Assembly (NCBI GenBank): GCA_036257535.1
Contig: DATAFJ010000070.1
Span: 1,595-65,594 of the forward strand
Length of the DNA stretch: 64,000 bases
Direction: 5' to 3'
Source: Vicinamibacterales bacterium
GTDB taxonomy: Bacteria > Acidobacteriota > Vicinamibacteria > Vicinamibacterales > 2-12-FULL-66-21
The notes beneath the pieces are model-generated. The model saw only the letters and a list, made by a program, of their open reading frames with translations. It did no database searches and was not told where the DNA came from. This document shows, in pieces, positions 1 through 64,000 of this stretch. Positions within the stretch are counted from its first letter, which is position 1. Every line of letters starts with the position of its first letter. The position numbers and the translations under genes were made by a program.

Positions 1-57
1 CTTCCGTACGTGCTCCGGCAACTCGTGCAATCCTGACGATCTGCACGCACGGCAGCC

Positions 58-1104
58 ATGTTACGGACCGGGGACGTCAAAGCGAAAGCGTACGATCTCG
101 GGTTCGATCTGTGCGGCATCGCGCCGGCGGAAGTTCTTTCGGAAACGAGGCACTTCCAGGACTGGCTCGCCCACGGTTATGCCGGAGAGATGGCGTACCT
201 GTCGCGCAGCGCGCAGCGGCGGATCGATCCGCGGCGCGTCCTGCCGTCCGCTCGATCGATCGTCTCGCTCGGCATCCTCTATAACACCGACCGGCCCTAC
301 TCAACAGAGGACCACCGCACCGGCGGCGCGTCGATCGCCCGCTACGCGTGGGGCGACGACTATCACTCGGTGATAGCCGGGCGGCTCGACGCACTTACCG
401 GTTGGATACGCGATCAGGCCGGCAGCGAAGTGGAATGCAAGGCCTACGTCGATACCGGCCCGGTGCTGGAACGGCAATACGCGCAGCGCGCCGGCATCGG
501 ATGGATCGGCAAGAACACATGTCTGATCAATCCGGAGCTCGGCTCCTGGATCTTTCTCGCCGAGATTCTCTGCAGTCTTCCGCTGGATCCGGATCCGCCG
601 GCGCTCGATCAGTGCGGCGAGTGCACCCTGTGTCTGGAGGCCTGTCCCACGGACGCCTTCGTCGAGCCGCGAGTGCTCGACGCCACGCGCTGCATTTCCT
701 ATCTCACGATCGAGCTCAAGGGCGCCATATCGGAGGCTCGGCGGACGGACGTAGGGACGCGGGCGTATGGGTGCGACGTCTGCCAGGAAGTGTGCCCGTG
801 GAACCTCGGCCGGCCGGCGCCCGTGTCGAGCGACGCGGCCTGGCTTCCGCGCGCGGCGCTCGACGGGACCACACTCACTGCGTTGTGGCGCCGAACCGAT
901 GCCGAGCTGGCGGCTCTGATGGCAGACAGCGCGATGAGCCGCGCGGGCGTGAGGGGACTTCGCCGGAACCTGGCGGTCGCGATCGGCAACTCGAACGACA
1001 CCGAGGCGCTCGAAGCGCTGAACGATGTGGACGCGTCGGTTGCGCCTTCGCTGGCGGATCCGATGGTGGCCGAGCACGTCTCCTGGGCGAAGGATCGACG
1101 GTAA
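58..1104 (+). CDS. queG: epoxyqueuosine reductase (tRNA queuosine biosynthesis)
   Basis: 348-aa ATG ORF. Two ferredoxin-type 4Fe-4S motifs, CGECTLCLEACP and CDVCQEVCPWN. DLGFDLCGIAPA and GWIGKNTCLIN segments are typical of QueG. Confidence 0.85.
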   Translation: MLRTGDVKAKAYDLGFDLCGIAPAEVLSETRHFQDWLAHGYAGEMAYLSRSAQRRIDPRRVLPSARSIVSLGILYNTDRPYSTEDHRTGGASIARYAWGDDYHSVIAGRLDALTGWIRDQAGSEVECKAYVDTGPVLERQYAQRAGIGWIGKNTCLINPELGSWIFLAEILCSLPLDPDPPALDQCGECTLCLEACPTDAFVEPRVLDATRCISYLTIELKGAISEARRTDVGTRAYGCDVCQEVCPWNLGRPAPVSSDAAWLPRAALDGTTLTALWRRTDAELAALMADSAMSRAGVRGLRRNLAVAIGNSNDTEALEALNDVDASVAPSLADPMVAEHVSWAKDRR

Positions 1105-1116
1105 CGCACACAAATC

Positions 1117-1788
1117 ATGAAGCGCCCAGGTGGCAAGGCGCCGTTTTCAGCCGCCGACCTCGTTCCCGATCGGCCGACCCTCCCGAAAGTGCGCGCGGCG
1201 GCTGCCACCTGCAAGGCGTGCGACCTGTGGCGGCTCGGCACACAAACGGTGTTCGGTGAAGGGTCGAGAACAGCACGCCTGATGCTGGTAGGCGAGCAGC
1301 CGGGGGATCAGGAAGATCTGGCGGGCCGCCCGTTCGTCGGCCCCGCGGGACGCGAGCTCGACAAAGCGCTCGCCGAAGCCGGTATCGACCGGAGCGACGT
1401 CTATCTCACTAACGTCGTCAAGCACTTCAAGTGGGAGCCGCGCGGCAAGCGGCGCATCCACAAGAAGCCGAACGCCACTGAAGTCTCGGCCTGCCGTCCG
1501 TGGCTCGAGACGGAGATTGCACTGGTCAAGCCGAAGGCACTCGTGTGCCTCGGCGCGACCGCGGCGCAGGCGCTGCTCGGACGTGATTTCAAGGTCTCGG
1601 AGCGTCGCGGCGACCGTGTCCAGTCGCCGCTCGCGCCGGTCGTCTCCGCGACGGTTCACCCGTCGAGCATTCTCCGTGCGCCAGACGACGAATCACGGCG
1701 GGAAGAAAGAAAGCGCTTCGTCAAGGACCTCAAGCGCATACGCGAATACCTCTCAAGTACGAAGCACGAAGTTCGAGGTTCGAAGTAG
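1117..1788 (+). CDS. udgX: UdgX-type family-4 uracil-DNA glycosylase
   Basis: 223 aa. Contains Fe-S Cys pair CKACDL, motif A GEQPGDQEDLAGRPFVGPAG, motif B HPSSILR and the UdgX-specific loop HFKWEPRGKRRIHKKP (KRRIH). The last ~12 codons lie inside the heptamer palindrome 1752-1858. Confidence 0.85.
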   Translation: MKRPGGKAPFSAADLVPDRPTLPKVRAAAATCKACDLWRLGTQTVFGEGSRTARLMLVGEQPGDQEDLAGRPFVGPAGRELDKALAEAGIDRSDVYLTNVVKHFKWEPRGKRRIHKKPNATEVSACRPWLETEIALVKPKALVCLGATAAQALLGRDFKVSERRGDRVQSPLAPVVSATVHPSSILRAPDDESRREERKRFVKDLKRIREYLSSTKHEVRGSK

Positions 1789-1858
1789 CTTGGAAGTTCT
1801 AAGTAAGTTGGAGGTTCTGAATCACTTCGAACTTCGCGCTTCGTACTTCGTACTTGAG
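1752..1858. repeat. 107-bp imperfect palindrome built from GTACGAA-type heptamers
   Basis: Left arm CTCAAGTACGAAGCACGAAGTTCGAGGTTCGAAGT faces right arm ACTTCGAACTTCGCGCTTCGTACTTCGTACTTGAG. The left arm encodes the last residues of the UdgX-type protein. Termini are identical to the 31161-31307 copy. Confidence 0.85.
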
Positions 1859-1891
1859 CAGAATCCCGATGAGCGAAGACAATAGTAAGTA

Positions 1892-2434
1892 ATGGGTCTG
1901 GCTCCCACGCTCCTGCTCTCCATGCCGCAGCTCGTCGATCCGAATTTCGCGCGAACGGTCGTGCTGCTGTGCGAGCACGCGCCCGAAGGGGCCTTCGGGC
2001 TCGTGCTGAACCGTCCGACCGGCGTCACCGCGGCGAGCGTCGTCCGGCTCGACCCGCCGATTGCGGAGGGAGGCGGCCTCACTCTCTGGATGGGTGGGCC
2101 GGTCGAGCCGCAGCGCGGGTGGATTCTCCTCGGCGATCAATCGCAGGCGAGCGACGCGCGCCGGATCGCGGACGGCGTCTACCTGTCGGCGTCGCCCGTG
2201 CTCCTGCGGCGCGTACTCGAGGAACGGCCCGCGCCACGCGCGCGAGTGCTCGCCGGCTACGCAGGGTGGGGACCCGGACAGCTCGACAACGAGCTGGCCG
2301 AGTCTTCCTGGCTCATCGCAGACGTCCAGCCGGATCTCATCTTTGACATCGACGCCGACGTCATGTGGGAAACGGCTATCCGCCGCCTCGGCGCCGATCC
2401 CACGGCGCTTCAGATGAGCCGCGGCGTGCACTAG
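1892..2434 (+). CDS. yqgE: YqgE/AlgH family protein (UPF0301)
   Basis: 180 aa. N-terminal MPQLVDPNFARTVVLLCEHAPEGAFGLVLNRP matches the family hallmark. ATG verified at 1892. Confidence 0.8.
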   Translation: MGLAPTLLLSMPQLVDPNFARTVVLLCEHAPEGAFGLVLNRPTGVTAASVVRLDPPIAEGGGLTLWMGGPVEPQRGWILLGDQSQASDARRIADGVYLSASPVLLRRVLEERPAPRARVLAGYAGWGPGQLDNELAESSWLIADVQPDLIFDIDADVMWETAIRRLGADPTALQMSRGVH

Positions 2435-2447
2435 GCAGGCGCTGAAC

Positions 2448-2473
2448 GCAGCCCTGAAGGGCTGCGCTGCAAG
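2448..2473. repeat. REP-like hairpin GCAGCCC-TGAA-GGGCTGC (putative bidirectional terminator)
   Basis: Lies between convergent yqgE (+) and the last HEAT gene (-). Its reverse complement is a 26/26 match to 11013-11038. Confidence 0.6.
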
Positions 2474-2479
2474 TCCAGG

Positions 2480-3097
2480 TCACTTCCCCTGAATGATCGA
2501 CAGGAGCTTCTGCCGCGCGAGGTCGTCGTCACGTTCTCCCAGCTCGCGAACGAGGATCTCGCGGACGTCCATGTTCGGAATCGAGTCGAATAGCTCGATG
2601 AGCATCTTCGTTGGCGCCTCGTCGGCAATCGCGCGGGCCGCCGCCTCGCGAAGCTCAGGATCGCCGTCGCCGCGCATGATCGACACCAGTTTCTGCTGAG
2701 CGGCGGCGTCGGACCGATCTCCGAGCTCGCGAAGGATAACCTCCTTCAGCTCGGGATCCTTCTGCGCGTCGTACATCGCGATGACGGCGGTCGTGTCGCC
2801 TTGCTCGGCCAGCAGGCGAACTGCCGTCTCCTGCAGTTCCTTATCGGTCTCGCGGCTCGCGACGTCCGCCAGCTTCTTTCGTGCCTCGGCGCTGTCGCGA
2901 TCGCCGAGCTCCCGCAGAATCAGCTCGCGGTGCTCGGTGTTTTTCTCGCCGTCGTATAGCGCGACCAGCTTCGGTATGTCGGCATCTTCCACGAGCGCCC
3001 TGAGGGCGAGCTCGCGCAGTTCGGGATCGATCGCCGGCCGCGTTTCCTGGGCCGGAGCCTGTACGACGAGGAGTGCTGCGACTACGACACCAAACAT
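2480..3097 (-). CDS. secreted HEAT/PBS-lyase-like repeat protein (three ~62-aa modules)
   Basis: 205 aa with a short signal peptide (MFGVVVAALLVVQAPAQ). Three tandem modules each end in ILRELGDR/ILVRELGER. Strong SD AAGGAGGA lies upstream of the ATG. Last gene of the ECF sigma operon. Confidence 0.7.
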   Translation of the reverse strand: MFGVVVAALLVVQAPAQETRPAIDPELRELALRALVEDADIPKLVALYDGEKNTEHRELILRELGDRDSAEARKKLADVASRETDKELQETAVRLLAEQGDTTAVIAMYDAQKDPELKEVILRELGDRSDAAAQQKLVSIMRGDGDPELREAAARAIADEAPTKMLIELFDSIPNMDVREILVRELGERDDDLARQKLLSIIQGK

Positions 3098-3107
3098 GTC
3101 ATCCTCC

Positions 3108-4259
3108 TTAGTTCCTCAGAATCTCTTCGAAGAACGCGAGCGCTCTCGCGTCCCTGCTTTGTCCGAGCCAGAACATTGCCTGTTTGCGGACGACCGGGTT
3201 CCGGTTGGTCCGGGCGATGTTTATCAGCAGCGGCACGCCTTCATCTTTCGGCAGCTGACTGAGCGCGAAGACCGCGCGCTTCTTGACATCGGTCTCCGGG
3301 TCCTTTTCGATTGCTTCGGTGATGGTCTCGGCCGCCTTGCGGCCCGCTTTCTGCGCGAGCCAGAAGAGCGCTTCGCCGCGAATCGCTGCGCTTGGATCCC
3401 GCTTGGCGAGTTCGATGATCGTCGGAATGGCTTCCGCGTCGCTGCTCTGCGACAGGGCGAAGACGGCGCTTTTCCGGAACGCGATGCTTGGGTCATCCGC
3501 GACCAGCCGGCGCAGGGTTTCGAACCCTCGACGCCCGCGGGCCTGGCCCATCCAGAACGCCGCCTTCTTGCGTATGTGGTCCGGGCGGTCACGCCCGGCG
3601 AGCGTGTCGAGCGCCGCGTCAGCGGCGGGATCGCCGTGAAGCGCGATAGCAGTGATTGCACCATCGACGACGCGGTCGCGCCGCGTCTCCGTCGAGGGCG
3701 GCGCGGGGACGACCGTCATGAGGAGCGCGACACTCTCTGCCGGCTTGACGTCGTCGATCCAGTGCACGGAACGGCCGCCGGCGTCGATCGCGCACTCTTC
3801 CGAGAACACGCGCACGCGCTCGATCGCGCCTGACACGATCCGGTAGAACACCGAGAACCGCGACGTCTCGAGCCTCACCGGCGCGGCGGCGGCGCTGCGC
3901 GTAATGGCGGTGCCGTCGTCCCGACCCGGTTCGAGGCCGCACGCGCCGCAGCAGGCGTCGCCCGATTTGCGAAAGACGACGCCGCCGTCCACCCAGGTGT
4001 TTCCTCCGTCCGAGCGCCAGCAGCACATGACGCGATCGCCATCCACGACGGGCACCGCGTACGCGATCCAGAACGGTTCGTCGCTGATTCCGGGGGCCCC
4101 TGCCCCCCGACCGGCGCTCTTCACGAGCGGCCGGAACGTCCGTTCGAGGCCGGCCGCGCCGTCGTGCCGCGTCACCTTGCCGTTGTCGATCCTGACCTGC
4201 GCGGCGGCCGGCGCCGCCGCGGCGATCAGGCATGCGAGGACGAAGCTGGTGCGGGTCAT
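3108..4259 (-). CDS. secreted HEAT-repeat protein with Cys-rich N-terminal domain
   Basis: 383 aa with signal peptide MTRTSFVLACLIAAAAPAAAQ. Cys cluster MCCW..ACCGACG. C-terminal HEAT-like units alternate FW(L/M)(G/A)Q and FALSQ motifs. ATGA overlap with the upstream gene. Confidence 0.7.
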   Translation of the reverse strand: MTRTSFVLACLIAAAAPAAAQVRIDNGKVTRHDGAAGLERTFRPLVKSAGRGAGAPGISDEPFWIAYAVPVVDGDRVMCCWRSDGGNTWVDGGVVFRKSGDACCGACGLEPGRDDGTAITRSAAAAPVRLETSRFSVFYRIVSGAIERVRVFSEECAIDAGGRSVHWIDDVKPAESVALLMTVVPAPPSTETRRDRVVDGAITAIALHGDPAADAALDTLAGRDRPDHIRKKAAFWMGQARGRRGFETLRRLVADDPSIAFRKSAVFALSQSSDAEAIPTIIELAKRDPSAAIRGEALFWLAQKAGRKAAETITEAIEKDPETDVKKRAVFALSQLPKDEGVPLLINIARTNRNPVVRKQAMFWLGQSRDARALAFFEEILRN

Positions 4260-5527
4260 TTGTCGATCAGCTCCGTCAGGTAGTCCAGCGCGGCCTTCGA
4301 CCGCATCAGCGAGAGCTTCGACACGATCTCCTTCTTCATCGTCATGTCGCTCTCCTTGCGGGCGAGGGCGACGAGCCCCTCGGCGTTGTTCTGAATGAAG
4401 AGCCCCTGGATGACGGCCTTTCTCATTTCTGGATCTTTGTCGGTGTTGTAGATCTCGACCAGCGCGTCGGCCGTTCGCTTCGATCCCATCAGGCCGAGAT
4501 TGCGGACCGCCGTGCGCCGCAGCTCCGGATCGCTCTCGGTCTTGGCGAGCTGTATCAGGCGCTCGGCGTTGCCGCCGACGAACATCGCCTGGAGGATCTG
4601 TTTCTTCACGTCGCGCGACGACTCTTTCGTATAGAGCTGCCAGAGCTCGTCGTGGGCCCCCATGACGCCGAGCTGACGGACCGCCTCGGCTCGGAGCTCC
4701 GGCTCCTTCTCGGTCGTCGCCGCCGTCAGCAGCTTCTGCCGCTCGCCCGAGACCATGAAGGCGTGCATGATGCGGCGTTTGACGTCGACGTCGGAGCTGG
4801 TCTTATAGATGTCGGCGAGCAGATCGCGGCTTTCCTGTCCGCCGTGAATGCCGAGGAACTGAATGGCGCGCCGCTGCAGATCCGGGTTCGCCTCGCCGCG
4901 CGCGATCTTGCCGATAATCTGCCGCGCCGCCGGCGAGTCGCTCTGCGCGAGGACGAAGAGCGCGCGCGACTTCACGCGGGGGGTGTTGTTCCCGGCCAGC
5001 AGCTTCTCGAGCATCGGCAGCGCCCGCTCCGAGTCCTGACCGAGAAGGCCGTTTATGGCCATCAGTTTCAGTTCCTCGTCTGCCTGTCCTTCGGGATTGA
5101 CCTGACCCGTGCCGGTGCCGCGCCGCACGTCCGCCTCGAGCGCCTTCGCCTGTGAGACGTAACGGCTGTTTGGATACGACTTGATCAGCTCGGCGATCGT
5201 GGCGAGCGACTCCGCGCGCTGGCCGAGCCGGTTCTGCGCGTAGGCCTTCCAGTACATCGCGGCGTCGGCCTTAGATCCGCGGAGGCCGATGACGCGGCTG
5301 AAGCGCTCGACCGCCCGGTCCCACCGATCTTCGTCGAGCGCTTCGAGACCGTCGTCGTATGCGTCGTTCTCGCGCTCGCGGGCCTCGCGCGCCCGCTCCT
5401 TCTCGCGGTCTTCGCGCTGCGTACTCCAGTCGGTGAACGGCGCGCCAGCCCATGCCGACGCCGACGTCGGCGCCGCCGTCAGCAGGACCGCCCCCAGAAT
5501 TATGGGTATGTAAGTCCGATAGCTCAT
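4256..5527 (-). CDS. secreted TPR plus HEAT-repeat protein
   Basis: 423 aa with signal peptide ..LLTAAPTSASA. TPR-like segment YWKAYAQNRLGQRAESLATIAELIKSYPNSRY, followed by about eight HEAT-like units (for example LRRTAVRNLGLMG, LRAEAVRQLGVMG). Confidence 0.7.
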   Translation of the reverse strand: MSYRTYIPIILGAVLLTAAPTSASAWAGAPFTDWSTQREDREKERAREARERENDAYDDGLEALDEDRWDRAVERFSRVIGLRGSKADAAMYWKAYAQNRLGQRAESLATIAELIKSYPNSRYVSQAKALEADVRRGTGTGQVNPEGQADEELKLMAINGLLGQDSERALPMLEKLLAGNNTPRVKSRALFVLAQSDSPAARQIIGKIARGEANPDLQRRAIQFLGIHGGQESRDLLADIYKTSSDVDVKRRIMHAFMVSGERQKLLTAATTEKEPELRAEAVRQLGVMGAHDELWQLYTKESSRDVKKQILQAMFVGGNAERLIQLAKTESDPELRRTAVRNLGLMGSKRTADALVEIYNTDKDPEMRKAVIQGLFIQNNAEGLVALARKESDMTMKKEIVSKLSLMRSKAALDYLTELIDK

Positions 5528-5561
5528 GATCCAGTTGTTCCTTTTGCAGTCGTTAACTTGT

Positions 5562-6416
5562 CTAAGAGATCAGCCGCATCCGCCGTGCGATATCCGCGCG
5601 CTGCCGTTCGCGGAGCTCGGACGCCGTGACCTGTACCTTGAAGAGCAGGTTGCCCCGCTCGATGCGGTTCCGCATCGATTCCATGTCCGCTGCCTCGAGC
5701 GTGGACGGGCCGCCTGCGACTTCGGTGAGAATCAGATCGAGCTCGTCGAGCAGTGAAACGACGGCCTGGTTTCCGAGGGTCTGAGCCGTCTGTCGGTAGA
5801 GCCGGTTCTCGGACGCCAGGTCCTCCGCGCGAAGCTGTTCGGCGGTGATGTCGACCGTGCCGCGGCCCTGTGCATTCATCAACTCCACGAGCACCAGTTC
5901 GGTGCGATCGAGATGCTCGCCCACGGCGGCGAGGAGCAGCCGCTCGCGCAGGTCGCCCGTCGCCGGCGGGGTCGCGCGCGGCGCTTCGCCGGGAAGAGCC
6001 GCGTTTCGCGTCAGCGTCGATCCGTCCGGCGGAACAGACCTGGTCGCGCGCCACAACGCGCCAGCCAGGAACGCGATGACGACGAGCGCCGCGACGCCAC
6101 TTGCCAACACCCAGCGGGGAATCAACGCCGAATGCCCGATGCCAAATACCGGATGGCGAGAGCCGAATGCAGACGAGCGTGCCGGCTTGCTCGCGCGGAG
6201 GCCCGGCCGCAGCCGCGACCACACCTCGCCTTCGAAACCGTCGGCCGGCTCCGGAACCGGCGTCTGCTCGATCGCGCGCAGCACGCGCTCGAGCCGCGCA
6301 AAGCTCTCACGGCACGCGGTGCACTCACGCATATGGCGCTCGAGGAGGCCTGCATCCGGCCCGACCAGCTCGCCGTAGTAGTGGAGCACCAGCTCGTCTT
6401 CGTGTGGGTGGCTCAT
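5562..6416 (-). CDS. zf-HC2 anti-sigma factor (single-pass membrane)
   Basis: 284 aa. N-terminal H-x3-C-x2-C motif (HMRECTAC). One TM helix, VLASGVAALVVIAFLAGALW. 4-nt ATGA overlap with the ECF sigma gene. Confidence 0.8.
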   Translation of the reverse strand: MSHPHEDELVLHYYGELVGPDAGLLERHMRECTACRESFARLERVLRAIEQTPVPEPADGFEGEVWSRLRPGLRASKPARSSAFGSRHPVFGIGHSALIPRWVLASGVAALVVIAFLAGALWRATRSVPPDGSTLTRNAALPGEAPRATPPATGDLRERLLLAAVGEHLDRTELVLVELMNAQGRGTVDITAEQLRAEDLASENRLYRQTAQTLGNQAVVSLLDELDLILTEVAGGPSTLEAADMESMRNRIERGNLLFKVQVTASELRERQRADIARRMRLIS

Positions 6417-6991
6417 GATGATGTCGTCACGAATGGTTCCAGCGCCGCGCGCATCTTCCGCACTGCGCGAAAGATGCTGTGCTTGGTCGCATTGGTCCGA
6501 AGGTTGAGCGTCTGCCCGATCTCGTCGATCGACATGCCCTCGAAGTGACGCAGCGTGAACGCGGCGCGCTCCATCGGGCTCAGTCGCTCCATCGCTTCGA
6601 CGACGCGCTCCTGAATTTCAGCGCTGAGGGCCAGGCGCTCCGGCTCGTTCGCTCCGCCGCCATGTGTTGTGACGGCCGGCCCGAGCGTGTCGAGCGACTC
6701 GGCATCGTGCGCGTCTTCGCGCCGCGGGCGGGCACGCATCAGGTCGATCGAACAGTTGACGGTGATCCGGTGGAGCCAGGTGCCGAAGTTCGCGCGCGAC
6801 TCGAATCGATCCAGCTGCCGATACGCACGCAGAAAAGCTTCCTGCACCACGTCCTCCGCGTCCTGGACGCTGCCGGTCATCCGGAGCGCCAGCCTGTAGA
6901 TGCGGCGGCTGTGACGGTCGACGAGGTCTCGAAACGCGTCGGCGTCCCCGGCTTGCGCCCGGGCGACCGCTACAGCGTCGCTCTCTGGCAT
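6413..6991 (-). CDS. ECF-type RNA polymerase sigma-70 factor
   Basis: 192 aa. Region 2 is DAEDVVQEAFLRAYRQLDRFESRANFGTWLHRITVN. Region 4 HTH is MSIDEIGQTLNLRTNATKHSIFRAVRKMR. Confidence 0.9.
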   Translation of the reverse strand: MPESDAVAVARAQAGDADAFRDLVDRHSRRIYRLALRMTGSVQDAEDVVQEAFLRAYRQLDRFESRANFGTWLHRITVNCSIDLMRARPRREDAHDAESLDTLGPAVTTHGGGANEPERLALSAEIQERVVEAMERLSPMERAAFTLRHFEGMSIDEIGQTLNLRTNATKHSIFRAVRKMRAALEPFVTTSS

Positions 6992-7000
6992 CTATCAGGC

Positions 7001-7029
7001 TTAGACGGCGGCCGAGCCGTACGGTTAGC
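7001..7029 (-). promoter_or_regulatory. candidate ECF-type promoter (AAC-N16-CGTCTAA) upstream of the sigma gene
   Basis: The minus strand reads GCTAAC-N16-CGTCTAA, ending 9 nt before the ATG at 6991. It resembles the AAC/CGT ECF promoter pattern and would imply a near-leaderless mRNA. Pattern match only. Confidence 0.25.
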
Positions 7030-7076
7030 CCGCCTCCGCGCTCCGCTGTGGCTGCAACTCGTTGCCACGCTTCGTG

Positions 7077-8018
7077 CTACGGCTGGAAAGTCGCTAACAA
7101 TCGCTCGATCCCCACGTCGAGCGGAGTGACGCGGTAGCCGAGCTCGGCCGATGCACGGGCATGGCCGAGCGGCCAGTCGCGTGTCAGGATATCGACCGTG
7201 CCGCGCGTCAGGAGCGGCGGCCGGCCGGTCACCCGTGCGCGGGTCTCCTCGAGCGCGCCGGCGATGCGGGCGAGCGCGGGCGGGATCCGGCGGGGGAGTG
7301 CCAGGCCGAGGCGGTCGCGAGCGATCTCGAACGGACGGATCTGCGGCGCGTTCTCGCCGCCCAGTTCGTAGCGCCCCGTGACGTCCGTCCGCTCCGCGGC
7401 CTCCGCGTGCGCCGCCGCCACGTCATCGACGTACGCAAACGACCAGATTCGCTCCGGACCGAGCAGACCCGGCAACCGTCGCGCGCGATGATCGGAGACC
7501 AGCCGGCCGACGAGGTTGCCTTCCGTCTGCGTGCCCGGCCCGTACACGACTCCAGGATAGAGCGCGGTGATCGGCAGCCCGTCCTCAATCGCGCGTCGCG
7601 CGATGCGGTCGGCGATTACTTTCGTGCGCTGATAGTCATTCCCTTCAATCGGACTGGCCGAACCGGCGGGCGGGAGCGCAAGGAACGACGAGGTGTACAC
7701 GACCCGCGAGAGTCGCTGCGTACGCAAGATGCTCAGTACGTGCTCGAGCCCTCCGACGTTGACGGCGTCGAACTCGCCGCGGTCGCGGCGCCAGATTGAA
7801 ACGAGCGCCGCCGTGTGACAGATCGCATCGACGCCGCGCGCAGCGCCCTCGAGCGACGTCCGATCCCGCACGTCGCCGTCAGCCGGGATCACACCGGCGG
7901 GCAGCTGTGACGCGGTCGCATGCCGGGAAAAACACACGACCTGATGGCCCCGCGCGGCCAGCGCCCGAACGATGGCCGCGCCAAGATAGCCGGTGCCGCC
8001 GGTGACGAGCACTCGCAC
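7077..8018 (-). CDS. NAD-dependent epimerase/dehydratase family (extended SDR)
   Basis: 313 aa with a GTG start. Rossmann motif VTGGTGYLG and catalytic YQRTK (YxxxK). Confidence 0.75.
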   Translation of the reverse strand: MRVLVTGGTGYLGAAIVRALAARGHQVVCFSRHATASQLPAGVIPADGDVRDRTSLEGAARGVDAICHTAALVSIWRRDRGEFDAVNVGGLEHVLSILRTQRLSRVVYTSSFLALPPAGSASPIEGNDYQRTKVIADRIARRAIEDGLPITALYPGVVYGPGTQTEGNLVGRLVSDHRARRLPGLLGPERIWSFAYVDDVAAAHAEAAERTDVTGRYELGGENAPQIRPFEIARDRLGLALPRRIPPALARIAGALEETRARVTGRPPLLTRGTVDILTRDWPLGHARASAELGYRVTPLDVGIERLLATFQP

Positions 8019-8023
8019 GACAC

Positions 8024-8095
8024 AAGAATACAGAATTCAGAATCCAGAATTCAGAATGAACCCTCCTAGATTCTGTATTCTGTATTCTGTATTCT
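8024..8095. repeat. heptamer palindrome, CAGAATN x5 facing GTATTCT x4
   Basis: Read directly: AAGAATA CAGAATT CAGAATC CAGAATT CAGAATG, a 9-nt loop, then AGATTCT GTATTCT GTATTCT GTATTCT. AT-rich island filling the divergent spacer between 8018 and 8099. Confidence 0.85.
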
Positions 8096-8098
8096 CCC

Positions 8099-8959
8099 AT
8101 GATGTTTCGGCGACAACGGACCGGCTCGGTGGTGTGCGCCTGCGGGCGGCTCGTGGGCGTGCAGGATGAACGGTGTCTCAACTGCGGCCGATGGAATCCC
8201 GGTCTCTGGGGCTTCGCGCCGGCGCTGCGGCGCTTCGGTAACGATTTCGGGTTCATCGACCTCGTGACGGGCGCGTGCGTCGTGCTGTTTCTCGCGATGC
8301 TGGGGCTCTCGGCGATGATCGGCCGCGGCGTCGGAATGGGCGGTCTCTTCGGACTGCTCTCGCCCGCGCAGGAAGCGGTGGTCGTCTTCGGTGCCGCCGG
8401 CGCATTCCCGGTCTTCAGGCTCGGGAACTGGTGGACGCTCTTCAGCGCCGGATGGCTCCACGGCGGGCTGCTGCATATCCTCTTCAACATGATGGCCATC
8501 CGCCAGCTCGCCCCGCCGTGCGCGGATCTTTATGGCCCGGCGCGGACAGTTATCATCTACGTGCTCTCGAGCGTCGGCGCGTTCTTACTGAGTTCAGCGA
8601 TGGGGTATTGGTTCGGTCGAATCCCGTTTGTGGGGGGCGCGCAGCTGACGCTTGGGGCCTCGGGCTCGTTGTGCGGCCTCGTCGGCGCCATCCTGTACTA
8701 CGGCGAGCGTGGTGGCAGTCAACTGATTCGCAGCCAGATCGGCGGCTACGCCGCCGGTCTCCTGATGATGGGTTTTCTCCTGCCGGGCATCGACAACATG
8801 GCGCACATCGGCGGCTTCGCGGGTGGTTATCTCATCGGGCGCTGGCTCGATCCGCTGCGCCCGGAAAAGCTCGATCACGTGCTCGGCGCGATTGCGTGCC
8901 TCGCCGCCTGCGCGATTGCCATCCTTGCCTCGATTCTCGACGGCTTCGGTTATCTCTAG
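8099..8959 (+). CDS. rhomboid family intramembrane serine protease with N-terminal zinc ribbon
   Basis: 286 aa. N-terminal CxC..CxxC (CACG..CLNCG). Multi-TM, with catalytic GASGSLCG (Ser) and HIGGFAGG (His). Confidence 0.85.
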   Translation: MMFRRQRTGSVVCACGRLVGVQDERCLNCGRWNPGLWGFAPALRRFGNDFGFIDLVTGACVVLFLAMLGLSAMIGRGVGMGGLFGLLSPAQEAVVVFGAAGAFPVFRLGNWWTLFSAGWLHGGLLHILFNMMAIRQLAPPCADLYGPARTVIIYVLSSVGAFLLSSAMGYWFGRIPFVGGAQLTLGASGSLCGLVGAILYYGERGGSQLIRSQIGGYAAGLLMMGFLLPGIDNMAHIGGFAGGYLIGRWLDPLRPEKLDHVLGAIACLAACAIAILASILDGFGYL

Positions 8960-8968
8960 GGCCTGCGG

Positions 8969-9985
8969 ATGCGCAAACCGGTCGTTCTGATCACCGGCGC
9001 GGGCGGAGAGATCGGTCACGGACTCATCGATCGGCTCTCGAGCGACCATTCCCGCGGCATCGTCACGCTGGACGTCAACCCGCTCGAACCGGCGCTCTCC
9101 GCCAGGGTTGCCAGGGAGTTCACCGGGTCGATCCTCGACCGCAGTCTCCTCGAGCGCGTGCTCGCCGAGTTCGACGTGCAGCTCGTGTTTCACCTGGCGG
9201 CGCTGCTCTCCACACGATCCGAGTTCACGCCGCGGACGGCGCACCAGGTGAACGTCGAGGGAACCCTGAACCTGCTGGAGTTCGCGCAGCACGAGGCCGA
9301 ATCGCACGGACGCCCGGTCGTGTTCATGTACCCGTCCTCGATCGCCGCATACGGCTTGCCCGATCTGGCGACCAAGACCCGTGCCGGGCGTGTCTCCGAG
9401 GACGACTGGCTTCATCCAACGACGATGTACGGGTGCAACAAGCTGTACTGCGAACAGCTGGGTGCGTATTACGCACGGCATTACAAGCAGCTGTCGGCCG
9501 AGCCGCAGAGCGGCAGGGTCGACTTCCGCTGTCTGCGTTTCCCCGGCCTGATCTCGGCGACGACACAGCCGGCGGGCGGGACGTCGGACTATGCGCCTGA
9601 AATGCTTCACGCCGCGGCCCGGGGAGAGCCGTACGAATGTTTCGTTCGGCCCGACACGCGCATCCCGTTCATGGCAATGCCCGACGGCGTAGACGCGCTC
9701 ATCGCGCTGGCGGCGGCGCCGCGCGAACGGCTCACCCGCACCGCCTACAACGTCAGGGCATTCAACCCGTCGGCCGCGGAGATCGGCGACGTGGTCGTGA
9801 AGGCATTCCCGAACGCACAGATTTCCTGGACCATCGATCCGCGCAGGCAGGGAATCGTCGACTCGTGGCCGGCCGACGTCGATGACGGGGCCGCACGAAA
9901 GGACTGGGGTTTTTCACCACGGTACGACTTCGACGGCGCGTTCGCGGACTATCTGATTCCCAGGATCAGGGAAAGACACTCGTAA
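8969..9985 (+). CDS. NAD-dependent epimerase/dehydratase (short-chain L-threonine dehydrogenase-like)
   Basis: 338 aa. Rossmann motif ITGAGGEIGHG and YGCNK (YxxxK). The exact substrate cannot be assigned from sequence. Confidence 0.7.
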   Translation: MRKPVVLITGAGGEIGHGLIDRLSSDHSRGIVTLDVNPLEPALSARVAREFTGSILDRSLLERVLAEFDVQLVFHLAALLSTRSEFTPRTAHQVNVEGTLNLLEFAQHEAESHGRPVVFMYPSSIAAYGLPDLATKTRAGRVSEDDWLHPTTMYGCNKLYCEQLGAYYARHYKQLSAEPQSGRVDFRCLRFPGLISATTQPAGGTSDYAPEMLHAAARGEPYECFVRPDTRIPFMAMPDGVDALIALAAAPRERLTRTAYNVRAFNPSAAEIGDVVVKAFPNAQISWTIDPRRQGIVDSWPADVDDGAARKDWGFSPRYDFDGAFADYLIPRIRERHS

Positions 9986-10025
9986 TACAGAATCTAGAAT
10001 CCAGAATACAGAATCTAGAATCCAG
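9984..10025. repeat. tandem heptamers AATNCAG x6 (a 21-mer duplicated)
   Basis: AATACAG AATCTAG AATCCAG repeated twice exactly. It starts inside the stop codon of the 8969-9985 gene and runs into the last codons of the convergent ferredoxin gene. Confidence 0.9.
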
Positions 10026-10383
10026 AAGGCTCAGACCAGACCGGAGGCGGCGTGATTTCAGCCGCCGGCGTCGGTCCCGGATCGGTGCGGCCCGGTGTCG
10101 TCGAGACGCGACTGATGGCCCTGACCGTCATGTCGTGGTCGCACGTCATCTGACAGGAGAGGCGGACGCCGGTCAGGCCGCGCGCGGCGAGGACGGTTTT
10201 TTCCGCCTGGGTCATTCGCGCCGGCTCGCCGCTGACGAATTCCACGCGGCAGGTCGTGCAGCGCGCGTTCCCGCCGCACGCGTGCATCTGATCGATGCGG
10301 GCGTCCTGCTCAAGCGCGAGGACGAGACGCTTTCCTTCGGGCACGTCGAACGTCCCGACCTCTTCAACCGTCAGCTTTGGCAT
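10015..10383 (-). CDS. 2Fe-2S ferredoxin
   Basis: The real gene is the C-terminal 122 aa of the 299-aa track ORF, with ATG verified at 10383. Cys pattern C-x5-C-x2-C (CGGNARCTTC) plus a distal Cys in LSCQMTC. Confidence 0.75.
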   Translation of the reverse strand: MPKLTVEEVGTFDVPEGKRLVLALEQDARIDQMHACGGNARCTTCRVEFVSGEPARMTQAEKTVLAARGLTGVRLSCQMTCDHDMTVRAISRVSTTPGRTDPGPTPAAEITPPPVWSEPSGF

Positions 10384-10419
10384 GGGCGCTCCTGAACGAC
10401 TCGCACGATTCGCGAGTAT

Positions 10420-11004
10420 ATGCTGACTGGAGTGATTCCCGTTCCCCAGCTCCTGGAAGCGTACGCGACCGGCTTCTTTCCCATGTCGGACGGTGGACGC
10501 ATCCGCTGGTACTCGCCCAACCCGCGCGGGATTCTCCCGCTCGATCGCTTCCACGCGCCGCGCAGGCTGGCGCGCGTCGTGCGCGGCGGACGCTTCGAGA
10601 TTCGCGTCGACACGGCGTTCCGCGCCGTCATCGAAGCGTGCGCCGCCGAGCGCGACGAGGGCAGCTGGATCAGCGCCGAGATCGTCGAGAGCTACTGCGC
10701 GCTGCACCAGGCGGGCATCGCTCACTCCGTCGAGGCGTGGCGGGAGGGAACGCTCGCCGGCGGCCTGTACGGCGTCGCGCTCGGCGGCGCGTTTTTCGGC
10801 GAATCGATGTTTCACAAGGCCACCGACGCGTCGAAGGTCGCGCTTACGGCACTGGTCGCGCGGCTCCGCGAGCGCGGCTTCGCGCTGCTCGACATCCAGT
10901 GGGTGACGCCGCACCTCGAGACGTTCGGCGCGGTCGAGATCCCGCGCCGCCGCTATCTGATGCTGCTGGAGGAAGCGCTCCGGCTGCCCGCGACGTTCCG
11001 GTAG
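10420..11004 (+). CDS. aat: leucyl/phenylalanyl-tRNA--protein transferase
   Basis: 194 aa. LLEAYATGFFPMSD..IRWYSPNPRGILPLDRFH, and GGLYGVALGGAFFGESMF with LLDIQWVTPHL, are typical of Aat. Confidence 0.85.
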   Translation: MLTGVIPVPQLLEAYATGFFPMSDGGRIRWYSPNPRGILPLDRFHAPRRLARVVRGGRFEIRVDTAFRAVIEACAAERDEGSWISAEIVESYCALHQAGIAHSVEAWREGTLAGGLYGVALGGAFFGESMFHKATDASKVALTALVARLRERGFALLDIQWVTPHLETFGAVEIPRRRYLMLLEEALRLPATFR

Positions 11005-11012
11005 CGCAGGGC

Positions 11013-11038
11013 CTTGCAGCGCAGCCCTTCAGGGCTGC
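11013..11038. repeat. REP-like hairpin GCAGCCC-TTCA-GGGCTGC (putative bidirectional terminator)
   Basis: Lies between convergent aat and apaG. The 26 nt CTTGCAGCGCAGCCCTTCAGGGCTGC are identical to the reverse complement of 2448-2473. Confidence 0.6.
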
Positions 11039-11039
11039 C

Positions 11040-11429
11040 TCAGTGCACCGTGTAGGGTTCGCTCAGCGTGAACTCGGCGATCCGCACGTCGAACTCCTCA
11101 CCACGCTGCGACACCATGCGATACGTGCCCCGCATCGTCCCGAACGGCGTCGGCAGGGGACAACCCGAGGTGTAGGTGAATGTCTGTCCTGGGCCGAGCA
11201 CCGGCTGCTCGCCGACCACGCCCTCGCCGTGCACTTCCTCGATCTGGCCGTCGCCGTCGGTGATGATCCAGTGCCGGGTGCGCAGCTGCACGACCTCGGA
11301 CCCTTGGTTTGCGATCGTGATGGTGTAGGTGAAGAACCACTGCTTCGCGGACGGGCGCGAACGCTCCGGCATGTACTCGGAAACGACGGTGACGCGAATT
11401 CCCCGCGTGAGAGCCTCGGAAGTGAACAC
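11040..11429 (-). CDS. apaG: ApaG protein
   Basis: 129 aa with a GTG start. WFFTYTITIANQGSEVVQLRTRHWIITDGDG..VHGEGVVGEQPVL.PG..F.YTSG matches the ApaG/DUF525 fold family. Confidence 0.85.
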   Translation of the reverse strand: MFTSEALTRGIRVTVVSEYMPERSRPSAKQWFFTYTITIANQGSEVVQLRTRHWIITDGDGQIEEVHGEGVVGEQPVLGPGQTFTYTSGCPLPTPFGTMRGTYRMVSQRGEEFDVRIAEFTLSEPYTVH

Positions 11430-11439
11430 GCCCGACAGA

Positions 11440-11901
11440 TTATCGCAACAGGCTGACCTTCAGATAGCGTCCATTCGCGAGCTTCAGGTAATAGAAGCGC
11501 GCGGACGTCTCGCCCGAGGCGCGGGCCGCCGGCACATAGAGGTTGTATTTCGGCTGATCCGTCGTCTCGTTCGCCCGCTCCTCGAGAATCATCTCACTGT
11601 CGGCGATGTCTACGACCGGATCGTCGGGCGCTACGAAGAGCCGCTGCTCGTCGAGCGAGGCGACTTCCGTGCCGGGTGGTGGCGTCGACGCGAAGTAGTT
11701 CGTGTCGCCTTCGGCCGTCTTTCCGCTCGTCGCGCCAGGAACGCGTTCGACCGCGGCGCCTCCGGTGCCGACCGCTTCGGTGTTCGCCCGCCCGGGGTTC
11801 GCGCCGTCCGGTTGGCCTGCGAAGATGAACCACACCAGCAGTGCGAGAAGGCCGGCAACGCCGATGATTGTTCGCAAGACCCATGCTGGCTGCTGCTTCA
11901 T
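11440..11901 (-). CDS. hypothetical membrane-anchored protein
   Basis: Start trimmed to the ATG at 11901 (MKQQPAWVLRTIIGVAGLLALLVWFIFAG), with AGGAG upstream. One N-terminal TM helix. No recognisable domain. Confidence 0.5.
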   Translation of the reverse strand: MKQQPAWVLRTIIGVAGLLALLVWFIFAGQPDGANPGRANTEAVGTGGAAVERVPGATSGKTAEGDTNYFASTPPPGTEVASLDEQRLFVAPDDPVVDIADSEMILEERANETTDQPKYNLYVPAARASGETSARFYYLKLANGRYLKVSLLR

Positions 11902-11951
11902 GAGCTCCTGAGTAGCAAACACGGGGCCATCGTTGGTACGATGTACAGTCC

Positions 11952-14030
11952 ATGCAGCGTCCCGAGCCCGCACGGTTGAAGCCTGGAATCACAATCGGGG
12001 ATCTGGGGGAAGGGGTAACGGCGGCGGACGCCACGACGCCGGATTCCCAACACCTCATCCGCGGCAAAGCGCTGATCTTCTGGGATCCCGCGAGCCTGCC
12101 GGGGACCAAGTTCGCCCGAAAACTCGACGCGATCGATACGGATCAGATAACGCCGGCCGCCGACTGCGTATCCGAAAGCCTCGAGACGCTCGACGAGCGA
12201 TGGAAGGCCGGTTCGTTTCGCTACCTGATGCCCGACTTCCGCGCACGCGTACACCGCGGCGAGACGTTCGTCATAGCCGGCGACCGGTTCGCGATCGGCT
12301 CGTCGCGCGAGATGAGTCCCGCCGGCCTCAAGGCGGTCGCTGAAGAAGTCGGGCTCGAGCTGGTGATCGTCTGTGGCCGGAACATGGGGGATATTTTCCG
12401 CCGCAACGCGTTCAACCTGGGCCTGCACGTCGTTCAGAGCCCAGAGGCTGTGTCGGAAGCGCGCGACGGCGACGAGTTCTCGTTCGACCCCGTTACGCGC
12501 CGGCTGACCAACGAGACACAGGGGCGCACCTACGATCCGGTGCCCCTGAGCCCGAAGGAAGAGGAAATCCGGCGGAGCGGCGGGATATTCACCGTCGGCC
12601 GCCGCGAGTTCGCGCGCTCGGTCCAGACTCGACCGGTGGTCGACTGGCCCGACGAGCAGGCGGCGAAGCGGCTGACGACGACCGAACAGATTATCTGGGC
12701 GCACCGCGTGGACAAAGAGCTGAGGCCGGAGGACCTGAAGCCGGGGACGACGCTCCGCGTGTACGCCGATCTGCTGCCGGCGTCGGACGGCACGGCGCCG
12801 TTTGCGATTCACACGTTCAATCAGATCACCGGCGGCCGGACGATCTTCCCGCGCCAGGCCGCGATCGCGAACGACCACTTCGTCTTCACGGGTGTCGATG
12901 CCGACGAGAAGCAGACCGCGATCGGCCGTCAGTTCGCCGCCATGCACGGCATCACCAAGCCGTACTACGCCACGCCCGGCGACGGCATCTTTCACTTCTA
13001 CTTCCCCGAGCAGGGACTCGTGATACCGGGTCAGTTCATCCCGGGCGCCGATTCGCACAGCCGCGCGTACGGCGCCTATGGCGCGGTTGGAATCGGCGTA
13101 GGCTCCACGACACTCGGTTTCGGCTGGGCGACCGGCTACGTGTACTTCACGCTTGCCAGGGCGCGCCGGGTCCTCTTCACGGGCCGGCTGCAGCCCTGGG
13201 TCGGCGGCAAGGACATCGTCCTGGAGCTCCTGCGCAGGTGGGGCGCGGCACAGTCGCAAGGAATGTCGGTCGAGCTCGTTGACGCGAACGGTCAGCTGCC
13301 GATCGCGTACCGGAACACGATCGCGAACATGATGGCGGAGGCCGAGGCGCTGAACGGTATTTTCGCTGCGGACGACGTGACGTTCGCGTGGTATCGGGAG
13401 AAGGCCGCGGCGTCGGGGATCGAAGCGCCCTCCTTTCCGTACCCGCGGATCGCGCCCGGCGCCGACGCCCGGTATGAGATCGATGAGACGCTCGATCTGA
13501 CCGGCATCCGGCCGATGATTGCCAAGCCCTTCAGCCCCGGCAACGCGTTTCCCGCGGAGGAGGTCGCGCGCGAGCGAATCACGTTCGACAAGGCGCTGAT
13601 CGGGTCCTGCACGAACGGCAGCTACGACGATCTGCTCCAGGCGGCGCTCGTGCTCCGGGCGGCCCGATCGAAAGGTGCGAGCCGCGTCGCACGGACCTTT
13701 GCGATTTTTCCAGGGTCTGGCGGCGTGGGCCGTCAGATCGAGACCGCGGAGCCCCGGCTTGGCGGCGAATCGATCGCGGACGTGTTTCGCTCGGCGGGCG
13801 GCGAGATCCGGCAATCGTGGTGCGGCCCCTGCTTCGGCCAGGGCCCGGACGCGCTGACGCCTGGGCAGCGCGCGATTACGTCGTTCAACCGGAACTGGCA
13901 GAACAGGATGGGCCTCGGCGGAGAGGGGTATCTGGCAAGCCCCGCCGTCGTCGCCTCGTCGGCGCTCCTCGGCTACATGGCGCCGCCCGGCGAGCTCGGG
14001 ATCGAGTGGGAGCCGGAGCGCTACGAATGA
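11952..14030 (+). CDS. aconitase-family hydro-lyase, swivel (LeuD-like) domain N-terminal to LeuC-like domains
   Basis: 692 aa. The N-terminal part has GDRFAIGSSREMSP and GDIFRRNAFNLGL (small-subunit hallmarks). It is followed by ADSHS, GSCTNGSYDDL and WCGPCFGQG (Fe-S ligand signatures). Confidence 0.8.
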   Translation: MQRPEPARLKPGITIGDLGEGVTAADATTPDSQHLIRGKALIFWDPASLPGTKFARKLDAIDTDQITPAADCVSESLETLDERWKAGSFRYLMPDFRARVHRGETFVIAGDRFAIGSSREMSPAGLKAVAEEVGLELVIVCGRNMGDIFRRNAFNLGLHVVQSPEAVSEARDGDEFSFDPVTRRLTNETQGRTYDPVPLSPKEEEIRRSGGIFTVGRREFARSVQTRPVVDWPDEQAAKRLTTTEQIIWAHRVDKELRPEDLKPGTTLRVYADLLPASDGTAPFAIHTFNQITGGRTIFPRQAAIANDHFVFTGVDADEKQTAIGRQFAAMHGITKPYYATPGDGIFHFYFPEQGLVIPGQFIPGADSHSRAYGAYGAVGIGVGSTTLGFGWATGYVYFTLARARRVLFTGRLQPWVGGKDIVLELLRRWGAAQSQGMSVELVDANGQLPIAYRNTIANMMAEAEALNGIFAADDVTFAWYREKAAASGIEAPSFPYPRIAPGADARYEIDETLDLTGIRPMIAKPFSPGNAFPAEEVARERITFDKALIGSCTNGSYDDLLQAALVLRAARSKGASRVARTFAIFPGSGGVGRQIETAEPRLGGESIADVFRSAGGEIRQSWCGPCFGQGPDALTPGQRAITSFNRNWQNRMGLGGEGYLASPAVVASSALLGYMAPPGELGIEWEPERYE

Positions 14031-17000
14031 CGCTGCCGGCGGGGTCCCGCCTCGGGCCCTACCAAATCATCGAACGTCTCGGCGCCGGCGGAATGGGCGA
14101 GGTGTATCGCGCGATCGACACACGTCTCGACCGGCCGGTTGCGGTAAAGCTCCTGGCCGCCTCGCTCGCCGGTACTGACGATGGGCGACAGCGGTTCGAC
14201 CGGGAAGCCCGCGCGATCTCGCGCCTCAGCCACCCGCACATCTGCACGCTCTTCGACGTCGGCCGCGAGGGAGAGCGGGAGTATCTCGTGATGGAGCTCG
14301 TGGACGGGGAGACGCTGCAGGCCAGGATTGCTCGAGGACCGCTGGCGCTCGACGAAGCCGTGGAGCGCGGGCTCGAGATCGCGGACGCGCTGGCCGCCGC
14401 GCACCGGGGCGGAATCCTTCATCGCGACCTTAAGCCGGGCAACGTCATGATCACCGGCTCGGGCGCGAAGCTCCTCGACTTCGGGCTCGCGAAGATGAAC
14501 GAAGCGGCCTTGGCGGCGGGCGCGACGATGGCCACCGCAGAAACGCAGGCCGGGGCGGTCCTCGGGACCGTCGGGTACATGTCGCCCGAACAGGCTCGCG
14601 GCGCCGCGGTCGGACCGCAGACCGACCAGTTCGCGTTCGGCGCAATCCTCTACGAAATGCTCACGGGCAACCGCGCGTTCAACCGGCCCACGTCGTTCGA
14701 GACGTTGACCGCGATTCTCAAGGAGGATCCACCGTCGCTGTCGGTGCTCGCGCCGCACACGCCGCAGCCGCTCGCGTGGCTGATAGAGCACTGTCTCGCC
14801 AAGGATCCTGCGCGCCGGTTCGAATCCACCTCGGACCTGCTGCGCGACCTGCGCGCCATTCGCGAGCGGCTTCACGACGCACCGCGGCCCCTCCCGGATG
14901 CGCCGGCCTTCCGCGTACCGACACCGCGGACACCGCTTGTGGGGCGGGAACGGGACGTCCAGGCGGCTCGCAGGCTCCTGGACCAGCGCCACGTCCGGCT
15001 CGTCACACTGACGGGGACCGGCGGGTCTGGAAAGACCCGCATCGCGCTTCAGGTGGTGTCCGAATACGTGGCCGACGGAGCACTCGCGGCGTTCGTCCCG
15101 CTCGGCTCGCTGGCCGGTCCCGCCCTGATCGTCCCGACGCTCATCATGGCATTGGGCGCCACCCAGATCGAGTCGCGGTCGCCGCTCGACGCCCTCGCAA
15201 CGTATCTAGACCGCGCCGGGCTGAGGCTGCTCGTGCTGGACAACTTCGAGCAGCTGCTGCCGGAAGCGGCGGAGGTCGTCTCCCGCCTCATTGCCGCCTG
15301 CCCGCGCCTGACGATCCTGGTCACGAGCCGCACCGTCCTGCGCGTCTACGGCGAGCATGAGATGGTCGTGCCGCCGCTCGCGTTGCCCGACCCGCGGACG
15401 GCGGCGCCCGAGGCGCTTGCGAGCTCGGCCGCCGTCGCGCTCTTCGCGGAGCGCGCCGCCGCGGTCAAACCTAGCTTCGCGGTGACGGCCGAGAACGCGA
15501 CGCTCATCGGCGAGATCTGCGCGCGCGTCGACGCGCTGCCGCTGGCCATCGAGCTGGCCGCGGCCCGTACGAAGCTGCTGTCCCCATCGGCGATCCTGAA
15601 GCGACTCGAAAGCCGCCTCGAGCTGCTCACGTCCGGCGCGCAGGACCTCCCGGAGCGACAGCAGACGCTCCGCGCGACGATCGAATGGAGCTTCAGCCTG
15701 CTCACGCCGCCCGAGCAGAAACTGTTCAGGAGGCTCGCCGTCTTCGTCGGCGGCGCGGCGCTCGACGCGGTGGAAGCGGTCGGCGACACGCGCGGCGACC
15801 TCGGCATCGACGTGCTCGAAGCCGTGTCGTCGCTCGTCGACAAGAGCCTTCTCGAACAGCGCGAAGGGCCGGACGGGCAGGCCCGGTTCCGCATGCTCGA
15901 GACGCTCCGCGAGTACGCGCGGGAGCGCCTCGAAGCGAGCGGCGAGGCCGACGAGGTCCATCGCGCCCACGCCGCCTATTGCATCGTCCTGGCCGAAGAG
16001 CCGGCGGAGGCGTCGCCGCAGCGCGACAAGCGGGCGTTCGAACAGTTCGACGTCGAACGGGACAACTTCCGCGCGGGGCTCAAGTACTTGATCGGTGCCG
16101 GGAACGCCGAGTGGGCGCTGCGGCTCGGGCTCGCCCTGTTCCAGTACTGGGAGTCGCGCGATCAAGCGGGCGAGGGGGCCGAATGGCTCACCGCGATTCT
16201 CGCGTTGGCACCGCGGGCACGAACGCGCGAGCGCGCGACGGCATCGATGTACCTCTCGGCCCTTCTCACACCCCGGGGCGAGTACGAACGGGCGCTCGCG
16301 GCCGCGAACGAGAGCGCCGCGATCCATCGCGAGCTGGGCGACATCGCAGGCGAAGCGGCCGCCGTGAACGCGCGTGGCGTCATCGAACTCCGCCGGGGCA
16401 ACTATCTCGAAGCCAGGCGCTCACTCGAGGAGGCGGCCGAACGCTTCCAGGCGTGCGGCAGTCCGGCCGGACTCGCCCTGACACAAGCCAATCTGGCGAC
16501 GGTCCTGAGCGAGCTGGGAGACCATGCGGCGGCGCTGGCGCAGCTCGAGGAAGTCGGCCGCTTCAATCTCGCCCACAATGACCTGTTCGGCGTGGCCCTG
16601 AACCACAGCTTGAAGGCGGACGTTTTTCGAAACCTCGGTGAGCCCGAGCGGGCACGAGAGAGCCTTCAGCGGGCGCGCGCCCTGTTCAAGCAGGTTGGGT
16701 TTTCGCACGGCGTCGGGCGGACGCTGGTCGACCTGGCGCGGCTCGCGCGAGAGCAGGGCAGTGCCGCAGAGGCCCAGGCGCTGCACGTGGAAGCGATCGA
16801 CATCTACCGCAGCGTCAACCATCGCCTCGGGGTCGCGCAGGTGTTCGAGACGCTCGCCATATTCGCGGCGCATGACGGCCGGCCGCGGCGCGCGTTGAAG
16901 CTAGCGGGCGCGGCCGCGGCGCTGCGGCAGGCCGCGACCGTCGTGGCCAGCGCGTCCGAGCGGGCGCGGCTCGACCCCTGCGTCGAGGCCTCTCGCGCGA

Positions 17001-17098
17001 ACCTCGACCCGTCCGCCGGCGCCGCCGCGTGGATGGAAGGCTGGACCGCGCCGCTCGACGCGATGGTGAATTACGCGAGCCGCGGCGACGAAGACTGA
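14027..17098 (+). CDS. Ser/Thr protein kinase fused to a P-loop NTPase (STAND-like) and TPR array
   Basis: Start trimmed to the ATG at 14027 (ATGA overlap with the upstream stop). Kinase motifs GAGGMGEVY, VAVK, HRDLKPGN, DFGLAK and GYMSPEQ. Walker A is GTGGSGKT and Walker B is LLVLDNFEQ. Long TPR-like C-terminus. Confidence 0.85.
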   Translation: MTLPAGSRLGPYQIIERLGAGGMGEVYRAIDTRLDRPVAVKLLAASLAGTDDGRQRFDREARAISRLSHPHICTLFDVGREGEREYLVMELVDGETLQARIARGPLALDEAVERGLEIADALAAAHRGGILHRDLKPGNVMITGSGAKLLDFGLAKMNEAALAAGATMATAETQAGAVLGTVGYMSPEQARGAAVGPQTDQFAFGAILYEMLTGNRAFNRPTSFETLTAILKEDPPSLSVLAPHTPQPLAWLIEHCLAKDPARRFESTSDLLRDLRAIRERLHDAPRPLPDAPAFRVPTPRTPLVGRERDVQAARRLLDQRHVRLVTLTGTGGSGKTRIALQVVSEYVADGALAAFVPLGSLAGPALIVPTLIMALGATQIESRSPLDALATYLDRAGLRLLVLDNFEQLLPEAAEVVSRLIAACPRLTILVTSRTVLRVYGEHEMVVPPLALPDPRTAAPEALASSAAVALFAERAAAVKPSFAVTAENATLIGEICARVDALPLAIELAAARTKLLSPSAILKRLESRLELLTSGAQDLPERQQTLRATIEWSFSLLTPPEQKLFRRLAVFVGGAALDAVEAVGDTRGDLGIDVLEAVSSLVDKSLLEQREGPDGQARFRMLETLREYARERLEASGEADEVHRAHAAYCIVLAEEPAEASPQRDKRAFEQFDVERDNFRAGLKYLIGAGNAEWALRLGLALFQYWESRDQAGEGAEWLTAILALAPRARTRERATASMYLSALLTPRGEYERALAAANESAAIHRELGDIAGEAAAVNARGVIELRRGNYLEARRSLEEAAERFQACGSPAGLALTQANLATVLSELGDHAAALAQLEEVGRFNLAHNDLFGVALNHSLKADVFRNLGEPERARESLQRARALFKQVGFSHGVGRTLVDLARLAREQGSAAEAQALHVEAIDIYRSVNHRLGVAQVFETLAIFAAHDGRPRRALKLAGAAAALRQAATVVASASERARLDPCVEASRANLDPSAGAAAWMEGWTAPLDAMVNYASRGDED

Positions 17099-17100
17099 TC

Positions 17101-17373
17101 TCAGCGACCGGAGGTCGGATCGATCAGTCGCCTGACCGCCGTCACGCGGTTTGCCGGAAATCCTCCCCGCCGCGCGTGCTCCCGCACCGTTTCCTCGTCC
17201 GGCGCGATGTAGACGCAGTAGATCTTGTCGTCGGTCACGTAACTGTGCAGCCACTGAATCTTGGGACCCAGGCTGTCCAGGGCGCCGATCGATCGGACTG
17301 AGATCTCGTGCAGCTCGTCTTCGGTGAGCTTTCCAGCATTCGGAACTTCGCGCTCGATGACGTACTTGGGCAC
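17101..17373 (-). CDS. DUF4242-like small protein
   Basis: 90 aa with a GTG start. MPKYVIEREVP..L.E....S......L...IQWLHSYVTDDKIYCVY.A recalls the DUF4242 family. Family assignment is from memory. Confidence 0.55.
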   Translation of the reverse strand: MPKYVIEREVPNAGKLTEDELHEISVRSIGALDSLGPKIQWLHSYVTDDKIYCVYIAPDEETVREHARRGGFPANRVTAVRRLIDPTSGR

Positions 17374-17460
17374 CCTGCCTCCTCGGGCTGCTGCGGGGAA
17401 GTCTGTCGAAGATATCCGCGCGCTACGGTCAGGTCAACCCGCAAGGTAGAATCTCGAGCC

Positions 17461-18222
17461 ATGGAATGGCTGACTAACCCCGAGGCCTGGGTGGCTCTCG
17501 CGACGCTGACCGTGCTCGAGGTCGTGCTCGGCGTGGACAACGTGATCTTCATCTCGATTCTGTCCGGCAAGCTGCCGCCCGCACAGCAGCAGCGCGCGCG
17601 GCGGTGGGGCCTGTTCGCGGCGATGTTCATGCGCATCGCGCTCCTCTTCTCGCTCGCCTGGATCAGCCGCCTGACGACGCCGCTCTTCAGCGTGTTCCGG
17701 TGGGAGCTCTCCGGACGCGATCTGATCCTGCTCGTCGGCGGGCTGTTCCTCCTCGGCAAGGCGACGTACGAGATTCACGACAAGCTGGAAGGCGAGGGGG
17801 AGCACGCCGCGGCGCGCGTTGCGGCATCTTTCGTATCCGTGATCGTTCAAATCATGCTGCTCGACATCGTCTTCTCGCTCGACTCGGTCATCACGGCGGT
17901 CGGCATGGCGGAGCATCTCTGGGTCATGGTGACGGCGGTCGTCCTGGCGGTCGCGATTATGATGGTGTCGGCCGAGCCGGTCAGTGATTTCGTCCATCGC
18001 CACCCGACGGTCAAGATGCTCGCCCTCAGCTTCCTGCTGCTCATCGGCCTCTCGCTCGTCGCGGAAGGACTGGGCCACCACATTCCCAAGGGATACATCT
18101 ATTTCGCGATGGGATTCTCGGTGTTCGTCGAGATGATCAACCTTCGCATCCGCGGGCGTGGCGTCCCGGTCGAGCTTCATGAGCCGTATGCGGCGGCGCA
18201 GCAGCCGCGTCGCGGCCATTAG
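17461..18222 (+). CDS. TerC family integral membrane protein
   Basis: Start trimmed to the ATG at 17461 (MEWLTNPEAWVALATL). LEVVLGVDNVIFISIL and FSLDSVITAVGM motifs, multiple TM helices. Confidence 0.8.
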   Translation: MEWLTNPEAWVALATLTVLEVVLGVDNVIFISILSGKLPPAQQQRARRWGLFAAMFMRIALLFSLAWISRLTTPLFSVFRWELSGRDLILLVGGLFLLGKATYEIHDKLEGEGEHAAARVAASFVSVIVQIMLLDIVFSLDSVITAVGMAEHLWVMVTAVVLAVAIMMVSAEPVSDFVHRHPTVKMLALSFLLLIGLSLVAEGLGHHIPKGYIYFAMGFSVFVEMINLRIRGRGVPVELHEPYAAAQQPRRGH

Positions 18223-18294
18223 GGCCGGGTCGGAGACGTGGCGCCCGGGGCCGGCGTCTTATAGGATTACTTCCTTCTTTGTGAGGTGTACTTC

Positions 18295-18951
18295 ATGAAG
18301 CGCGTGATGACACTCGGAATGCTGGCCTTCGTGCTGGGTGCGGCGGCGGCGGGGGCTCAGACGACGCCCGCGGCTGCCCCTTCGGCGCAGGCCGGAGATG
18401 ACGTCTGGACCATCGATCCCAATCACAGTGCGGCGCATTTCGCCGTCAGGCACATGATGGTGTCGACGGTGCGCGGCTCGCTCGGCTCGGTCAAGGGAAC
18501 GGTGCGGTGGGACGGGAAGGCGGCGAAATCGGCGCAGGTGGACGCGACGATCGACGTTACCGGCATCAACACCGCGAATCAGAAGCGCGACGACCATCTG
18601 CGCAGCCCCGATTTCTTCGACGCGGCGACGCATCCGGCGATCACCTTCAAGTCCAAGCGCGTCGAGCCTGCGGCCGACGGCCGGTTCAAGCTCGTCGGCG
18701 ACCTGACGATTCGCGGCAACACGCGCGAGGTCGCGCTCGACGTCGAGGGACCGGCGGCGCCGATCAAGCAGAAGGACGGCAGGCTGCGCAGCGGCGCTTC
18801 CGCCACCGGCAAGATCAGCCGGAAGGAGTTCGGCATCGTGTGGAACAACCTCACGGAGACCGGCGGAGCGATCGTCGGCGATGAGGTGCAGATGACGATC
18901 GACGTGGAGCTGATCAAGCCGGCCCCCACCACGTCCTCTTCAGGACAGTAG
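18295..18951 (+). CDS. YceI family periplasmic protein
   Basis: Track ORF starts at a GTG (18286). The ATG at 18295, with GAGG 7 nt upstream, gives signal peptide MKRVMTLGMLAFVLGAAAAGAQ. WTIDPNHSAAHFAVRHMMVSTVRG and NQKRDDHLRSPDFFD are typical of YceI. Confidence 0.8.
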   Translation: MKRVMTLGMLAFVLGAAAAGAQTTPAAAPSAQAGDDVWTIDPNHSAAHFAVRHMMVSTVRGSLGSVKGTVRWDGKAAKSAQVDATIDVTGINTANQKRDDHLRSPDFFDAATHPAITFKSKRVEPAADGRFKLVGDLTIRGNTREVALDVEGPAAPIKQKDGRLRSGASATGKISRKEFGIVWNNLTETGGAIVGDEVQMTIDVELIKPAPTTSSSGQ

Positions 18952-18959
18952 AGGTATTT

Positions 18960-19811
18960 ATGGCCGCCCGTCCGACCTGGAAAGGCTTCCTCAAAATCAG
19001 CCTCGTCAACGTACCGGTGCGCGTCTTTCCGGCGACGGACGCGGCGGCCACGATTGGCTTCAACCAGCTCCACCGCGACTGTCAGACCCGAATCCAGCAG
19101 AAGCGGTGGTGCCCCTCGTGCGAGCGCGAAGTGGCCAACACTGAGCTCGTGAAGGGCTACGAGTTCGAGAAGGGACGCTACGCAGTGCTCGAAGAGGAGG
19201 ACATCGCGAAGGTCCGGCCGGAGTCGACGCGCGTCATCAACCTCGTGCAGTTCGCCGACGCCGCGAGCCTCGATCCGATCTACTTCGAACGGCCGTATTA
19301 CCTCGCGCCCGACGGGGCGGTCGCGGGCGAGGCCTTCGCGGTCTTGCGTGAGGGCATGAAGGGCATGGCCGGCATCGGCAAGCTCGCGCTGTACGGCCGC
19401 GAGTACCTCGTTGCCGTGCAGCCGCGCGAGAACGGCCTCGTGATGTACACGATGCGTCACGCCGCCGAGATCCGGAGCATGGGTGCGATCGACGAGCTCG
19501 GCGACGTGCCCGCGAAGGTGAAGCCGGACGAGGTGAAGCTCGCCAAGCAGGTCATGTCCACCTTCGAGGGTGAGCTCGACATGCGGGAATACCGCGACGA
19601 GTACCAGGAAGAGCTCCGCAAGGTGATCGACGCGAAGATCGAGGGCCGCGAGGTCGCCGAGCCGGTCGAGGAAGCGCCGCCCAAGGTCGTCAACCTCATG
19701 GAAGCGCTCCGCAAGAGCCTGGATTCGGTGAAGAAGAAACCGGCGGCTGCCAAGCTGACCAGGATCCAGAACTCGGACTCTCGGGCACAGAAGAAGCGCG
19801 CCTCGAGGTGA
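18960..19811 (+). CDS. ku: Ku protein (non-homologous end joining)
   Basis: 283 aa. RPTWKGFLKISLVNVPVRVFPAT N-terminus, YEFEKGRYAVLEEEDI core and a basic C-terminal tail. Confidence 0.9.
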   Translation: MAARPTWKGFLKISLVNVPVRVFPATDAAATIGFNQLHRDCQTRIQQKRWCPSCEREVANTELVKGYEFEKGRYAVLEEEDIAKVRPESTRVINLVQFADAASLDPIYFERPYYLAPDGAVAGEAFAVLREGMKGMAGIGKLALYGREYLVAVQPRENGLVMYTMRHAAEIRSMGAIDELGDVPAKVKPDEVKLAKQVMSTFEGELDMREYRDEYQEELRKVIDAKIEGREVAEPVEEAPPKVVNLMEALRKSLDSVKKKPAAAKLTRIQNSDSRAQKKRASR

Positions 19812-19824
19812 GCGGCGCGCGTAA

Positions 19825-20718
19825 ATGATCCTTCTCGTCCTCATGTTGATGCAGACGGCGACTCCGCCGTCTGCCGTTCCTCCTTCCGGTTACGTCCCCG
19901 AGCGCGTCTACGATTCCACTCGCGACCGTTTTACCGACTTCGAGGCCATGCTCGCCGAGGTCTCGCGCGCGGACGTCCTGTTCGTCGGAGAGCAGCACGA
20001 CGATCCGAATACGCACCGTCTCGAGCTCGCGATCCTCGAGGGGCTGAAGCGCCGCCGCGCCGACCTGTCGCTCGCGCTCGAGATGTTCGAGCGAGACGTC
20101 CAGGAGCCTCTGTCGTCATATCTCGAAGGGCGGCTCGGCGAAGACGAGTTCCTCTCGCGTTCCCGTCCGTGGCCGCGGTATGCGGCCGACTACCGCCCTC
20201 TCGTGGAGTTCGCCAGGGCGCACCGGTGGCCGATCCTCGCGACGAACATGCCGCGCCGGCTGGCGTCGGCAGTCGCGAAGGGCGGCCTCGACGCGCTCGC
20301 GTCCAATGACGACCGCTCGCTGTACGCCGCGGACGAGTGTCCACGGGACGACTACTTCGATCGGTTTGCGGAGAGCATGTCGGAGCATCCGATGCCTGGC
20401 GCCGAGAAGCTGACGGACGCCGAGAAGCAGTCCATCGTCGAGCGCTTCTATCTGGCGCAGTGCCTCAAGGACGAGACGATGGCGGAGTCCATCGCGCGGG
20501 CGCGTGCGACGAGCGGCGCGCTCGTCGTGCACGTGAACGGCGCGTTTCACAGCGACTTCGGTGATGGTGTCCCCGAACGGGTTCGGCGGCGGCTGCCGCA
20601 GGCACGGCTGGCGGTGATATCGATCCTGCCGGTTGATGATCTGGACGCCGTCGCGCCCACCGCGGACGATCGAAAGAGGGCAGACTACGTCGTTTACACG
20701 CTAGCGCCGTCCAAGTAG
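19825..20718 (+). CDS. ChaN-like (haem-binding uptake/Tiki superfamily) protein
   Basis: 297 aa with a hydrophobic N-terminus. VLFVGEQHDDPNTHRLELAILEGL resembles the ChaN/Cofac_haem_bdg family. Confidence 0.6.
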   Translation: MILLVLMLMQTATPPSAVPPSGYVPERVYDSTRDRFTDFEAMLAEVSRADVLFVGEQHDDPNTHRLELAILEGLKRRRADLSLALEMFERDVQEPLSSYLEGRLGEDEFLSRSRPWPRYAADYRPLVEFARAHRWPILATNMPRRLASAVAKGGLDALASNDDRSLYAADECPRDDYFDRFAESMSEHPMPGAEKLTDAEKQSIVERFYLAQCLKDETMAESIARARATSGALVVHVNGAFHSDFGDGVPERVRRRLPQARLAVISILPVDDLDAVAPTADDRKRADYVVYTLAPSK

Positions 20719-20731
20719 TGCGCCGCGCACA

Positions 20732-22093
20732 TCAGCGCAGCCGTTCGGGCATGTCCGCGACGACGTAGGCCATGACGGCGAGCGCGGCGGTGGCGCGGGC
20801 GATTTCGTCCGGCGCGATGCGGTCGATCGTATCCGCCGGCGTGTGGTGAATCAGGAAATAGTTGCCGTCGACCGTCAGTGACATCGCGGGAATCTGACCG
20901 GTCTCGACGCTGGGCCCGATGTCGGCGCCGCCTCCCTGCGGTCCTATCCGGTGCGCGTCGATCCCGCCGAGCAGCGTTCCGATGCGCTCCACGATCCTGC
21001 GCGCCGCGTCGCTGCCGGAGAACCCGAACCCGGTGGGGCGGAAGACGCCGGCGTCGGACTCGATCATCAGCACGTGGTTGGATAATTCAGCCCTATACCG
21101 GTCACGGTAGGCGAGTCCCCCTCGAAGCCCGTTCTCTTCGTTCGTGAACAGGACCACGCGGAGCGTGCGGCGGGGGCGCAGCCCCAGGCTCTTCACGATT
21201 CGCAGCGCCTCCCACGTCGCAATGCACCCGCCCCCGTCGTCTGTTGCGCCTGTGCCGACGTCCCACGAATCGAAGTGGCCGCCCACGACGACGACTTCTT
21301 CCGGGTTGTCGCGCCCGCGGATTTCCGCGACGACGTTCGCGGATTCGACATCGGGGAGAAAGCGCGCCTCCATGCTGAGGCGGACGGTCACGCGCGTCCC
21401 GCGAGCCTGCAGCCGCTGCAGCCGCTCGGCATCTTCGGCGGCGATCGCGGCCGCGGGGATGCGCGGCGAGCCATCGGCATACCGGAGGGCGCCAGTGTGC
21501 GGCGTTCTCAGGCCCGGCGGGCCGACCGATCGCAGCAGCATCGCGACGGCGCCGAGCGCGGCGGCCCGCGACGGCCCGTTCGTTCGATACTGCACCGTCT
21601 CGCCGTACGACGTGAACGGCACGTTGAACACGACGATGCGGCCCTTCACGTCGGCGGAGCGCCCCTGCAGATCGGCGAAGCTCTGCACGACGAGCGTTTC
21701 GGCAACGATGCCGTCCGGCGGCGTGCCCACGCTTCCGCCGAGACCGAGCATCGCGAGCGGAGAAGGGATCGGCGAGACGATCTGGGCACTCTCCCGGCCC
21801 CGGATCCATCGCGGCACCATGACCGGCTCCGTGCGCACGTTCTCGAGGCCGTCACGCTTCATCGCCTCGGCCGCCCACTCGATGGCACGCTCAAGGTTCT
21901 CCGAGCCGCTCAGCCTCGGGCCAAACGTGTCGGTGAGTTCGGCGAGCCGATCCCAGGCGCGCCGGTTGCCGGTCGCCTCCGACACGATCCGCGCCGCGGT
22001 CTCGCGGTATGCCTCGAGCCAGCCGCCATCCTGGGCCGCGGAAGACGCGGCGAGCGCCGCGAAGATGAGGGAGCCGCCAACAACGATGCGCAT
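20732..22093 (-). CDS. M28 family metallopeptidase with PA domain
   Basis: Track start 22117 is a GTG. The ATG at 22093 gives signal peptide MRIVVGGSLIFAALAASSAAQ. Zinc-site region is GGHFDSWDVGTGATDDGGG. Confidence 0.8.
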   Translation of the reverse strand: MRIVVGGSLIFAALAASSAAQDGGWLEAYRETAARIVSEATGNRRAWDRLAELTDTFGPRLSGSENLERAIEWAAEAMKRDGLENVRTEPVMVPRWIRGRESAQIVSPIPSPLAMLGLGGSVGTPPDGIVAETLVVQSFADLQGRSADVKGRIVVFNVPFTSYGETVQYRTNGPSRAAALGAVAMLLRSVGPPGLRTPHTGALRYADGSPRIPAAAIAAEDAERLQRLQARGTRVTVRLSMEARFLPDVESANVVAEIRGRDNPEEVVVVGGHFDSWDVGTGATDDGGGCIATWEALRIVKSLGLRPRRTLRVVLFTNEENGLRGGLAYRDRYRAELSNHVLMIESDAGVFRPTGFGFSGSDAARRIVERIGTLLGGIDAHRIGPQGGGADIGPSVETGQIPAMSLTVDGNYFLIHHTPADTIDRIAPDEIARATAALAVMAYVVADMPERLR

Positions 22094-22242
22094 GCGATGA
22101 GTACTATCACGAGCCACGGATTACACGGGCCGTCACGCTGCAGCCCGGCGGAGCCGGGCTGCGGTGCGCGCGGCGACGTGACGGCACGCCGATCCAGATC
22201 AGCGTAATCCGCGTAATCCGCGGCTCGTTGGTTTTGTGCTAA

Positions 22243-23205
22243 ATGTGCTCCGTGGCACACCTTCTGGCGTTCGCAGCAGCTGCGCTCATCCTCGGCCAGG
22301 CGCCGGCGCGCTACTGGTGCCCGATGCATCCTGACGTGCGAGCAGACGAGCGGATCGCGTGCGTGCGATGCGGCATGACGCTCGCGCCGATCGACGCGAG
22401 CGCGTTCGACGAGAACGGCCTCGAGATCGATGTCAGCCGCGGCAGGACGCCAGGCGTGGTGGCGCTGTCGATCCGTGTCCTCGACGGCGATGAGACCGTG
22501 CGAGACTTCGAGATCGTCCACGAGCGCCCGTTCCATCTCTTCGTCGTGTCGCGCGACCTGTCGCACTTCGACCACGTCCACCCGGAGCCCGGCGCCGACG
22601 GAGTCTTCGGGATGGATCTGCGTGTCCCGCGGCCCGGTGTCTATCGCCTGGTCGGCGACTTCTATCCAAAAGGCGGGGTTCCACAGACCGTTCAACGAAC
22701 GATCGTCACCCCGGGCTTCGACGGGCCGCTATTGCCGGCTGCGACGCCGCTCGAGCCGGATGCCCGCGAGAAGACCGTTTCCGGCCTGCACGTGGCGCTG
22801 GAAGGAGAGCCGCTCGTCGTCGGGCGTGAAACCGACCTCTCATTCGCCGTCGTCGACGCCGCCAGCGGCGAGCGGGTGACAGATCTTGAGCCGTTTCTGG
22901 GCGCCCCTGGACACTTGCTCGTGATGTCCGCCGATCTCGCGGACGCGATTCACAGCCATCCGGATACTCAGACTGGAACGCTGCCGCCCGGCGGAGCCCC
23001 CAGTCCCCAGCCCCTAGTCCCTTCAAGGATCATCTTCCAGGTTCGCTTTCCACGTCCCACGCACTATCGGATGTGGCTGCAGGTTCAGCGGCGCGGGGTG
23101 GTCGTTACGGTTCCGTTCACCGTGTCGGTCAGTGAGCCTGGCGTTGAGGGTCGCGCGAAATTAGAGCGGCAAGCCGGCAGCCGGGCGTCGAGCTCGTCAC
23201 CGTGA
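22243..23205 (+). CDS. heavy-metal-binding-domain protein with two YtkA/FixH-like Ig modules
   Basis: 320 aa. YWCPMHPDV..IACVRCGMTL (HMBD-type Cys4). Two modules carry HLFVVSRDLSHFDHVHP and HLLVMSADLADAIHSHP. The 3' end overlaps the convergent gene by 77 nt. Confidence 0.6.
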   Translation: MCSVAHLLAFAAAALILGQAPARYWCPMHPDVRADERIACVRCGMTLAPIDASAFDENGLEIDVSRGRTPGVVALSIRVLDGDETVRDFEIVHERPFHLFVVSRDLSHFDHVHPEPGADGVFGMDLRVPRPGVYRLVGDFYPKGGVPQTVQRTIVTPGFDGPLLPAATPLEPDAREKTVSGLHVALEGEPLVVGRETDLSFAVVDAASGERVTDLEPFLGAPGHLLVMSADLADAIHSHPDTQTGTLPPGGAPSPQPLVPSRIIFQVRFPRPTHYRMWLQVQRRGVVVTVPFTVSVSEPGVEGRAKLERQAGSRASSSSP

Positions 23206-23836
23206 GTGTCGTTCCGCGGCCCACCCGTTCAGGGTGGGCGAGCCAGTATGTCGTGCGACGCTCTGGGTCGTAACCCCGAACGAGCAGAAGGATCTCGGGC
23301 GCGCGGCCCGGTGCGCGCAGCGCGACCCCGAATGACTCGGCCGGCTCGCCGCCCTCGGGCCTGAGCCCCATGAGAACGCCGCGTCGCCGTATCGCAGACT
23401 GGCCGCAGGAGAGCGCGAGGGACGTGACGTCCGGTCGCGCCTCGCCTTGCGACCGCGTCAGCGGCTGCGTGGGCTGCGTCGGCGGCAGGTCGCGATCGTC
23501 CCCCCTGGGCGCGCCGCCGTCGGCCCAGGCCGCGATCAGGTCGACTTCAAACGGCGAGAGACTCGGATCGTTTGCGAACGCGCCGTAGCCGCGGACGGCG
23601 TTCCACGGCGGCATGCGCCGCGCGAGCACCTCTTCCTTGATGGCTTTCGCCCACGGGCGGGCTTCGCTCCACGTCGTGAGCGACATCGGGCCCTCGCCGT
23701 CCGGGCGATGACATCGCACGCAGCGGCGATCGACGATGCGTGAGATTTCGCGAGACCAGGTGATCGTGGTCGTAATACGTGGATGCGCGGCGACGAAGAC
23801 CGGGATCGCGGCAAGCAGCGCGATCCCGGCCAGCAC
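23129..23836 (-). CDS. membrane-anchored CxxCH (cytochrome c-like) protein, short paralog of the 23857-25179 N-terminus
   Basis: Embedded in a 610-aa track ORF. Proposed GTG start at 23836 (LAGIALLAAIPVFVAA). CVRCHRPDGEGPMSLTTWSEARPWAKAIKEEVLARRMPPW closely parallels the neighbouring gene. Start and C-terminal domain are uncertain. Confidence 0.5.
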   Translation of the reverse strand: MLAGIALLAAIPVFVAAHPRITTTITWSREISRIVDRRCVRCHRPDGEGPMSLTTWSEARPWAKAIKEEVLARRMPPWNAVRGYGAFANDPSLSPFEVDLIAAWADGGAPRGDDRDLPPTQPTQPLTRSQGEARPDVTSLALSCGQSAIRRRGVLMGLRPEGGEPAESFGVALRAPGRAPEILLLVRGYDPERRTTYWLAHPERVGRGTTLTVTSSTPGCRLAALISRDPQRQAH

Positions 23837-23856
23837 GCCCGACCTGAAGGTCGGGC

Positions 23857-25179
23857 CTACTTGGAGGCGGAGGTCGTCGGCGATGCGGTTGCCGGGCTGA
23901 AGAGCAGTCCCGAGTACTGCATTTCCTCCCACGTCTGATCGCCCCACAGCACCTGTACCTTCGGATCCGGATTGAACTTGTTCTTCGCCGAGTTGTCGTA
24001 CCACGCGGAGGAGATCAGCTTCGCGCCCTTCGGTACGAGCAGCGGCTCGTCGAACATGTAGTACGTCTGCCAGTTGAAGTCGTACTTCGGGACCGCCAGG
24101 ATCATCTTCGACGTGCCATCCGGCAGCTCGAGGCGATACTCCCACTTCTTCCCGCGCAGGTGCGTGTGCGGCAGAATGCCCCACACGAGGGCGTCCTGCA
24201 CGAACGTCAGGTCTGCGTCCACCTTCACGTCGTCGGCGCCGGGCGGCAGGACGAGCCCGCCGTTGTAGAACGCCGTCGCACGGATTTCGTGCTTGGGCTC
24301 CTCCTTGGCGTAAATCAGACCCACCTTCGAGCGATCGGTGCCGGCGGTGCCATTCGTCGTGTAGTGCATCTGCAGCTCGATCGAGCCACCCGCCTCGAGA
24401 CGAAGTGCCGTTCCGGCAGGAAAGGTCTGAGGATCGGTGCCGGGAGCGAAGCTGGCGATGAGGCGCCGCGGGCCAAGCTCGCGCCCCTTCGGCGGCCGTG
24501 AGCCCGGGGCCCGCTCTGCGATCTTCATCTGCGCCGGATTGGGCTGGAGCACCGGCGCGCGCTGCTTGTCGGGATTGGCGCGGTAATACACGAGCACGTG
24601 GTGGACCACGGTCTTGTTGCCGGGCCGAATCTCGATCGACTGCACGTGCTTCGGCTCGGTGAAGTTCGTCGGGATGTAGAACCACTCGTATTCGACCGTG
24701 CCCTCGGCCGGAATCGGATAGTCCTCCTGCATCTCGAACACGGCGTCGGGCTTGCCCATGCGCCAGCCGTCGGTGAAGGTCGGCACGGGAGGCGCCGCCT
24801 TCGGATCGCCTTTGGCCGCCCCGGTGTTCGCCCAGCGGATGAGCGTCTGGCGTTCCGTGTCCGTCAGCCGGCGCTCGTCGCGGAGTTTGAGAAGCGACGG
24901 GGCGGCGTGCCACGGAGGCATGTTGCCCTCGCTGACCTCGTCGCGAATCGCCTTCGCCCACGGGCGCGCCTCGTCGTAGGTCAGTAGCGACATCGGCGCG
25001 ATCTCGCCCGGCCTGTGGCAGCCGACGCAGTTCTTATAGAGGATGGGGGCGACGTCGCTCGCAAACGTCGGCGCGTCCGGATCTCCTTTGGGGCGTGTGG
25101 ATTGCGTCTGAGCGGACAGGCCAAGCGAGGTGGCCAGCGCGAGCGCGCCGGCCGCCATCAGGAATCTGGTGACACTCAT
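23857..25179 (-). CDS. CxxCH heme-binding domain fused to a copper type II (PHM/DBH-like) monooxygenase fold
   Basis: 440 aa with a signal peptide. CVGCHRPGEIAPMSL..MPPW (planctomycete-cytochrome-c-like). Then VVHHVLVYY, LQMHY, PHTHLRGK and NWQTYYMF, matching the HH / H / HxH / M copper ligand pattern of PHM. Confidence 0.65.
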   Translation of the reverse strand: MSVTRFLMAAGALALATSLGLSAQTQSTRPKGDPDAPTFASDVAPILYKNCVGCHRPGEIAPMSLLTYDEARPWAKAIRDEVSEGNMPPWHAAPSLLKLRDERRLTDTERQTLIRWANTGAAKGDPKAAPPVPTFTDGWRMGKPDAVFEMQEDYPIPAEGTVEYEWFYIPTNFTEPKHVQSIEIRPGNKTVVHHVLVYYRANPDKQRAPVLQPNPAQMKIAERAPGSRPPKGRELGPRRLIASFAPGTDPQTFPAGTALRLEAGGSIELQMHYTTNGTAGTDRSKVGLIYAKEEPKHEIRATAFYNGGLVLPPGADDVKVDADLTFVQDALVWGILPHTHLRGKKWEYRLELPDGTSKMILAVPKYDFNWQTYYMFDEPLLVPKGAKLISSAWYDNSAKNKFNPDPKVQVLWGDQTWEEMQYSGLLFSPATASPTTSASK

Positions 25180-25186
25180 GCCAACC

Positions 25187-27298
25187 TCAGGGCGTCGACG
25201 TCGACGCCGGTTTCTCGATTAACCAATAGACGAACCAGCTCCGGATGCGTTCCAGCCGGTCGACCAGAAGCCAGGGCTCACCGGTCCTGGAGAGTCCGTG
25301 TGACGAGCGCGGGTAGCGCACGAGCTCGGTCGGCACCTTGCGCTTCATCAATGCCATGAACCACTGCTCGCTGTCGCCCAGCGGCGTCCGCCAGTCTTCC
25401 TCCTGCATGATGATCAGCGTCGGCGCCTTGACGCTCTCGACGTAGGAGATTGGCGACAGCCGCCGATACAGCTCGCGCTGCTCCCACGGCTTTCCGAAGA
25501 ACTCATATTCCGTCAGCCCCTGTGCGTCGGAGGTGCCGTACCAGCTTTCCCAGTTCGCAATCGATCGGCTGGTCACGGCGGCGGCGAAGCGGTTGGTGCG
25601 CGACGTCAGCCAGTTCGTCATGTAGCCGCCGTAGCTGCCGCCCGAAACGCCGACGCGTGTCGGATCGATGTCCGGATATTTCGCCAGCGCCGTATCGACG
25701 CCCTTCAGAAAGTCCTCCTGATCCATCTCGCCCCACTTGCCACGCGTCGCGTATGTGAACGTGTGGCCGTACCCGGTGGAGCCCCGTGGGTTCGGATACA
25801 GGACGAAGAAGCCGGCATTCGAGAGGATCGGGAACGTTCCAAACCACGTATTGCCGTACGCGCCGTGCGGCCCTCCGTGAATCTTGAGCACCATCGGGTA
25901 CTTGCGTCCCGGTGTGTAGCCGACGGGTTTGACGAGCCAACCCTCGATTTCGGTTCCGTCCGCAACCTTCCACGCCAGCCGCTCGGGCTTCACGAGCGTC
26001 AGCTCGGACAGCCACGCGTCGTTCATCGTCGTCGCGCGCGCTTCGCCGCTTCCATCGCCGCGCGCGACGAAGAGTTCCGACACCATGAGCGGGTCGCTCG
26101 CCGCGAACGCGATCACCGAACCGTCTCGCGAGGTGGAGACGTCGGAGATCCAGCGGTCGCCCTTCGTCACCTGACGCGTCTTTCCTTCGACCGTGACCTC
26201 GAAGAGGTGCTGGTTCCCGCCGACACCAGCCTCGAAGCGCAGCGCCGTCCCGGCCGGCGTCCACGCCGGGGCGCTCGGCGCCAGGTCCCACGTGGATGTA
26301 ACGTTCCGGGGCTGCCCGGCGAACCGGCCGTCCGTCCCGATTTCGACCACCATTACGTCGTTCTGGCCGCCCCGTTCTTTCATCTGGAGGAAGGCCAGCC
26401 GCTTGCCGTCGGGCGAGACGGCCGGCGAGGCCTCCGTCCCCGGATGTCCCGTGAGACGCCGGGGCTCGCCCCCTTCACGCGAGATGGCATAGATGTCTCC
26501 GGTCAGCTCGTCATTCAGCTCATCGTCTTCGCGCTCGTTCGCCGTGAAGAGAATCGTGGCGTTGTCGCCCGCCCATTCGACGCTCCGTACGGAGTACGGC
26601 AATGACGTGATCTGCCTGGGCTCTCCGCCTTCGGCAGAGACGACGAAAAGCTGAGATTTCTTCTCGATGGAGTAGTGGGGCAGGAACGTCAGCGTGCCGT
26701 CGCGCTTGTAGCGCGTGGAGGTGACCACCCGGCCGTCGAAGCGCTTCGCGTCGACCGTCTTCGAGACTGAGTTCGGCGCGATCCATCCGTCGCGCTTGTT
26801 CTTGTCCTTCCCCTCGTCATCACCCGCGTCGCCGCTCCCCGGCTGCTTGACGAATGCAATCCACTTCCCGTCGCGCGACCAGCTGGGCGGCCCTGCGACA
26901 CCCTCCACGTGATGCGCCTCGCCGCCGGGCGCTGCCACGCGCGCGAACCAGACGTTGTTCGTGTCCTTTCCGCGACGGGACGTGAAGGCGATCGCGCCGC
27001 CATCCGGCGCCCAGCGCGCACCGGATGATTCCTCCGTGGGATCGGTGAAGCGGAACGGCTTGCCTTCCGGCGCGCCGTTCTTGAGCCGCTTCATCCAGAT
27101 CTCTCGATGCCGTTTGTTGTCCTTTTCGACGACGGTCGTGACGGTGAACGCCACGTAATCGCCGGCGGGCGAAGTGGCGACCTCGCTGACCGTGACTTCC
27201 TTGTAGTAGTCCTGCGGAATCAGCCCGCGCTTCTGGGCCGCGGTCAACGCGGGAAGGCTCAGCAACGCGCAGACAGCCAACGAGATCAGCCGGTGCAT
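25187..27298 (-). CDS. S9 family serine peptidase (prolyl oligopeptidase/dipeptidyl peptidase type)
   Basis: Start trimmed to the ATG at 27298 (MHRLISLAVCALLSLPALTAAQ). N-terminal beta-propeller region and C-terminal alpha/beta hydrolase with GGSYGGYM nucleophile motif. Confidence 0.85.
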   Translation of the reverse strand: MHRLISLAVCALLSLPALTAAQKRGLIPQDYYKEVTVSEVATSPAGDYVAFTVTTVVEKDNKRHREIWMKRLKNGAPEGKPFRFTDPTEESSGARWAPDGGAIAFTSRRGKDTNNVWFARVAAPGGEAHHVEGVAGPPSWSRDGKWIAFVKQPGSGDAGDDEGKDKNKRDGWIAPNSVSKTVDAKRFDGRVVTSTRYKRDGTLTFLPHYSIEKKSQLFVVSAEGGEPRQITSLPYSVRSVEWAGDNATILFTANEREDDELNDELTGDIYAISREGGEPRRLTGHPGTEASPAVSPDGKRLAFLQMKERGGQNDVMVVEIGTDGRFAGQPRNVTSTWDLAPSAPAWTPAGTALRFEAGVGGNQHLFEVTVEGKTRQVTKGDRWISDVSTSRDGSVIAFAASDPLMVSELFVARGDGSGEARATTMNDAWLSELTLVKPERLAWKVADGTEIEGWLVKPVGYTPGRKYPMVLKIHGGPHGAYGNTWFGTFPILSNAGFFVLYPNPRGSTGYGHTFTYATRGKWGEMDQEDFLKGVDTALAKYPDIDPTRVGVSGGSYGGYMTNWLTSRTNRFAAAVTSRSIANWESWYGTSDAQGLTEYEFFGKPWEQRELYRRLSPISYVESVKAPTLIIMQEEDWRTPLGDSEQWFMALMKRKVPTELVRYPRSSHGLSRTGEPWLLVDRLERIRSWFVYWLIEKPASTSTP

Positions 27299-27418
27299 GC
27301 GTCCTCCTGGGGGCTTCGAGTATAACGCCGGGGCATTTGTCTCACGATTTTTCAGTCTTTCTTCAAGACTCCTCACCGGCGATTCCCGTACCGTCACCGG
27401 CAGGAGGTCTCGCACCCA

Positions 27419-27856
27419 ATGGCGACGCGCATGCTTGCCGTCATTTCCCTGTTGGGGCCGTTGACGCTGTTCCTGCCTCGTTTCGTCGTTCCTGCCGTAC
27501 GGCCCGGCAGCTACGTGGACACGTGGCAACGCATCATGTTCGGCCTCGTGACGCCTGACGGGTGGTTACTTCTCGCGTGGACGACGCTGCCGTACGGCGT
27601 CGTCGGCTGGCTCGGTCTCACGTTTCTGAGGCGCGCCCCGGATCCGACTAGAACCCTTGGGCTCCGGTGGGGCCTCGTCGGCTCCCTGGCAGCCGTCTTC
27701 GTACTTGGCGTCATCGTCCATGCTCCCCAACGGATGCCCGGGATGAATTTCGGCGTGGCGTTCTTCCCGCTGTACGCCGTACCCGTGGCGCTCGGCGGTT
27801 ACCTGGCCGGACTCGCAGCCTACAAAGCGACCCGGTGCCTGCCGCTATGGAGGTAG
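27419..27856 (+). CDS. hypothetical multi-pass membrane protein
   Basis: 145 aa with about four hydrophobic helices. GGAGG lies 11 nt upstream of the ATG. No recognisable family. Confidence 0.5.
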   Translation: MATRMLAVISLLGPLTLFLPRFVVPAVRPGSYVDTWQRIMFGLVTPDGWLLLAWTTLPYGVVGWLGLTFLRRAPDPTRTLGLRWGLVGSLAAVFVLGVIVHAPQRMPGMNFGVAFFPLYAVPVALGGYLAGLAAYKATRCLPLWR

Positions 27857-28836
27857 TTGAGCGTCTGCACGGTGAGCAGGACGAGAAGGTTCATGCGCGC
27901 CTGCTCCTCCGGCGTCTTCAGCCGCAGGTTCAGCTCCTTCGCGCGCGCCATCATCGATTCAATGACGCGGTCGATCGTGTACTGGTACTCGCCCGTCCAG
28001 CCGGCGACCATTCGGCGCGCATCGCGGCGGACTCTCGCGATGAAGCGCCAGGCGGCCATGTTCTTCGCATGCTCGGGAGCATCCGAGAACAGCCGGCGCA
28101 GATCGCGTTCGTAGAAGTCCGGATACGTCAGGCCGTAGTGCTCGCGCTTGCGCGCGTAGTGCGTTCGAAGCGTCCTGCGGATCTTCGAGGCGCGATCGAC
28201 GCTTCGCCGCGTCGTGACCGTCGGCGGGCGGCCGGCCAGGCTGCGCATCAGCTCGTCCATGTATTCGAGCTTCCGCCGCGCCGGCCAGCCTTTGTAGCGA
28301 TGCTCCCAGTCGGCATCCGGCGTCAGCCAGACGGCGAACGTCTCGGCAAAGTCCTCGTCCGGGTGGCTCTGCGCGTACCACGAATCCAGGTGCAGCACGA
28401 AGCGGCGGCTGTGCGGACGCGGCGTGTAGTACTCGGGATAGGCCCTCGACGAGTACCCGAACAGTTTCAGCCGCCGGCCTTCCTTGCGCAGGCGATAGGC
28501 ATTGTCGATGGCATGACCCGCCTCGTGCCGCAGGATGCGCATGCACCATTCGGGGTTTCCCCCCTCCACCTCGAGCATCTGGCTCTCTTCGAGCCGCATG
28601 AGTCGAGGATGCGCGAGATAGAACGGGAGGGCGACGCCCGGGATGCCATCCGGCGTGAACCACTCATCCGCCAACCAGTAGTGCGGGCGGAACACCAGGC
28701 CACGGGCCTCCAGCTCCGCGTCCAGCTGCTGGAGGCGCGGCTCGAGGCCGCTGCCCTCAATCGCGACGCCGAGGTCGCAGATGCGGAGGTCGAGCAGCTT
28801 CTCGTCGGGCCAGTTTGCCCAGTCGTCGGGCCTCAT
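27820..28836 (-). CDS. putative zinc-binding metallopeptidase-like protein
   Basis: 338 aa with no signal peptide. Single HExxH motif (RHEAGHAIDNAY). Resembles the putative zinc-binding metallopeptidase family. Confidence 0.6.
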   Translation of the reverse strand: MRPDDWANWPDEKLLDLRICDLGVAIEGSGLEPRLQQLDAELEARGLVFRPHYWLADEWFTPDGIPGVALPFYLAHPRLMRLEESQMLEVEGGNPEWCMRILRHEAGHAIDNAYRLRKEGRRLKLFGYSSRAYPEYYTPRPHSRRFVLHLDSWYAQSHPDEDFAETFAVWLTPDADWEHRYKGWPARRKLEYMDELMRSLAGRPPTVTTRRSVDRASKIRRTLRTHYARKREHYGLTYPDFYERDLRRLFSDAPEHAKNMAAWRFIARVRRDARRMVAGWTGEYQYTIDRVIESMMARAKELNLRLKTPEEQARMNLLVLLTVQTLNYLHSGRHRVAL

Positions 28837-28955
28837 CGGTTCGTCGTGTCGAGTCTATCCCGTTTGATTCCTACCGTTTACCGGTGTAAAATCGGTCGCC
28901 CTCTCAGCAGGTTGACCGGAGCGTCCGGGCCGATCCGGACCCGCAAGGAGCTTCT

Positions 28956-31154
28956 ATGAATCTGTTGCGCGTTCTGGCATGCCTGATCGCGTTTGCCATG
29001 GTGCCCTTCGCGCCTGTCGCGCTGGCCCAGCAGCCGTCGCAGCCCGCGCCAGCGCCGAAGCCCGAGGACCAGAAACCGGAAGAGCAGCCCGAAGAGCCCC
29101 CGAAGTACGAGGAAGTCGTCGTCGTAACCGGGTCGAGAGTGGAGCAGAAGCTCGTCAACGCACCGGCGACGATGACCGTCATCGGAAGCCAGACGATTCA
29201 GAACTCGCCGTCTCAGTCGTTCGCCGATCTCATGCGATCCGTGCCCGGCCTCAACGTCACGCAGATTTCCGCACGCGACGTGAATCTGACGAGCCGGACC
29301 GCCACGACCTCGCTCGCGACCGGTCAGCTCGCCCTTCTCGACGGCCGTTCGGTCTACCTCGACTTCTTCGGCTTCGTCATGTGGGACTTCCTGCCGGTGA
29401 ATTTCAACGAGATCAAGCAGATCGAAGTCGTGCGCGGCCCCGCGTCCGCCGTCTGGGGCGCCAACGCGCTGCACGGCGTCGTCAACGTCATCACGAAATC
29501 GCCGCGCGAGATTCAGGGAACGACCGCCACGCTCGGCTTCGGCGGCTTCTCACGGCCGGATGGCGATACCTGCACGGACAGCGACGGCGATTCCTGCGGC
29601 AACTCGATGTTCTACGTGAGTGGAACGCACGCGCAGGCGGTCAACGATCGCTGGGCGTTCAAGCTCTCGGCCGGCGTCTACACGCAGGAGCCGCTGACCC
29701 GTCCGACCGGCAACATCCCGAACGGCCTCGTTCCACCGACGCCGTACCCCGCGTATCAGAACCAGGGGACGACACAGCCGAAGTTCGACCTGCGGGTGGA
29801 CTACGACCATCCAGACGGCCAGCAGCGCTGGACGTTCAGCGGCGGCGTGGCGGGCACCGATGGCATCATGCACTCAGGCATCGGGCCATTCGACATCAAC
29901 AGCGGCAGCATCCTCGGATACTTCAAGGCGGGCTACGACAAGGGTGCGCGGCACGCGCAGTTCTTCACGAACATCCTGAACGGGGACGCGACGAACCTGC
30001 TGGCGCAGACCGGCCCGACCACGTTCCTGGATTTCCAGTTCAAGACGAGCACGTTCGACTTCGAAGCGAGCGACGCCAGAACTTTCGCCGCGCGCCACGT
30101 CGTCTCCTACGGCGGCAACATCCGCTACAGCTCGTTCGATCTGTCCATCGCACCCGGCGCCGACAACCGCACAGAAGGCGGGATCTACGTCCAGGACGAC
30201 ATCTTCCTGACCGAGATGTTCCGGCTGGTCGCGGGCGGGCGTCTCGACATGTTCAGCAACATCGACGCGGTCTTCTCGCCGCGCGTCGCGTTCATGATCA
30301 AGCCGCACACGGATCACACGGTCCGCCTGTCCTATAACCGTGCGTACCGGTCGCCGTCGGTGATCAACGAGCATCTCGACGCGACGATCCTGAACCAGGC
30401 GACGATACCGGCGATTCCGCCGTTCGTGCCTGCGCCGACGACCGTCGTGTTTCCCATCGAGGCGGTCGGCAATACCGACATCGAAGAGGAATCGCTCGAC
30501 GCCTACGAGATTGGCTACACGGGCTTCGTCGCCGGACGAGCCACGCTGAGCGCGGCGTTCTACGTGAACAACTTCCACGACGGGATCAACTTCGCGCAGG
30601 TCGGCACGTACACGACGCAGAACCCGCCTCCAGCGCCCGGTTTTCCGCCCCCGTTGCGGCCCCTCCTGAACGTGCTGAACAACCTGGGACGGGGCATTCC
30701 GTGCTGCTTCACCTACGTCAACCTCGGCGACTATCAGCAGGTCGGGATCGAGCTCGGCGCCGACTTCATGGTCAACCCCCACGTGAACGCGTTTGTGAAC
30801 TACTCGTGGCAGGACGACCCGGAAGCCGATGATCCGAGCCAGCAGGGAGAACTGAACCTGCCGCCGACGAACCGGTTCAACGTCGGCATGAACTTCAGCT
30901 ACGGCCGATACCTGGGCAACTTCGCCGTGAGCTACCAGGACGATGCGTTTTTCCAGGACGTGCTCGACGCGCGCTATCACGGGACGACGGAGCCGTTTAC
31001 GCTCGTCAACGCGGGCGTGGGCGTCAAGTTCGGCGGCAACCGTTACACGGCGTCGGCGAAGTTCGTGAACCTGTTCAACGACCGCGTGCAGCAGCACGTC
31101 TTCGGCGACGTCCTGCAGCGGCAGGTCATTGGCGAGATTCGCGTCACGTTCTGA
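28956..31154 (+). CDS. TonB-dependent receptor
   Basis: 732 aa with signal peptide and a Pro/Glu-rich linker. Plug region VVVTGSRVEQKL..IEVVRGPASAVWGANALHGVVNVITK. C-terminal beta-barrel ends in ..EIRVTF. AAGGAG SD. Confidence 0.9.
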   Translation: MNLLRVLACLIAFAMVPFAPVALAQQPSQPAPAPKPEDQKPEEQPEEPPKYEEVVVVTGSRVEQKLVNAPATMTVIGSQTIQNSPSQSFADLMRSVPGLNVTQISARDVNLTSRTATTSLATGQLALLDGRSVYLDFFGFVMWDFLPVNFNEIKQIEVVRGPASAVWGANALHGVVNVITKSPREIQGTTATLGFGGFSRPDGDTCTDSDGDSCGNSMFYVSGTHAQAVNDRWAFKLSAGVYTQEPLTRPTGNIPNGLVPPTPYPAYQNQGTTQPKFDLRVDYDHPDGQQRWTFSGGVAGTDGIMHSGIGPFDINSGSILGYFKAGYDKGARHAQFFTNILNGDATNLLAQTGPTTFLDFQFKTSTFDFEASDARTFAARHVVSYGGNIRYSSFDLSIAPGADNRTEGGIYVQDDIFLTEMFRLVAGGRLDMFSNIDAVFSPRVAFMIKPHTDHTVRLSYNRAYRSPSVINEHLDATILNQATIPAIPPFVPAPTTVVFPIEAVGNTDIEEESLDAYEIGYTGFVAGRATLSAAFYVNNFHDGINFAQVGTYTTQNPPPAPGFPPPLRPLLNVLNNLGRGIPCCFTYVNLGDYQQVGIELGADFMVNPHVNAFVNYSWQDDPEADDPSQQGELNLPPTNRFNVGMNFSYGRYLGNFAVSYQDDAFFQDVLDARYHGTTEPFTLVNAGVGVKFGGNRYTASAKFVNLFNDRVQQHVFGDVLQRQVIGEIRVTF

Positions 31155-31160
31155 CGTCTA

Positions 31161-31307
31161 CTCAAGTACGAAGTACGAAGTTCGAGGTACGAAGTAAGTG
31201 GAAGGTAGGAAGTGAAAAGTCCCTGTACGCGTGCCCAGCGTAGTACACTTGCTACTTTCCACTTGCGAACTTACCTCGAACATCGTACTTCGAACTTCGT
31301 ACTTGAG
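31161..31307. repeat. 147-bp imperfect palindrome built from GTACGAA-type heptamers
   Basis: Begins CTCAAGTACGAAGTACGAAGTTCGAGGTACGAAG and ends CGAACTTCGTACTTGAG. It has the same 13-nt termini (CTCAAGTACGAAG / CTTCGTACTTGAG) as the 1752-1858 copy. Confidence 0.85.
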
Positions 31308-31309
31308 CA

Positions 31310-33142
<1,833 letters not shown>

Positions 33143-33165
33143 AAGGGCAGTACAATCGAGGATCC

Positions 33166-34836
33166 ATGCAATACATCTACACGATGAAGGGCCTCGGGAA
33201 GATTCATCCTCCCGATAAAGTCGTCCTTCGCGATATCTGGTTGTCGTTTCTGCCCGGGGCGAAGATTGGTGTGCTCGGACTCAACGGAGCAGGGAAGAGC
33301 ACGCTGCTGCGGATCATGGCGGGCGAAGACCGCGACTTTGGCGGCGAGGCGTTTCCCGCCGAAGGGATTTCCGTCGGGTTTCTGCCGCAGGAGCCGCGTC
33401 TCGATCCGAAGAAGAACGTGCTCGGCAACGTCGAAGATGGCGTCGCCGAGGTTCGCGCGCTCCTGACGCGCTTCGACGAGGTCAACGCGAAGTTCGGGGA
33501 GGACATGTCTGCCGAGGCGATGGACAAGCTCCTCGCCGAACAGGCGAAGCTCCAGGACAAGATCGACGCCGCCAACGCATGGGACCTCGATTCCAGGCTC
33601 GAGCTGGCGATGGACGCCCTGCGTCTTCCGCCGGCGGACGCGGACGTGGCGACGCTCTCTGGAGGCGAGCGTCGGCGCGTCGCGTTGTGCCGCCTGCTGC
33701 TGCAGTCGCCCGACCTGCTTCTCCTCGACGAACCGACTAACCATCTCGACGCCGAATCGGTCGCGTGGCTCGAGCGGTTTCTCAAGGACTATCCCGGCAC
33801 TGTCGTCGCGGTCACGCACGATCGGTACTTTCTCGACAACGTGGCCGGCTGGATCCTGGAGCTCGATCGCGGGCATGGCATCCCCTGGGAGGGGAACTAT
33901 TCGTCCTGGCTCGATCAGAAGCAGCAGCGCCTGGCCGTCGAGGAAAAACAGGAGACGCGGCGGCAGCGGACGCTGCAGCGCGAGCTCGAGTGGATCCGGA
34001 TGTCGCCGCGCGCGAGGCAGGCGAAAGGAAAGGCGCGCCTCAACAAGTACGAGGAGCTGCTCGCGGAAGACACGCCGCAGAAGATGGAATCGGTCGAGAT
34101 TTACATTCCGCCCGGTCCGCGGCTCGGCGACACGGTCGTCGAGGCACGTGGCGTTCGCAAGTCGTATGGCGATCTCCTCCTGATGGACGACGTGAGCTTC
34201 ACGCTGCCGCGCGGAGGCATCGTCGGCGTGATCGGGCCGAACGGAGCGGGCAAGACGACGCTGTTCCGGATGGTCACCGCTGCCGAGAAGCCGGACGCCG
34301 GAACGTTGAAGCTCGGCGACACCGTGCAGATTGGCTACGTCGATCAATCCCGCGACGCGCTCGAGTCGAACAAGACCGTCTGGGAAGAGATCGGCGGCGG
34401 CCAGGAGGAGCTGACGCTCGGCAAGCGCACGGTGCCGTCGCGCGCGTATGCCTCCTGGTTCAACTTCAAGGGACGCGACCAGCAGCGCAAGGTCGGCACG
34501 CTCTCGGGCGGCGAGCGCAACAGGCTCCACCTCGCCAAGCTCCTGCGCAAGGGATCGAACCTGCTGCTGCTCGACGAGCCCACGAACGATCTCGACGTCG
34601 ACACGCTGCGCGCGCTCGAGGACGCCCTGGTCGAGTTCGCCGGCTGCGTCGTCGTCATCAGCCACGATCGGTGGTTCCTCGACCGCATCGCCACGCACAT
34701 GCTCGCCTTCGAGGGCGACAGCCGCGTGGTCTGGTTCGAGGGCAACTACCAGGATTACGAGGCCGATCGGAAACGCCGGCTGGGCGCCGAGGCGGACCAG
34801 CCCCACCGGATCAAGTACCGGAAGCTGACGCGATGA
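33166..34836 (+). CDS. ettA: energy-dependent translational throttle protein EttA (ABC-F ATPase)
   Basis: 556 aa. N-terminus [51 protein letters not shown] is nearly co-linear with E. coli EttA. Two ABC cassettes. Confidence 0.9.
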
Positions 34837-35825
34837 AAAGGGGACAGTCACCTTTTTTCGTCCTTTGTAAAAAGGTGACTGTCCCCTTTTTGCTGGCGGC
34901 CTCCTGTTCCAGCCCGTCGAACGTCCAGTACCTGTCCATTGCCACGGGGGATACCGGCGGCGTTTACTACGCCTATGGTGGAGGACTGGCCAAGGTCGTG
35001 AGCGAACACGTGCCCGGGGTGCGCGCGACGGCCGAGTCCACGGCGGCGTCGGTCGACAACTTGAAGCTGATTCGCGACGGCCAGGCGGACGTGGCGTTCA
35101 CGCTCGCGGACACCGCGGCCGACGCGGCCGCGGCGCGCGGCCCGTTCGCGGGAACCACGCCTGTTGCGGCGCGCGCGCTCGCCGTCCTCTACTTCAATTA
35201 CCTGCATCTCGTCACACTCGATTCGGCGTTGAGTTCGATCCACGATCTGCGTGGACGAGTCGTCTCGACGGGTCTGCCCGGCAGCGGCACGGAGGTGACG
35301 GCCCGTCGCGTCCTTTCTGCGGCGGGCATCGATCCGGATCGTGATGTGACCCGCCGCGGCCTGGGTCCGGGCCAGGGTGCGGATGCACTGAAGGACGGAA
35401 AGATCGCCGCGCTCTTCTGGAGCGGAGGGTTGCCGACGCCCGCGTTTCTCGACCTCGCGCATTCGCCGAACGTCCGCCTGCGGCTGATCGCGACCGCTCC
35501 CGCGCTCGACTCGCTGAAAAAAGAGTATGGCGCCTTGTACAGGCAGCTCGAGATCCCGAGCGGCGCCTATCGCGGACTCGATGCCGCGGTCCCCGTCGTT
35601 GGCGTCGCGAACCTGCTGGTCGTGCGCGCGGACATGCCGGAGGATCTCGCGTATCGCCTCACCCGGGTGCTGTTCGAGAACCAGGCGGAGCTGGCGGTCG
35701 TCCATCCGGAAGCAAAGAAGCTCTCGCTGGAAACAGCGGTGACCGGCTCACCGCTCGAGTATCATGCCGGGGCGGTTCGTTACTATCGCGAACGGAACGT
35801 CCCGCAGACAAGTCTGAAGCAATGA
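34833..35825 (+). CDS. TAXI-family TRAP-type solute-binding protein (orphan)
   Basis: The real gene is the C-terminal 330 aa of the 686-aa track [27 protein letters not shown] and [11 protein letters not shown] are typical of TAXI. The proposed ATG at 34833 (ATGA overlap with ettA) gives a lipoprotein-like LLAASC. The start is uncertain because it is encoded by the hairpin. Confidence 0.7.
34836..34891. terminator. A-tract / GGGGACAGTCACC stem / T-tract hairpin (copy 1)
   Basis: AAAAGGGGACAGTCACCTTTTTT, a 10-nt loop, then AAAAAGGTGACTGTCCCCTTTTT. Perfect 13-bp GC-rich core extended by A/T pairs. Starts at the ettA stop codon and lies inside the predicted 5' end of the next CDS. Confidence 0.55.
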
Positions 35826-36052
35826 CAAGTCCGTCCTACACGATTTTCACTCGCGGCGTGGGCACCTGCGGGCACGTGCATCGGACGCTGACCGGCGCGA
35901 TGGACTGCCTGCGCCGCACCGGCCGTCACGCGCGCGGGGAGCGCCGCGCGCCCCAGATTCGCGTGCTCACGGGACGTACGGACCTGGTCGACTTCGACAT
36001 CAATAAAGGTCCCGGCGAGCCCATCAGGGAGGCGCCCGAAGTCCCTTCGTGA
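35822..36052 (+). CDS. small hypothetical protein (76 aa) with CGHVH..DC motif
   Basis: ATGA overlap with the upstream stop, and the next gene starts 3 nt after its stop. Third-codon positions are overwhelmingly G/C, as in neighbouring genes. No recognisable family. Confidence 0.45.
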   Translation: MTSPSYTIFTRGVGTCGHVHRTLTGAMDCLRRTGRHARGERRAPQIRVLTGRTDLVDFDINKGPGEPIREAPEVPS

Positions 36053-36055
36053 TCC

Positions 36056-37381
36056 ATGCGCCCGTGGCTGCCTGCGGCGCTGATTCTTCTTCAGACCCAG
36101 ACAGGTCTGCGCGCCGAAGGCGTGGCGAGGGCCGGTGCCCTCGAGCCCATCGCCCGCATGAAGGCGTGGATGTCGGCTGTCCAGCAGCATGAGCCGGGAA
36201 CAGCCGACGCGGCGGCCGCCGCTATTGCAGGCTGGTCGCCGTTCGAGCTCCACGAGCTCTCAGCGGATCTCGTCATCTTTCTTGGGCGCATCGACGGGGC
36301 CCATTTGTTCAAGCCGCGCGCTCGCCCGGCGCCTCGGCCCAGCAGCCCTCGTCCACGCCCGGTCGTCTATGCCATTCGGGCGCTGGCCGAAGAACTACTA
36401 CCCGGGACCGGCCCCGAGGTCTCGAACCAGTTCTTGAAGCGCGCCGCGTTGCTGCACGCGGACGTCGCCATGCTCACGCCTCGCATGGAGATTCCAGCTC
36501 CACTGCCCGAACAGCCCTATTACCCGAAATCCACCCCCAACCGAGCGTCGAGCGACCCAATCGTCGTCGACACTGACGACGGCGTCGCAGGCGATCTGGA
36601 GCGTCCTACGCTTCACTGGCAGCTCGGTCGAACGGTGCTCAGTGCCATCGCGCCGGACCCTGCGCGAGACGAAACGGTTCGTCTCTGGTATCGCGCTTCC
36701 GTGGCGTACCTTGAGGCCCAGGAAAGATTCGGGGACTGTCATCTCCACTTGATTCCCACGCTCGAGGCGGTCCCAGGCGATGCCCGGCTGCTTTTCTATG
36801 CCGGCGCGCTGCACGAAGCCTACGCCAGCGCGTCGCTCCAGGCGGCGGCCGATTCGATGAGGTCTCGCGGTCTCAGGAGCGTCGTCCGATCGGTCGACAA
36901 CGAGCTGGAAGAGGCGGAGGGGTTCTATCGCAAAGCGCTCGCGGCCGACCCGGGTTTTGCCGAGGCCCGGCTGCATCTTGGTCGCGTGCTGGGGCTCCGC
37001 GGCCGCCATCCGGAAGCTGCCACCGAGCTGCGACAGGCGATCACGCAGCTGAAGGATCCGCAGCTTGTGTACTACGGCGAGCTGTTCCTCGGTCGTGAGG
37101 AAGCGGCCGTGCGGCACCGTCTGGAGGCCCGCGAGCACTTCGAGCGCGCCGCGGCCCTCTATCCGCGGGCGCAGTCGCCCCAGCTCGCCCTCGGGCTTCT
37201 CGCGCGGGCGCACGGGGATCGCCCCGCCGCGCTCCAGTCGCTCAGAAACGTCGTCGCGTTGCCACCCGACGAGGGGGATCGCGAGGACCCGTGGTGGGAG
37301 TATCTCTTGTCTCACGTGCGCAATGTCGACGCCCTGCTCGACGAGCTCCGCCGGCCGTTCGCGACGAGATCGAAGCCATGA
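36056..37381 (+). CDS. secreted TPR-like repeat protein
   Basis: 441 aa with a signal-like N-terminus MRPWLPAALILLQTQTGLRA. TPR-like segments (YRKALAADPGFAEARLHLGRVLGLRGRHPEAATELRQAI). Confidence 0.6.
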   Translation: MRPWLPAALILLQTQTGLRAEGVARAGALEPIARMKAWMSAVQQHEPGTADAAAAAIAGWSPFELHELSADLVIFLGRIDGAHLFKPRARPAPRPSSPRPRPVVYAIRALAEELLPGTGPEVSNQFLKRAALLHADVAMLTPRMEIPAPLPEQPYYPKSTPNRASSDPIVVDTDDGVAGDLERPTLHWQLGRTVLSAIAPDPARDETVRLWYRASVAYLEAQERFGDCHLHLIPTLEAVPGDARLLFYAGALHEAYASASLQAAADSMRSRGLRSVVRSVDNELEEAEGFYRKALAADPGFAEARLHLGRVLGLRGRHPEAATELRQAITQLKDPQLVYYGELFLGREEAAVRHRLEAREHFERAAALYPRAQSPQLALGLLARAHGDRPAALQSLRNVVALPPDEGDREDPWWEYLLSHVRNVDALLDELRRPFATRSKP

Positions 37382-38232
37382 CGGGACGAGCGCCAGCCAG
37401 CCTTTCGGTCCTGCTCGTGCTCGGGAGCCCGATCGGCGCCCGGCAGGCAACGTTCACGGCAAAGACGGAAGCGGTGCGGGTAGATGTGCTCGTCACCGAG
37501 AACGGCCGGCCCGTCCTCGGGCTCAAGCCAACCGACTTCGTGGTGCTCGACAACGGTGTACCGCAACAGATCGACCTCGCGAGCTTCGAGCAGATTCCCC
37601 TCAACGTGGTGCTGACGCTCGACACGAGCAACAGCGTTGCGGGGGAGCGGCTGGAGCATTTGCGGGGCGCCTGCAAGGCCCTTATGGACAACGTGAAGAA
37701 GGACGAGCAGGCGGCCGTGATCACGTTCAGCCACGTCGTCAGGGTTGGTTCGGCGCTGACGCTGGAACTCGCGCCAGTTCGGGCTGCGATCGAAACGGCC
37801 GAGCCTTCCGGGGGCACGGCGCTCGTCGATGCGAGCTTTGCGGGCCTGATGCTCGGCGAGTCGGACGTCGGCCGAAGCCTCATGATCGTATTCAGCGACG
37901 GCGTCGACACGGCAAGCTGGTTGACGCCCGATGGCGTGCTCGATATTGCGCGCCGATCCGACGTCATCGCGTATGGCGTGTCGGCAGGGCAGACCCGCAG
38001 CGACTTCCTGCCCGAGCTCATCGACGCGACGGGCGGCCGGCTGTTTCGGGTCGAGGCCACAAACGATCTGGGCCCGACCTTTGTCGGGATCCTGGAGGAA
38101 TTCCGCCTTCGCTATCTGGTCAGCTACTCGCCGCAGGGCGTGTCGAAAGACGGCTGGCACAAGCTCGATGTACGGGTGAAGCGCCGCGGCGTGACGGTTC
38201 GTGCGCGGCCCGGGTATCTCGCGGGGTTCTGA
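37378..38232 (+). CDS. VWFA-related acidobacterial-type von Willebrand factor A protein
   Basis: Start trimmed to the ATG at 37378 (ATGA overlap). N-terminus FTAKTEAVRVDVLVTENGRPVLGLKPTDFVVLDNGVPQQI is typical of the VWFA-related acidobacterial domain. MIDAS motif is DTSNS. Confidence 0.8.
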   Translation: MTGRAPASLSVLLVLGSPIGARQATFTAKTEAVRVDVLVTENGRPVLGLKPTDFVVLDNGVPQQIDLASFEQIPLNVVLTLDTSNSVAGERLEHLRGACKALMDNVKKDEQAAVITFSHVVRVGSALTLELAPVRAAIETAEPSGGTALVDASFAGLMLGESDVGRSLMIVFSDGVDTASWLTPDGVLDIARRSDVIAYGVSAGQTRSDFLPELIDATGGRLFRVEATNDLGPTFVGILEEFRLRYLVSYSPQGVSKDGWHKLDVRVKRRGVTVRARPGYLAGF

Positions 38233-38318
38233 ACACGTCCGAGTCGTCCCAGCATTCGTCCCATTTGTCTGGCCTGCCCGCCGTCGCACATTTAGACTTT
38301 CCCGGCAGAGGTGCAGCT

Positions 38319-39497
38319 ATGACCGGAAGAGTTCTCGGGCTGATCGTGTGCCTGCTGGTCCTGCCGGCGATCGGCGCGGCGCAGCCCGTTCAGATCGGTG
38401 AGCAGTTGACGGTTCGGTCGACGGTGCTGGGCGAAGAGCGAACGATTTTCGTCCGGACGCCGCGCCACTACGGCGAGGGCGCCGTCAAGTATCCGGTCCT
38501 GTACCTCACGGATGGAGACGCGCAGTTCCTCAACATGGTGGCGACGGTCGAGTTCCTCGCCCGGAACGGCCGGATGCCTGAGATGATCGTCGTCGGCATC
38601 GGGAACACCGATCGCACGCGCGACCTGACGCCGACGAAAGCGTCCATGACGCGGATGGACGGCAGCGCGATCGACTTTCCAACCGCCGGCGGCGCCGACA
38701 AGTTCCTCTCTTTCATCTCGACGGAGCTCTTCCCGTTCATCGAGGGCCGGTATCGCGCGGCGCCGTTCCGCGTGTTCGCCGGGCACTCGTTCGGCGGACT
38801 TTTCGCGATGCATGCGTTCACCACGAAGCCGGATACGTTCAACGCCTACATCGCCGTGGCCCCCTCTCTGGCGTGGGACAAGAACCTGGTCGTGCGCCGC
38901 ACAGCCGACTTGCTGCGCGAGCGCCGTGATCTGCAGAAAACGCTCGTCGTGACGCTCGGCGACGAGCCGGACACGGACCCCGCGCTCAACGACCTGAAGA
39001 AGATCCTGGCAACGGATCCGCGGCCCGCCGGCTTCGAGTGGCAGGTTCAGCGGTTCGATGACGAAGATCACGGCTCGCTCGTGATGCGGAGCCACGACAT
39101 CGGACTGAGAAAGATATTCGCGCTCTGGCAGGCTCGTCCCGACACGATCACGTCGCTGACTGATATCGAGCAGCACTACGCCAAACTCTCGGCACGGCTC
39201 GGCTATACGGTCGTTCCTGCGGAGAACATCGTCAACCTCGCCGGATACTCGGTGCTCCAGACGGGCCGCGTCGACGAAGCGCTGAAGATATTCGAGGCGA
39301 ACATCCGCAATTATCCCGACTCGGCAAACGTGTACGACAGCCACGGCGAAGCGCTGGAGGCGGCGGGGAAGCTGGAAGAGGCGCGGGCGCGCTACGCGGA
39401 GGCCGTACGCCGCGGCGAAGCGAGCAAGGACCCGCTGCTCGACGCGTTCAAGCAGCACCTCGCAGCGATCGACAAGAAGCTGAAGTCGTCGCAGTAA
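38319..39497 (+). CDS. alpha/beta hydrolase (esterase, IroE/enterochelin-esterase-like) with C-terminal TPR
   Basis: The real gene is the C-terminal 392 aa of the 810-aa track ORF. GAGGTG SD. Signal peptide MTGRVLGLIVCLLVLPAIGAAQ, PVLYLTDGD and nucleophile elbow GHSFGG. Confidence 0.75.
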   Translation: MTGRVLGLIVCLLVLPAIGAAQPVQIGEQLTVRSTVLGEERTIFVRTPRHYGEGAVKYPVLYLTDGDAQFLNMVATVEFLARNGRMPEMIVVGIGNTDRTRDLTPTKASMTRMDGSAIDFPTAGGADKFLSFISTELFPFIEGRYRAAPFRVFAGHSFGGLFAMHAFTTKPDTFNAYIAVAPSLAWDKNLVVRRTADLLRERRDLQKTLVVTLGDEPDTDPALNDLKKILATDPRPAGFEWQVQRFDDEDHGSLVMRSHDIGLRKIFALWQARPDTITSLTDIEQHYAKLSARLGYTVVPAENIVNLAGYSVLQTGRVDEALKIFEANIRNYPDSANVYDSHGEALEAAGKLEEARARYAEAVRRGEASKDPLLDAFKQHLAAIDKKLKSSQ

Positions 39498-39553
39498 AAA
39501 AGGGGACAGTCACCTTTTTACGAAAATCGTAAAAAGGTGACTGTTCCCTTTTT
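39496..39553. terminator. A-tract / GGGGACAGTCACC stem / T-tract hairpin (copy 2), bidirectional terminator
   Basis: AAAAAAGGGGACAGTCACCTTTTT, an 11-nt loop, then AAAAAGGTGACTGTTCCCTTTTT (one mismatch). Sits exactly between the convergent genes ending at 39497 (+) and 39560 (-). Confidence 0.7.
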
Positions 39554-39559
39554 ACCTTT

Positions 39560-40357
39560 TTACGCCGGCGCGATCGCGAGGACTCTCGCAGGACTGCCGC
39601 TGCCGTTGACGAGTTTGAGCGGCGCGGCGATGACGATCGCGCCGGTCGGCGGCAGCCGATCGAGATTGCACAGGCTGGCGAGGCCGAACTTGCCGGCGCC
39701 GTGCATGATCGCGTGGTTCGAAAAGGGCGGGTCGAATCGCCCGGCCTGGCCCGCGTCCGTGCCGATCGTCTCGACGCCCACGCCGAGCACGTCCCGATCG
39801 AGGGCGAGGAGCTGGGACGCCGCTTTGTCGAAGCCCGGGCTGTGCGGCCCATCCGGTCCGACGTTGAGAAAGCTCGCGGCGTCGCCGCGGCTGCTCCAGC
39901 CGCTCCGCAACAGCACCCACGCGCCGGCCGGAATCCGTCCGTGCTCGCGCTCCCACGCTTCGACCCCTGCGGGCGTGAGCAGAAAATCGGGATTGGCGGC
40001 AACCTCGCTCGTAACGTCGATGACGCACGCCGGTCCCACCAGCCGCCGCGCCGGAATCGTGTCGCAGGCGTTTTCCGGCAGGTCTTTCCCGGTGATCCAG
40101 TGAATCGGCGCGTCGAAGTGCGTGCCGGTGTGCTCGCCCAGCCGAATGGTGTTCCAGTACCAGGCCGGTCCTTTTTCGTCGTAGCGCGAGATGACTTCGA
40201 CCGAGAGCCCGGGCGACGAGGCGAAGATCGGCGGCAGGCCGATGACCGGCGTGTCGGGCCCGAGCGGCTGCGTGAGGTCCACGACGACCAGCCGCCCATC
40301 GGCCAGCTCGGAAACGAGATTGGCAAGAGTGCTCATCGTCATGCGTTTCGCGGTCAT
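39560..40357 (-). CDS. cyclase family protein (kynurenine formamidase-like metal hydrolase)
   Basis: Start trimmed to the ATG at 40357 (ATGA overlap). The HTGTHFDAPIHW motif is typical of the putative cyclase/formamidase family. Confidence 0.75.
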   Translation of the reverse strand: MTAKRMTMSTLANLVSELADGRLVVVDLTQPLGPDTPVIGLPPIFASSPGLSVEVISRYDEKGPAWYWNTIRLGEHTGTHFDAPIHWITGKDLPENACDTIPARRLVGPACVIDVTSEVAANPDFLLTPAGVEAWEREHGRIPAGAWVLLRSGWSSRGDAASFLNVGPDGPHSPGFDKAASQLLALDRDVLGVGVETIGTDAGQAGRFDPPFSNHAIMHGAGKFGLASLCNLDRLPPTGAIVIAAPLKLVNGSGSPARVLAIAPA

Positions 40358-41925
40358 TGTTTCGCGATAGCGGCCCGGCCTCCCCGCAACACGTACTTCT
40401 GGATCTTGCCGGTCGCCGTTTTCGGCAGCTCGTTGATGAAGGTGACCGTGTGCGGCGCCTTGAAGTGGGCGAGCCGGTCTCGCGCGAACTGGCGCAGCTC
40501 GGTCTCGGTCGCGGTTGCGCCCGCCTTCAGCACGACGAACGCATGCGGCGCTTCTCCCCATTTCGCGTCAGGAAGGCCGACGACGGCCGCTTCCTGCACG
40601 CTCGGGTGCCGCAGCAGCGTGCCCTCGACTTCGACCGACGAGATGTTCTCGCCGCCGCTGATGATCACGTCTTTCAGCCGGTCGCGGATCTCGACGTAGC
40701 CGTCGGGATGGACGACGGCGGCGTCGCCCGTGTAAAACCATCCGTCGCGGATGCATCTGGCGGTCGCCTCGGGGTCGTTGAAGTAGCCTTCCATCACGAC
40801 GTTGCCGCGCACGGTAATCTCGCCCAACGATTCGCCGTCGGCCGGGACCTCCCGTCCCTGTTCGTCCACGACCCGGAGCTCGCCCGACGTGACGAGCTCC
40901 ACCCCCTGGCGTGCCTTTATTGATGCGCGATCTGCCGCGGGCAGCGCTGCATGCTCGGGACGCGGCTCGCAGACAGAGATGAACGGCGTGGTTTCGGTCA
41001 GACCGTAGACCTGCGTCACGCTCCAACCGAGCTTCTCTTCGAGCGACTCGATCGTCGCCGCGGCCGGCGGCGCGCCGGCCGTGAGGATGCGGAGGCCGCG
41101 CGGCGCGTTGCGCCGAATCGAGTCGCGCGCGTTCGACAGGCCGATGAGGACCGTGGGCGCCGCGCACAGCATAGTGATGGATTCGCGCTGCATGAGCTCG
41201 AACACGGCCGCGGGCTCGACTTTCCGAAGGCACACGTGCACGGCGCCGACGGCGGTCACGGTCCACACGAACGTCCACCCGTTCGCGTGAAACATCGGCA
41301 GCGTCCACAGATAGCGATCGGCCGGTGTCATTGGCGCATGAACGAGCGTTCCCACGACGTTCATGTACGCATTGCGATGAGTGATCATCACGCCCTTCGG
41401 CCGTGACGTCGTCCCGCTGGTGTAGTTGATCGTCAGCAGGTCCGTCTCGTCGATGTCGGGCCGCTGGAAGTCCGGGCGCGACTCGGCCACCAGCGTTTCG
41501 TAATCCAGCCAGCCGTCCCGTGCGCGTTCAAGAGCCACGAGATGGTGCACGCCTGGGACGCGGGAGCGGATGCTGTCGACCACCTCGAGATAATCGCCGT
41601 CGGCGCACACGACCCGGGCGCCGCTGTGCTCGAGGAGGTAAGCGAAGTCGTCGGCCGTGAGGCGATAGTTGACCGGCACGAGCACGGCGCCGATCTGCGG
41701 CACCGCGTAGAACGATTCGAGTTGTGCCTGAGTGTTGGGCGCGATGTAGGCGACGCGATCGCCCCGACCTACACCCAGCGATTGCAGCGCCGCCGACCAG
41801 CGATCGACGCGATCGAAGAAGCCCGAGTACGTCGTCCGACGGTCGCGATCGATGACGGCTTCGCGATTGCCGTAGAGGCGCCGGGCCCGGCGTGCGAACT
41901 CGAGCGGCGTCAGGGGTGTCTTCAT
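40354..41925 (-). CDS. AMP-dependent acyl-CoA synthetase/ligase
   Basis: 523 aa. AMP-binding motif TINYTSGTTSRPKGV. GWFYTGD and a C-terminal LPKTATGKIQK lysine motif. Confidence 0.85.
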   Translation of the reverse strand: MKTPLTPLEFARRARRLYGNREAVIDRDRRTTYSGFFDRVDRWSAALQSLGVGRGDRVAYIAPNTQAQLESFYAVPQIGAVLVPVNYRLTADDFAYLLEHSGARVVCADGDYLEVVDSIRSRVPGVHHLVALERARDGWLDYETLVAESRPDFQRPDIDETDLLTINYTSGTTSRPKGVMITHRNAYMNVVGTLVHAPMTPADRYLWTLPMFHANGWTFVWTVTAVGAVHVCLRKVEPAAVFELMQRESITMLCAAPTVLIGLSNARDSIRRNAPRGLRILTAGAPPAAATIESLEEKLGWSVTQVYGLTETTPFISVCEPRPEHAALPAADRASIKARQGVELVTSGELRVVDEQGREVPADGESLGEITVRGNVVMEGYFNDPEATARCIRDGWFYTGDAAVVHPDGYVEIRDRLKDVIISGGENISSVEVEGTLLRHPSVQEAAVVGLPDAKWGEAPHAFVVLKAGATATETELRQFARDRLAHFKAPHTVTFINELPKTATGKIQKYVLRGGRAAIAKQ

Positions 41926-42488
41926 TGTTGTGGCCGCAGGTGCCGGGCAAATTGAAATCGGTTCTCGAGGAGGCCCAGGTCGGTGACGAACGCCTTCGGG
42001 CCCACCGCTTCGACCTTGGCGACGATCGTGGCCAGCTCGCGCGCGGAGAGGGCTTCGGAGACCGACTTCTGCAGCTCGTCGACCGACCGGACGGTCACCG
42101 TCCGTGGAACCCCGGCCGCGGCCGCGATCTTCGCGATATCGCTGCCCGTTGACGTCGCCGTTGGAAAACCACCGACCGACAGCAGGCTCTCGTTGTCGAA
42201 GACGATGTGCAGCAGGTTGGCCGGCCGGTATCGCGCGAGCGTCGTCAGGCCGCCGAGGTTCATCAGCACCGAGCCGTCGCCGTCGAGGACAACGACTTGG
42301 ACCTCTGGCCGGGTCAGCGCAATACCCAGCCCGAGAGAGGACGCCAGGCCCATCGCGTGCTGCAGATAAAAGAAGTTGGGGCGATGCCCGATCTCCTGCA
42401 GTTCCGCCGCGACGGCGCCCATTATCGTGACGACGACCGACTGCTCGAGCTGCGGATAGATAGCCTGCAGTGCCTCGCTGCGCTTCAT
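41922..42488 (-). CDS. TPP-dependent decarboxylase, beta subunit (sulfopyruvate/phosphonopyruvate decarboxylase-like)
   Basis: The real gene is the C-terminal 188 aa of the 342-aa track ORF, with ATG verified at 42488. TPP-binding GDGSVLMNLGGLTT..N..IVFDNE. Confidence 0.75.
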   Translation of the reverse strand: MKRSEALQAIYPQLEQSVVVTIMGAVAAELQEIGHRPNFFYLQHAMGLASSLGLGIALTRPEVQVVVLDGDGSVLMNLGGLTTLARYRPANLLHIVFDNESLLSVGGFPTATSTGSDIAKIAAAAGVPRTVTVRSVDELQKSVSEALSARELATIVAKVEAVGPKAFVTDLGLLENRFQFARHLRPQQ

Positions 42489-43000
42489 TGCTCGTCCCAC
42501 ATTAGATCGCGACAGAGGAGGAGCGCGACCGGACGGCTCGCCGATTGGGCGAGCGTCTCCGCCTTCCGGATGCGCACCGCGACGTGCGCCGGATCCTCCA
42601 GCCGCGCGAATGGAATCCGCAACGCGCGCAGCAGCTCCTCTGTCACCCCGCCCCCTTCGGTCTGCCACGGGTCGCGCTCGCCGAACTCGCCGCGGTGGCT
42701 GATGAGCATCAGCAGCGGAATGCGATACAGCTGTGCGCACGAGACGATGCCGTTGATGGAGGCGAGGAAGCCATGGTTCTGCATGAGCATGGCCGATCGC
42801 GCGCCCGCCAGATGCGCGCCGGCCGAGACGCCGACGCCCTCTTCCTCTTTCGCGAGGCGAACGAGAATCATCTCCGGATCCTCGTCTGCCATGCGGATCA
42901 GGTGCACGAGCCAGGTTTCCGGAAGCGCGGACATCAGCGTGACGCCGCACGCCTTCAGCGCGTCGTAGACGACCTTCGAGTTGGTGACGGAGACCGGCAC
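42485..43000 (-). CDS. TPP-dependent decarboxylase, alpha subunit (ComD-like)
   Basis: 171 aa with a GTG start. EEEGVGVSAGAHLAGARSAMLMQNHGFLASINGI..YRIPLLMLISHRGEFGE matches the N-terminal pyrimidine-binding domain of split TPP decarboxylases. Confidence 0.75.
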   Translation of the reverse strand: MPVSVTNSKVVYDALKACGVTLMSALPETWLVHLIRMADEDPEMILVRLAKEEEGVGVSAGAHLAGARSAMLMQNHGFLASINGIVSCAQLYRIPLLMLISHRGEFGERDPWQTEGGGVTEELLRALRIPFARLEDPAHVAVRIRKAETLAQSASRPVALLLCRDLMWDEQ

Positions 43001-43010
43001 GAGGAGCCGC

Positions 43011-43610
43011 CTATTTCTTCATGGAGGCCGCCGCGGGCAGCTTTGGCAGCTCGTCGAGCACGCCGCTCATCGTCTCGAGATGGTCCTTGATGCCGGAGAC
43101 CTGCTCCCGTTGACGATCGGAAAGCACGGGACGAGCCAGCTCGTCGGCGAGCCGCACGAGAAGCGCCAGCGGACGCCGGAGAGAGTGGACCTTCCTAATC
43201 ACCTGCTCGTGCGTCAGGGCCTGCTCCCGTGCGCGCTGGAGAATCCGCTGCCGATCTTCAAAGCCCGCGGCCAGTTGAATCACCAGGAACCGCCGGCCCT
43301 TGAGTGCGATCGCGGTAGCGGTGATCGGTAGTTCCCGTCCGGAGTCGTCGGTGATCATGAAGTCGCCGCTGTCGAGACGGCCCTCATCATGACTGCCCCA
43401 GAACGCCTCGGCCTCGTGGAGAAATGCGGAGAGCCCGGGAAAGGACTCTGCGATCTTCGGTCGACGTCCCCCTCCGGCGGTCCGGTAGATCCGGGTGAAC
43501 CATTCGGGCGGCTGCGCATCGCCGATCTGGACGAATGTTCCGCCCGGCACCTGCTCCATGACGACCATGTCGAGAGCCGCCGCCAGTCGTGCGAGGACCG
43601 TTTCAGACAC
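43011..43610 (-). CDS. sensor-like domain plus histidine-kinase DHp/H-box-like helix, no ATPase domain
   Basis: 199 aa with a GTG start (GAGG 9 nt upstream). C-terminal EQVIRKVHSLRRPLALLVRLADEL..LSDRQREQVSGIKDHLETMSGVLDEL resembles HisKA (H-E-L-R-T-P-L type H-box). Nothing resembling a HATPase_c domain follows. Confidence 0.55.
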   Translation of the reverse strand: MSETVLARLAAALDMVVMEQVPGGTFVQIGDAQPPEWFTRIYRTAGGGRRPKIAESFPGLSAFLHEAEAFWGSHDEGRLDSGDFMITDDSGRELPITATAIALKGRRFLVIQLAAGFEDRQRILQRAREQALTHEQVIRKVHSLRRPLALLVRLADELARPVLSDRQREQVSGIKDHLETMSGVLDELPKLPAAASMKK

Positions 43611-43633
43611 GTTGTAAGGCCTCAGCAGTCGCG

Positions 43634-44131
43634 TCAGGCCGCGAGCATCCCGCGCGCTAGCTTCACGAAGGCTTCCTCGACGCCGGCGCCGGTCTTGGCG
43701 CTCGTTCTCAGGATCGGCCAGCCCTTTTCCGCAATTCGCCAGAGCGCGCGATCATCGACCTGCCACTCGGCCTCGAGGTCTGCCTTGTTAAGAAGGATCA
43801 CAAACGGCACATGGCCGATGACGCCCTCGGCGGTCTGTTGGAGCGACACAGCCGTGTCGAGCGTAAGCGGGCGAGTCCCGTCCACGACCAGCAGGTACCC
43901 GGAGGCGCCGCGCAGATAGGATGTCTGGACCGTTTGAAACTCGTCCTGCCCATACAAGTCCCATAGAACCAGCGTGACCGACTCGCCGTCGACAGGTACG
44001 GTTTTCTTGTCGACCTTTACCCCGACCGTCGTCAGGTACTTATCGGAGAAGATGCTGCTGACGAACCGCGACACGAGACTCGTCTTGCCGACGCCGAATC
44101 CGCCCAGCATGCAGATCTTCTTTTGAATCAT
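43634..44131 (-). CDS. Ras/Rab-like small GTPase
   Basis: The real gene is the C-terminal 165 aa of the 268-aa track ORF, with ATG verified at 44131. Motifs are G1 GGFGVGKT, switch I YLTTVGV, G3 WDLYGQ, G4 NKAD and G5 TSAK. Confidence 0.85.
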   Translation of the reverse strand: MIQKKICMLGGFGVGKTSLVSRFVSSIFSDKYLTTVGVKVDKKTVPVDGESVTLVLWDLYGQDEFQTVQTSYLRGASGYLLVVDGTRPLTLDTAVSLQQTAEGVIGHVPFVILLNKADLEAEWQVDDRALWRIAEKGWPILRTSAKTGAGVEEAFVKLARGMLAA

Positions 44132-45894
44132 CGGTTCGGGAGCGCCTCCGGCGCGCCGGACAGTAGCACGCGAAGGGAGACGCGGCGATTGCGCTGCTTG
44201 TCGGTCTCGGTCGGGCCGGTCGTCAACGGCTCGGCACTGCCGACGCCGGTCGACGCGAGGTCGATCTGCTGCAGGCGCTCGACCTGGAGCGCCGCTCGAA
44301 CACGCTCGGCGCGCCGTGCGCTTAGCGGGACATTCGATTGCGGCGGCCCGTCGGCATCCGCATGCCCCCGGATCTCGAGCACGAGGCGGCGTCCGGACGC
44401 TTTCGCGAGCGCATCGAGAAAGTGAACGTCCTGCCGGCACGCGGCGAGCGCTTGATCGCCGTCCGGAGGAAGCTGCGTCGTACCCTTTATGAAGAGCAGG
44501 CGCGCTGCCTCGAGGCGCTGCGTAACTGCAGCAATCTCCGAATTGATTAAGCTCGCCGCGTCGTAGCGCGTGACGCCGGGGATAGCGCGCGCGAGCGGAA
44601 GGCTCTCCACGATCCAGTCGGGGGACGCCGTGCCCGTCGCAGTGAGAACGCCGTCGGCAAATCGAAGCGTGACGCCGGACGGCGTCCGCAGGAGCTCACG
44701 AGCCCTTGCGAGCACGAACGGCGGCTCGAGCGCCTGATAGAGCTGCCAGGTGCCGGTAACGCTGGCATTTGAGAGCTGGTGAGACGCGAGGAGTGAGGCC
44801 GGATCGCGCGCGAGCGGATCCCGGAGGCCGCTCACGATGTACTTGCCTCCTTGACGGTCGGCAGACACGACGACGATGCCCGGCTCGGCCCGAAGCGTGT
44901 CGAGATAGGCGTCCCACCGCGCGCGCGCCCGGAGGATCGAGAACAGCCAGAGACCCGCCAGCAACAGCAAGCCGGCGGCGATAGCCCACAGCCACGGCGA
45001 CGTGCGCTTCCTCTCGCGGTGATACTGCACCTGCAGACATGTTTCGAGCAGCGGCCGTGCGGCTTCGAACGGGCCCGTGTCGCCGTCGAACGATCGCAGC
45101 GCGTCGCCGTGCTGACTGTGCACGCGCTCGATGACGTCCTGCAGGGCGGCGCGCAGCTCGCGTGGCGGGGTGCCTCGAATCACCGCGGCGAGAATCGCGT
45201 GCGGGCCCTGTTCAATCCAGACCGACAGCTCGCCAATCTGCAGTGTCTCCAGCGCCTCAGCCTCCGATACCCGGAAGGAATCGCGCGCAAAGTCACGGAT
45301 GGCCGTGAGCATGGCGGAGACCAAGTCGGCGTCGGGAACCGCCGCCGAGTCCGCTTTCAAGTGCAGCAGCAGCAGTCCCGACTGTCGATCTATCAGGAAG
45401 ACCTGTTCCACGCGGTAGACGAGCGTATTGAGGAGGACGACTTCCGCGAAGGATTTGCCGGTTCTGAGCGCCGTGATGCGCCACTGGACTGCGCGCCACG
45501 ACAGGCTGTGCTCGAGCGTCCGGTTGAGCGACTCGAGCATGCCGCTCAGGCTGGCCGCGATCGCCTTGCGAATCGCGGGCCCGATGACCGGGAACATCGC
45601 GTCGGCGAGCGGTTGGGGGTTCTTCCGGACGGAAGCGGTGATCGCTTCTTCTATCGTCGGCGCGAGCGCGCGCGTCAGCTGCGGATCGCGAGTGCGCAGC
45701 AGCACCGCCTCCGGCAATACCTGGCTGACCTCCCGGGCCTGGGTGAGCGGATCGTCCAATCGGGCTTGAAGCGTGCGCAGCTGCCGCTGTTCGGGTCCGA
45801 CGATGAGCGAACGCAGCTCGGTGAACGCCGCCGCCGGACCGTTTGGCTCGGGCGGCCGCCGGTCATCCGAGCGGGCGGCTGCCCGGTTAGCCAC
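44128..45894 (-). CDS. membrane protein: Roadblock/LC7-like cytoplasmic region, one TM, periplasmic OmpA/MotB-type C-terminal domain
   Basis: 588 aa with a GTG start. TM helix WLWAIAAGLLLLAGLWLFSIL. C-terminus LEIRGHADADG..NVPLSARRAERVRAAL..NRRVSLRV is OmpA_C-like. The Roadblock-like call for VEQVFLIDRQSGLLLLHLK..ILAAVIRG is inference. Confidence 0.7.
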   Translation of the reverse strand: MANRAAARSDDRRPPEPNGPAAAFTELRSLIVGPEQRQLRTLQARLDDPLTQAREVSQVLPEAVLLRTRDPQLTRALAPTIEEAITASVRKNPQPLADAMFPVIGPAIRKAIAASLSGMLESLNRTLEHSLSWRAVQWRITALRTGKSFAEVVLLNTLVYRVEQVFLIDRQSGLLLLHLKADSAAVPDADLVSAMLTAIRDFARDSFRVSEAEALETLQIGELSVWIEQGPHAILAAVIRGTPPRELRAALQDVIERVHSQHGDALRSFDGDTGPFEAARPLLETCLQVQYHRERKRTSPWLWAIAAGLLLLAGLWLFSILRARARWDAYLDTLRAEPGIVVVSADRQGGKYIVSGLRDPLARDPASLLASHQLSNASVTGTWQLYQALEPPFVLARARELLRTPSGVTLRFADGVLTATGTASPDWIVESLPLARAIPGVTRYDAASLINSEIAAVTQRLEAARLLFIKGTTQLPPDGDQALAACRQDVHFLDALAKASGRRLVLEIRGHADADGPPQSNVPLSARRAERVRAALQVERLQQIDLASTGVGSAEPLTTGPTETDKQRNRRVSLRVLLSGAPEALPNR

Positions 45895-46477
45895 GGCCGG
45901 CGTCTGTCGGCGCCGGGACCCGGAGGTCGTCGGTCAACCGCATGGCCATGTCGTTGAGCAGCGCCGCCAGCGTCGCGCGGTCAGCCTTGTCGGTCCGGAG
46001 TTCCTGCGATTCCCGGACGAGCCGCGCAACGATGTCGTCCGCCTGCTGCCGGAGGTCGTCCGTCAACCGCTGGCCCTGTTCGTGGAGCTGCTGCCGGACA
46101 TCGCGCAGGCCGCGCGCCATCTGGTCGTCGAGCTGACCGCATTTCTGCTCGAACGCTCGCGCGGTCTCCTCGATCTGACGCGACAGATCCTGCACCGTCT
46201 TCGAGCGCTCGTCCTGTTCTCCTTTGAGTCGGTCGCTGAGCGCCTCGATTTCGGTGCGAATGAGCTGTTCGATAGATGCCAGCCGCTTCCTGACGTCCTC
46301 ACGGACATCGGCGGTTTCTTTCGAGAGCCGTTCTTCCAGGCGCGCGAACTTGCGTTCGTAATCACGCATCTGGACGCCGAACAGCAAGTCGCGGACCTTT
46401 TCGAGGCTGGCGCCGCTGTCCACATCCTGCGTCCGGGTTTGTGCCTCAGTGGTGTGAGTATCGATGGAGGTCGTCAT
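45887..46477 (-). CDS. coiled-coil protein
   Basis: Start trimmed to the ATG at 46477 (GGAGGA 8 nt upstream). 196 aa, almost entirely heptad-like charged helix (ERKFARLEERLSKETADVREDVRKRLASIEQLIRTEIEALSDRLK...). Confidence 0.65.
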   Translation of the reverse strand: MTTSIDTHTTEAQTRTQDVDSGASLEKVRDLLFGVQMRDYERKFARLEERLSKETADVREDVRKRLASIEQLIRTEIEALSDRLKGEQDERSKTVQDLSRQIEETARAFEQKCGQLDDQMARGLRDVRQQLHEQGQRLTDDLRQQADDIVARLVRESQELRTDKADRATLAALLNDMAMRLTDDLRVPAPTDAGRG

Positions 46478-46550
46478 GACGCATGTCCTCCGTGCTGCCA
46501 TTTAGATTGGGGGAAGGGAGCGTACCACAAATCGACCCCGCGCCAGATGC

Positions 46551-47456
46551 CTATCCCGTCGGGGGCCGGTAGTCCATCTCGCCTGCCTGAATAGCGATCG
46601 GCAGCCGGTTTTGCGGGGACGGCAGGGGGCAGGTGGTATGAGGGTTGAACGCGCAGGGGGGGTTATACGCACGGTTGAAGTCGATGAGGACCTTCAGGTC
46701 CGCCCCGGGGGCGTCGGCATAGACGAAGCGCGCGGCGCTGTATGTCTCCCTGCCGCTCGTTTGGTCGCGGAAGATGAACCAGTACCGGCCGCGCGACGAC
46801 AGGACCGGCTCCATCTTGACCTCACGGCCATGGAGAGTGAAGGCAACCAGCCCGGGACTCTTGAACTCCTCGACGTCGCCAAGGATGTTCGGCAGCTCGA
46901 CGCGCTTCGGGGCGTTGTACGGTATCAGGCGCCCCTCGACGCGATACGCCGAATCAACGGGAAACCACTTGCAGCCGGTGAACTCGCGGCGGATCCGACT
47001 GTTGGTGTCGCGCAGGCGGATCGCCTGCCGCCGCCCGCTCGCGTGCACGAACAATGTGAGGCTGCCGATCACTACCCGATCCGGGCCACCCTCGACAGTA
47101 TCCGGCTTCAACGTCATCTCCCGCATCCGCTTGCCGTTGAGGGTCGCGGTCGAACCTTCCGCCAGCGTGACCGTCGTGACGCCGCCACGATGCTCGAACG
47201 TGCCCGCTTCGGCCGGACCGGAAGGAAGGACGATATCGTTCTTCGGATCGCTGCCGAACCGGCTCACGCCTTCCTGCAGGAAGAACAGCCCCGCCACCGT
47301 CAGGTAGCCATCGTCTGTCTTGAGCGCCGCCTCGCGCTCCTGCCGCCATTTCTCGATCGAGGCTGCGTAGTCGGGATCGGGTGGAGACTGCGCGGCGCAC
47401 GTCGCGACGAGCCCGATTGCAACGATCGACGCTCTAGAGATCGACATGGATGTCAC
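46551..47456 (-). CDS. DUF1684 domain-containing protein
   Basis: 301 aa. Track start 47456 is a GTG, and an alternative ATG at 47447 gives MSISRASIVAIGLVATCAAQ. WRQEREAALKTDDGYLTVAGLFFL and C-terminal NPPCAFNPHTTCPLPSPQNRL are typical of DUF1684. Confidence 0.75.
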   Translation of the reverse strand: MTSMSISRASIVAIGLVATCAAQSPPDPDYAASIEKWRQEREAALKTDDGYLTVAGLFFLQEGVSRFGSDPKNDIVLPSGPAEAGTFEHRGGVTTVTLAEGSTATLNGKRMREMTLKPDTVEGGPDRVVIGSLTLFVHASGRRQAIRLRDTNSRIRREFTGCKWFPVDSAYRVEGRLIPYNAPKRVELPNILGDVEEFKSPGLVAFTLHGREVKMEPVLSSRGRYWFIFRDQTSGRETYSAARFVYADAPGADLKVLIDFNRAYNPPCAFNPHTTCPLPSPQNRLPIAIQAGEMDYRPPTG

Positions 47457-49008
47457 GAAGCTTGAACCGTTGAATCTTTCCCGTCGCCGTCTTCGGCAGG
47501 TCGGGCACGAAGGCGACCCAACGCGGGCACTTGTACACCGCGATACGCATCTTGACGAACCGCTTCAACTCGTCGGCCAGATCCGGCGATCCGGCGCGTC
47601 CAGGCTTCAGCACGACGAACGCCAGCGGCTTGACGAGGCCGGCCGCATCTTCCCGTCCGACGACCCCGCATTCGAGCACGGCCTCGTGGGCGACGACGGC
47701 CGCTTCCACCTCGGCCGGCGAGACCCACTGTCCGCCGCTCTTCAGCATGTCATCCGACCGGCCGTGATACCAGAAGTATCCGTCCGCGTCCCGGCTGTAC
47801 TTGTCGCCCGTCCTGATCCAGCCGTCAGCGATCGTTGCCGCGGTTTTCTCCGGCTGGTTCCAGTAGCCCGCGCAGATCGACTCGCCTTTGATGAGGAGAT
47901 CGCCGATCTCTCCCGGTGCGATCTCGCCGCCATCCGAATTGACGATCTTCGCCTCGTATCCAGGGACGATCTCGCCGCTCGAGCCGGACCGTACGCGGCC
48001 GGGCCGATTGGCGATGAACGTGTGGAGAACCTCCGTCGAGCCGATCCCATCCAGGATCTCGACGCCGAATCGGGCTTTCCAGCGCTCGTAGAGTGCGGCC
48101 GGCAACGGCTCGCCGGCGGAGCTGCACAGGCGAAGACTGCTCAGGTCGTACTGCCGCTGGCTTCGTTCGGCGAGCGCCAGCATCGCTGCGTAAGCGGTCG
48201 GAACGCCGTAGAAGATCGTGGGGCGGTGACGTTCGATGATCTCGAAACATCGCTCCGGTTCGGGTTTGGCGTTGTAAAGGATCGTCGACGCGCCGACGCT
48301 GAACGGGAAGTACAGCGCATTGCCGAGGCCATACGCGAAGAAGAGCTTCGCGACCGAGAACGTCCGATCGTCCTCGGTGATGCCGAGAATGCCGCGGCCG
48401 AACGACTCGGCGCAGCAGGCCATGTGACTCTGCAGGTGGATCGCGCCTTTCGGAAAACCGGTTGTGCCGGACGAATACAGCCAGAAGGCGTGGTCGTCCC
48501 GGCTCATCTCCTCCGCGTCGAGATCCGGCGATGCGGCCTCGACGACATCGTCGAAGCTCAGATGCGGTCGCGCGGCGGTGCCGGCAACGATCACGTGTCG
48601 CAGGTTCGCTGGTCGCGAACTGAGCGACTCGACCGAACGCGCGAGCGATTCCTGGACGATGAGCACGCGCGCGCCGCTGTCCTGCAGCAGATACTCGTAG
48701 TCGTGCTGCTTGAGCAGCGTGTTGACCGGTACGGCTACGGCTCCGATCTTGATCGTGCCGAAGAAGGCGGCAACGAAAGCCGCGCCATCGGGCAGGATCA
48801 GCATCACGCGCTCGCCGCGCCGGACGCCGAGGTACCGCAGCGCATGGCCGGTGCGGTTGACGAGTTCGAGGACCTGCGCGTAGGTTAGCGTCGCGCCGGT
48901 GGCCGCATCGAGGACGGCGAGGGCCCCGGCCCGTCCGGCCCGGACGTTGTCGTCGACGAACACCGCCGCGGCGTTCATGCGATCGGCCGAGCGATCGTGC
49001 TGCGACAT
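47434..49008 (-). CDS. benzoate-CoA ligase family AMP-dependent ligase
   Basis: 524 aa. FWLYSSGTTGFPKGAIH, GWIRTGDKY and LPKTATGKIQRFKLR. Overall layout matches aromatic acid-CoA ligases. Substrate not assignable. Confidence 0.8.
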   Translation of the reverse strand: MSQHDRSADRMNAAAVFVDDNVRAGRAGALAVLDAATGATLTYAQVLELVNRTGHALRYLGVRRGERVMLILPDGAAFVAAFFGTIKIGAVAVPVNTLLKQHDYEYLLQDSGARVLIVQESLARSVESLSSRPANLRHVIVAGTAARPHLSFDDVVEAASPDLDAEEMSRDDHAFWLYSSGTTGFPKGAIHLQSHMACCAESFGRGILGITEDDRTFSVAKLFFAYGLGNALYFPFSVGASTILYNAKPEPERCFEIIERHRPTIFYGVPTAYAAMLALAERSQRQYDLSSLRLCSSAGEPLPAALYERWKARFGVEILDGIGSTEVLHTFIANRPGRVRSGSSGEIVPGYEAKIVNSDGGEIAPGEIGDLLIKGESICAGYWNQPEKTAATIADGWIRTGDKYSRDADGYFWYHGRSDDMLKSGGQWVSPAEVEAAVVAHEAVLECGVVGREDAAGLVKPLAFVVLKPGRAGSPDLADELKRFVKMRIAVYKCPRWVAFVPDLPKTATGKIQRFKLRDIHVDL

Positions 49009-49028
49009 CGACGGGTCCAGCCATTATA

Positions 49029-49592
49029 TTGGCGAGCCGTCTGCCGGAGCCGGGAGCCATGTGGTTTCTTCCACGAACCGTCGGCACCGCGCCCGTTCGG
49101 GCCCAGCCGGAGGCGTTCGTCCGGTCATTCGCCCGGAGAATTGAAACCGGCTTGCTTGGCCCGCGGCGATCCCGATACGCGATCAGCAGGCAGGAACGCC
49201 ATGGGCTGGCTTTTCGCGCCGCCGACTGGCCGACGGCGCTCAGCGTCGGCCTTAACGACGTCGAGTTGACGGTCGCGGCAGGGCACGCCCGCTATTCGAT
49301 TCAGTACTGGCGCTGGGCGGCGTACGGTGTCGCCCTAAGCGCGGCGATTGGCGTCGGGCTGGCCGTCCTGTTCCTGGCTCTCGATGTTCGCGAATACGTC
49401 GACCGGGATCTGTTGTGGATGATTCCGGGCCTCACCACGGACCAGAACGTCGCTATTGCGTGGTCGATGGTTGTCTTCTGGGGGTTCATGTGGCCCTGGA
49501 TCCTCGTCGGTCTCCATAAGCGCTCGCTTCGACAGCTGATGGAGCGGCTCATCAGCGAGGTGGATGAGAGCGCTCGAGCAGGGCAGGTATAG
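49029..49592 (+). CDS. hypothetical membrane protein
   Basis: 187 aa. Track start is a TTG, with an alternative ATG at 49059. Two or three C-terminal TM helices (YGVALSAAIGVGLAVLFLAL, VAIAWSMVVFWGFMWPWILVGL). No family recognised. Confidence 0.45.
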   Translation: MASRLPEPGAMWFLPRTVGTAPVRAQPEAFVRSFARRIETGLLGPRRSRYAISRQERHGLAFRAADWPTALSVGLNDVELTVAAGHARYSIQYWRWAAYGVALSAAIGVGLAVLFLALDVREYVDRDLLWMIPGLTTDQNVAIAWSMVVFWGFMWPWILVGLHKRSLRQLMERLISEVDESARAGQV

Positions 49593-49598
49593 CGCGGC

Positions 49599-51236
49599 CT
49601 ACTCGTCGAACTTCTGTCCCTCGAAGACCGTCCGGCCACCGACCATCGTCATCAGCACCGTCAGATTCTCGATCTGATCGTCCGGGCACGTCATGATGTC
49701 GCCGGACAGGACGACGAGATCGGCATACTTGCCGGGCTCGATCGATCCTTTCACGCCTTCCTCGAACGAGAGCCACGCGTTTCCGATCGTGCTCGCACGC
49801 AGCGCCTGCTCGCGGCTGATCGCCTGGTCGACGCCCATGACGGCGCCGCTCAGCGTTCGGCGGGTGACGAAGTGCGCGATGACGGCGAGGGGCCGGTAAG
49901 GAACGACAGGGGAGTCCGTGCCGGCGCTCGTCGGCAGGCCTGCCTCGAAGAACGCGCGCATCGGCGTCGCCCGTTCGCCCCGCTCGGCTCCCCAGTACTT
50001 CGTCAGGACGGGTCCGGCGAGATACAGGTGATTCTGGGCGGAGATGCCGAGGCCGAGCTTTCGCATTCGCGCAAAGTGATCAGGCCGTGCGATGAACGCG
50101 TGCTCGATGCCCCAGCGCCTGCTCGAGATTGGGTTGTCGGCGTCGGCCGCTTCATAGCCGGCGAGCACTTCGTCGATGGCGGCGTCGCCGACGGCGTGCG
50201 TCCACACGCGCCACCCGAGGCGATTCAGCTCGCGGACGCGTGACGTAAAGGCGACCGCCGGCATCGTGTTCAGGCCGCGGTAATGCCCTGCTTCACCCCA
50301 GGGCTCCGCGTACGGATCGCGCATCCACCCGCCCTCGAATCCGCCGTCCACGCCGAGCTTGATTCCGCCCACGCGAAGGCGGTCGTCGCCGTCGTCGGGC
50401 CTGACGTCAGACTGCTCGAGGGCGGCAGGCCGAAACAGAAACACGACGCGCATGTCGAGCCGCCCGCGCTTCTCGATCTCCTGCAGCAACCGGTACTGCT
50501 CGATCGATCCGCCCGGGTGCCGGACCGTCGTCAGACCCGAGGCGTGCAGCTTCTGATACTCGGCGATCTGATCTTCGAGCCGTTGTTCGAAGGAACGAGA
50601 AGCCGGAGGAGGCAGTGTGACGGCATCCCTGGCACGATCCACCAGCTCGCCATTGAGCTCGCCATCGTCGTACCTGCCGATGCGGCCGCCGTCGGTTTGC
50701 GGCGTCGTCTTCGTGATGTTCCAGCGCGCGAGCGCGGCGCTGTTCAGGATGTATTCGTGGCCGCCGCGGACAACGACGACGGGATGGTCGGGGACGACAG
50801 AATCAAGGTCGCGCAGGAGAGGCAGGCGCTGTTCCTTCAATTGACCTTCGTGCCAGTCGCTGTTGGTGACGATCAGTTCACCCGCCGCGGCCTTACGGGC
50901 GCGACCGGCGATCGCAGAGAGGAGCTGCCGAAGCGTACGCGCTCCGGACAGGTCGACGCCTGGTCCGCCGCCCGCGCTGTGAAGATGATTGTCGGAAAGG
51001 CCGGGGATGACGGTCCGGCCGCGGAGATCGATCTGCTTCGTGTTCGAGCCGGCGAGGCGACGGACGTCGGCATCCGAGCCGACCGCGACGAAGCGGCCGT
51101 CCCGGATCGCCACGGCTTGCGCATAGGTGAACGCGCCGTCGACCGTCACGATCTTGCCGTTGAAGAGGATGAGGGCAGGCTCCTCAGCGGTTGCTGCAAG
51201 AGCGGCGACAGAGACGATCAGGCTGATCAGCCGCAT
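49599..51236 (-). CDS. amidohydrolase family (Amidohydro_3) metal-dependent hydrolase
   Basis: Track start 51257 is a GTG. The ATG at 51236 gives signal-like MRLISLIVSVAALAATA. Motifs are GLSDNHLHS (HxH) and a distal GTDSPV. Confidence 0.8.
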   Translation of the reverse strand: MRLISLIVSVAALAATAEEPALILFNGKIVTVDGAFTYAQAVAIRDGRFVAVGSDADVRRLAGSNTKQIDLRGRTVIPGLSDNHLHSAGGGPGVDLSGARTLRQLLSAIAGRARKAAAGELIVTNSDWHEGQLKEQRLPLLRDLDSVVPDHPVVVVRGGHEYILNSAALARWNITKTTPQTDGGRIGRYDDGELNGELVDRARDAVTLPPPASRSFEQRLEDQIAEYQKLHASGLTTVRHPGGSIEQYRLLQEIEKRGRLDMRVVFLFRPAALEQSDVRPDDGDDRLRVGGIKLGVDGGFEGGWMRDPYAEPWGEAGHYRGLNTMPAVAFTSRVRELNRLGWRVWTHAVGDAAIDEVLAGYEAADADNPISSRRWGIEHAFIARPDHFARMRKLGLGISAQNHLYLAGPVLTKYWGAERGERATPMRAFFEAGLPTSAGTDSPVVPYRPLAVIAHFVTRRTLSGAVMGVDQAISREQALRASTIGNAWLSFEEGVKGSIEPGKYADLVVLSGDIMTCPDDQIENLTVLMTMVGGRTVFEGQKFDE

Positions 51237-51293
51237 GCGCACGCGCGCATGGTACACCGGCTGACGCGATTCGACGTGCTAGGATGCCAGGGC

Positions 51294-52496
51294 ATGTCGC
51301 CCGCCATCTATCGCGTCCGCCGATTCCGTCATGCGGCAGCGCTCGTGCTTCTCCTCGCCGCAGCGCCCAACGCCGCCGTGCAGGACGGCGCTCCCGCGCT
51401 CATTGCTCGCATCGAAGCGCGGCAGTCGCCCAACCGGCAGGGACTCGATCCCTACACGATCCCGGAGTTGATGGAGAAGTTCCGAGTCGCCGGCATGTCG
51501 ATCGCCGTGATCAAAGACTCGCAGATTCATTGGGCGAAGGCTTACGGCGTCGCCGACGTCGACAGCGGCCGTCCGGTCGAGCCCGGCACGATGTTCCAGG
51601 CCGCGTCGATCAGCAAGCCGGTTACCGCGATGGCGGTCCTGAAGGCGGCGCAGGACGGGAAGCTGTCGATCGACGCCGACGTCAACCAGACCCTGAAGTC
51701 GTGGAAGATTCCTCAGAGCGACCTGAACAACACGACTCCGGTGACGCTGCGGTCGCTCCTCAGCCACACGTCAGGGGCAGACGATGGGTTCGGATTTCCC
51801 GGATACCATCCGTCCGGCCCTTGGCCGACGGTGCCGCAGGTCCTGGCTGGCGAGAAGCCGTCGAACGTCGGCCCGGTGATCTTCGCGCGTCCGCCGTTTT
51901 CCGCCTTCAAGTATTCCGGCGGCGGATTCACGATCGTGCAGCTGGCCCTGATGGATCTCGCGGGTAAGCCGTTCGCCGACGTGCTGCAGGCGAGCGTTCT
52001 CGGCCCGCTCGAGATGAAAGACAGCACTTACGAGCAGCCGCTGCCGCAGTCACGCGAGGGGAGAGCGGCACACGCCCACAGCGGACAGGGCCGGGCGATG
52101 GACGCGCCGTGGCACGTCTATCCCGAGCAGGCGGCCGCCGGGCTCTGGACGACGCCGAGCGATCTGGCGCGATTCGCGATTGAGGTCCAGCGCGCGCTCG
52201 CCGGTCCGAAAGGACGGGTGCTCACGCAGGCGATGGCGCGTGAGATGATCACGCCGACCGGCGTCGGCGGCTTCGCCGTGGGGCTGGGCGTGGACAAGCG
52301 CAACGAAGGGTGGTACTTCAGCCATGGCGGCAGCAACTGGGGCTTTCGCTGCAACCTCATCGCACACGTCCGGAAGGGGTACGGCCTCGTGGTCATGACC
52401 AACAGCGACAGCGGCGGTGTCTTGCTCGGTGAGATCGAGGCGCGGGTCGCAGCGGCGTACGGCTGGGATTCGCTCGACAAACCGATTCCACGCTAA
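51294..52496 (+). CDS. serine hydrolase, beta-lactamase/transpeptidase-like family
   Basis: The real gene is the C-terminal 400 aa of the 737-aa track ORF, with ATG verified at 51294. Signal peptide present, SxxK motif in FQAASISKPVTA. Confidence 0.8.
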   Translation: MSPAIYRVRRFRHAAALVLLLAAAPNAAVQDGAPALIARIEARQSPNRQGLDPYTIPELMEKFRVAGMSIAVIKDSQIHWAKAYGVADVDSGRPVEPGTMFQAASISKPVTAMAVLKAAQDGKLSIDADVNQTLKSWKIPQSDLNNTTPVTLRSLLSHTSGADDGFGFPGYHPSGPWPTVPQVLAGEKPSNVGPVIFARPPFSAFKYSGGGFTIVQLALMDLAGKPFADVLQASVLGPLEMKDSTYEQPLPQSREGRAAHAHSGQGRAMDAPWHVYPEQAAAGLWTTPSDLARFAIEVQRALAGPKGRVLTQAMAREMITPTGVGGFAVGLGVDKRNEGWYFSHGGSNWGFRCNLIAHVRKGYGLVVMTNSDSGGVLLGEIEARVAAAYGWDSLDKPIPR

Positions 52497-52504
52497 GGGG
52501 CAGA

Positions 52505-52885
52505 ATGCTCGAACTGTTCTGGGAGCTGTATCAGCAGCGGCAAATTGGAAACGTGCGTGAGACGGCCGGTAATGCGATGGCGCACGCAGAGGCCATGAGG
52601 ATTACTGCGGCGCGGGAGACCGGCAAGACGGACGAGCGCGTCGACAAGCTCGTGCTCATGGTCCACGCCATGTGGACGCTCCTCTCCGAGAAGACCGGCC
52701 TGACCGACGCTGAACTGCTCAAGCGCGTCACCGACCTCGATGCGCAGGACGGGACGATCGACGGACGCATCACCCGGCCGCCGGTTCGCTGCTCGAAGTG
52801 CGACGCCGTGGTGTGTCGGAAGTTCAGCCGATGTCTGTTCTGCGGCGAGGAGTACACCGGCGGAAGTGCATTCGAGACTCTTTAG
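52505..52885 (+). CDS. hypothetical protein with C-terminal Cys4 zinc ribbon
   Basis: 126 aa. Helical N-terminal part, then CSKCDAVVC..CLFCG (CxxC-x13-CxxC). No family recognised. Confidence 0.5.
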   Translation: MLELFWELYQQRQIGNVRETAGNAMAHAEAMRITAARETGKTDERVDKLVLMVHAMWTLLSEKTGLTDAELLKRVTDLDAQDGTIDGRITRPPVRCSKCDAVVCRKFSRCLFCGEEYTGGSAFETL

Positions 52886-52944
52886 GTAATTACTGGTACA
52901 CTGTCGCGGTTTAATTACACGGTTGACGGAGCAAAGGAGCTCAG

Positions 52945-53205
52945 ATGGCCAAGAGAAAGGCAAATGCCGCGTTCATGAAGCCGGTGCAACCGACCGGAGC
53001 GCTGACCGACGTCGTCGGCGACAAGCCGATCCCGCGGACCGAGGTCACGAAGCGGCTGTGGGTCTACATCAAGAAGCACAAGCTTCAGGACGCGAAGAAC
53101 AAGCGGATGATCAAGGCGGACGACACGCTCAAGTCCGTGTTTGGCGGCAAGTCGACCGTCAACATGTTCGAGATGACGAAGCTCGTAGGCAAGCACCTGA
53201 AGTAG
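52945..53205 (+). CDS. SWIB/MDM2 domain protein
   Basis: 86 aa with AAAGGAG SD. PRTEVTKRLWVYIKKHKLQDAKNKRMIKADDTLKSVFGGK..NMFEMTKLVGKHL matches the SWIB domain. Confidence 0.85.
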   Translation: MAKRKANAAFMKPVQPTGALTDVVGDKPIPRTEVTKRLWVYIKKHKLQDAKNKRMIKADDTLKSVFGGKSTVNMFEMTKLVGKHLK

Positions 53206-53244
53206 ATCTTGTGATTTCGTGATCTCGCGATCTGGCGATCTGCC
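53205..53244. repeat. five tandem octamers GATCTNNN
   Basis: GATCTTGT GATTTCGT GATCTCGC GATCTGGC GATCTGCC, directly after the SWIB stop and between convergent genes. Four GATC sites within 40 nt. Confidence 0.8.
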
Positions 53245-53259
53245 GGTCGGGTGACCGCT

Positions 53260-53547
53260 TCATCGTTCCCCCGATCGCAGATCGACAGGTTCCTTGTCGA
53301 CCGTCGCCGCGCGTTCCACTTCGATCGTGCAGTCGTTGGCGATCGCGATGATGGCGCCGATTGCCGCGAGCGCCGGCGCGAAGACAGCCCCCACGACGCC
53401 GGCCGTCAGCGGGAATTCCGCGACCGTGCGCCCGCCCTGTCGTACGGCAACCCGTCGGACGTTCCCTTCGTGCACGAGCTGCCTGAGTTTCTCGAAAAGC
53501 TCGTTTCCCTGCGCATTGATCGTTTCCCAGAACGTCGTTTCGCCCAT
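53260..53547 (-). CDS. DUF4342 domain protein
   Basis: Start trimmed to the ATG at 53547, because the 53649 start would overlap pcaD by 53 nt. TFWETINAQGNELFEKLRQLVHEGNVRRVAVRQGGRTVAEFPLTAGV is typical of DUF4342. Confidence 0.65.
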   Translation of the reverse strand: MGETTFWETINAQGNELFEKLRQLVHEGNVRRVAVRQGGRTVAEFPLTAGVVGAVFAPALAAIGAIIAIANDCTIEVERAATVDKEPVDLRSGER

Positions 53548-53596
53548 GGCGCTCCTCAGACCATTCTGACGCGTCTGCCGCCTCTGGAGTTCCGTT

Positions 53597-54370
53597 TCAG
53601 AGGAACCTTTCCAGAAGGTCAGCGAACGGTCGCGGATACTCGGTCGCACTCAGATGCCCCGACCCTGGAATGACGGCGAGCGCGGCGCCCGGAATGGCAT
53701 CGGTGAGCGCCTGGGCCCAGGAAACCGGCACTGCTTCGTCTGCGTCTCCACATATGACGAGCGTCGGACAGCGAATCTGTTTCAGCCGCTGCTGATAGTC
53801 GAGCGAGGCGATCGCATCACAGCAGGCGGCGTAGCCTCGGGCGTCGGCTGCCAGCACGGTCTGTCGCGTTCGCGATAGCGCATCGTCGCCGGATGCGAGA
53901 AAAGCCGGCGAGAAAGATCGCCGGAGGATGAAGTCGACAAGCGCCGGCATGCCGTCGGTTCGCGCGGTCGTGCCACGCTCGATCCAGCCGCGGCGGAGAT
54001 CGTCGGGATACGTGCTCGCCGTGTTCGCGACGACCAGGCGCGCGATGCGGCCCGGATGGCGAATCGCAAGCCCCAGTCCGATCATCCCGCCGAGCGACAA
54101 GCCGACCCATGACACGCGTTCGTGCTTCAGCTCGTCGATGAGCCGCTCCGCGTCGTCCACGAGATCGTCCAGCGTGAACGGCGATTGGATCAGGTCGCTG
54201 CGTCCGTGGTTCCGCGTGTCGTACCGAACGACTGTCCACCTTTCTTCGATGGAGGTGGTGATCTGGCCCCACATGTGCAGGTCGAGGCCGAGCGCGTGGC
54301 TGAAGACGACAGGCGGACCCGCGCCGCTGACGACGTAGTGCAGAGAGGGGCGAGATGCGGTGAAGGGCAT
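53597..54370 (-). CDS. pcaD: 3-oxoadipate enol-lactonase
   Basis: 257 aa alpha/beta hydrolase with the GLSLGG nucleophile elbow. Sits in a pcaHGBC context. Confidence 0.8.
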   Translation of the reverse strand: MPFTASRPSLHYVVSGAGPPVVFSHALGLDLHMWGQITTSIEERWTVVRYDTRNHGRSDLIQSPFTLDDLVDDAERLIDELKHERVSWVGLSLGGMIGLGLAIRHPGRIARLVVANTASTYPDDLRRGWIERGTTARTDGMPALVDFILRRSFSPAFLASGDDALSRTRQTVLAADARGYAACCDAIASLDYQQRLKQIRCPTLVICGDADEAVPVSWAQALTDAIPGAALAVIPGSGHLSATEYPRPFADLLERFL

Positions 54371-54378
54371 GGACGACC

Positions 54379-54801
54379 CTAAAGCGTCGTACCACCCGAC
54401 CGGGTCGTACCTCCCGATTGCTGCGACATGATCGCCTCCGCGCGGTTGAAGGCTGTGTGCGCGGCGGGTACCCCGCAGTAGACCAGCGACTGCAGGAGGA
54501 CTTCTTTCAGCGTATCAGCCGGTACGCCGTGATCGAGCGCCGCGCGGAAGTGCAGATCGAACTCCTCCCATCGCCCCAGCGCGATCGTGAATGCGAGGAC
54601 CAGCAGCCGCCGTGTTTCGTCAGGGAGGCCGGGGCGGGTCCAGATCTCGTTCCACGCGAATCGGGTTATGAGCGACTGAAGATCGGCGTTGAACGCGGTC
54701 CGGTTGGCGAGCGCGCGGTCGACCCACTCGTCGCCGAGAATCTCACGACGCCGCTTCAGTCCACGTTCGAAGGCTGCGTCACGATCGTCTGGCACGCTCA
54801 T
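54379..54801 (-). CDS. pcaC: 4-carboxymuconolactone decarboxylase
   Basis: The real gene is the C-terminal 140 aa of the 451-aa track ORF, with ATG verified at 54801. CMD-domain features (RFAWNEIWTRPGL, LLQSLVYCGVPAA). Confidence 0.8.
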   Translation of the reverse strand: MSVPDDRDAAFERGLKRRREILGDEWVDRALANRTAFNADLQSLITRFAWNEIWTRPGLPDETRRLLVLAFTIALGRWEEFDLHFRAALDHGVPADTLKEVLLQSLVYCGVPAAHTAFNRAEAIMSQQSGGTTRSGGTTL

Positions 54802-55988
54802 CGGAAGGTTCCTTCTTCGCTCAAGATGTTCATCGTCGCCCGCGCGGCCGCCGACACGGCAGCCTGTCGATCGAAAGTGAGGGGCGACGGCTGCCCGGAT
54901 TCCGCAACCGAGGCAGCTGCCTGTTCGATGTTCCGCGAGGCCCGGCCGGCGTTGAACGTCACGCCTTCGAGGAGATCCGCGAGCGTGTCGATCGCGCCGA
55001 CGGCATAGCTCACGAGCGACGGCGCAATCGCGAGCTCCGCCTGCCAGCTTCCCAGCCCGCGTTCGTGCTCCGAGTCCATCGTGCCGAGCACGGCGGCCGA
55101 CAATCCCTGGACGACGTGACCGCAGCCGCGGATGCGCATGCACATCACCGGGTTGCGCTTGTGCGGCATGGCCGACGAGAGGCCGCCGGCGGCGGAGGGC
55201 TCGTCGATTTCGGCCACTTCCGTCTGGTTCATCAACGCCAGGTCGCCGGCGATCTTGACTGCGACGCCGGTCGTCAGCGCGAGCTGGACGAGCAGATTGG
55301 ACGTCGCATCGCGCGGGACCTGCCAGCGGGCCGCAGACAGACCCAGTTCTCCGGCCACGAGCGTTTGAATCTCGCTCCATTGATCGCCCAGGCCAAGCCC
55401 CGTGCCGATGGCACCGGCGAGCTGCAGGGAGAGGCCGCTCCCGGCGGCGGCAGTCAGGCGCGACTCGCAGCCGCGAAGCGAAACGCCCCACTGCGCCGAC
55501 TTGAATCCAAACGTCGTGATTCCCGCCGCCTGCAGGAGTGTTCGCGCGAGCACGGGCGCCTCTGCATGCGTCTGCGCCAGACCGAACGCCGCTGTTCGCG
55601 CGCGCTCCAGCGCCGACCGTGCGAGCTTCACACAAGGCTGCAGGCAGAGGGCCGTTGCGGTGTCGAGCGCATCCTGAGAGGTCGCGCCGATGTGAACGTA
55701 TTGGCCGGCGCCCGCGGTCCGGTACTCCACGCACGATCTCAGCTGGTCGAGAATTTCTACGACCGGCGTACCGGCGCGGTGGCCCCCCGCAACGATTGAC
55801 TCGAGATCCGGGCGGTAGTCCGCGACGGCGGACTCGATCGCCCGCATCGCCGGGGACGGGATCAGCCCGATCGACGCCTGCGCGCGAGCGAGCGCAAGCT
55901 CGAAACGCACGATGGCCGCGACATAGGCCTCTGGTGACAGGTATGCATCGCAGGCGGTGCCGGTCAGGATGACCCCGGGAAGCGTCAT
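54798..55988 (-). CDS. pcaB: 3-carboxy-cis,cis-muconate cycloisomerase
   Basis: Start trimmed to the ATG at 55988 (ATGA overlaps at both ends). Fumarate-lyase family motifs HIGATSQDALDT and SSAMPHKRNP. Confidence 0.85.
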   Translation of the reverse strand: MTLPGVILTGTACDAYLSPEAYVAAIVRFELALARAQASIGLIPSPAMRAIESAVADYRPDLESIVAGGHRAGTPVVEILDQLRSCVEYRTAGAGQYVHIGATSQDALDTATALCLQPCVKLARSALERARTAAFGLAQTHAEAPVLARTLLQAAGITTFGFKSAQWGVSLRGCESRLTAAAGSGLSLQLAGAIGTGLGLGDQWSEIQTLVAGELGLSAARWQVPRDATSNLLVQLALTTGVAVKIAGDLALMNQTEVAEIDEPSAAGGLSSAMPHKRNPVMCMRIRGCGHVVQGLSAAVLGTMDSEHERGLGSWQAELAIAPSLVSYAVGAIDTLADLLEGVTFNAGRASRNIEQAAASVAESGQPSPLTFDRQAAVSAAARATMNILSEEGTFR

Positions 55989-56512
55989 CTCAGGTCGAAG
56001 AAGACGGTCTCGCCCTCGCCCTGGAGGCGAATCGACCACTCGAGCGTTCGGGTGCTGGTGTCGACCCGCGAGGGCAGCAGCGTCGCGAGGCGGCCGGTCG
56101 GAACCGTTCGCAGTTCTTCGCGCGCGGCGACGCGTTCGGGGGAGTCGTCCACGTACAAGCGCGTTCGAAGTTCGGCGAGGAGGCCGCGCGCGAACACTGT
56201 GATGTGCGCGACGGCCGGTTCGTTCGCAGGACGACGGATGGTGAACGTATAGCGGCCGTCGGAGGAAGTATAGACGCGCTGCAGGTCGTCCGGAATGCAC
56301 TCAGCGGGTGATGGCGGACGGCCCGGCTGCCAGACCTCGAGGAGCGCATCGGGCACGCCCGCGCCGTTGCCGTCGGTCACGATTCCTTCAACGAGCCACT
56401 CATGCTCGTCACGTTTCGCGTCAGTCGGCCGATCGCGAACGAGCCACTCGAGGCCTTCGTGGAAAAACGGCCCGATCGTTTGCGACGGCGTCAGCGGCCT
56501 TTCCGGGTCCAT
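55985..56512 (-). CDS. pcaG: protocatechuate 3,4-dioxygenase alpha subunit
   Basis: 175 aa. N-terminal LTPSQTIGPFF is typical of the alpha chain. Adjacent to the beta chain. Confidence 0.85.
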   Translation of the reverse strand: MDPERPLTPSQTIGPFFHEGLEWLVRDRPTDAKRDEHEWLVEGIVTDGNGAGVPDALLEVWQPGRPPSPAECIPDDLQRVYTSSDGRYTFTIRRPANEPAVAHITVFARGLLAELRTRLYVDDSPERVAAREELRTVPTGRLATLLPSRVDTSTRTLEWSIRLQGEGETVFFDLR

Positions 56513-56514
56513 GC

Positions 56515-57210
56515 TCAGTCTCTATGATCCGCGGCTTCGAAGGGCGTCGAGCCGCGACCGTCGAGCACGACGTCGAATCGATAGCCGAGGGCGGCCCCCT
56601 CGATGGCGAGCGGCAGATCGAATCGTGAGATGAGCCGGTCGCGCGCCCCGGCGGGCACGCTGTTGATGATCGGATCGAGCGCCAGGAGCGGGTCACCAGG
56701 AAAGTACATCTGGGTGATCAACCGCTGGGCGTAGCTCCTGCCGAAGAGCGAGAAGTGGATGTGCGCGGGACGCCACGCCTTCGGGTGGTTCTCCCACGGA
56801 TAGGGTCCGGGCTTGATGGTGATGAACCGATACCAGCCGTTTTCGTCGGTGAGCATCCGCCCGACGCCGCGGAAGTGCGGGTCGATCGGCGCGTGATGTC
56901 GATCGGCCGCATCGCGGTACCGCCCGGCGGCGTTGCATTGCCAGATTTCGACGAGCGAATCGCGCACGGGACGGCCGGTCGAGTCGAGAATACGGCCCGC
57001 GACGACGATTCGTTCGCCGAGCGGTTCGGCAGTTGACTGGCGTGTCAGGTCCGCGTCGGTATCCGCGAAGCGCGCACCGCTGAAGTCCGGCACGGCCAGC
57101 TCGTCCTCGCCGATGTCGAGCGCGACCGGCGCCTCGCGCGGCGCGCGCAGCACCGTGCTTTTGTAGTCGGGGTAGAGCAGCGGCGGGTGCACGTCTCTTC
57201 TGGCGCGCAT
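56515..57210 (-). CDS. pcaH: protocatechuate 3,4-dioxygenase beta subunit
   Basis: 231 aa. Intradiol dioxygenase core VEIWQCNAAGRY..WRPAHIHFSLFG. Confidence 0.9.
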   Translation of the reverse strand: MRARRDVHPPLLYPDYKSTVLRAPREAPVALDIGEDELAVPDFSGARFADTDADLTRQSTAEPLGERIVVAGRILDSTGRPVRDSLVEIWQCNAAGRYRDAADRHHAPIDPHFRGVGRMLTDENGWYRFITIKPGPYPWENHPKAWRPAHIHFSLFGRSYAQRLITQMYFPGDPLLALDPIINSVPAGARDRLISRFDLPLAIEGAALGYRFDVVLDGRGSTPFEAADHRD

Positions 57211-57255
57211 CGCGGTGCAGTATACATGTTAGTCTGGGCGCCGCAGAGACGCGGA

Positions 57256-58347
57256 ATGAACGCAATCCGCGCGGAAACCATCGGCAGCCTGCTCCGGCCG
57301 GACTATCTGAAGGCCGCGCGCGACGAGCTCGAGCGCGGCGCAGTCACGCCGGGCGCATTCAAGCGCATCGAGGACCGCGCTGTCGACGAAGCGGTCGCTC
57401 TCCAGGAATCGGCCGGCCTCGACGTCGTCACCGACGGCGAGCAGCGGCGCTACGCGTTTTTCGGCCATCTCATCGACGCGCTCGAAGGCTTCGACAGGTC
57501 CGCGGGGTGGGCGATCCCGTTCCGCGACGAGAACGGGCGCGAAGTCACGCTCCAGCGGCCCGTCGTGGTGGAGAAGCTCCGCTGGCGTCGGCAGATGGCG
57601 GTCGAGGAGTTCACCTACCTTCGCGGCCGCACGCGCCGGCCCGTGAAGGTCACACTCGTCAGCGCGCAGCAGGCGGCTGCATACTACGACCCAGACAAGT
57701 CGCGCGGCGCGTACTCCACGCGGGACGCCTACCTCGCAGACCTCGTAGACTTCACGCGCCGCGAGATCGAGGAGTTGCGCCGTCTGGGTTGCGAGTACGT
57801 GCAGATCGACGCGCCACAGTACGCCGCTCTGCTCGACGAATCAATCCGCGAGGGCTATCGCAAGCGCGGGAGCGATCCCGACAGGATGCTCGACGCCTGC
57901 GTCGAGCTCGACAACGCGATCATCGACGGCCATCCGGGCATGATGTTCGGCATTCACATCTGCCGCGGCAACTACCAGAGCATGTTTTACGCATCCGGCG
58001 GCTACGACCGGATCGCGCAGAAAGTCTTCACCCGCGCGCGCTTTCACCGTTTCCTGCTCGAGTACGACGATGCGCGGTCGGGGACGTTCGAGCCGCTCAG
58101 GCACGTCCCTGACGACCGGATAGTGGTGCTCGGGCTCGTCAGCTCGAAAAAACCGCGCCTCGAAACGCCGGAGGAATTGAAGGTTCGTATCGACGAGGCC
58201 GCTCGCATCGTCCCGCTCGAGCGGCTCGCGCTCAGCCCGCAGTGCGGGTTCGCATCCACGTCGGAAGGCAACCGTCTGTCAACGGAGGATCAACGTCAAA
58301 AGCTCGACGTCGTGGGCCGCACCGCCCAGGCGGTGTGGTCGCCATGA
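57256..58347 (+). CDS. cobalamin-independent methionine synthase (MetE C-terminal domain) family protein
   Basis: Start trimmed to the ATG at 57256 (MNAIRAETIGSLLRPDYL). Meth_synt_2-like features HICRGN and LSPQCGF. Confidence 0.75.
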   Translation: MNAIRAETIGSLLRPDYLKAARDELERGAVTPGAFKRIEDRAVDEAVALQESAGLDVVTDGEQRRYAFFGHLIDALEGFDRSAGWAIPFRDENGREVTLQRPVVVEKLRWRRQMAVEEFTYLRGRTRRPVKVTLVSAQQAAAYYDPDKSRGAYSTRDAYLADLVDFTRREIEELRRLGCEYVQIDAPQYAALLDESIREGYRKRGSDPDRMLDACVELDNAIIDGHPGMMFGIHICRGNYQSMFYASGGYDRIAQKVFTRARFHRFLLEYDDARSGTFEPLRHVPDDRIVVLGLVSSKKPRLETPEELKVRIDEAARIVPLERLALSPQCGFASTSEGNRLSTEDQRQKLDVVGRTAQAVWSP

Positions 58348-58363
58348 GAAAGGAGTCATCCCG

Positions 58364-61312
58364 ATGGTTCCAGCGATGACCCGCGTACTGGTGCTGTCGT
58401 GCGTCCTGGCGTCGATGGTGTCGAACCTGGAGGCGCAAACCGCGACCGGAACGCTGTCGGGCGTCATTCGCGACACCACAGGGGCGGTGATGCCCGGCGT
58501 TGCCGTGACCGCGAAGAACGCGGCGACCGGCGTGTCGCGCACGGTGGCGAGCGATGCCGAAGGCCGCTATCGCATCGTGAACCTCGAGCCGGGGGCATAC
58601 GAGGTCAGGGCGGAGCTTGCCGGGTTCCGCACCGCCGCAACGAGGGGGGTCGCGGTTCTCGTCGGCGGGACGACGGAACTCGACTTGACGATGTCGGTGG
58701 GTCAGCTTGCCGAGGAGGTGACGGTCGCGACGGAACCGCAGTTGATCGAGTTGTCCAAGACGGAGCTCAGTCGCGTCGTGAGCAGCGAGGAGATCGAATC
58801 GCTGCCGATCAGCGGCCGCAACTTCGTGGACTTCGTGAAGCTGTCGAGCGGCGTGACGCTCGGCCGGGAGAACGTGGGCGGCGGCGCGTTCAAGGAGCCG
58901 GACGTTGGGGTCGGGTCGGCCGCAGCCCCGCGGCTGTCGTTTGGCGGACAGCCGGAGCTGAACACGCAGATCCAGGTGGACGGCGCCGACAACGTGCAGA
59001 CGTTCACCGGGCTTCCGCGCGCGACGCCGTCGCAGGAGGCGGCACGGGAGTTCCGCGTGCTCAACTCGACGTATCTCGCGGAGTACGGGCGCGCGCTGGG
59101 CGGGTTCGTGAACATCGTGACGAAGTCGGGCACGAACCGGAGGAGCGGGTCGGCGTACTACTTCGGCATGTCAGACGCGTTCGCGGCTCGATCGATCCTC
59201 AACCGGCCCGGAGAAGATGAACTGGGGCAGCATCAGTTCGGCGGCACGTTCGGCGGGCCGATCACCCCGGATCGGACGTTCTTCTTCGCGAACTACGAGG
59301 GGCAGATTCGCGAGCAGTCGAACCGCTTCTCGCAGGTCGTTCTGGACAATCTCGTTCTGCTGAACGCTGTGCGGGTGCCGCTCGGGCTGCGTGCCGAGAC
59401 GACCGACCAGGTCCTCGACAACGCGTACCACTCGTTTCTCGTGAAGGCCGACCATCATCCCAGCGGGAACCACACGCTGTCGGTCCGCTACAACTTCCTC
59501 GACTCGGACACGGAGAATTTCCTCGGCGGTGGCGGACGCGCGTCGCCGACGTCGAGCACCGCGCGCGACAACGAGACGCGCGATCAGGCTCTCGTTGCCA
59601 GCGTCGTGTCGGTCCTGTCGGCAACGCTCGTGAACGAGGGCCGGTTTCAGTTCGCCCGGCGCACGTTCGACTTCTCGGCGCGCTTCAACGAGCCGTCGCT
59701 CGACGTCTCGAACTTCATCATCATGGGAAAGAGCACGTCCGACGTGGACTACTACGCCGAGACGCGTGTCCAGCTGGCCGACAGCGTGACCTGGACGACA
59801 GGCGCGCATCAGGTCAAAGGCGGCATCGACATCAACATCCTGGGGAACGACTCGGTGTGGAACCTGTTTTTCCCGGCGCGGATCGTGTTCCCGAATCTTG
59901 CCGCCTTCCAGACGTTCTCGCCCGTGGTGTTCTGGTGGCCCTTTCTCGCGACCGCTACCTCCTATCCAGGCATCAGCACGTCCTGGACCCAGGCGGTGCC
60001 GTCTGACTGGGTCGACGAGACCGAGTTCAGCTTCGATCACAGTTCGTATGGATTCTTCGTGCAGGATCAGTGGAAGGCGTCCGAGCGGCTGACAGTGAGC
60101 TACGGCATCCGCTACGACCTCGAGAATTACCCGTCCCGATACGTCTCCGAGGGCGACTACAACAACTTCCAGCCGCGCGCCGGCGCCGCCTACGCGTACA
60201 GCGACCGCGGCGTGGTTCGCGCGGGGTGGGGCATCTTCCACGACCGCCTCGCGAGCAGCATCGGCCAGCTGTTCAACGCGACCGAGTGGTCGAGCGGCGG
60301 TAACCTGGCCAACTCGCAGGCGCTCTTTCCGACGATCGCGCCCATCCAGGGCCGCTTCGAACAGCGCACGGTCGGCGGTCCGGCGGCGCGGCCCGCGGCG
60401 CTCGCGTTTCTCGCGAACGGAACCGTCCCCGCCGCAGGCACGAAGGGGCTCGCCGACACGATCGACGGCGCGCTCGACACGCCGTACAGCCACCAGGCCA
60501 GTGTGCAGATCTCGCAGGAGGTCGGACCCGGCTGGGCCCTGTCAGCTTCGTATCTCTACGTCGGGGCGCGCGATCTGATCGGTCATACCGGCAATCTGAA
60601 CGCGGTCCAGACTGGCACGCTGCCGACCGGCAAGCCCATTATCGGCGGCCGCATGTTCCCGGAGGTGGGCGCGATTTTCGTCCAGACCAACACAGGAGAG
60701 TCGTCTCATCACGGCGGGACGTTCGAGGTCCAGAGGCGGCTTGCCGATGGGTACAGCCTCCACGGGAGCTACACCATCTCGCGGACGCGGACCAACGTGG
60801 ACTCGCTCGCCAACCTGTCGGACATCCCGGAGTATCTGGACGTCGACGCCGAGCGCGGTCCTTCGCGGCAGGACGTCACGCACCGATTCACGCTCTCAGC
60901 GCTCAGCCAGCTGTCCGACACGCTGCCCGTCGTCGGACGCATCCGGCTGAGCGGCGTCGTGACGATCGAGAGCGGCCGCCACTACAACATCTTCATCGGG
61001 GGCGATTCGAACGCCGACGGGAATCCCAACACCGACCGGCCGTGCTGCGTCGGCCGCAACTCGTACGAAGGGCCCGGCTACGCGAGCGTCGACGTGCGCG
61101 TCGCGCGGGAGTTCGCGCTCAACGATCGCGCCCGGCTCGACGTCAGCCTCGATCTGTTCAACCTGTTCAATCGCGACAACGTGAAGGACGTCAACACGGT
61201 CTGGGGCGGGATCGACATCAACGTGCCGCCGGCGCCGCAGTTCGGCTTCGGCACGGCGCGCGATATGTTCAACCCGTTTCAGGCACAGATCGGGCTCAAG
61301 TTGAAGTTCTAA
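58364..61312 (+). CDS. TonB-dependent receptor with N-terminal carboxypeptidase-regulatory-like domain
   Basis: 982 aa with AAAGGAG SD and a signal peptide. GTLSGVIRDTTGAVMPGVAVTAKN..GRYRIVNLEPGAYEV (CarboxypepD_reg). Plug region LPISGRNFVDF. Beta-barrel ends in ..GLKLKF. Confidence 0.85.
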   Translation: MVPAMTRVLVLSCVLASMVSNLEAQTATGTLSGVIRDTTGAVMPGVAVTAKNAATGVSRTVASDAEGRYRIVNLEPGAYEVRAELAGFRTAATRGVAVLVGGTTELDLTMSVGQLAEEVTVATEPQLIELSKTELSRVVSSEEIESLPISGRNFVDFVKLSSGVTLGRENVGGGAFKEPDVGVGSAAAPRLSFGGQPELNTQIQVDGADNVQTFTGLPRATPSQEAAREFRVLNSTYLAEYGRALGGFVNIVTKSGTNRRSGSAYYFGMSDAFAARSILNRPGEDELGQHQFGGTFGGPITPDRTFFFANYEGQIREQSNRFSQVVLDNLVLLNAVRVPLGLRAETTDQVLDNAYHSFLVKADHHPSGNHTLSVRYNFLDSDTENFLGGGGRASPTSSTARDNETRDQALVASVVSVLSATLVNEGRFQFARRTFDFSARFNEPSLDVSNFIIMGKSTSDVDYYAETRVQLADSVTWTTGAHQVKGGIDINILGNDSVWNLFFPARIVFPNLAAFQTFSPVVFWWPFLATATSYPGISTSWTQAVPSDWVDETEFSFDHSSYGFFVQDQWKASERLTVSYGIRYDLENYPSRYVSEGDYNNFQPRAGAAYAYSDRGVVRAGWGIFHDRLASSIGQLFNATEWSSGGNLANSQALFPTIAPIQGRFEQRTVGGPAARPAALAFLANGTVPAAGTKGLADTIDGALDTPYSHQASVQISQEVGPGWALSASYLYVGARDLIGHTGNLNAVQTGTLPTGKPIIGGRMFPEVGAIFVQTNTGESSHHGGTFEVQRRLADGYSLHGSYTISRTRTNVDSLANLSDIPEYLDVDAERGPSRQDVTHRFTLSALSQLSDTLPVVGRIRLSGVVTIESGRHYNIFIGGDSNADGNPNTDRPCCVGRNSYEGPGYASVDVRVAREFALNDRARLDVSLDLFNLFNRDNVKDVNTVWGGIDINVPPAPQFGFGTARDMFNPFQAQIGLKLKF

Positions 61313-61336
61313 CGGCAGCCCTAAAGGGCTGCGCTA
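61311..61336. repeat. REP-like hairpin GCAGCCC-TAAA-GGGCTGC (putative bidirectional terminator)
   Basis: Fills the 21-nt gap between convergent genes ending at 61312 (+) and 61334 (-). AACGGCAGCCCTAAAGGGCTGCGCT parallels AACGCAGCCCTGAAGGGCTGCGCT at 2444-2468. Confidence 0.6.
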
Positions 61337-62380
61337 CTTCTTCGTGTACCTCTTCAGCGCTCTCGGGCCGACCTCGGCGCCGTAGACGTTCCCCTGCGCG
61401 TCGGCGGCGACGCCTTCGGCGCCGCTCGTGGCCGACTTGTCGGCGTCGGCGACGGGATCGGGGATGAACGCGATCACCTTGCCGTCCTTCGCGCTGCCGA
61501 TCCGGATGCCGCGCTTCCAGCCCGGATTGCTCTTGGCGTTCGACTCCGAGTCGGCGCCGTAGAGCATGTCGTTCTTGTCGATGTAGATTCCACTCAACCG
61601 GCTGAACTGTTTCCACTCTTCGAGGAACTTGCCATCCTGGTCGAAGATCAGCAGCCGGTTGTTGCCGCGGTCGGCGACGAACAGCCGGCCGCGTGAGTCG
61701 AACGCAATCCCGTGCGGCGTCTTGATCTCGCCCGGTCCCGAACCCCACTTGCCGAACGACTTGATGTACTTGCCATCCTTCGAGAACTTCACGATGCGCG
61801 AGACCGTGCTCGGTGTCGCATCGGAGTTCTGCCCGCTGTGGCCGTCCGCCACGAAGATGTCGCCGTTTGGCGCCGTCGCCACGTCGCACGGCTCGTTGAG
61901 ATGACCCGGCGGGTCGCCCGCCATACCGGCCATGCCGAGCGTCATCAGGACTTTCCCCTCGGGGCTGAACTTGACGACAACGTGCCCTTTGCCGGCGATG
62001 ACTTTCGGGTCGACGTTGCCGAGCGGGATGCTGTCGACGATCCAGACGTTCCCTTCGCGATCGACGTGAATGCCGTGGGGGAATACGAACATGCCGCCGC
62101 CGAAGCTCTTCACGAGCTTGCCGGACGAATCGAACTTGAGGACGACCGGCAGCGTCGAGCCGCCGCAGATGTTGGCGCCGCATCGTTCGGCAACCCAGAT
62201 CGAGCTGCCGTCGGGATCGATGTCGACGGCGCTCGTCGATCCCCAGGTGCGCCCCTCGGGCATCTTCGCCCAGTTCTCGATCGTCTGATACGGATTCGGG
62301 AGGTCATTCGTGGGCTGCGAAGCGCTGGCGATTCCCAGACACGCCGCAAGGGCAACCCACGCGTGCTTACTCCTGTTCAT
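61334..62380 (-). CDS. NHL-repeat six-bladed beta-propeller, peptidyl-alpha-hydroxyglycine alpha-amidating lyase (PAL)-like
   Basis: Start trimmed to the ATG at 62380 (GAGGGAG upstream), with a signal peptide. Blades include FVFPHGIHVDREGNVWIVD, LNEPCDVATAPNGDIFVADGH and IKTPHGIAFDSRGRLFVADRGNNRLLIFD. Confidence 0.75.
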   Translation of the reverse strand: MNRSKHAWVALAACLGIASASQPTNDLPNPYQTIENWAKMPEGRTWGSTSAVDIDPDGSSIWVAERCGANICGGSTLPVVLKFDSSGKLVKSFGGGMFVFPHGIHVDREGNVWIVDSIPLGNVDPKVIAGKGHVVVKFSPEGKVLMTLGMAGMAGDPPGHLNEPCDVATAPNGDIFVADGHSGQNSDATPSTVSRIVKFSKDGKYIKSFGKWGSGPGEIKTPHGIAFDSRGRLFVADRGNNRLLIFDQDGKFLEEWKQFSRLSGIYIDKNDMLYGADSESNAKSNPGWKRGIRIGSAKDGKVIAFIPDPVADADKSATSGAEGVAADAQGNVYGAEVGPRALKRYTKK

Positions 62381-62399
62381 CTGTCTCTCCCTCACGTTA

Positions 62400-62441
62400 G
62401 GCGTTCGGCACTTGGCATTCGGCATTCGGCATTGCGCATTA
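62400..62441. repeat. six tandem heptamers GGCATTC
   Basis: GGCGTTC GGCACTT GGCATTC GGCATTC GGCATTG CGCATTA, in the spacer between the two NHL genes. The last unit contains the upstream gene's stop codon. Confidence 0.85.
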
Positions 62442-63665
62442 CCGTTTCGTCGGCCAGGGCGCCCCGCGATTCGGCGTCGTGACCGGCGCCACGCCCTTGT
62501 AGACGAACTTCTGCAGCCGTTTGCCTTCGTACGTCTCCGTCGTATAGATGTTGCCCTTCGAATCGGTGGCGATGCTGTGGACGCCGAAGAACTGTCCCGG
62601 CTGGCGGCCGCCGTCGCCGAAGCTCGTAAGCACTTCCAGCGTGTCCCGCTTGATGATGTAGATGCGCTCGTTCTTGCCGTCAGCCACGTACAGGTATTCC
62701 TGTTTCGGATCCTTCGAGAACGCAATGTCCCAGACCGAACCGTCGCCGAGCGTCCGCTTCGCGATGAAGGTCTCCTTCACGAACGTGCCGTCCGGTTTGA
62801 AGACCTGGATGCGATCGTTCGGTCGATCGCAGACGTAGAGCAGCCCGTCGTGTGCGAGCTCGGCGCAGTGCACCGGCGTGCGGAACTGCTGTGCGGGTGG
62901 ATCGTCCGGCTTATAAGGTCCGAGGTCCTTGTCGTCCGGCTTGTTCCCGTACGCGCCCCAATAGCGTTTGAACTTCCCGCTGTCGGCGTCGATGACGGCG
63001 ACCCGCTTGTTGAGATATCCGTCCGCGACGTAGGCCTCGTTTGCGCGAGGGTCGATGAAAATCTTCGCGACACGGCCGAAGTTCTGCGTGTCGTGGCTGT
63101 TTCCCGCGTACGTCGGCTCTTTCTTTTCGTTCGTGCCGCTCTGGCGGGCCTTCGCCTTGCCGAACTGGGCGAGGAGCTTGCCCTCCTGCGTGAACTTCAG
63201 TACGTGCGAGTCGCCATCGCCGTTGCCGCCGATCCACACGTTTCCCTTGTGGTCGATCGCCATGCCATGGTTCGACTCCGGCCACTCGTACCCCTCAGCC
63301 GGACCGCCCCACGACCCGACCAGGTTTCCCTCGGGATCGAAATGCAGGACGGGCGGCGCAGGCCGGCAGCAGAACTCCGCCGTCGGCGGGTCGGTCGCCA
63401 GTCCGATCTCCGTCCGCGCGGCGAAGCCGGTGTTGTTCCGGTGCACGATCCAGACGTGGTCGCGCGCGTCGACGGCGAGGCCGATCGACATGCCGAGAAT
63501 CCAGTTGTTCGGGAGAGGCCTGGGCCAGAACGGGTCGACCTCGAAGACCGGCGCGACCGTGGCGCGGCCATCCTGGGCCGCCGCGCGGTCCAGCTCGGCC
63601 TGCCCGATGCCGAGCCCAACGAGGACGATGAGGAAGCTTGCCCCGATCAGGAGATTTCGCCGCAT
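62439..63665 (-). CDS. NHL-repeat beta-propeller protein (PAL-like paralog)
   Basis: Start trimmed to the ATG at 63665 (MRRNLLIGASFLIVLVGLGIG). Blades include LAVDARDHVWIVHRNN, HGMAIDHKGNVWIGGNG, YVADGYLNKRVAVIDADSGKF and VHSIATDSKGNIYTTE. Confidence 0.7.
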   Translation of the reverse strand: MRRNLLIGASFLIVLVGLGIGQAELDRAAAQDGRATVAPVFEVDPFWPRPLPNNWILGMSIGLAVDARDHVWIVHRNNTGFAARTEIGLATDPPTAEFCCRPAPPVLHFDPEGNLVGSWGGPAEGYEWPESNHGMAIDHKGNVWIGGNGDGDSHVLKFTQEGKLLAQFGKAKARQSGTNEKKEPTYAGNSHDTQNFGRVAKIFIDPRANEAYVADGYLNKRVAVIDADSGKFKRYWGAYGNKPDDKDLGPYKPDDPPAQQFRTPVHCAELAHDGLLYVCDRPNDRIQVFKPDGTFVKETFIAKRTLGDGSVWDIAFSKDPKQEYLYVADGKNERIYIIKRDTLEVLTSFGDGGRQPGQFFGVHSIATDSKGNIYTTETYEGKRLQKFVYKGVAPVTTPNRGAPWPTKR

Positions 63666-63723
63666 GCGCTCCTCCAGTGACCACCGAATCTGCACGAACC
63701 GCGCGAAAGTATACTCTCACTCG

Positions 63724-64000
63724 ATGCCGCCGCGCGCTGCCGCCAGGATCGTCCTCGCGCTCCTCGCCGTGCTGCCCGCCGGCCTGGGCGCCCACGAAAT
63801 TCCCGCCGAGGTCACGATCCACGCGTTCGTCCGCCCCGAAGGCGACCGGCTGCGGTTGATCGTGCGGGCGCCGATGGCGGCCATGCGCGACATCAATTTC
63901 CCCGCTCGCGGCCCCGGGTATCTGGATATCGGCCGCGTCGATCCGTTCCTCCGATCGGGGGCGACGCTCTGGATCGCCGGCGCGGTACGGCTCCTCGAGA
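63724..64000 (+). CDS. hypothetical secreted protein, 5' partial (runs off window)
   Basis: Not in the ORF track because it has no stop in the window. My own translation from the ATG at 63724 is MPPRAAARIVLALLAVLPAGLGAHEIPAEVTIHAFVRPEGDRLRLIVRAPMAAMRDINFP.... Clear signal peptide and strongly GC-biased third positions. Confidence 0.5.
   Translation, partial: MPPRAAARIVLALLAVLPAGLGAHEIPAEVTIHAFVRPEGDRLRLIVRAPMAAMRDINFPARGPGYLDIGRVDPFLRSGATLWIAGAVRLLE

Follow-up and report, generated by a model that had tools for sequence, protein, structure and literature searches.

A four-gene Ras/Rab-like GTPase locus of Vicinamibacterales with a kinase-less output protein resembles the published Group 1 Rup neighbourhood

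RESULTS

Overall architecture of the locus

Four genes (A–D) are arranged co-directionally on the minus strand of the window, the 64,000-nucleotide stretch of DNA analysed here (Table 1). Genes A and B overlap by 8 nt and genes B and C by 4 nt, and a 23-nt gap separates C from D; these ORF coordinates reproduce the layout given in an earlier sequence-only reading of the locus. The six genes flanking the module (~39.5–49 kb) carry only TPP, AMP-binding, cyclase and DUF1684 domains in the domain scan, and no receiver or kinase domain was detected in these genes or in the module. The earlier statement that neither HATPase_c nor a response regulator lies nearby therefore holds for D and the six scanned genes.

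Table 1. Coordinates of the four genes and of the domains and motifs assigned to their products
Feature	Positions in the window	Strand	Basis
Gene A, coiled-coil protein, predicted cytoplasmic, putative DUFY of the Group 1 Rup neighbourhood	45887..46477	-	196 aa, ORF
N-terminal conserved motif of A, LEKVRDLLFGVQMRDYERKFARLEERL, common to B	46325..46405	-	homologue consensus
Gene B, DUFX:OmpA, predicted bitopic inner-membrane protein	44128..45894	-	588 aa, ORF
N-terminal motif of B, FTELRSLIVGPEQRQLRTLQARLDDP, residues 24-49, common to A	45748..45825	-	homologue consensus
B residues 50-148, helical, highly conserved, low-confidence model	45451..45747	-	alignment and AF2
B residues 149-290, predicted longin-like (Roadblock-related class) α/β domain	45025..45450	-	AF2 and Foldseek
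B residues 301-321, transmembrane helix WLWAIAAGLLLLAGLWLFSIL	44932..44994	-	hydrophobic stretch within AF2-predicted helix 300-336
B residues 340-463, BON-like α/β units, predicted periplasmic	44506..44877	-	AF2, pLDDT ~90
B residues 468-578, OmpA/MotB-type predicted peptidoglycan-binding domain	44161..44493	-	Pfam OmpA and Foldseek
Gene C, Rup-type Ras/Rab-like small GTPase	43634..44131	-	165 aa, ORF, Pfam Ras
Gene D, PAS-like domain and DHp-like hairpin, no catalytic domain	43011..43610	-	199 aa, ORF, AF2 pLDDT 79
D residues 1-113, PAS-like 'Rup-associated' input domain	43272..43610	-	AF2 and Foldseek
D residues 121-132, QRILQRAREQAL, helix with near-invariant Gln125 and Arg128	43215..43250	-	alignments
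D residues 117-187, DHp-like hairpin, degenerate HisKA, H142 at 43185-43187	43050..43262	-	AF2 helices 117-158 and 165-187
D residues 188-192, C-terminal LPKLP (LPxxP)	43035..43049	-	L188, P189 and P192 invariant in 22 sequences

Conservation of the module

With a profile of B, 80 related loci were fetched from Acidobacteriota and Cyanobacteria. The adjacency and order of A–B–C are kept in essentially all of them, the exceptions being a few short contigs on which the neighbour falls past the contig end and the locus L046; A sits immediately upstream of B in nearly all, and a D-type or D2-type gene follows C in every locus with room for one. The flanks vary, and the genes that flank the module here are not conserved beside it in other loci. 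This A–B–C synteny is far beyond chance. The cyanobacterial homologues (Nostoc, Calothrix and others) are 41–46% identical to B and 55–60% identical to C, and the cytoplasmic part of B (residues 1–300) has hits in 4958 clusters built at 50% identity (E<=1e-3). Synteny and domain content thus bear out the earlier proposal of a conserved unit built around a Ras/Rab-like GTPase and a predicted peptidoglycan-anchored membrane partner, and support the four genes as a conserved functional module.

A motif common to the N-terminal regions of A and B

Gene A is carried in the public databases in its 196-aa form, as a 'hypothetical protein' (HEX2443421.1); an alternative ATG at 46501 would yield 204 aa. 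The previously described coiled-coil protein is thereby confirmed in length, and domain searches with it returned weak coiled-coil-type matches only (Apolipoprotein, ZorA tail). The motif with which A and B had been said to open proved real and conserved, with the consensus LDKVRDILFGxQMRDxEKRFxRLEERL in 75 homologues of A and ELRxLLxGPExxxLxxLxxRLxDP in 79 homologues of B. In a homologue alignment of B, E26, L27, R28, G33, P34, E35, Q36, R37, R45 and D48 are invariant. The two motifs have identical spacing (R, 17 residues, R-L-[ED]) across ~75 homologues each.

Gene B combines a predicted longin-like domain with a periplasmic anchor

Downstream of the motif, residues 50–148 of B contain many invariant columns (PLADA.FP..GPA.R.A) and predicted helices with a pLDDT <50, and have no match in Pfam. 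Residues 149–290 are modelled at a pLDDT of 45–85 with the secondary-structure order α-ββ-α-βββ-α-α, which corresponds to the longin-type ββαβββαα. In Foldseek, this domain matches the AP-1 σ3 adaptin 9ddt_B (E 4.4e-5, TM 0.71), the sole such match among the 50 PDB matches listed, and, in BFVD, the longin-SNARE synaptobrevins of giant viruses, with a probability of 0.92–0.98 and weak E values of 8e-3 to 8e-2. The matches listed are to longin-type proteins and not to Roadblock. With two structure libraries agreeing on a model of moderate confidence, a longin-like α/β fold is predicted for residues 149–290.

By comparison, neither sequence nor profile searches matched the domain to MglB, to Pfam or to PDB. 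Robl_LC7 was not matched in Pfam, even with the segment searched in isolation, and hhalign of B against MglB gave probabilities of 0.7% and 2.3% in two runs with low-diversity profiles; membership of B in the MglB/Roadblock family is therefore not supported. Of the Roadblock partner proposed by the sequence-only reading, what stands is a predicted α/β domain belonging to a class with a regulatory role towards small GTPases; the family assignment is not supported.

A single transmembrane helix and a terminal OmpA/MotB domain, both assigned to B before, were recovered, the latter as Pfam OmpA at residues 468–570 (E 1e-11, above the Pfam cut-off). Its structural matches in Foldseek are OmpA, Pal and TagL, and its binding residues are conserved, with G510, D513, D515, G516, N521, L524, S525, R528 and N569–R571 invariant in the homologue alignment. 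Between helix and OmpA-type domain, Pfam BON is found at the position of residues 340–463 in longer homologues, and Foldseek aligns B with Rv0899 (BON plus OmpA-like) over 274 columns. Judged from these domains, the BON-like and OmpA-like periplasmic part should tie B to peptidoglycan.

Gene C encodes a complete Ras/Rab-like GTPase

The complete Ras/Rab motif set attributed to C is confirmed. The protein, a predicted soluble GTPase, is recognised by the Pfam models Ras (E 1.8e-32) and Roc, carries GGFGVGKTS, T35, DLYGQ, NKAD and SAK, and has Rab7, Sec4 and Rab1 as its nearest solved structures (1e-25). G1–G5 are intact and invariant across 74 homologues, among which position 12 is Phe in 60. 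Position 62, equivalent to Gln61 of Ras, is Gln in C and Glu in 49 of the 74.

Gene D carries a PAS-like domain and a degenerate DHp hairpin

The model of D resembles LOV–histidine-kinase chimeras and PAS domains in Foldseek. No Pfam model fits residues 1–113; at other loci this N-terminal domain is fused to HisKA/HATPase_c, to REC/Hpt in hybrid kinases, to a GAF-kinase or to Sigma54_activat. The short form of D (~200 aa) is represented by 21 homologues of 38–94% identity. Gln125 and Arg128 are invariant in the short-D alignment and near-invariant over all output architectures.

The Pfam scan of D detected no HATPase_c and no GGDEF or EAL, and HisKA was matched weakly (E 0.016; 15.7 bits, below the cut-off of 26.9). 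The C-terminal half can be aligned to the H-box region of orthologous kinases of full length, and H142 aligns with the phospho-His of the cyanobacterial ones, although most short homologues have D, Q, S or G at this position. These alignments indicate that D is orthologous to full histidine kinases of cyanobacteria, with a hairpin of histidine-kinase origin and a lost ATPase domain. The DHp derivation put forward earlier is thus retained, but not a conserved H-box histidine; because H142 is not conserved in the kinase-less homologues, the label of a degenerate pseudo-kinase remnant appears to suit D better than that of an orphan phospho-acceptor.

DISCUSSION

Using comparative genomics, Wuichet & Søgaard-Andersen (2015, Genome Biol Evol; PMC4316618) described a 'Group 1 Rup' neighbourhood of the order DUFY > DUFX:OmpA > Rup > signal-output protein. 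The locus reported here agrees with it in its four components and their order, in the coiled-coil protein, the unknown-domain/TM/OmpA protein and the Rup GTPase with Ras-like G1–G5, and in an invariant Gln in the N-terminal region of the fourth protein, of which Gln125 of D is probably the counterpart. Furthermore, the cyanobacterial members tabled in that paper fall into the same families as our recovered loci. By sequence and gene order, we assign the four genes to the Group 1 Rup module, of which they form an acidobacterial variant from Vicinamibacterales. The combination, which had been taken as unrecognised, is accordingly of a published kind; in the literature that could be searched we found no laboratory work on Group 1 Rup, and the existing description is computational. 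The variant is unusual in that its output protein lacks a kinase enzyme.

We lean, with some reserve, towards a peptidoglycan-tethered GTPase switch with a PAS-like readout and, in this lineage, a non-enzymatic output. The longin-like domain of B, probably together with A, would hold C at the membrane and control its nucleotide state, as an exchange or GAP platform, and whether C carries GTP or GDP would reflect the condition of the wall-bound periplasmic part of B. C-GTP would then be read by the PAS-like domain of D, and the active site of C may, in addition, be completed by the Gln125/Arg128 helix of D. In other lineages, the PAS-like domain would drive a fused kinase or σ54 activator, as the architectures seen here suggest, and a c-di-GMP enzyme is reported as an output (PMC4316618). 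In this lineage, the non-enzymatic D may act as a timer or GAP only, or bind a kinase or regulator encoded elsewhere. As a whole, the module may sense or remodel the envelope.

An MglA/MglB-type pair, with the cytoplasmic domain of B acting on C as a genuine Roadblock/LC7 GAP and D serving as an orphan DHp phospho-acceptor with its kinase elsewhere, is compatible with the α-ββ-α-βββ order of B, with the similarity of its β1–β2 stretch QVFLIDRQSGLL to VVFLVDKNGQLI of MglB, and with the likeness of HSLRRPL in D to an H-box. We consider it unlikely, given the Pfam and hhalign results for B, the longin-type character of the listed structural matches and the substitution of H142 in most D homologues; moreover, C is of the Ras/Rab type and not of the MglA type, and it is reported that Rup GTPases do not pair with MglB.

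The hairpin of D also bears on the idea of a working two-component element, acting through His142 phosphotransfer or as a phosphatase or sequestering partner of a response regulator, with the GTPase only modulating. Its orthology to the DHp of real kinases, the well-conserved LRRPL box and the His kept at the phospho-acceptor position in D and its closest relatives all favour this idea. HisKA kinases carry the phosphatase motif E/D-x-x-T/N next to the His, whereas the residues beside it in D (H-S-L-R-R) do not form this motif; the kinase-less family does not conserve the His, and a receiver or kinase domain is absent from the module and the six scanned flanking genes, which makes such an element improbable. 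An envelope machine or Zorya/stator-like anti-phage system, with a coiled-coil tail, a MotB-like peptidoglycan anchor and no signalling switch, is less probable still. PADLOC and NCBIfam models do match A weakly to ZorA tails (best 2.6e-6) and the OmpA domain of B to ZorB (2.4e-7), but these matches are confined to the coiled coil and a generic OmpA domain. C and D have no PADLOC match, a MotA/ExbB-type membrane domain is absent, the TM helix of B contains no acidic residue, and the fourth gene encodes a signalling protein in every lineage.

The favoured tethered switch can be compared with several known systems. The actinobacterial conservon (CvnA-D / Mfp), composed of a histidine kinase, a Roadblock protein, DUF742 and a small GTPase, is likewise a four-gene membrane-associated module with a histidine-kinase-type link, no response regulator and a GTPase probably at the centre of the switch. 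However, its GTPase is of the MglA family whereas C is a Rup; its Robl_LC7 protein and DUF742 were not detected in the module here, and it has no peptidoglycan-binding partner. The MglA/MglB polarity switch of Myxococcus and Thermus similarly couples a small Ras-like GTPase to an α/β regulatory domain of the longin/Roadblock class, as predicted in B, but B lacks sequence or profile similarity to MglB and is membrane-anchored and predicted to be wall-bound, and C is Rab/Ras-like with DxxGQ. In topology, with its N-terminus in the cytoplasm, a single TM helix and an OmpA-like anchor in the periplasm, B resembles TssL/TagL, MotB and Rv0899 (ArfA), sharing with the last its BON plus OmpA arrangement; its cytoplasmic domains are unrelated to theirs, and the module does not lie in a T6SS, stator or porin context. 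The Rab-type relatives of C and the best fits of the predicted B domain to σ-adaptin and longin-SNAREs both call to mind the Rab/Arf GTPases of eukaryotes and their longin-domain regulators (σ/μ-adaptins, Mon1-Ccz1, TRAPP, DENN, longin-SNAREs), and in longin-SNAREs, too, helices and a membrane anchor come after the α/β domain, as they do in B. This resemblance is at the level of fold only, with 7–14% identity and homology not established, and the system here is bacterial with a predicted periplasmic peptidoglycan anchor.

Group 1 Rup itself differs from the present locus in three respects. Acidobacteria are absent from the published list; the fourth protein here is non-enzymatic, reduced to its PAS-like domain and degenerate DHp hairpin; and C keeps Gln at the Ras-61 position, where the family typically has Glu, so that the published Rup trait 'no G3 glutamine' does not apply to it (PMC4316618). 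Since C retains the G3 Gln (DLYGQ), the idea of a Gln provided in trans is weakened for this lineage. In the published description, neither DUFX nor the N-terminal part of the output proteins is given a fold (PMC4316618). To it, our analysis adds the predicted longin-like domain of B, its BON-like and OmpA periplasmic part, the PAS-like and DHp-like parts of D, and the Gln61-equivalent of C.

Gene layout and conservation of the module

The four co-directional minus-strand genes drawn in the sequence-only reading match the ORF listing in both coordinates and junctions, with A and B overlapping by 8 nt, B and C overlapping by 4 nt, and C and D separated by a 23-nt gap. The module is a genuine finding whose limits were correctly drawn. 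The exact proteins encoded by all four genes are present in public databases, with a Vicinamibacterales MAG as their origin, where A and D are named 'hypothetical protein', B 'OmpA family protein' and C 'Rab family GTPase'. In domain searches, A returned weak coiled-coil-type matches and nothing else, and a promoter and terminator scan of the module was uninformative.

Coordinates of the module genes, their flanks and selected features of related loci
Feature	Sequence	Position	Strand	Description (source)
A	window	45887-46477	minus	196 aa (ORF listing)
B	window	44128-45894	minus	588 aa (ORF listing)
C	window	43634-44131	minus	165 aa (ORF listing)
C, P-loop with the Ras-Gly12 position	window	44078-44104		C residues 10-18
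C, DLYGQ	window	43946-43960		Gln at the Ras-Gln61 position
D	window	43011-43610	minus	199 aa (ORF listing)
D, LPxxP	window	43035-43049		D residues 188-192
Split TPP enzyme	window	41922-43000	minus	N- and C-terminal TPP-binding halves, two genes (domain scan)
Other flanking genes	window	39560-41925 and 46551-49008		Cyclase-family protein, two AMP-binding (acyl-CoA ligase type) genes, DUF1684 protein (domain scan)
D-type fusion	L054	8261-9988		D-type domain, GAF, HisKA_3, HATPase_c
D-type fusion	L065	2894-5014	minus	D-type domain, PAS, σ54 activator, HTH_8; upstream, opposite strand
D2	L074	8243-8644		directly after the GTPase gene
D2	L034	8453-9331		directly after the GTPase gene
D2-type and D-type regions	L042	8290-9798		overlapping in one reading frame
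PLD protein and adjacent ORF	L074	2805-5094		two PLD domains (PLDc/PLDc_2 matches); 278-aa ORF

A profile of B homologues retrieved 530 relatives from one-genome-per-species contigs, and the best 80 loci were kept. They derive from Vicinamibacteria, Blastocatellia, Pyrinomonadaceae and Nostocales, together with a few contigs bearing implausible MAG labels. By tblastn, A lies directly upstream and C directly downstream of B in essentially every one of these loci that has room for them, and the order A, B, C is kept across the 80. On their own, the cytoplasmic 300 residues of B match 4958 clusters (50% identity, E<=1e-3), and 1740 of these clusters reach E<=1e-30. The genes form a real module, complete in itself and widely distributed. 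Acidobacteria-like copies also occur under Phycisphaeraceae, Bifidobacterium, Heliomicrobium and Klebsiella pneumoniae MAG labels (loci L011, L032, L041 and L076); these labels are probably binning errors.

The flanks of the module resemble an ordinary metabolic neighbourhood. The first TPP-half gene starts 10 nt past the stop codon of D on the same strand, and co-transcription of the TPP-enzyme genes with the module would be possible. None of the window's flanking genes, the TPP halves included, lies beside the module in the related loci. All-against-all clustering of flanking ORFs from the 80 loci, based on crude ORF calling in high-GC DNA, found no further conserved partner beyond the module, and BLAST found no A–B gene fusion among 150 B representatives. 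Just upstream of A in Nostoc sp. NIES-4103 lie a protein with two PLD domains, which looks like a cardiolipin synthase, and a second ORF.

C is a Rab-like GTPase with intact motifs

C matches the Pfam Ras family with an E value of 1.8e-32. Ras, Rab and Roc head its matches, and of the solved structures Rab7, Sec4 and Rab1 (1e-25) are the most closely related. The G1 motif (GxxxxGKTS), T35, DxxG, NKxD and SAK are invariant across 74 C homologues, confirming the complete Ras/Rab motif set (G1–G5) recognized earlier in this protein. In the P-loop, the position of Ras Gly12 is Phe in C of the window, as in 60 of the 74 homologues. So bulky a residue would get in the way of a classical arginine finger, a hint that the GAP mechanism differs from that of Ras. 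The Ras Gln61 position carries Gln in C of the window; among the 74 proteins, 49 have Glu there, 13 Gln and 8 Ala. Gln at this position is found in 14 of 28 loci with a short, kinase-less D and in 0 of 25 with long outputs, an association that may be co-variation or may just mark one clade.

B combines a predicted wall-binding domain with a probable longin-class domain

OmpA is the sole domain found in B by domain searches (residues 468–570; 45.5 bits vs a Pfam cut-off of 27.2). The above-threshold match and the invariant binding residues D513 and R528 bear out the OmpA/MotB-type assignment, and Foldseek matches this domain to Pal, OmpA and TagL. In the AlphaFold2 model of B (31 sequences, mean pLDDT 70), a long helix (residues 300–336) encloses the hydrophobic segment 301–321 and is followed by two small α/β units (residues 340–463) and the OmpA domain, the latter with a pLDDT of about 90. 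The N-terminus should be cytoplasmic, because B has no signal peptide and the OmpA domain must face the wall. Among the PDB matches listed by Foldseek, OmpA, Pal, TagL and MotB domains dominate, and Rv0899 (BON plus OmpA) is matched over 274 columns. Four B homologues of ~900 aa (P0288, P0291, P0299 and P0308) contain Pfam BON domains between the membrane helix and OmpA, which supports a BON-like reading of residues 340–463.

Residues 20–131 of B are modelled as low-confidence helices, yet form the most conserved sequence of the protein. The opening motif that A and B had been thought to have in common is seen in both family consensus sequences, LDKVRDILFGxQMRDxEKRFxRLEERL for A and ELRxLLxGPExxxLxxLxxRLxDP for B, with identical spacing. 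One reading is that it serves as a common docking site, or as a helical interface between A and B; either would fit the low-confidence helices of B.

The intervening region had been read as resembling Roadblock/LC7 (MglB-type) GTPase partners, and profile comparison did not support kinship with them. Pfam found no match, Robl_LC7 included, in the cytoplasmic part of B or in isolated segments of it, and a sequence-profile search of the PDB with this part gave one match, an irrelevant one. Comparison of residues 140–292 with MglB profiles by hhalign returned probabilities of 0.7% and 2.3% (19 and then 147 B sequences, against a low-diversity MglB profile). On these Pfam and hhalign negatives, assignment to the MglB/Roadblock family is dropped as unsupported, and a resemblance of fold class is retained.

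Structural comparison points to the longin class. Among the 50 PDB matches listed by Foldseek for B, the single non-OmpA one is AP-1 σ3 adaptin 9ddt_B (E 4.4e-5, target TM 0.71), which has a longin-like fold. Against viral predicted structures, four OmpA proteins come first and are followed by giant-virus synaptobrevins annotated as V-SNAREs, which are longin-SNAREs (prob 0.92–0.98, E 8e-3 to 8e-2). Residues 149–290 are modelled as α149–157, β161–169, β175–180, α189–208, β217–220, β223–229, β233–240, α245–267 and α274–288, a topology that fits the longin ββαβββαα sandwich at a pLDDT of only 45–85 and with no sequence-level signal. This order of elements is compatible with the Roadblock arrangement α-ββ-α-βββ as well; the structural matches listed belong to longin-type proteins. 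With moderate confidence, residues 149–290 of B are probably a longin-class α/β domain. In eukaryotes, longin domains, alongside Roadblock domains, are platforms for small GTPases.

D is a predicted kinase remnant with a PAS-like domain

The sequence-only reading described D as a kinase-less DHp protein. Its kinase-less part stands, as Pfam finds no HATPase_c in D, and so does descent from a DHp domain; the HisKA match is sub-threshold (E 0.016, 15.7 bits vs a cut-off of 26.9) and the phospho-acceptor His is not conserved. An indexed search returned 21 D homologues, all of ~200 aa, 38–94% identical and unnamed. The model of D (pLDDT 79) contains a PAS-like α/β domain (residues 1–113) followed by helices 117–158 and 165–187, and its best Foldseek matches are LOV–histidine-kinase chimeras, short LOV proteins and PAS domains.

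Among the 80 loci, the gene after C encodes a protein of 183–214 aa in Vicinamibacteria-like genomes and one of ~370 aa with HATPase_c in cyanobacteria; in Blastocatellia it encodes hybrid kinases of 786–1061 aa (PAS, HisKA, HATPase_c, REC and Hpt). All D-type proteins have the LQ(K/R)ARE helix and the N-terminal domain in common, with Q125 and R128 near-invariant. Different output modules are fused to the PAS-like domain in different lineages. The output types of loci L054 and L065 exceed the two named in the 2015 survey (PMC4316618).

Through the H-box, D is collinear with the kinases of ~370 aa that cyanobacteria encode at the equivalent place in the locus, and local alignment places H142 opposite the phospho-His of these kinases (IHCIVHDLAGQL). 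These alignments argue that D descends from a kinase DHp domain and is orthologous to full-length kinases. The short forms lack ~14 residues before the H142 position and everything past the hairpin, and the H142 position itself is D, Q, S, G or H in short forms, being D, Q, S or G in most. D, without the kinase end and a conserved His, is therefore best described as the degenerate remnant of a kinase, itself conserved. That D might instead be a truncated gene or an artefact of assembly is ruled out by the 21 homologues of the same length, the short forms in ~30 loci, the next gene only 10 nt on and the conserved C-terminal LPxxP, which is invariant in 22 of 22 short D proteins.

The loci in which tblastn found no D-type gene all carry D2, a second family of ~130 aa encoded directly after the GTPase gene in 38 loci. 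D2 occurs besides the kinase in cyanobacteria, and fused to PAS or alone in Pyrinomonadaceae and Blastocatellia; it has no Pfam match. Comparison of D2 with the PAS-like domain of D by hhalign gave a probability of 10% with a collinear alignment, so that a relationship between them is only suggestive. The single-frame overlap of D2-type and D-type regions in locus L042 suggests a D2–D–kinase fusion protein.

Discussion

Our analysis suggests a working model in which B, with A, would act as a platform tethered to the wall, recruiting C and determining its nucleotide state. GTP-bound C would be read by the PAS-like domain of D, whose Gln/Arg helix may complete the GTPase active site, an idea of glutamine supplied in trans that comes from the 2015 paper (PMC4316618); the output would be non-enzymatic in this lineage. 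A bolder version, which we regard as rather doubtful, holds that the DUFX cytoplasmic domain is a true longin-class platform that serves a Rab-like Rup GTPase as its exchange factor or GAP, and that the kinase output has become a pseudo-kinase adaptor in this lineage.

Two other explanations were weighed against the platform model. If B were an MglB-type GAP for C and D an orphan phospho-acceptor, the order of elements in B would be accommodated; this pairing fails the sequence tests, with the profile comparisons against the first half and the His-conservation test against the second. A Zorya- or stator-like machine is suggested only by generic hits, namely PADLOC partial matches to the coiled coil and OmpA domains, and PADLOC found nothing for C or D; a MotA-like membrane domain of the ZorA kind is absent from these matches. 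A known anti-phage system, Zorya or other, is rejected on the same matches.

Among prokaryotic groups, the Rup GTPases stand nearest to eukaryotic Rab, Ras and Rho. The module is large and widespread, with about 5000 clusters at 50% identity for the cytoplasmic part of B, and is found here in Acidobacteriota and Cyanobacteria. A longin-like partner, if true, ties bacterial Rup systems to the eukaryotic longin/Roadblock logic of GTPase regulation; the prokaryotic GTPases most closely related to those of the eukaryotic Ras superfamily would already be paired in bacteria with longin-type regulators, tethered to the wall. For the missing GAP or effector, the PAS-like reader domain, with its invariant Gln and Arg, offers a concrete candidate that can be mutated. 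Furthermore, the kinase-less variant is a natural experiment, showing that selection has kept the A–B–C core plus the PAS-like domain.

Comparison with known systems

The module differs from several familiar systems. C is not of the MglA family, its Rup motifs being Ras-like, unlike those of MglA in the MglA/MglB pair. Actinobacterial conservons contain a CvnB Roadblock protein and a CvnC (DUF742) domain, neither of which was found in A–D. The LPxxP of D is reminiscent of LPxR, a tail motif that conservon kinases are reported to have. In contrast to a histidine kinase (HisKA plus HATPase_c), D has no HATPase_c, and the next gene downstream encodes a TPP enzyme.

The sequence-only reading recognized no characterized system here; the same kind of system has in fact been published, as a computational prediction. 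The Rup family was introduced by Wuichet and Søgaard-Andersen (Genome Biol Evol 2015; PMC4316618) as a group of Ras-superfamily GTPases from prokaryotes; according to these authors, none had been characterized as of 2015, and Rup proteins are not predicted to partner MglB. Their Group 1 neighbourhood comprises DUFY, a cytoplasmic coiled-coil protein; DUFX:OmpA, in which a conserved unknown domain is joined to a membrane helix and, at the C-terminus, an OmpA domain; the GTPase; and a signal-output protein, GGDEF/EAL or histidine kinase, with an invariant glutamine in its N-terminal region (PMC4316618). Their Table S2 lists 'DUFY>DUFX:OmpA>Rup>' in Anabaena, Nostoc, Nitrospira, Mesorhizobium, Sorangium, Alteromonas and others, with Acidobacteria absent, and the survey also places the module in Proteobacteria, Bacteroidetes, Chloroflexi and Nitrospirae (PMC4316618). 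Among open-access papers and preprints, we found no later experimental work on the module beyond this survey and passing citations.

The module matches Group 1 in gene order, coiled-coil (DUFY), DUFX-TM-OmpA and Rup, in its single-domain Rup GTPase with Ras-like G1–G5 motifs, and in having no MglB/Roadblock-family partner by sequence (no Robl_LC7 match in any of the four proteins). Group 1 members are described as being without the G3 glutamine (PMC4316618), whereas C of the window keeps it. D has the N-terminal domain and Q125, homologous to kinase and σ54-activator proteins elsewhere, and the enzymatic output domain is absent. The window copy is a variant, with a new phylum, a retained G3 Gln and a pseudo-kinase output. 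As new leads there are the fold assignments of DUFX as longin-like, of the periplasmic linker as BON-like and of the N-terminus of the output protein as PAS-like.
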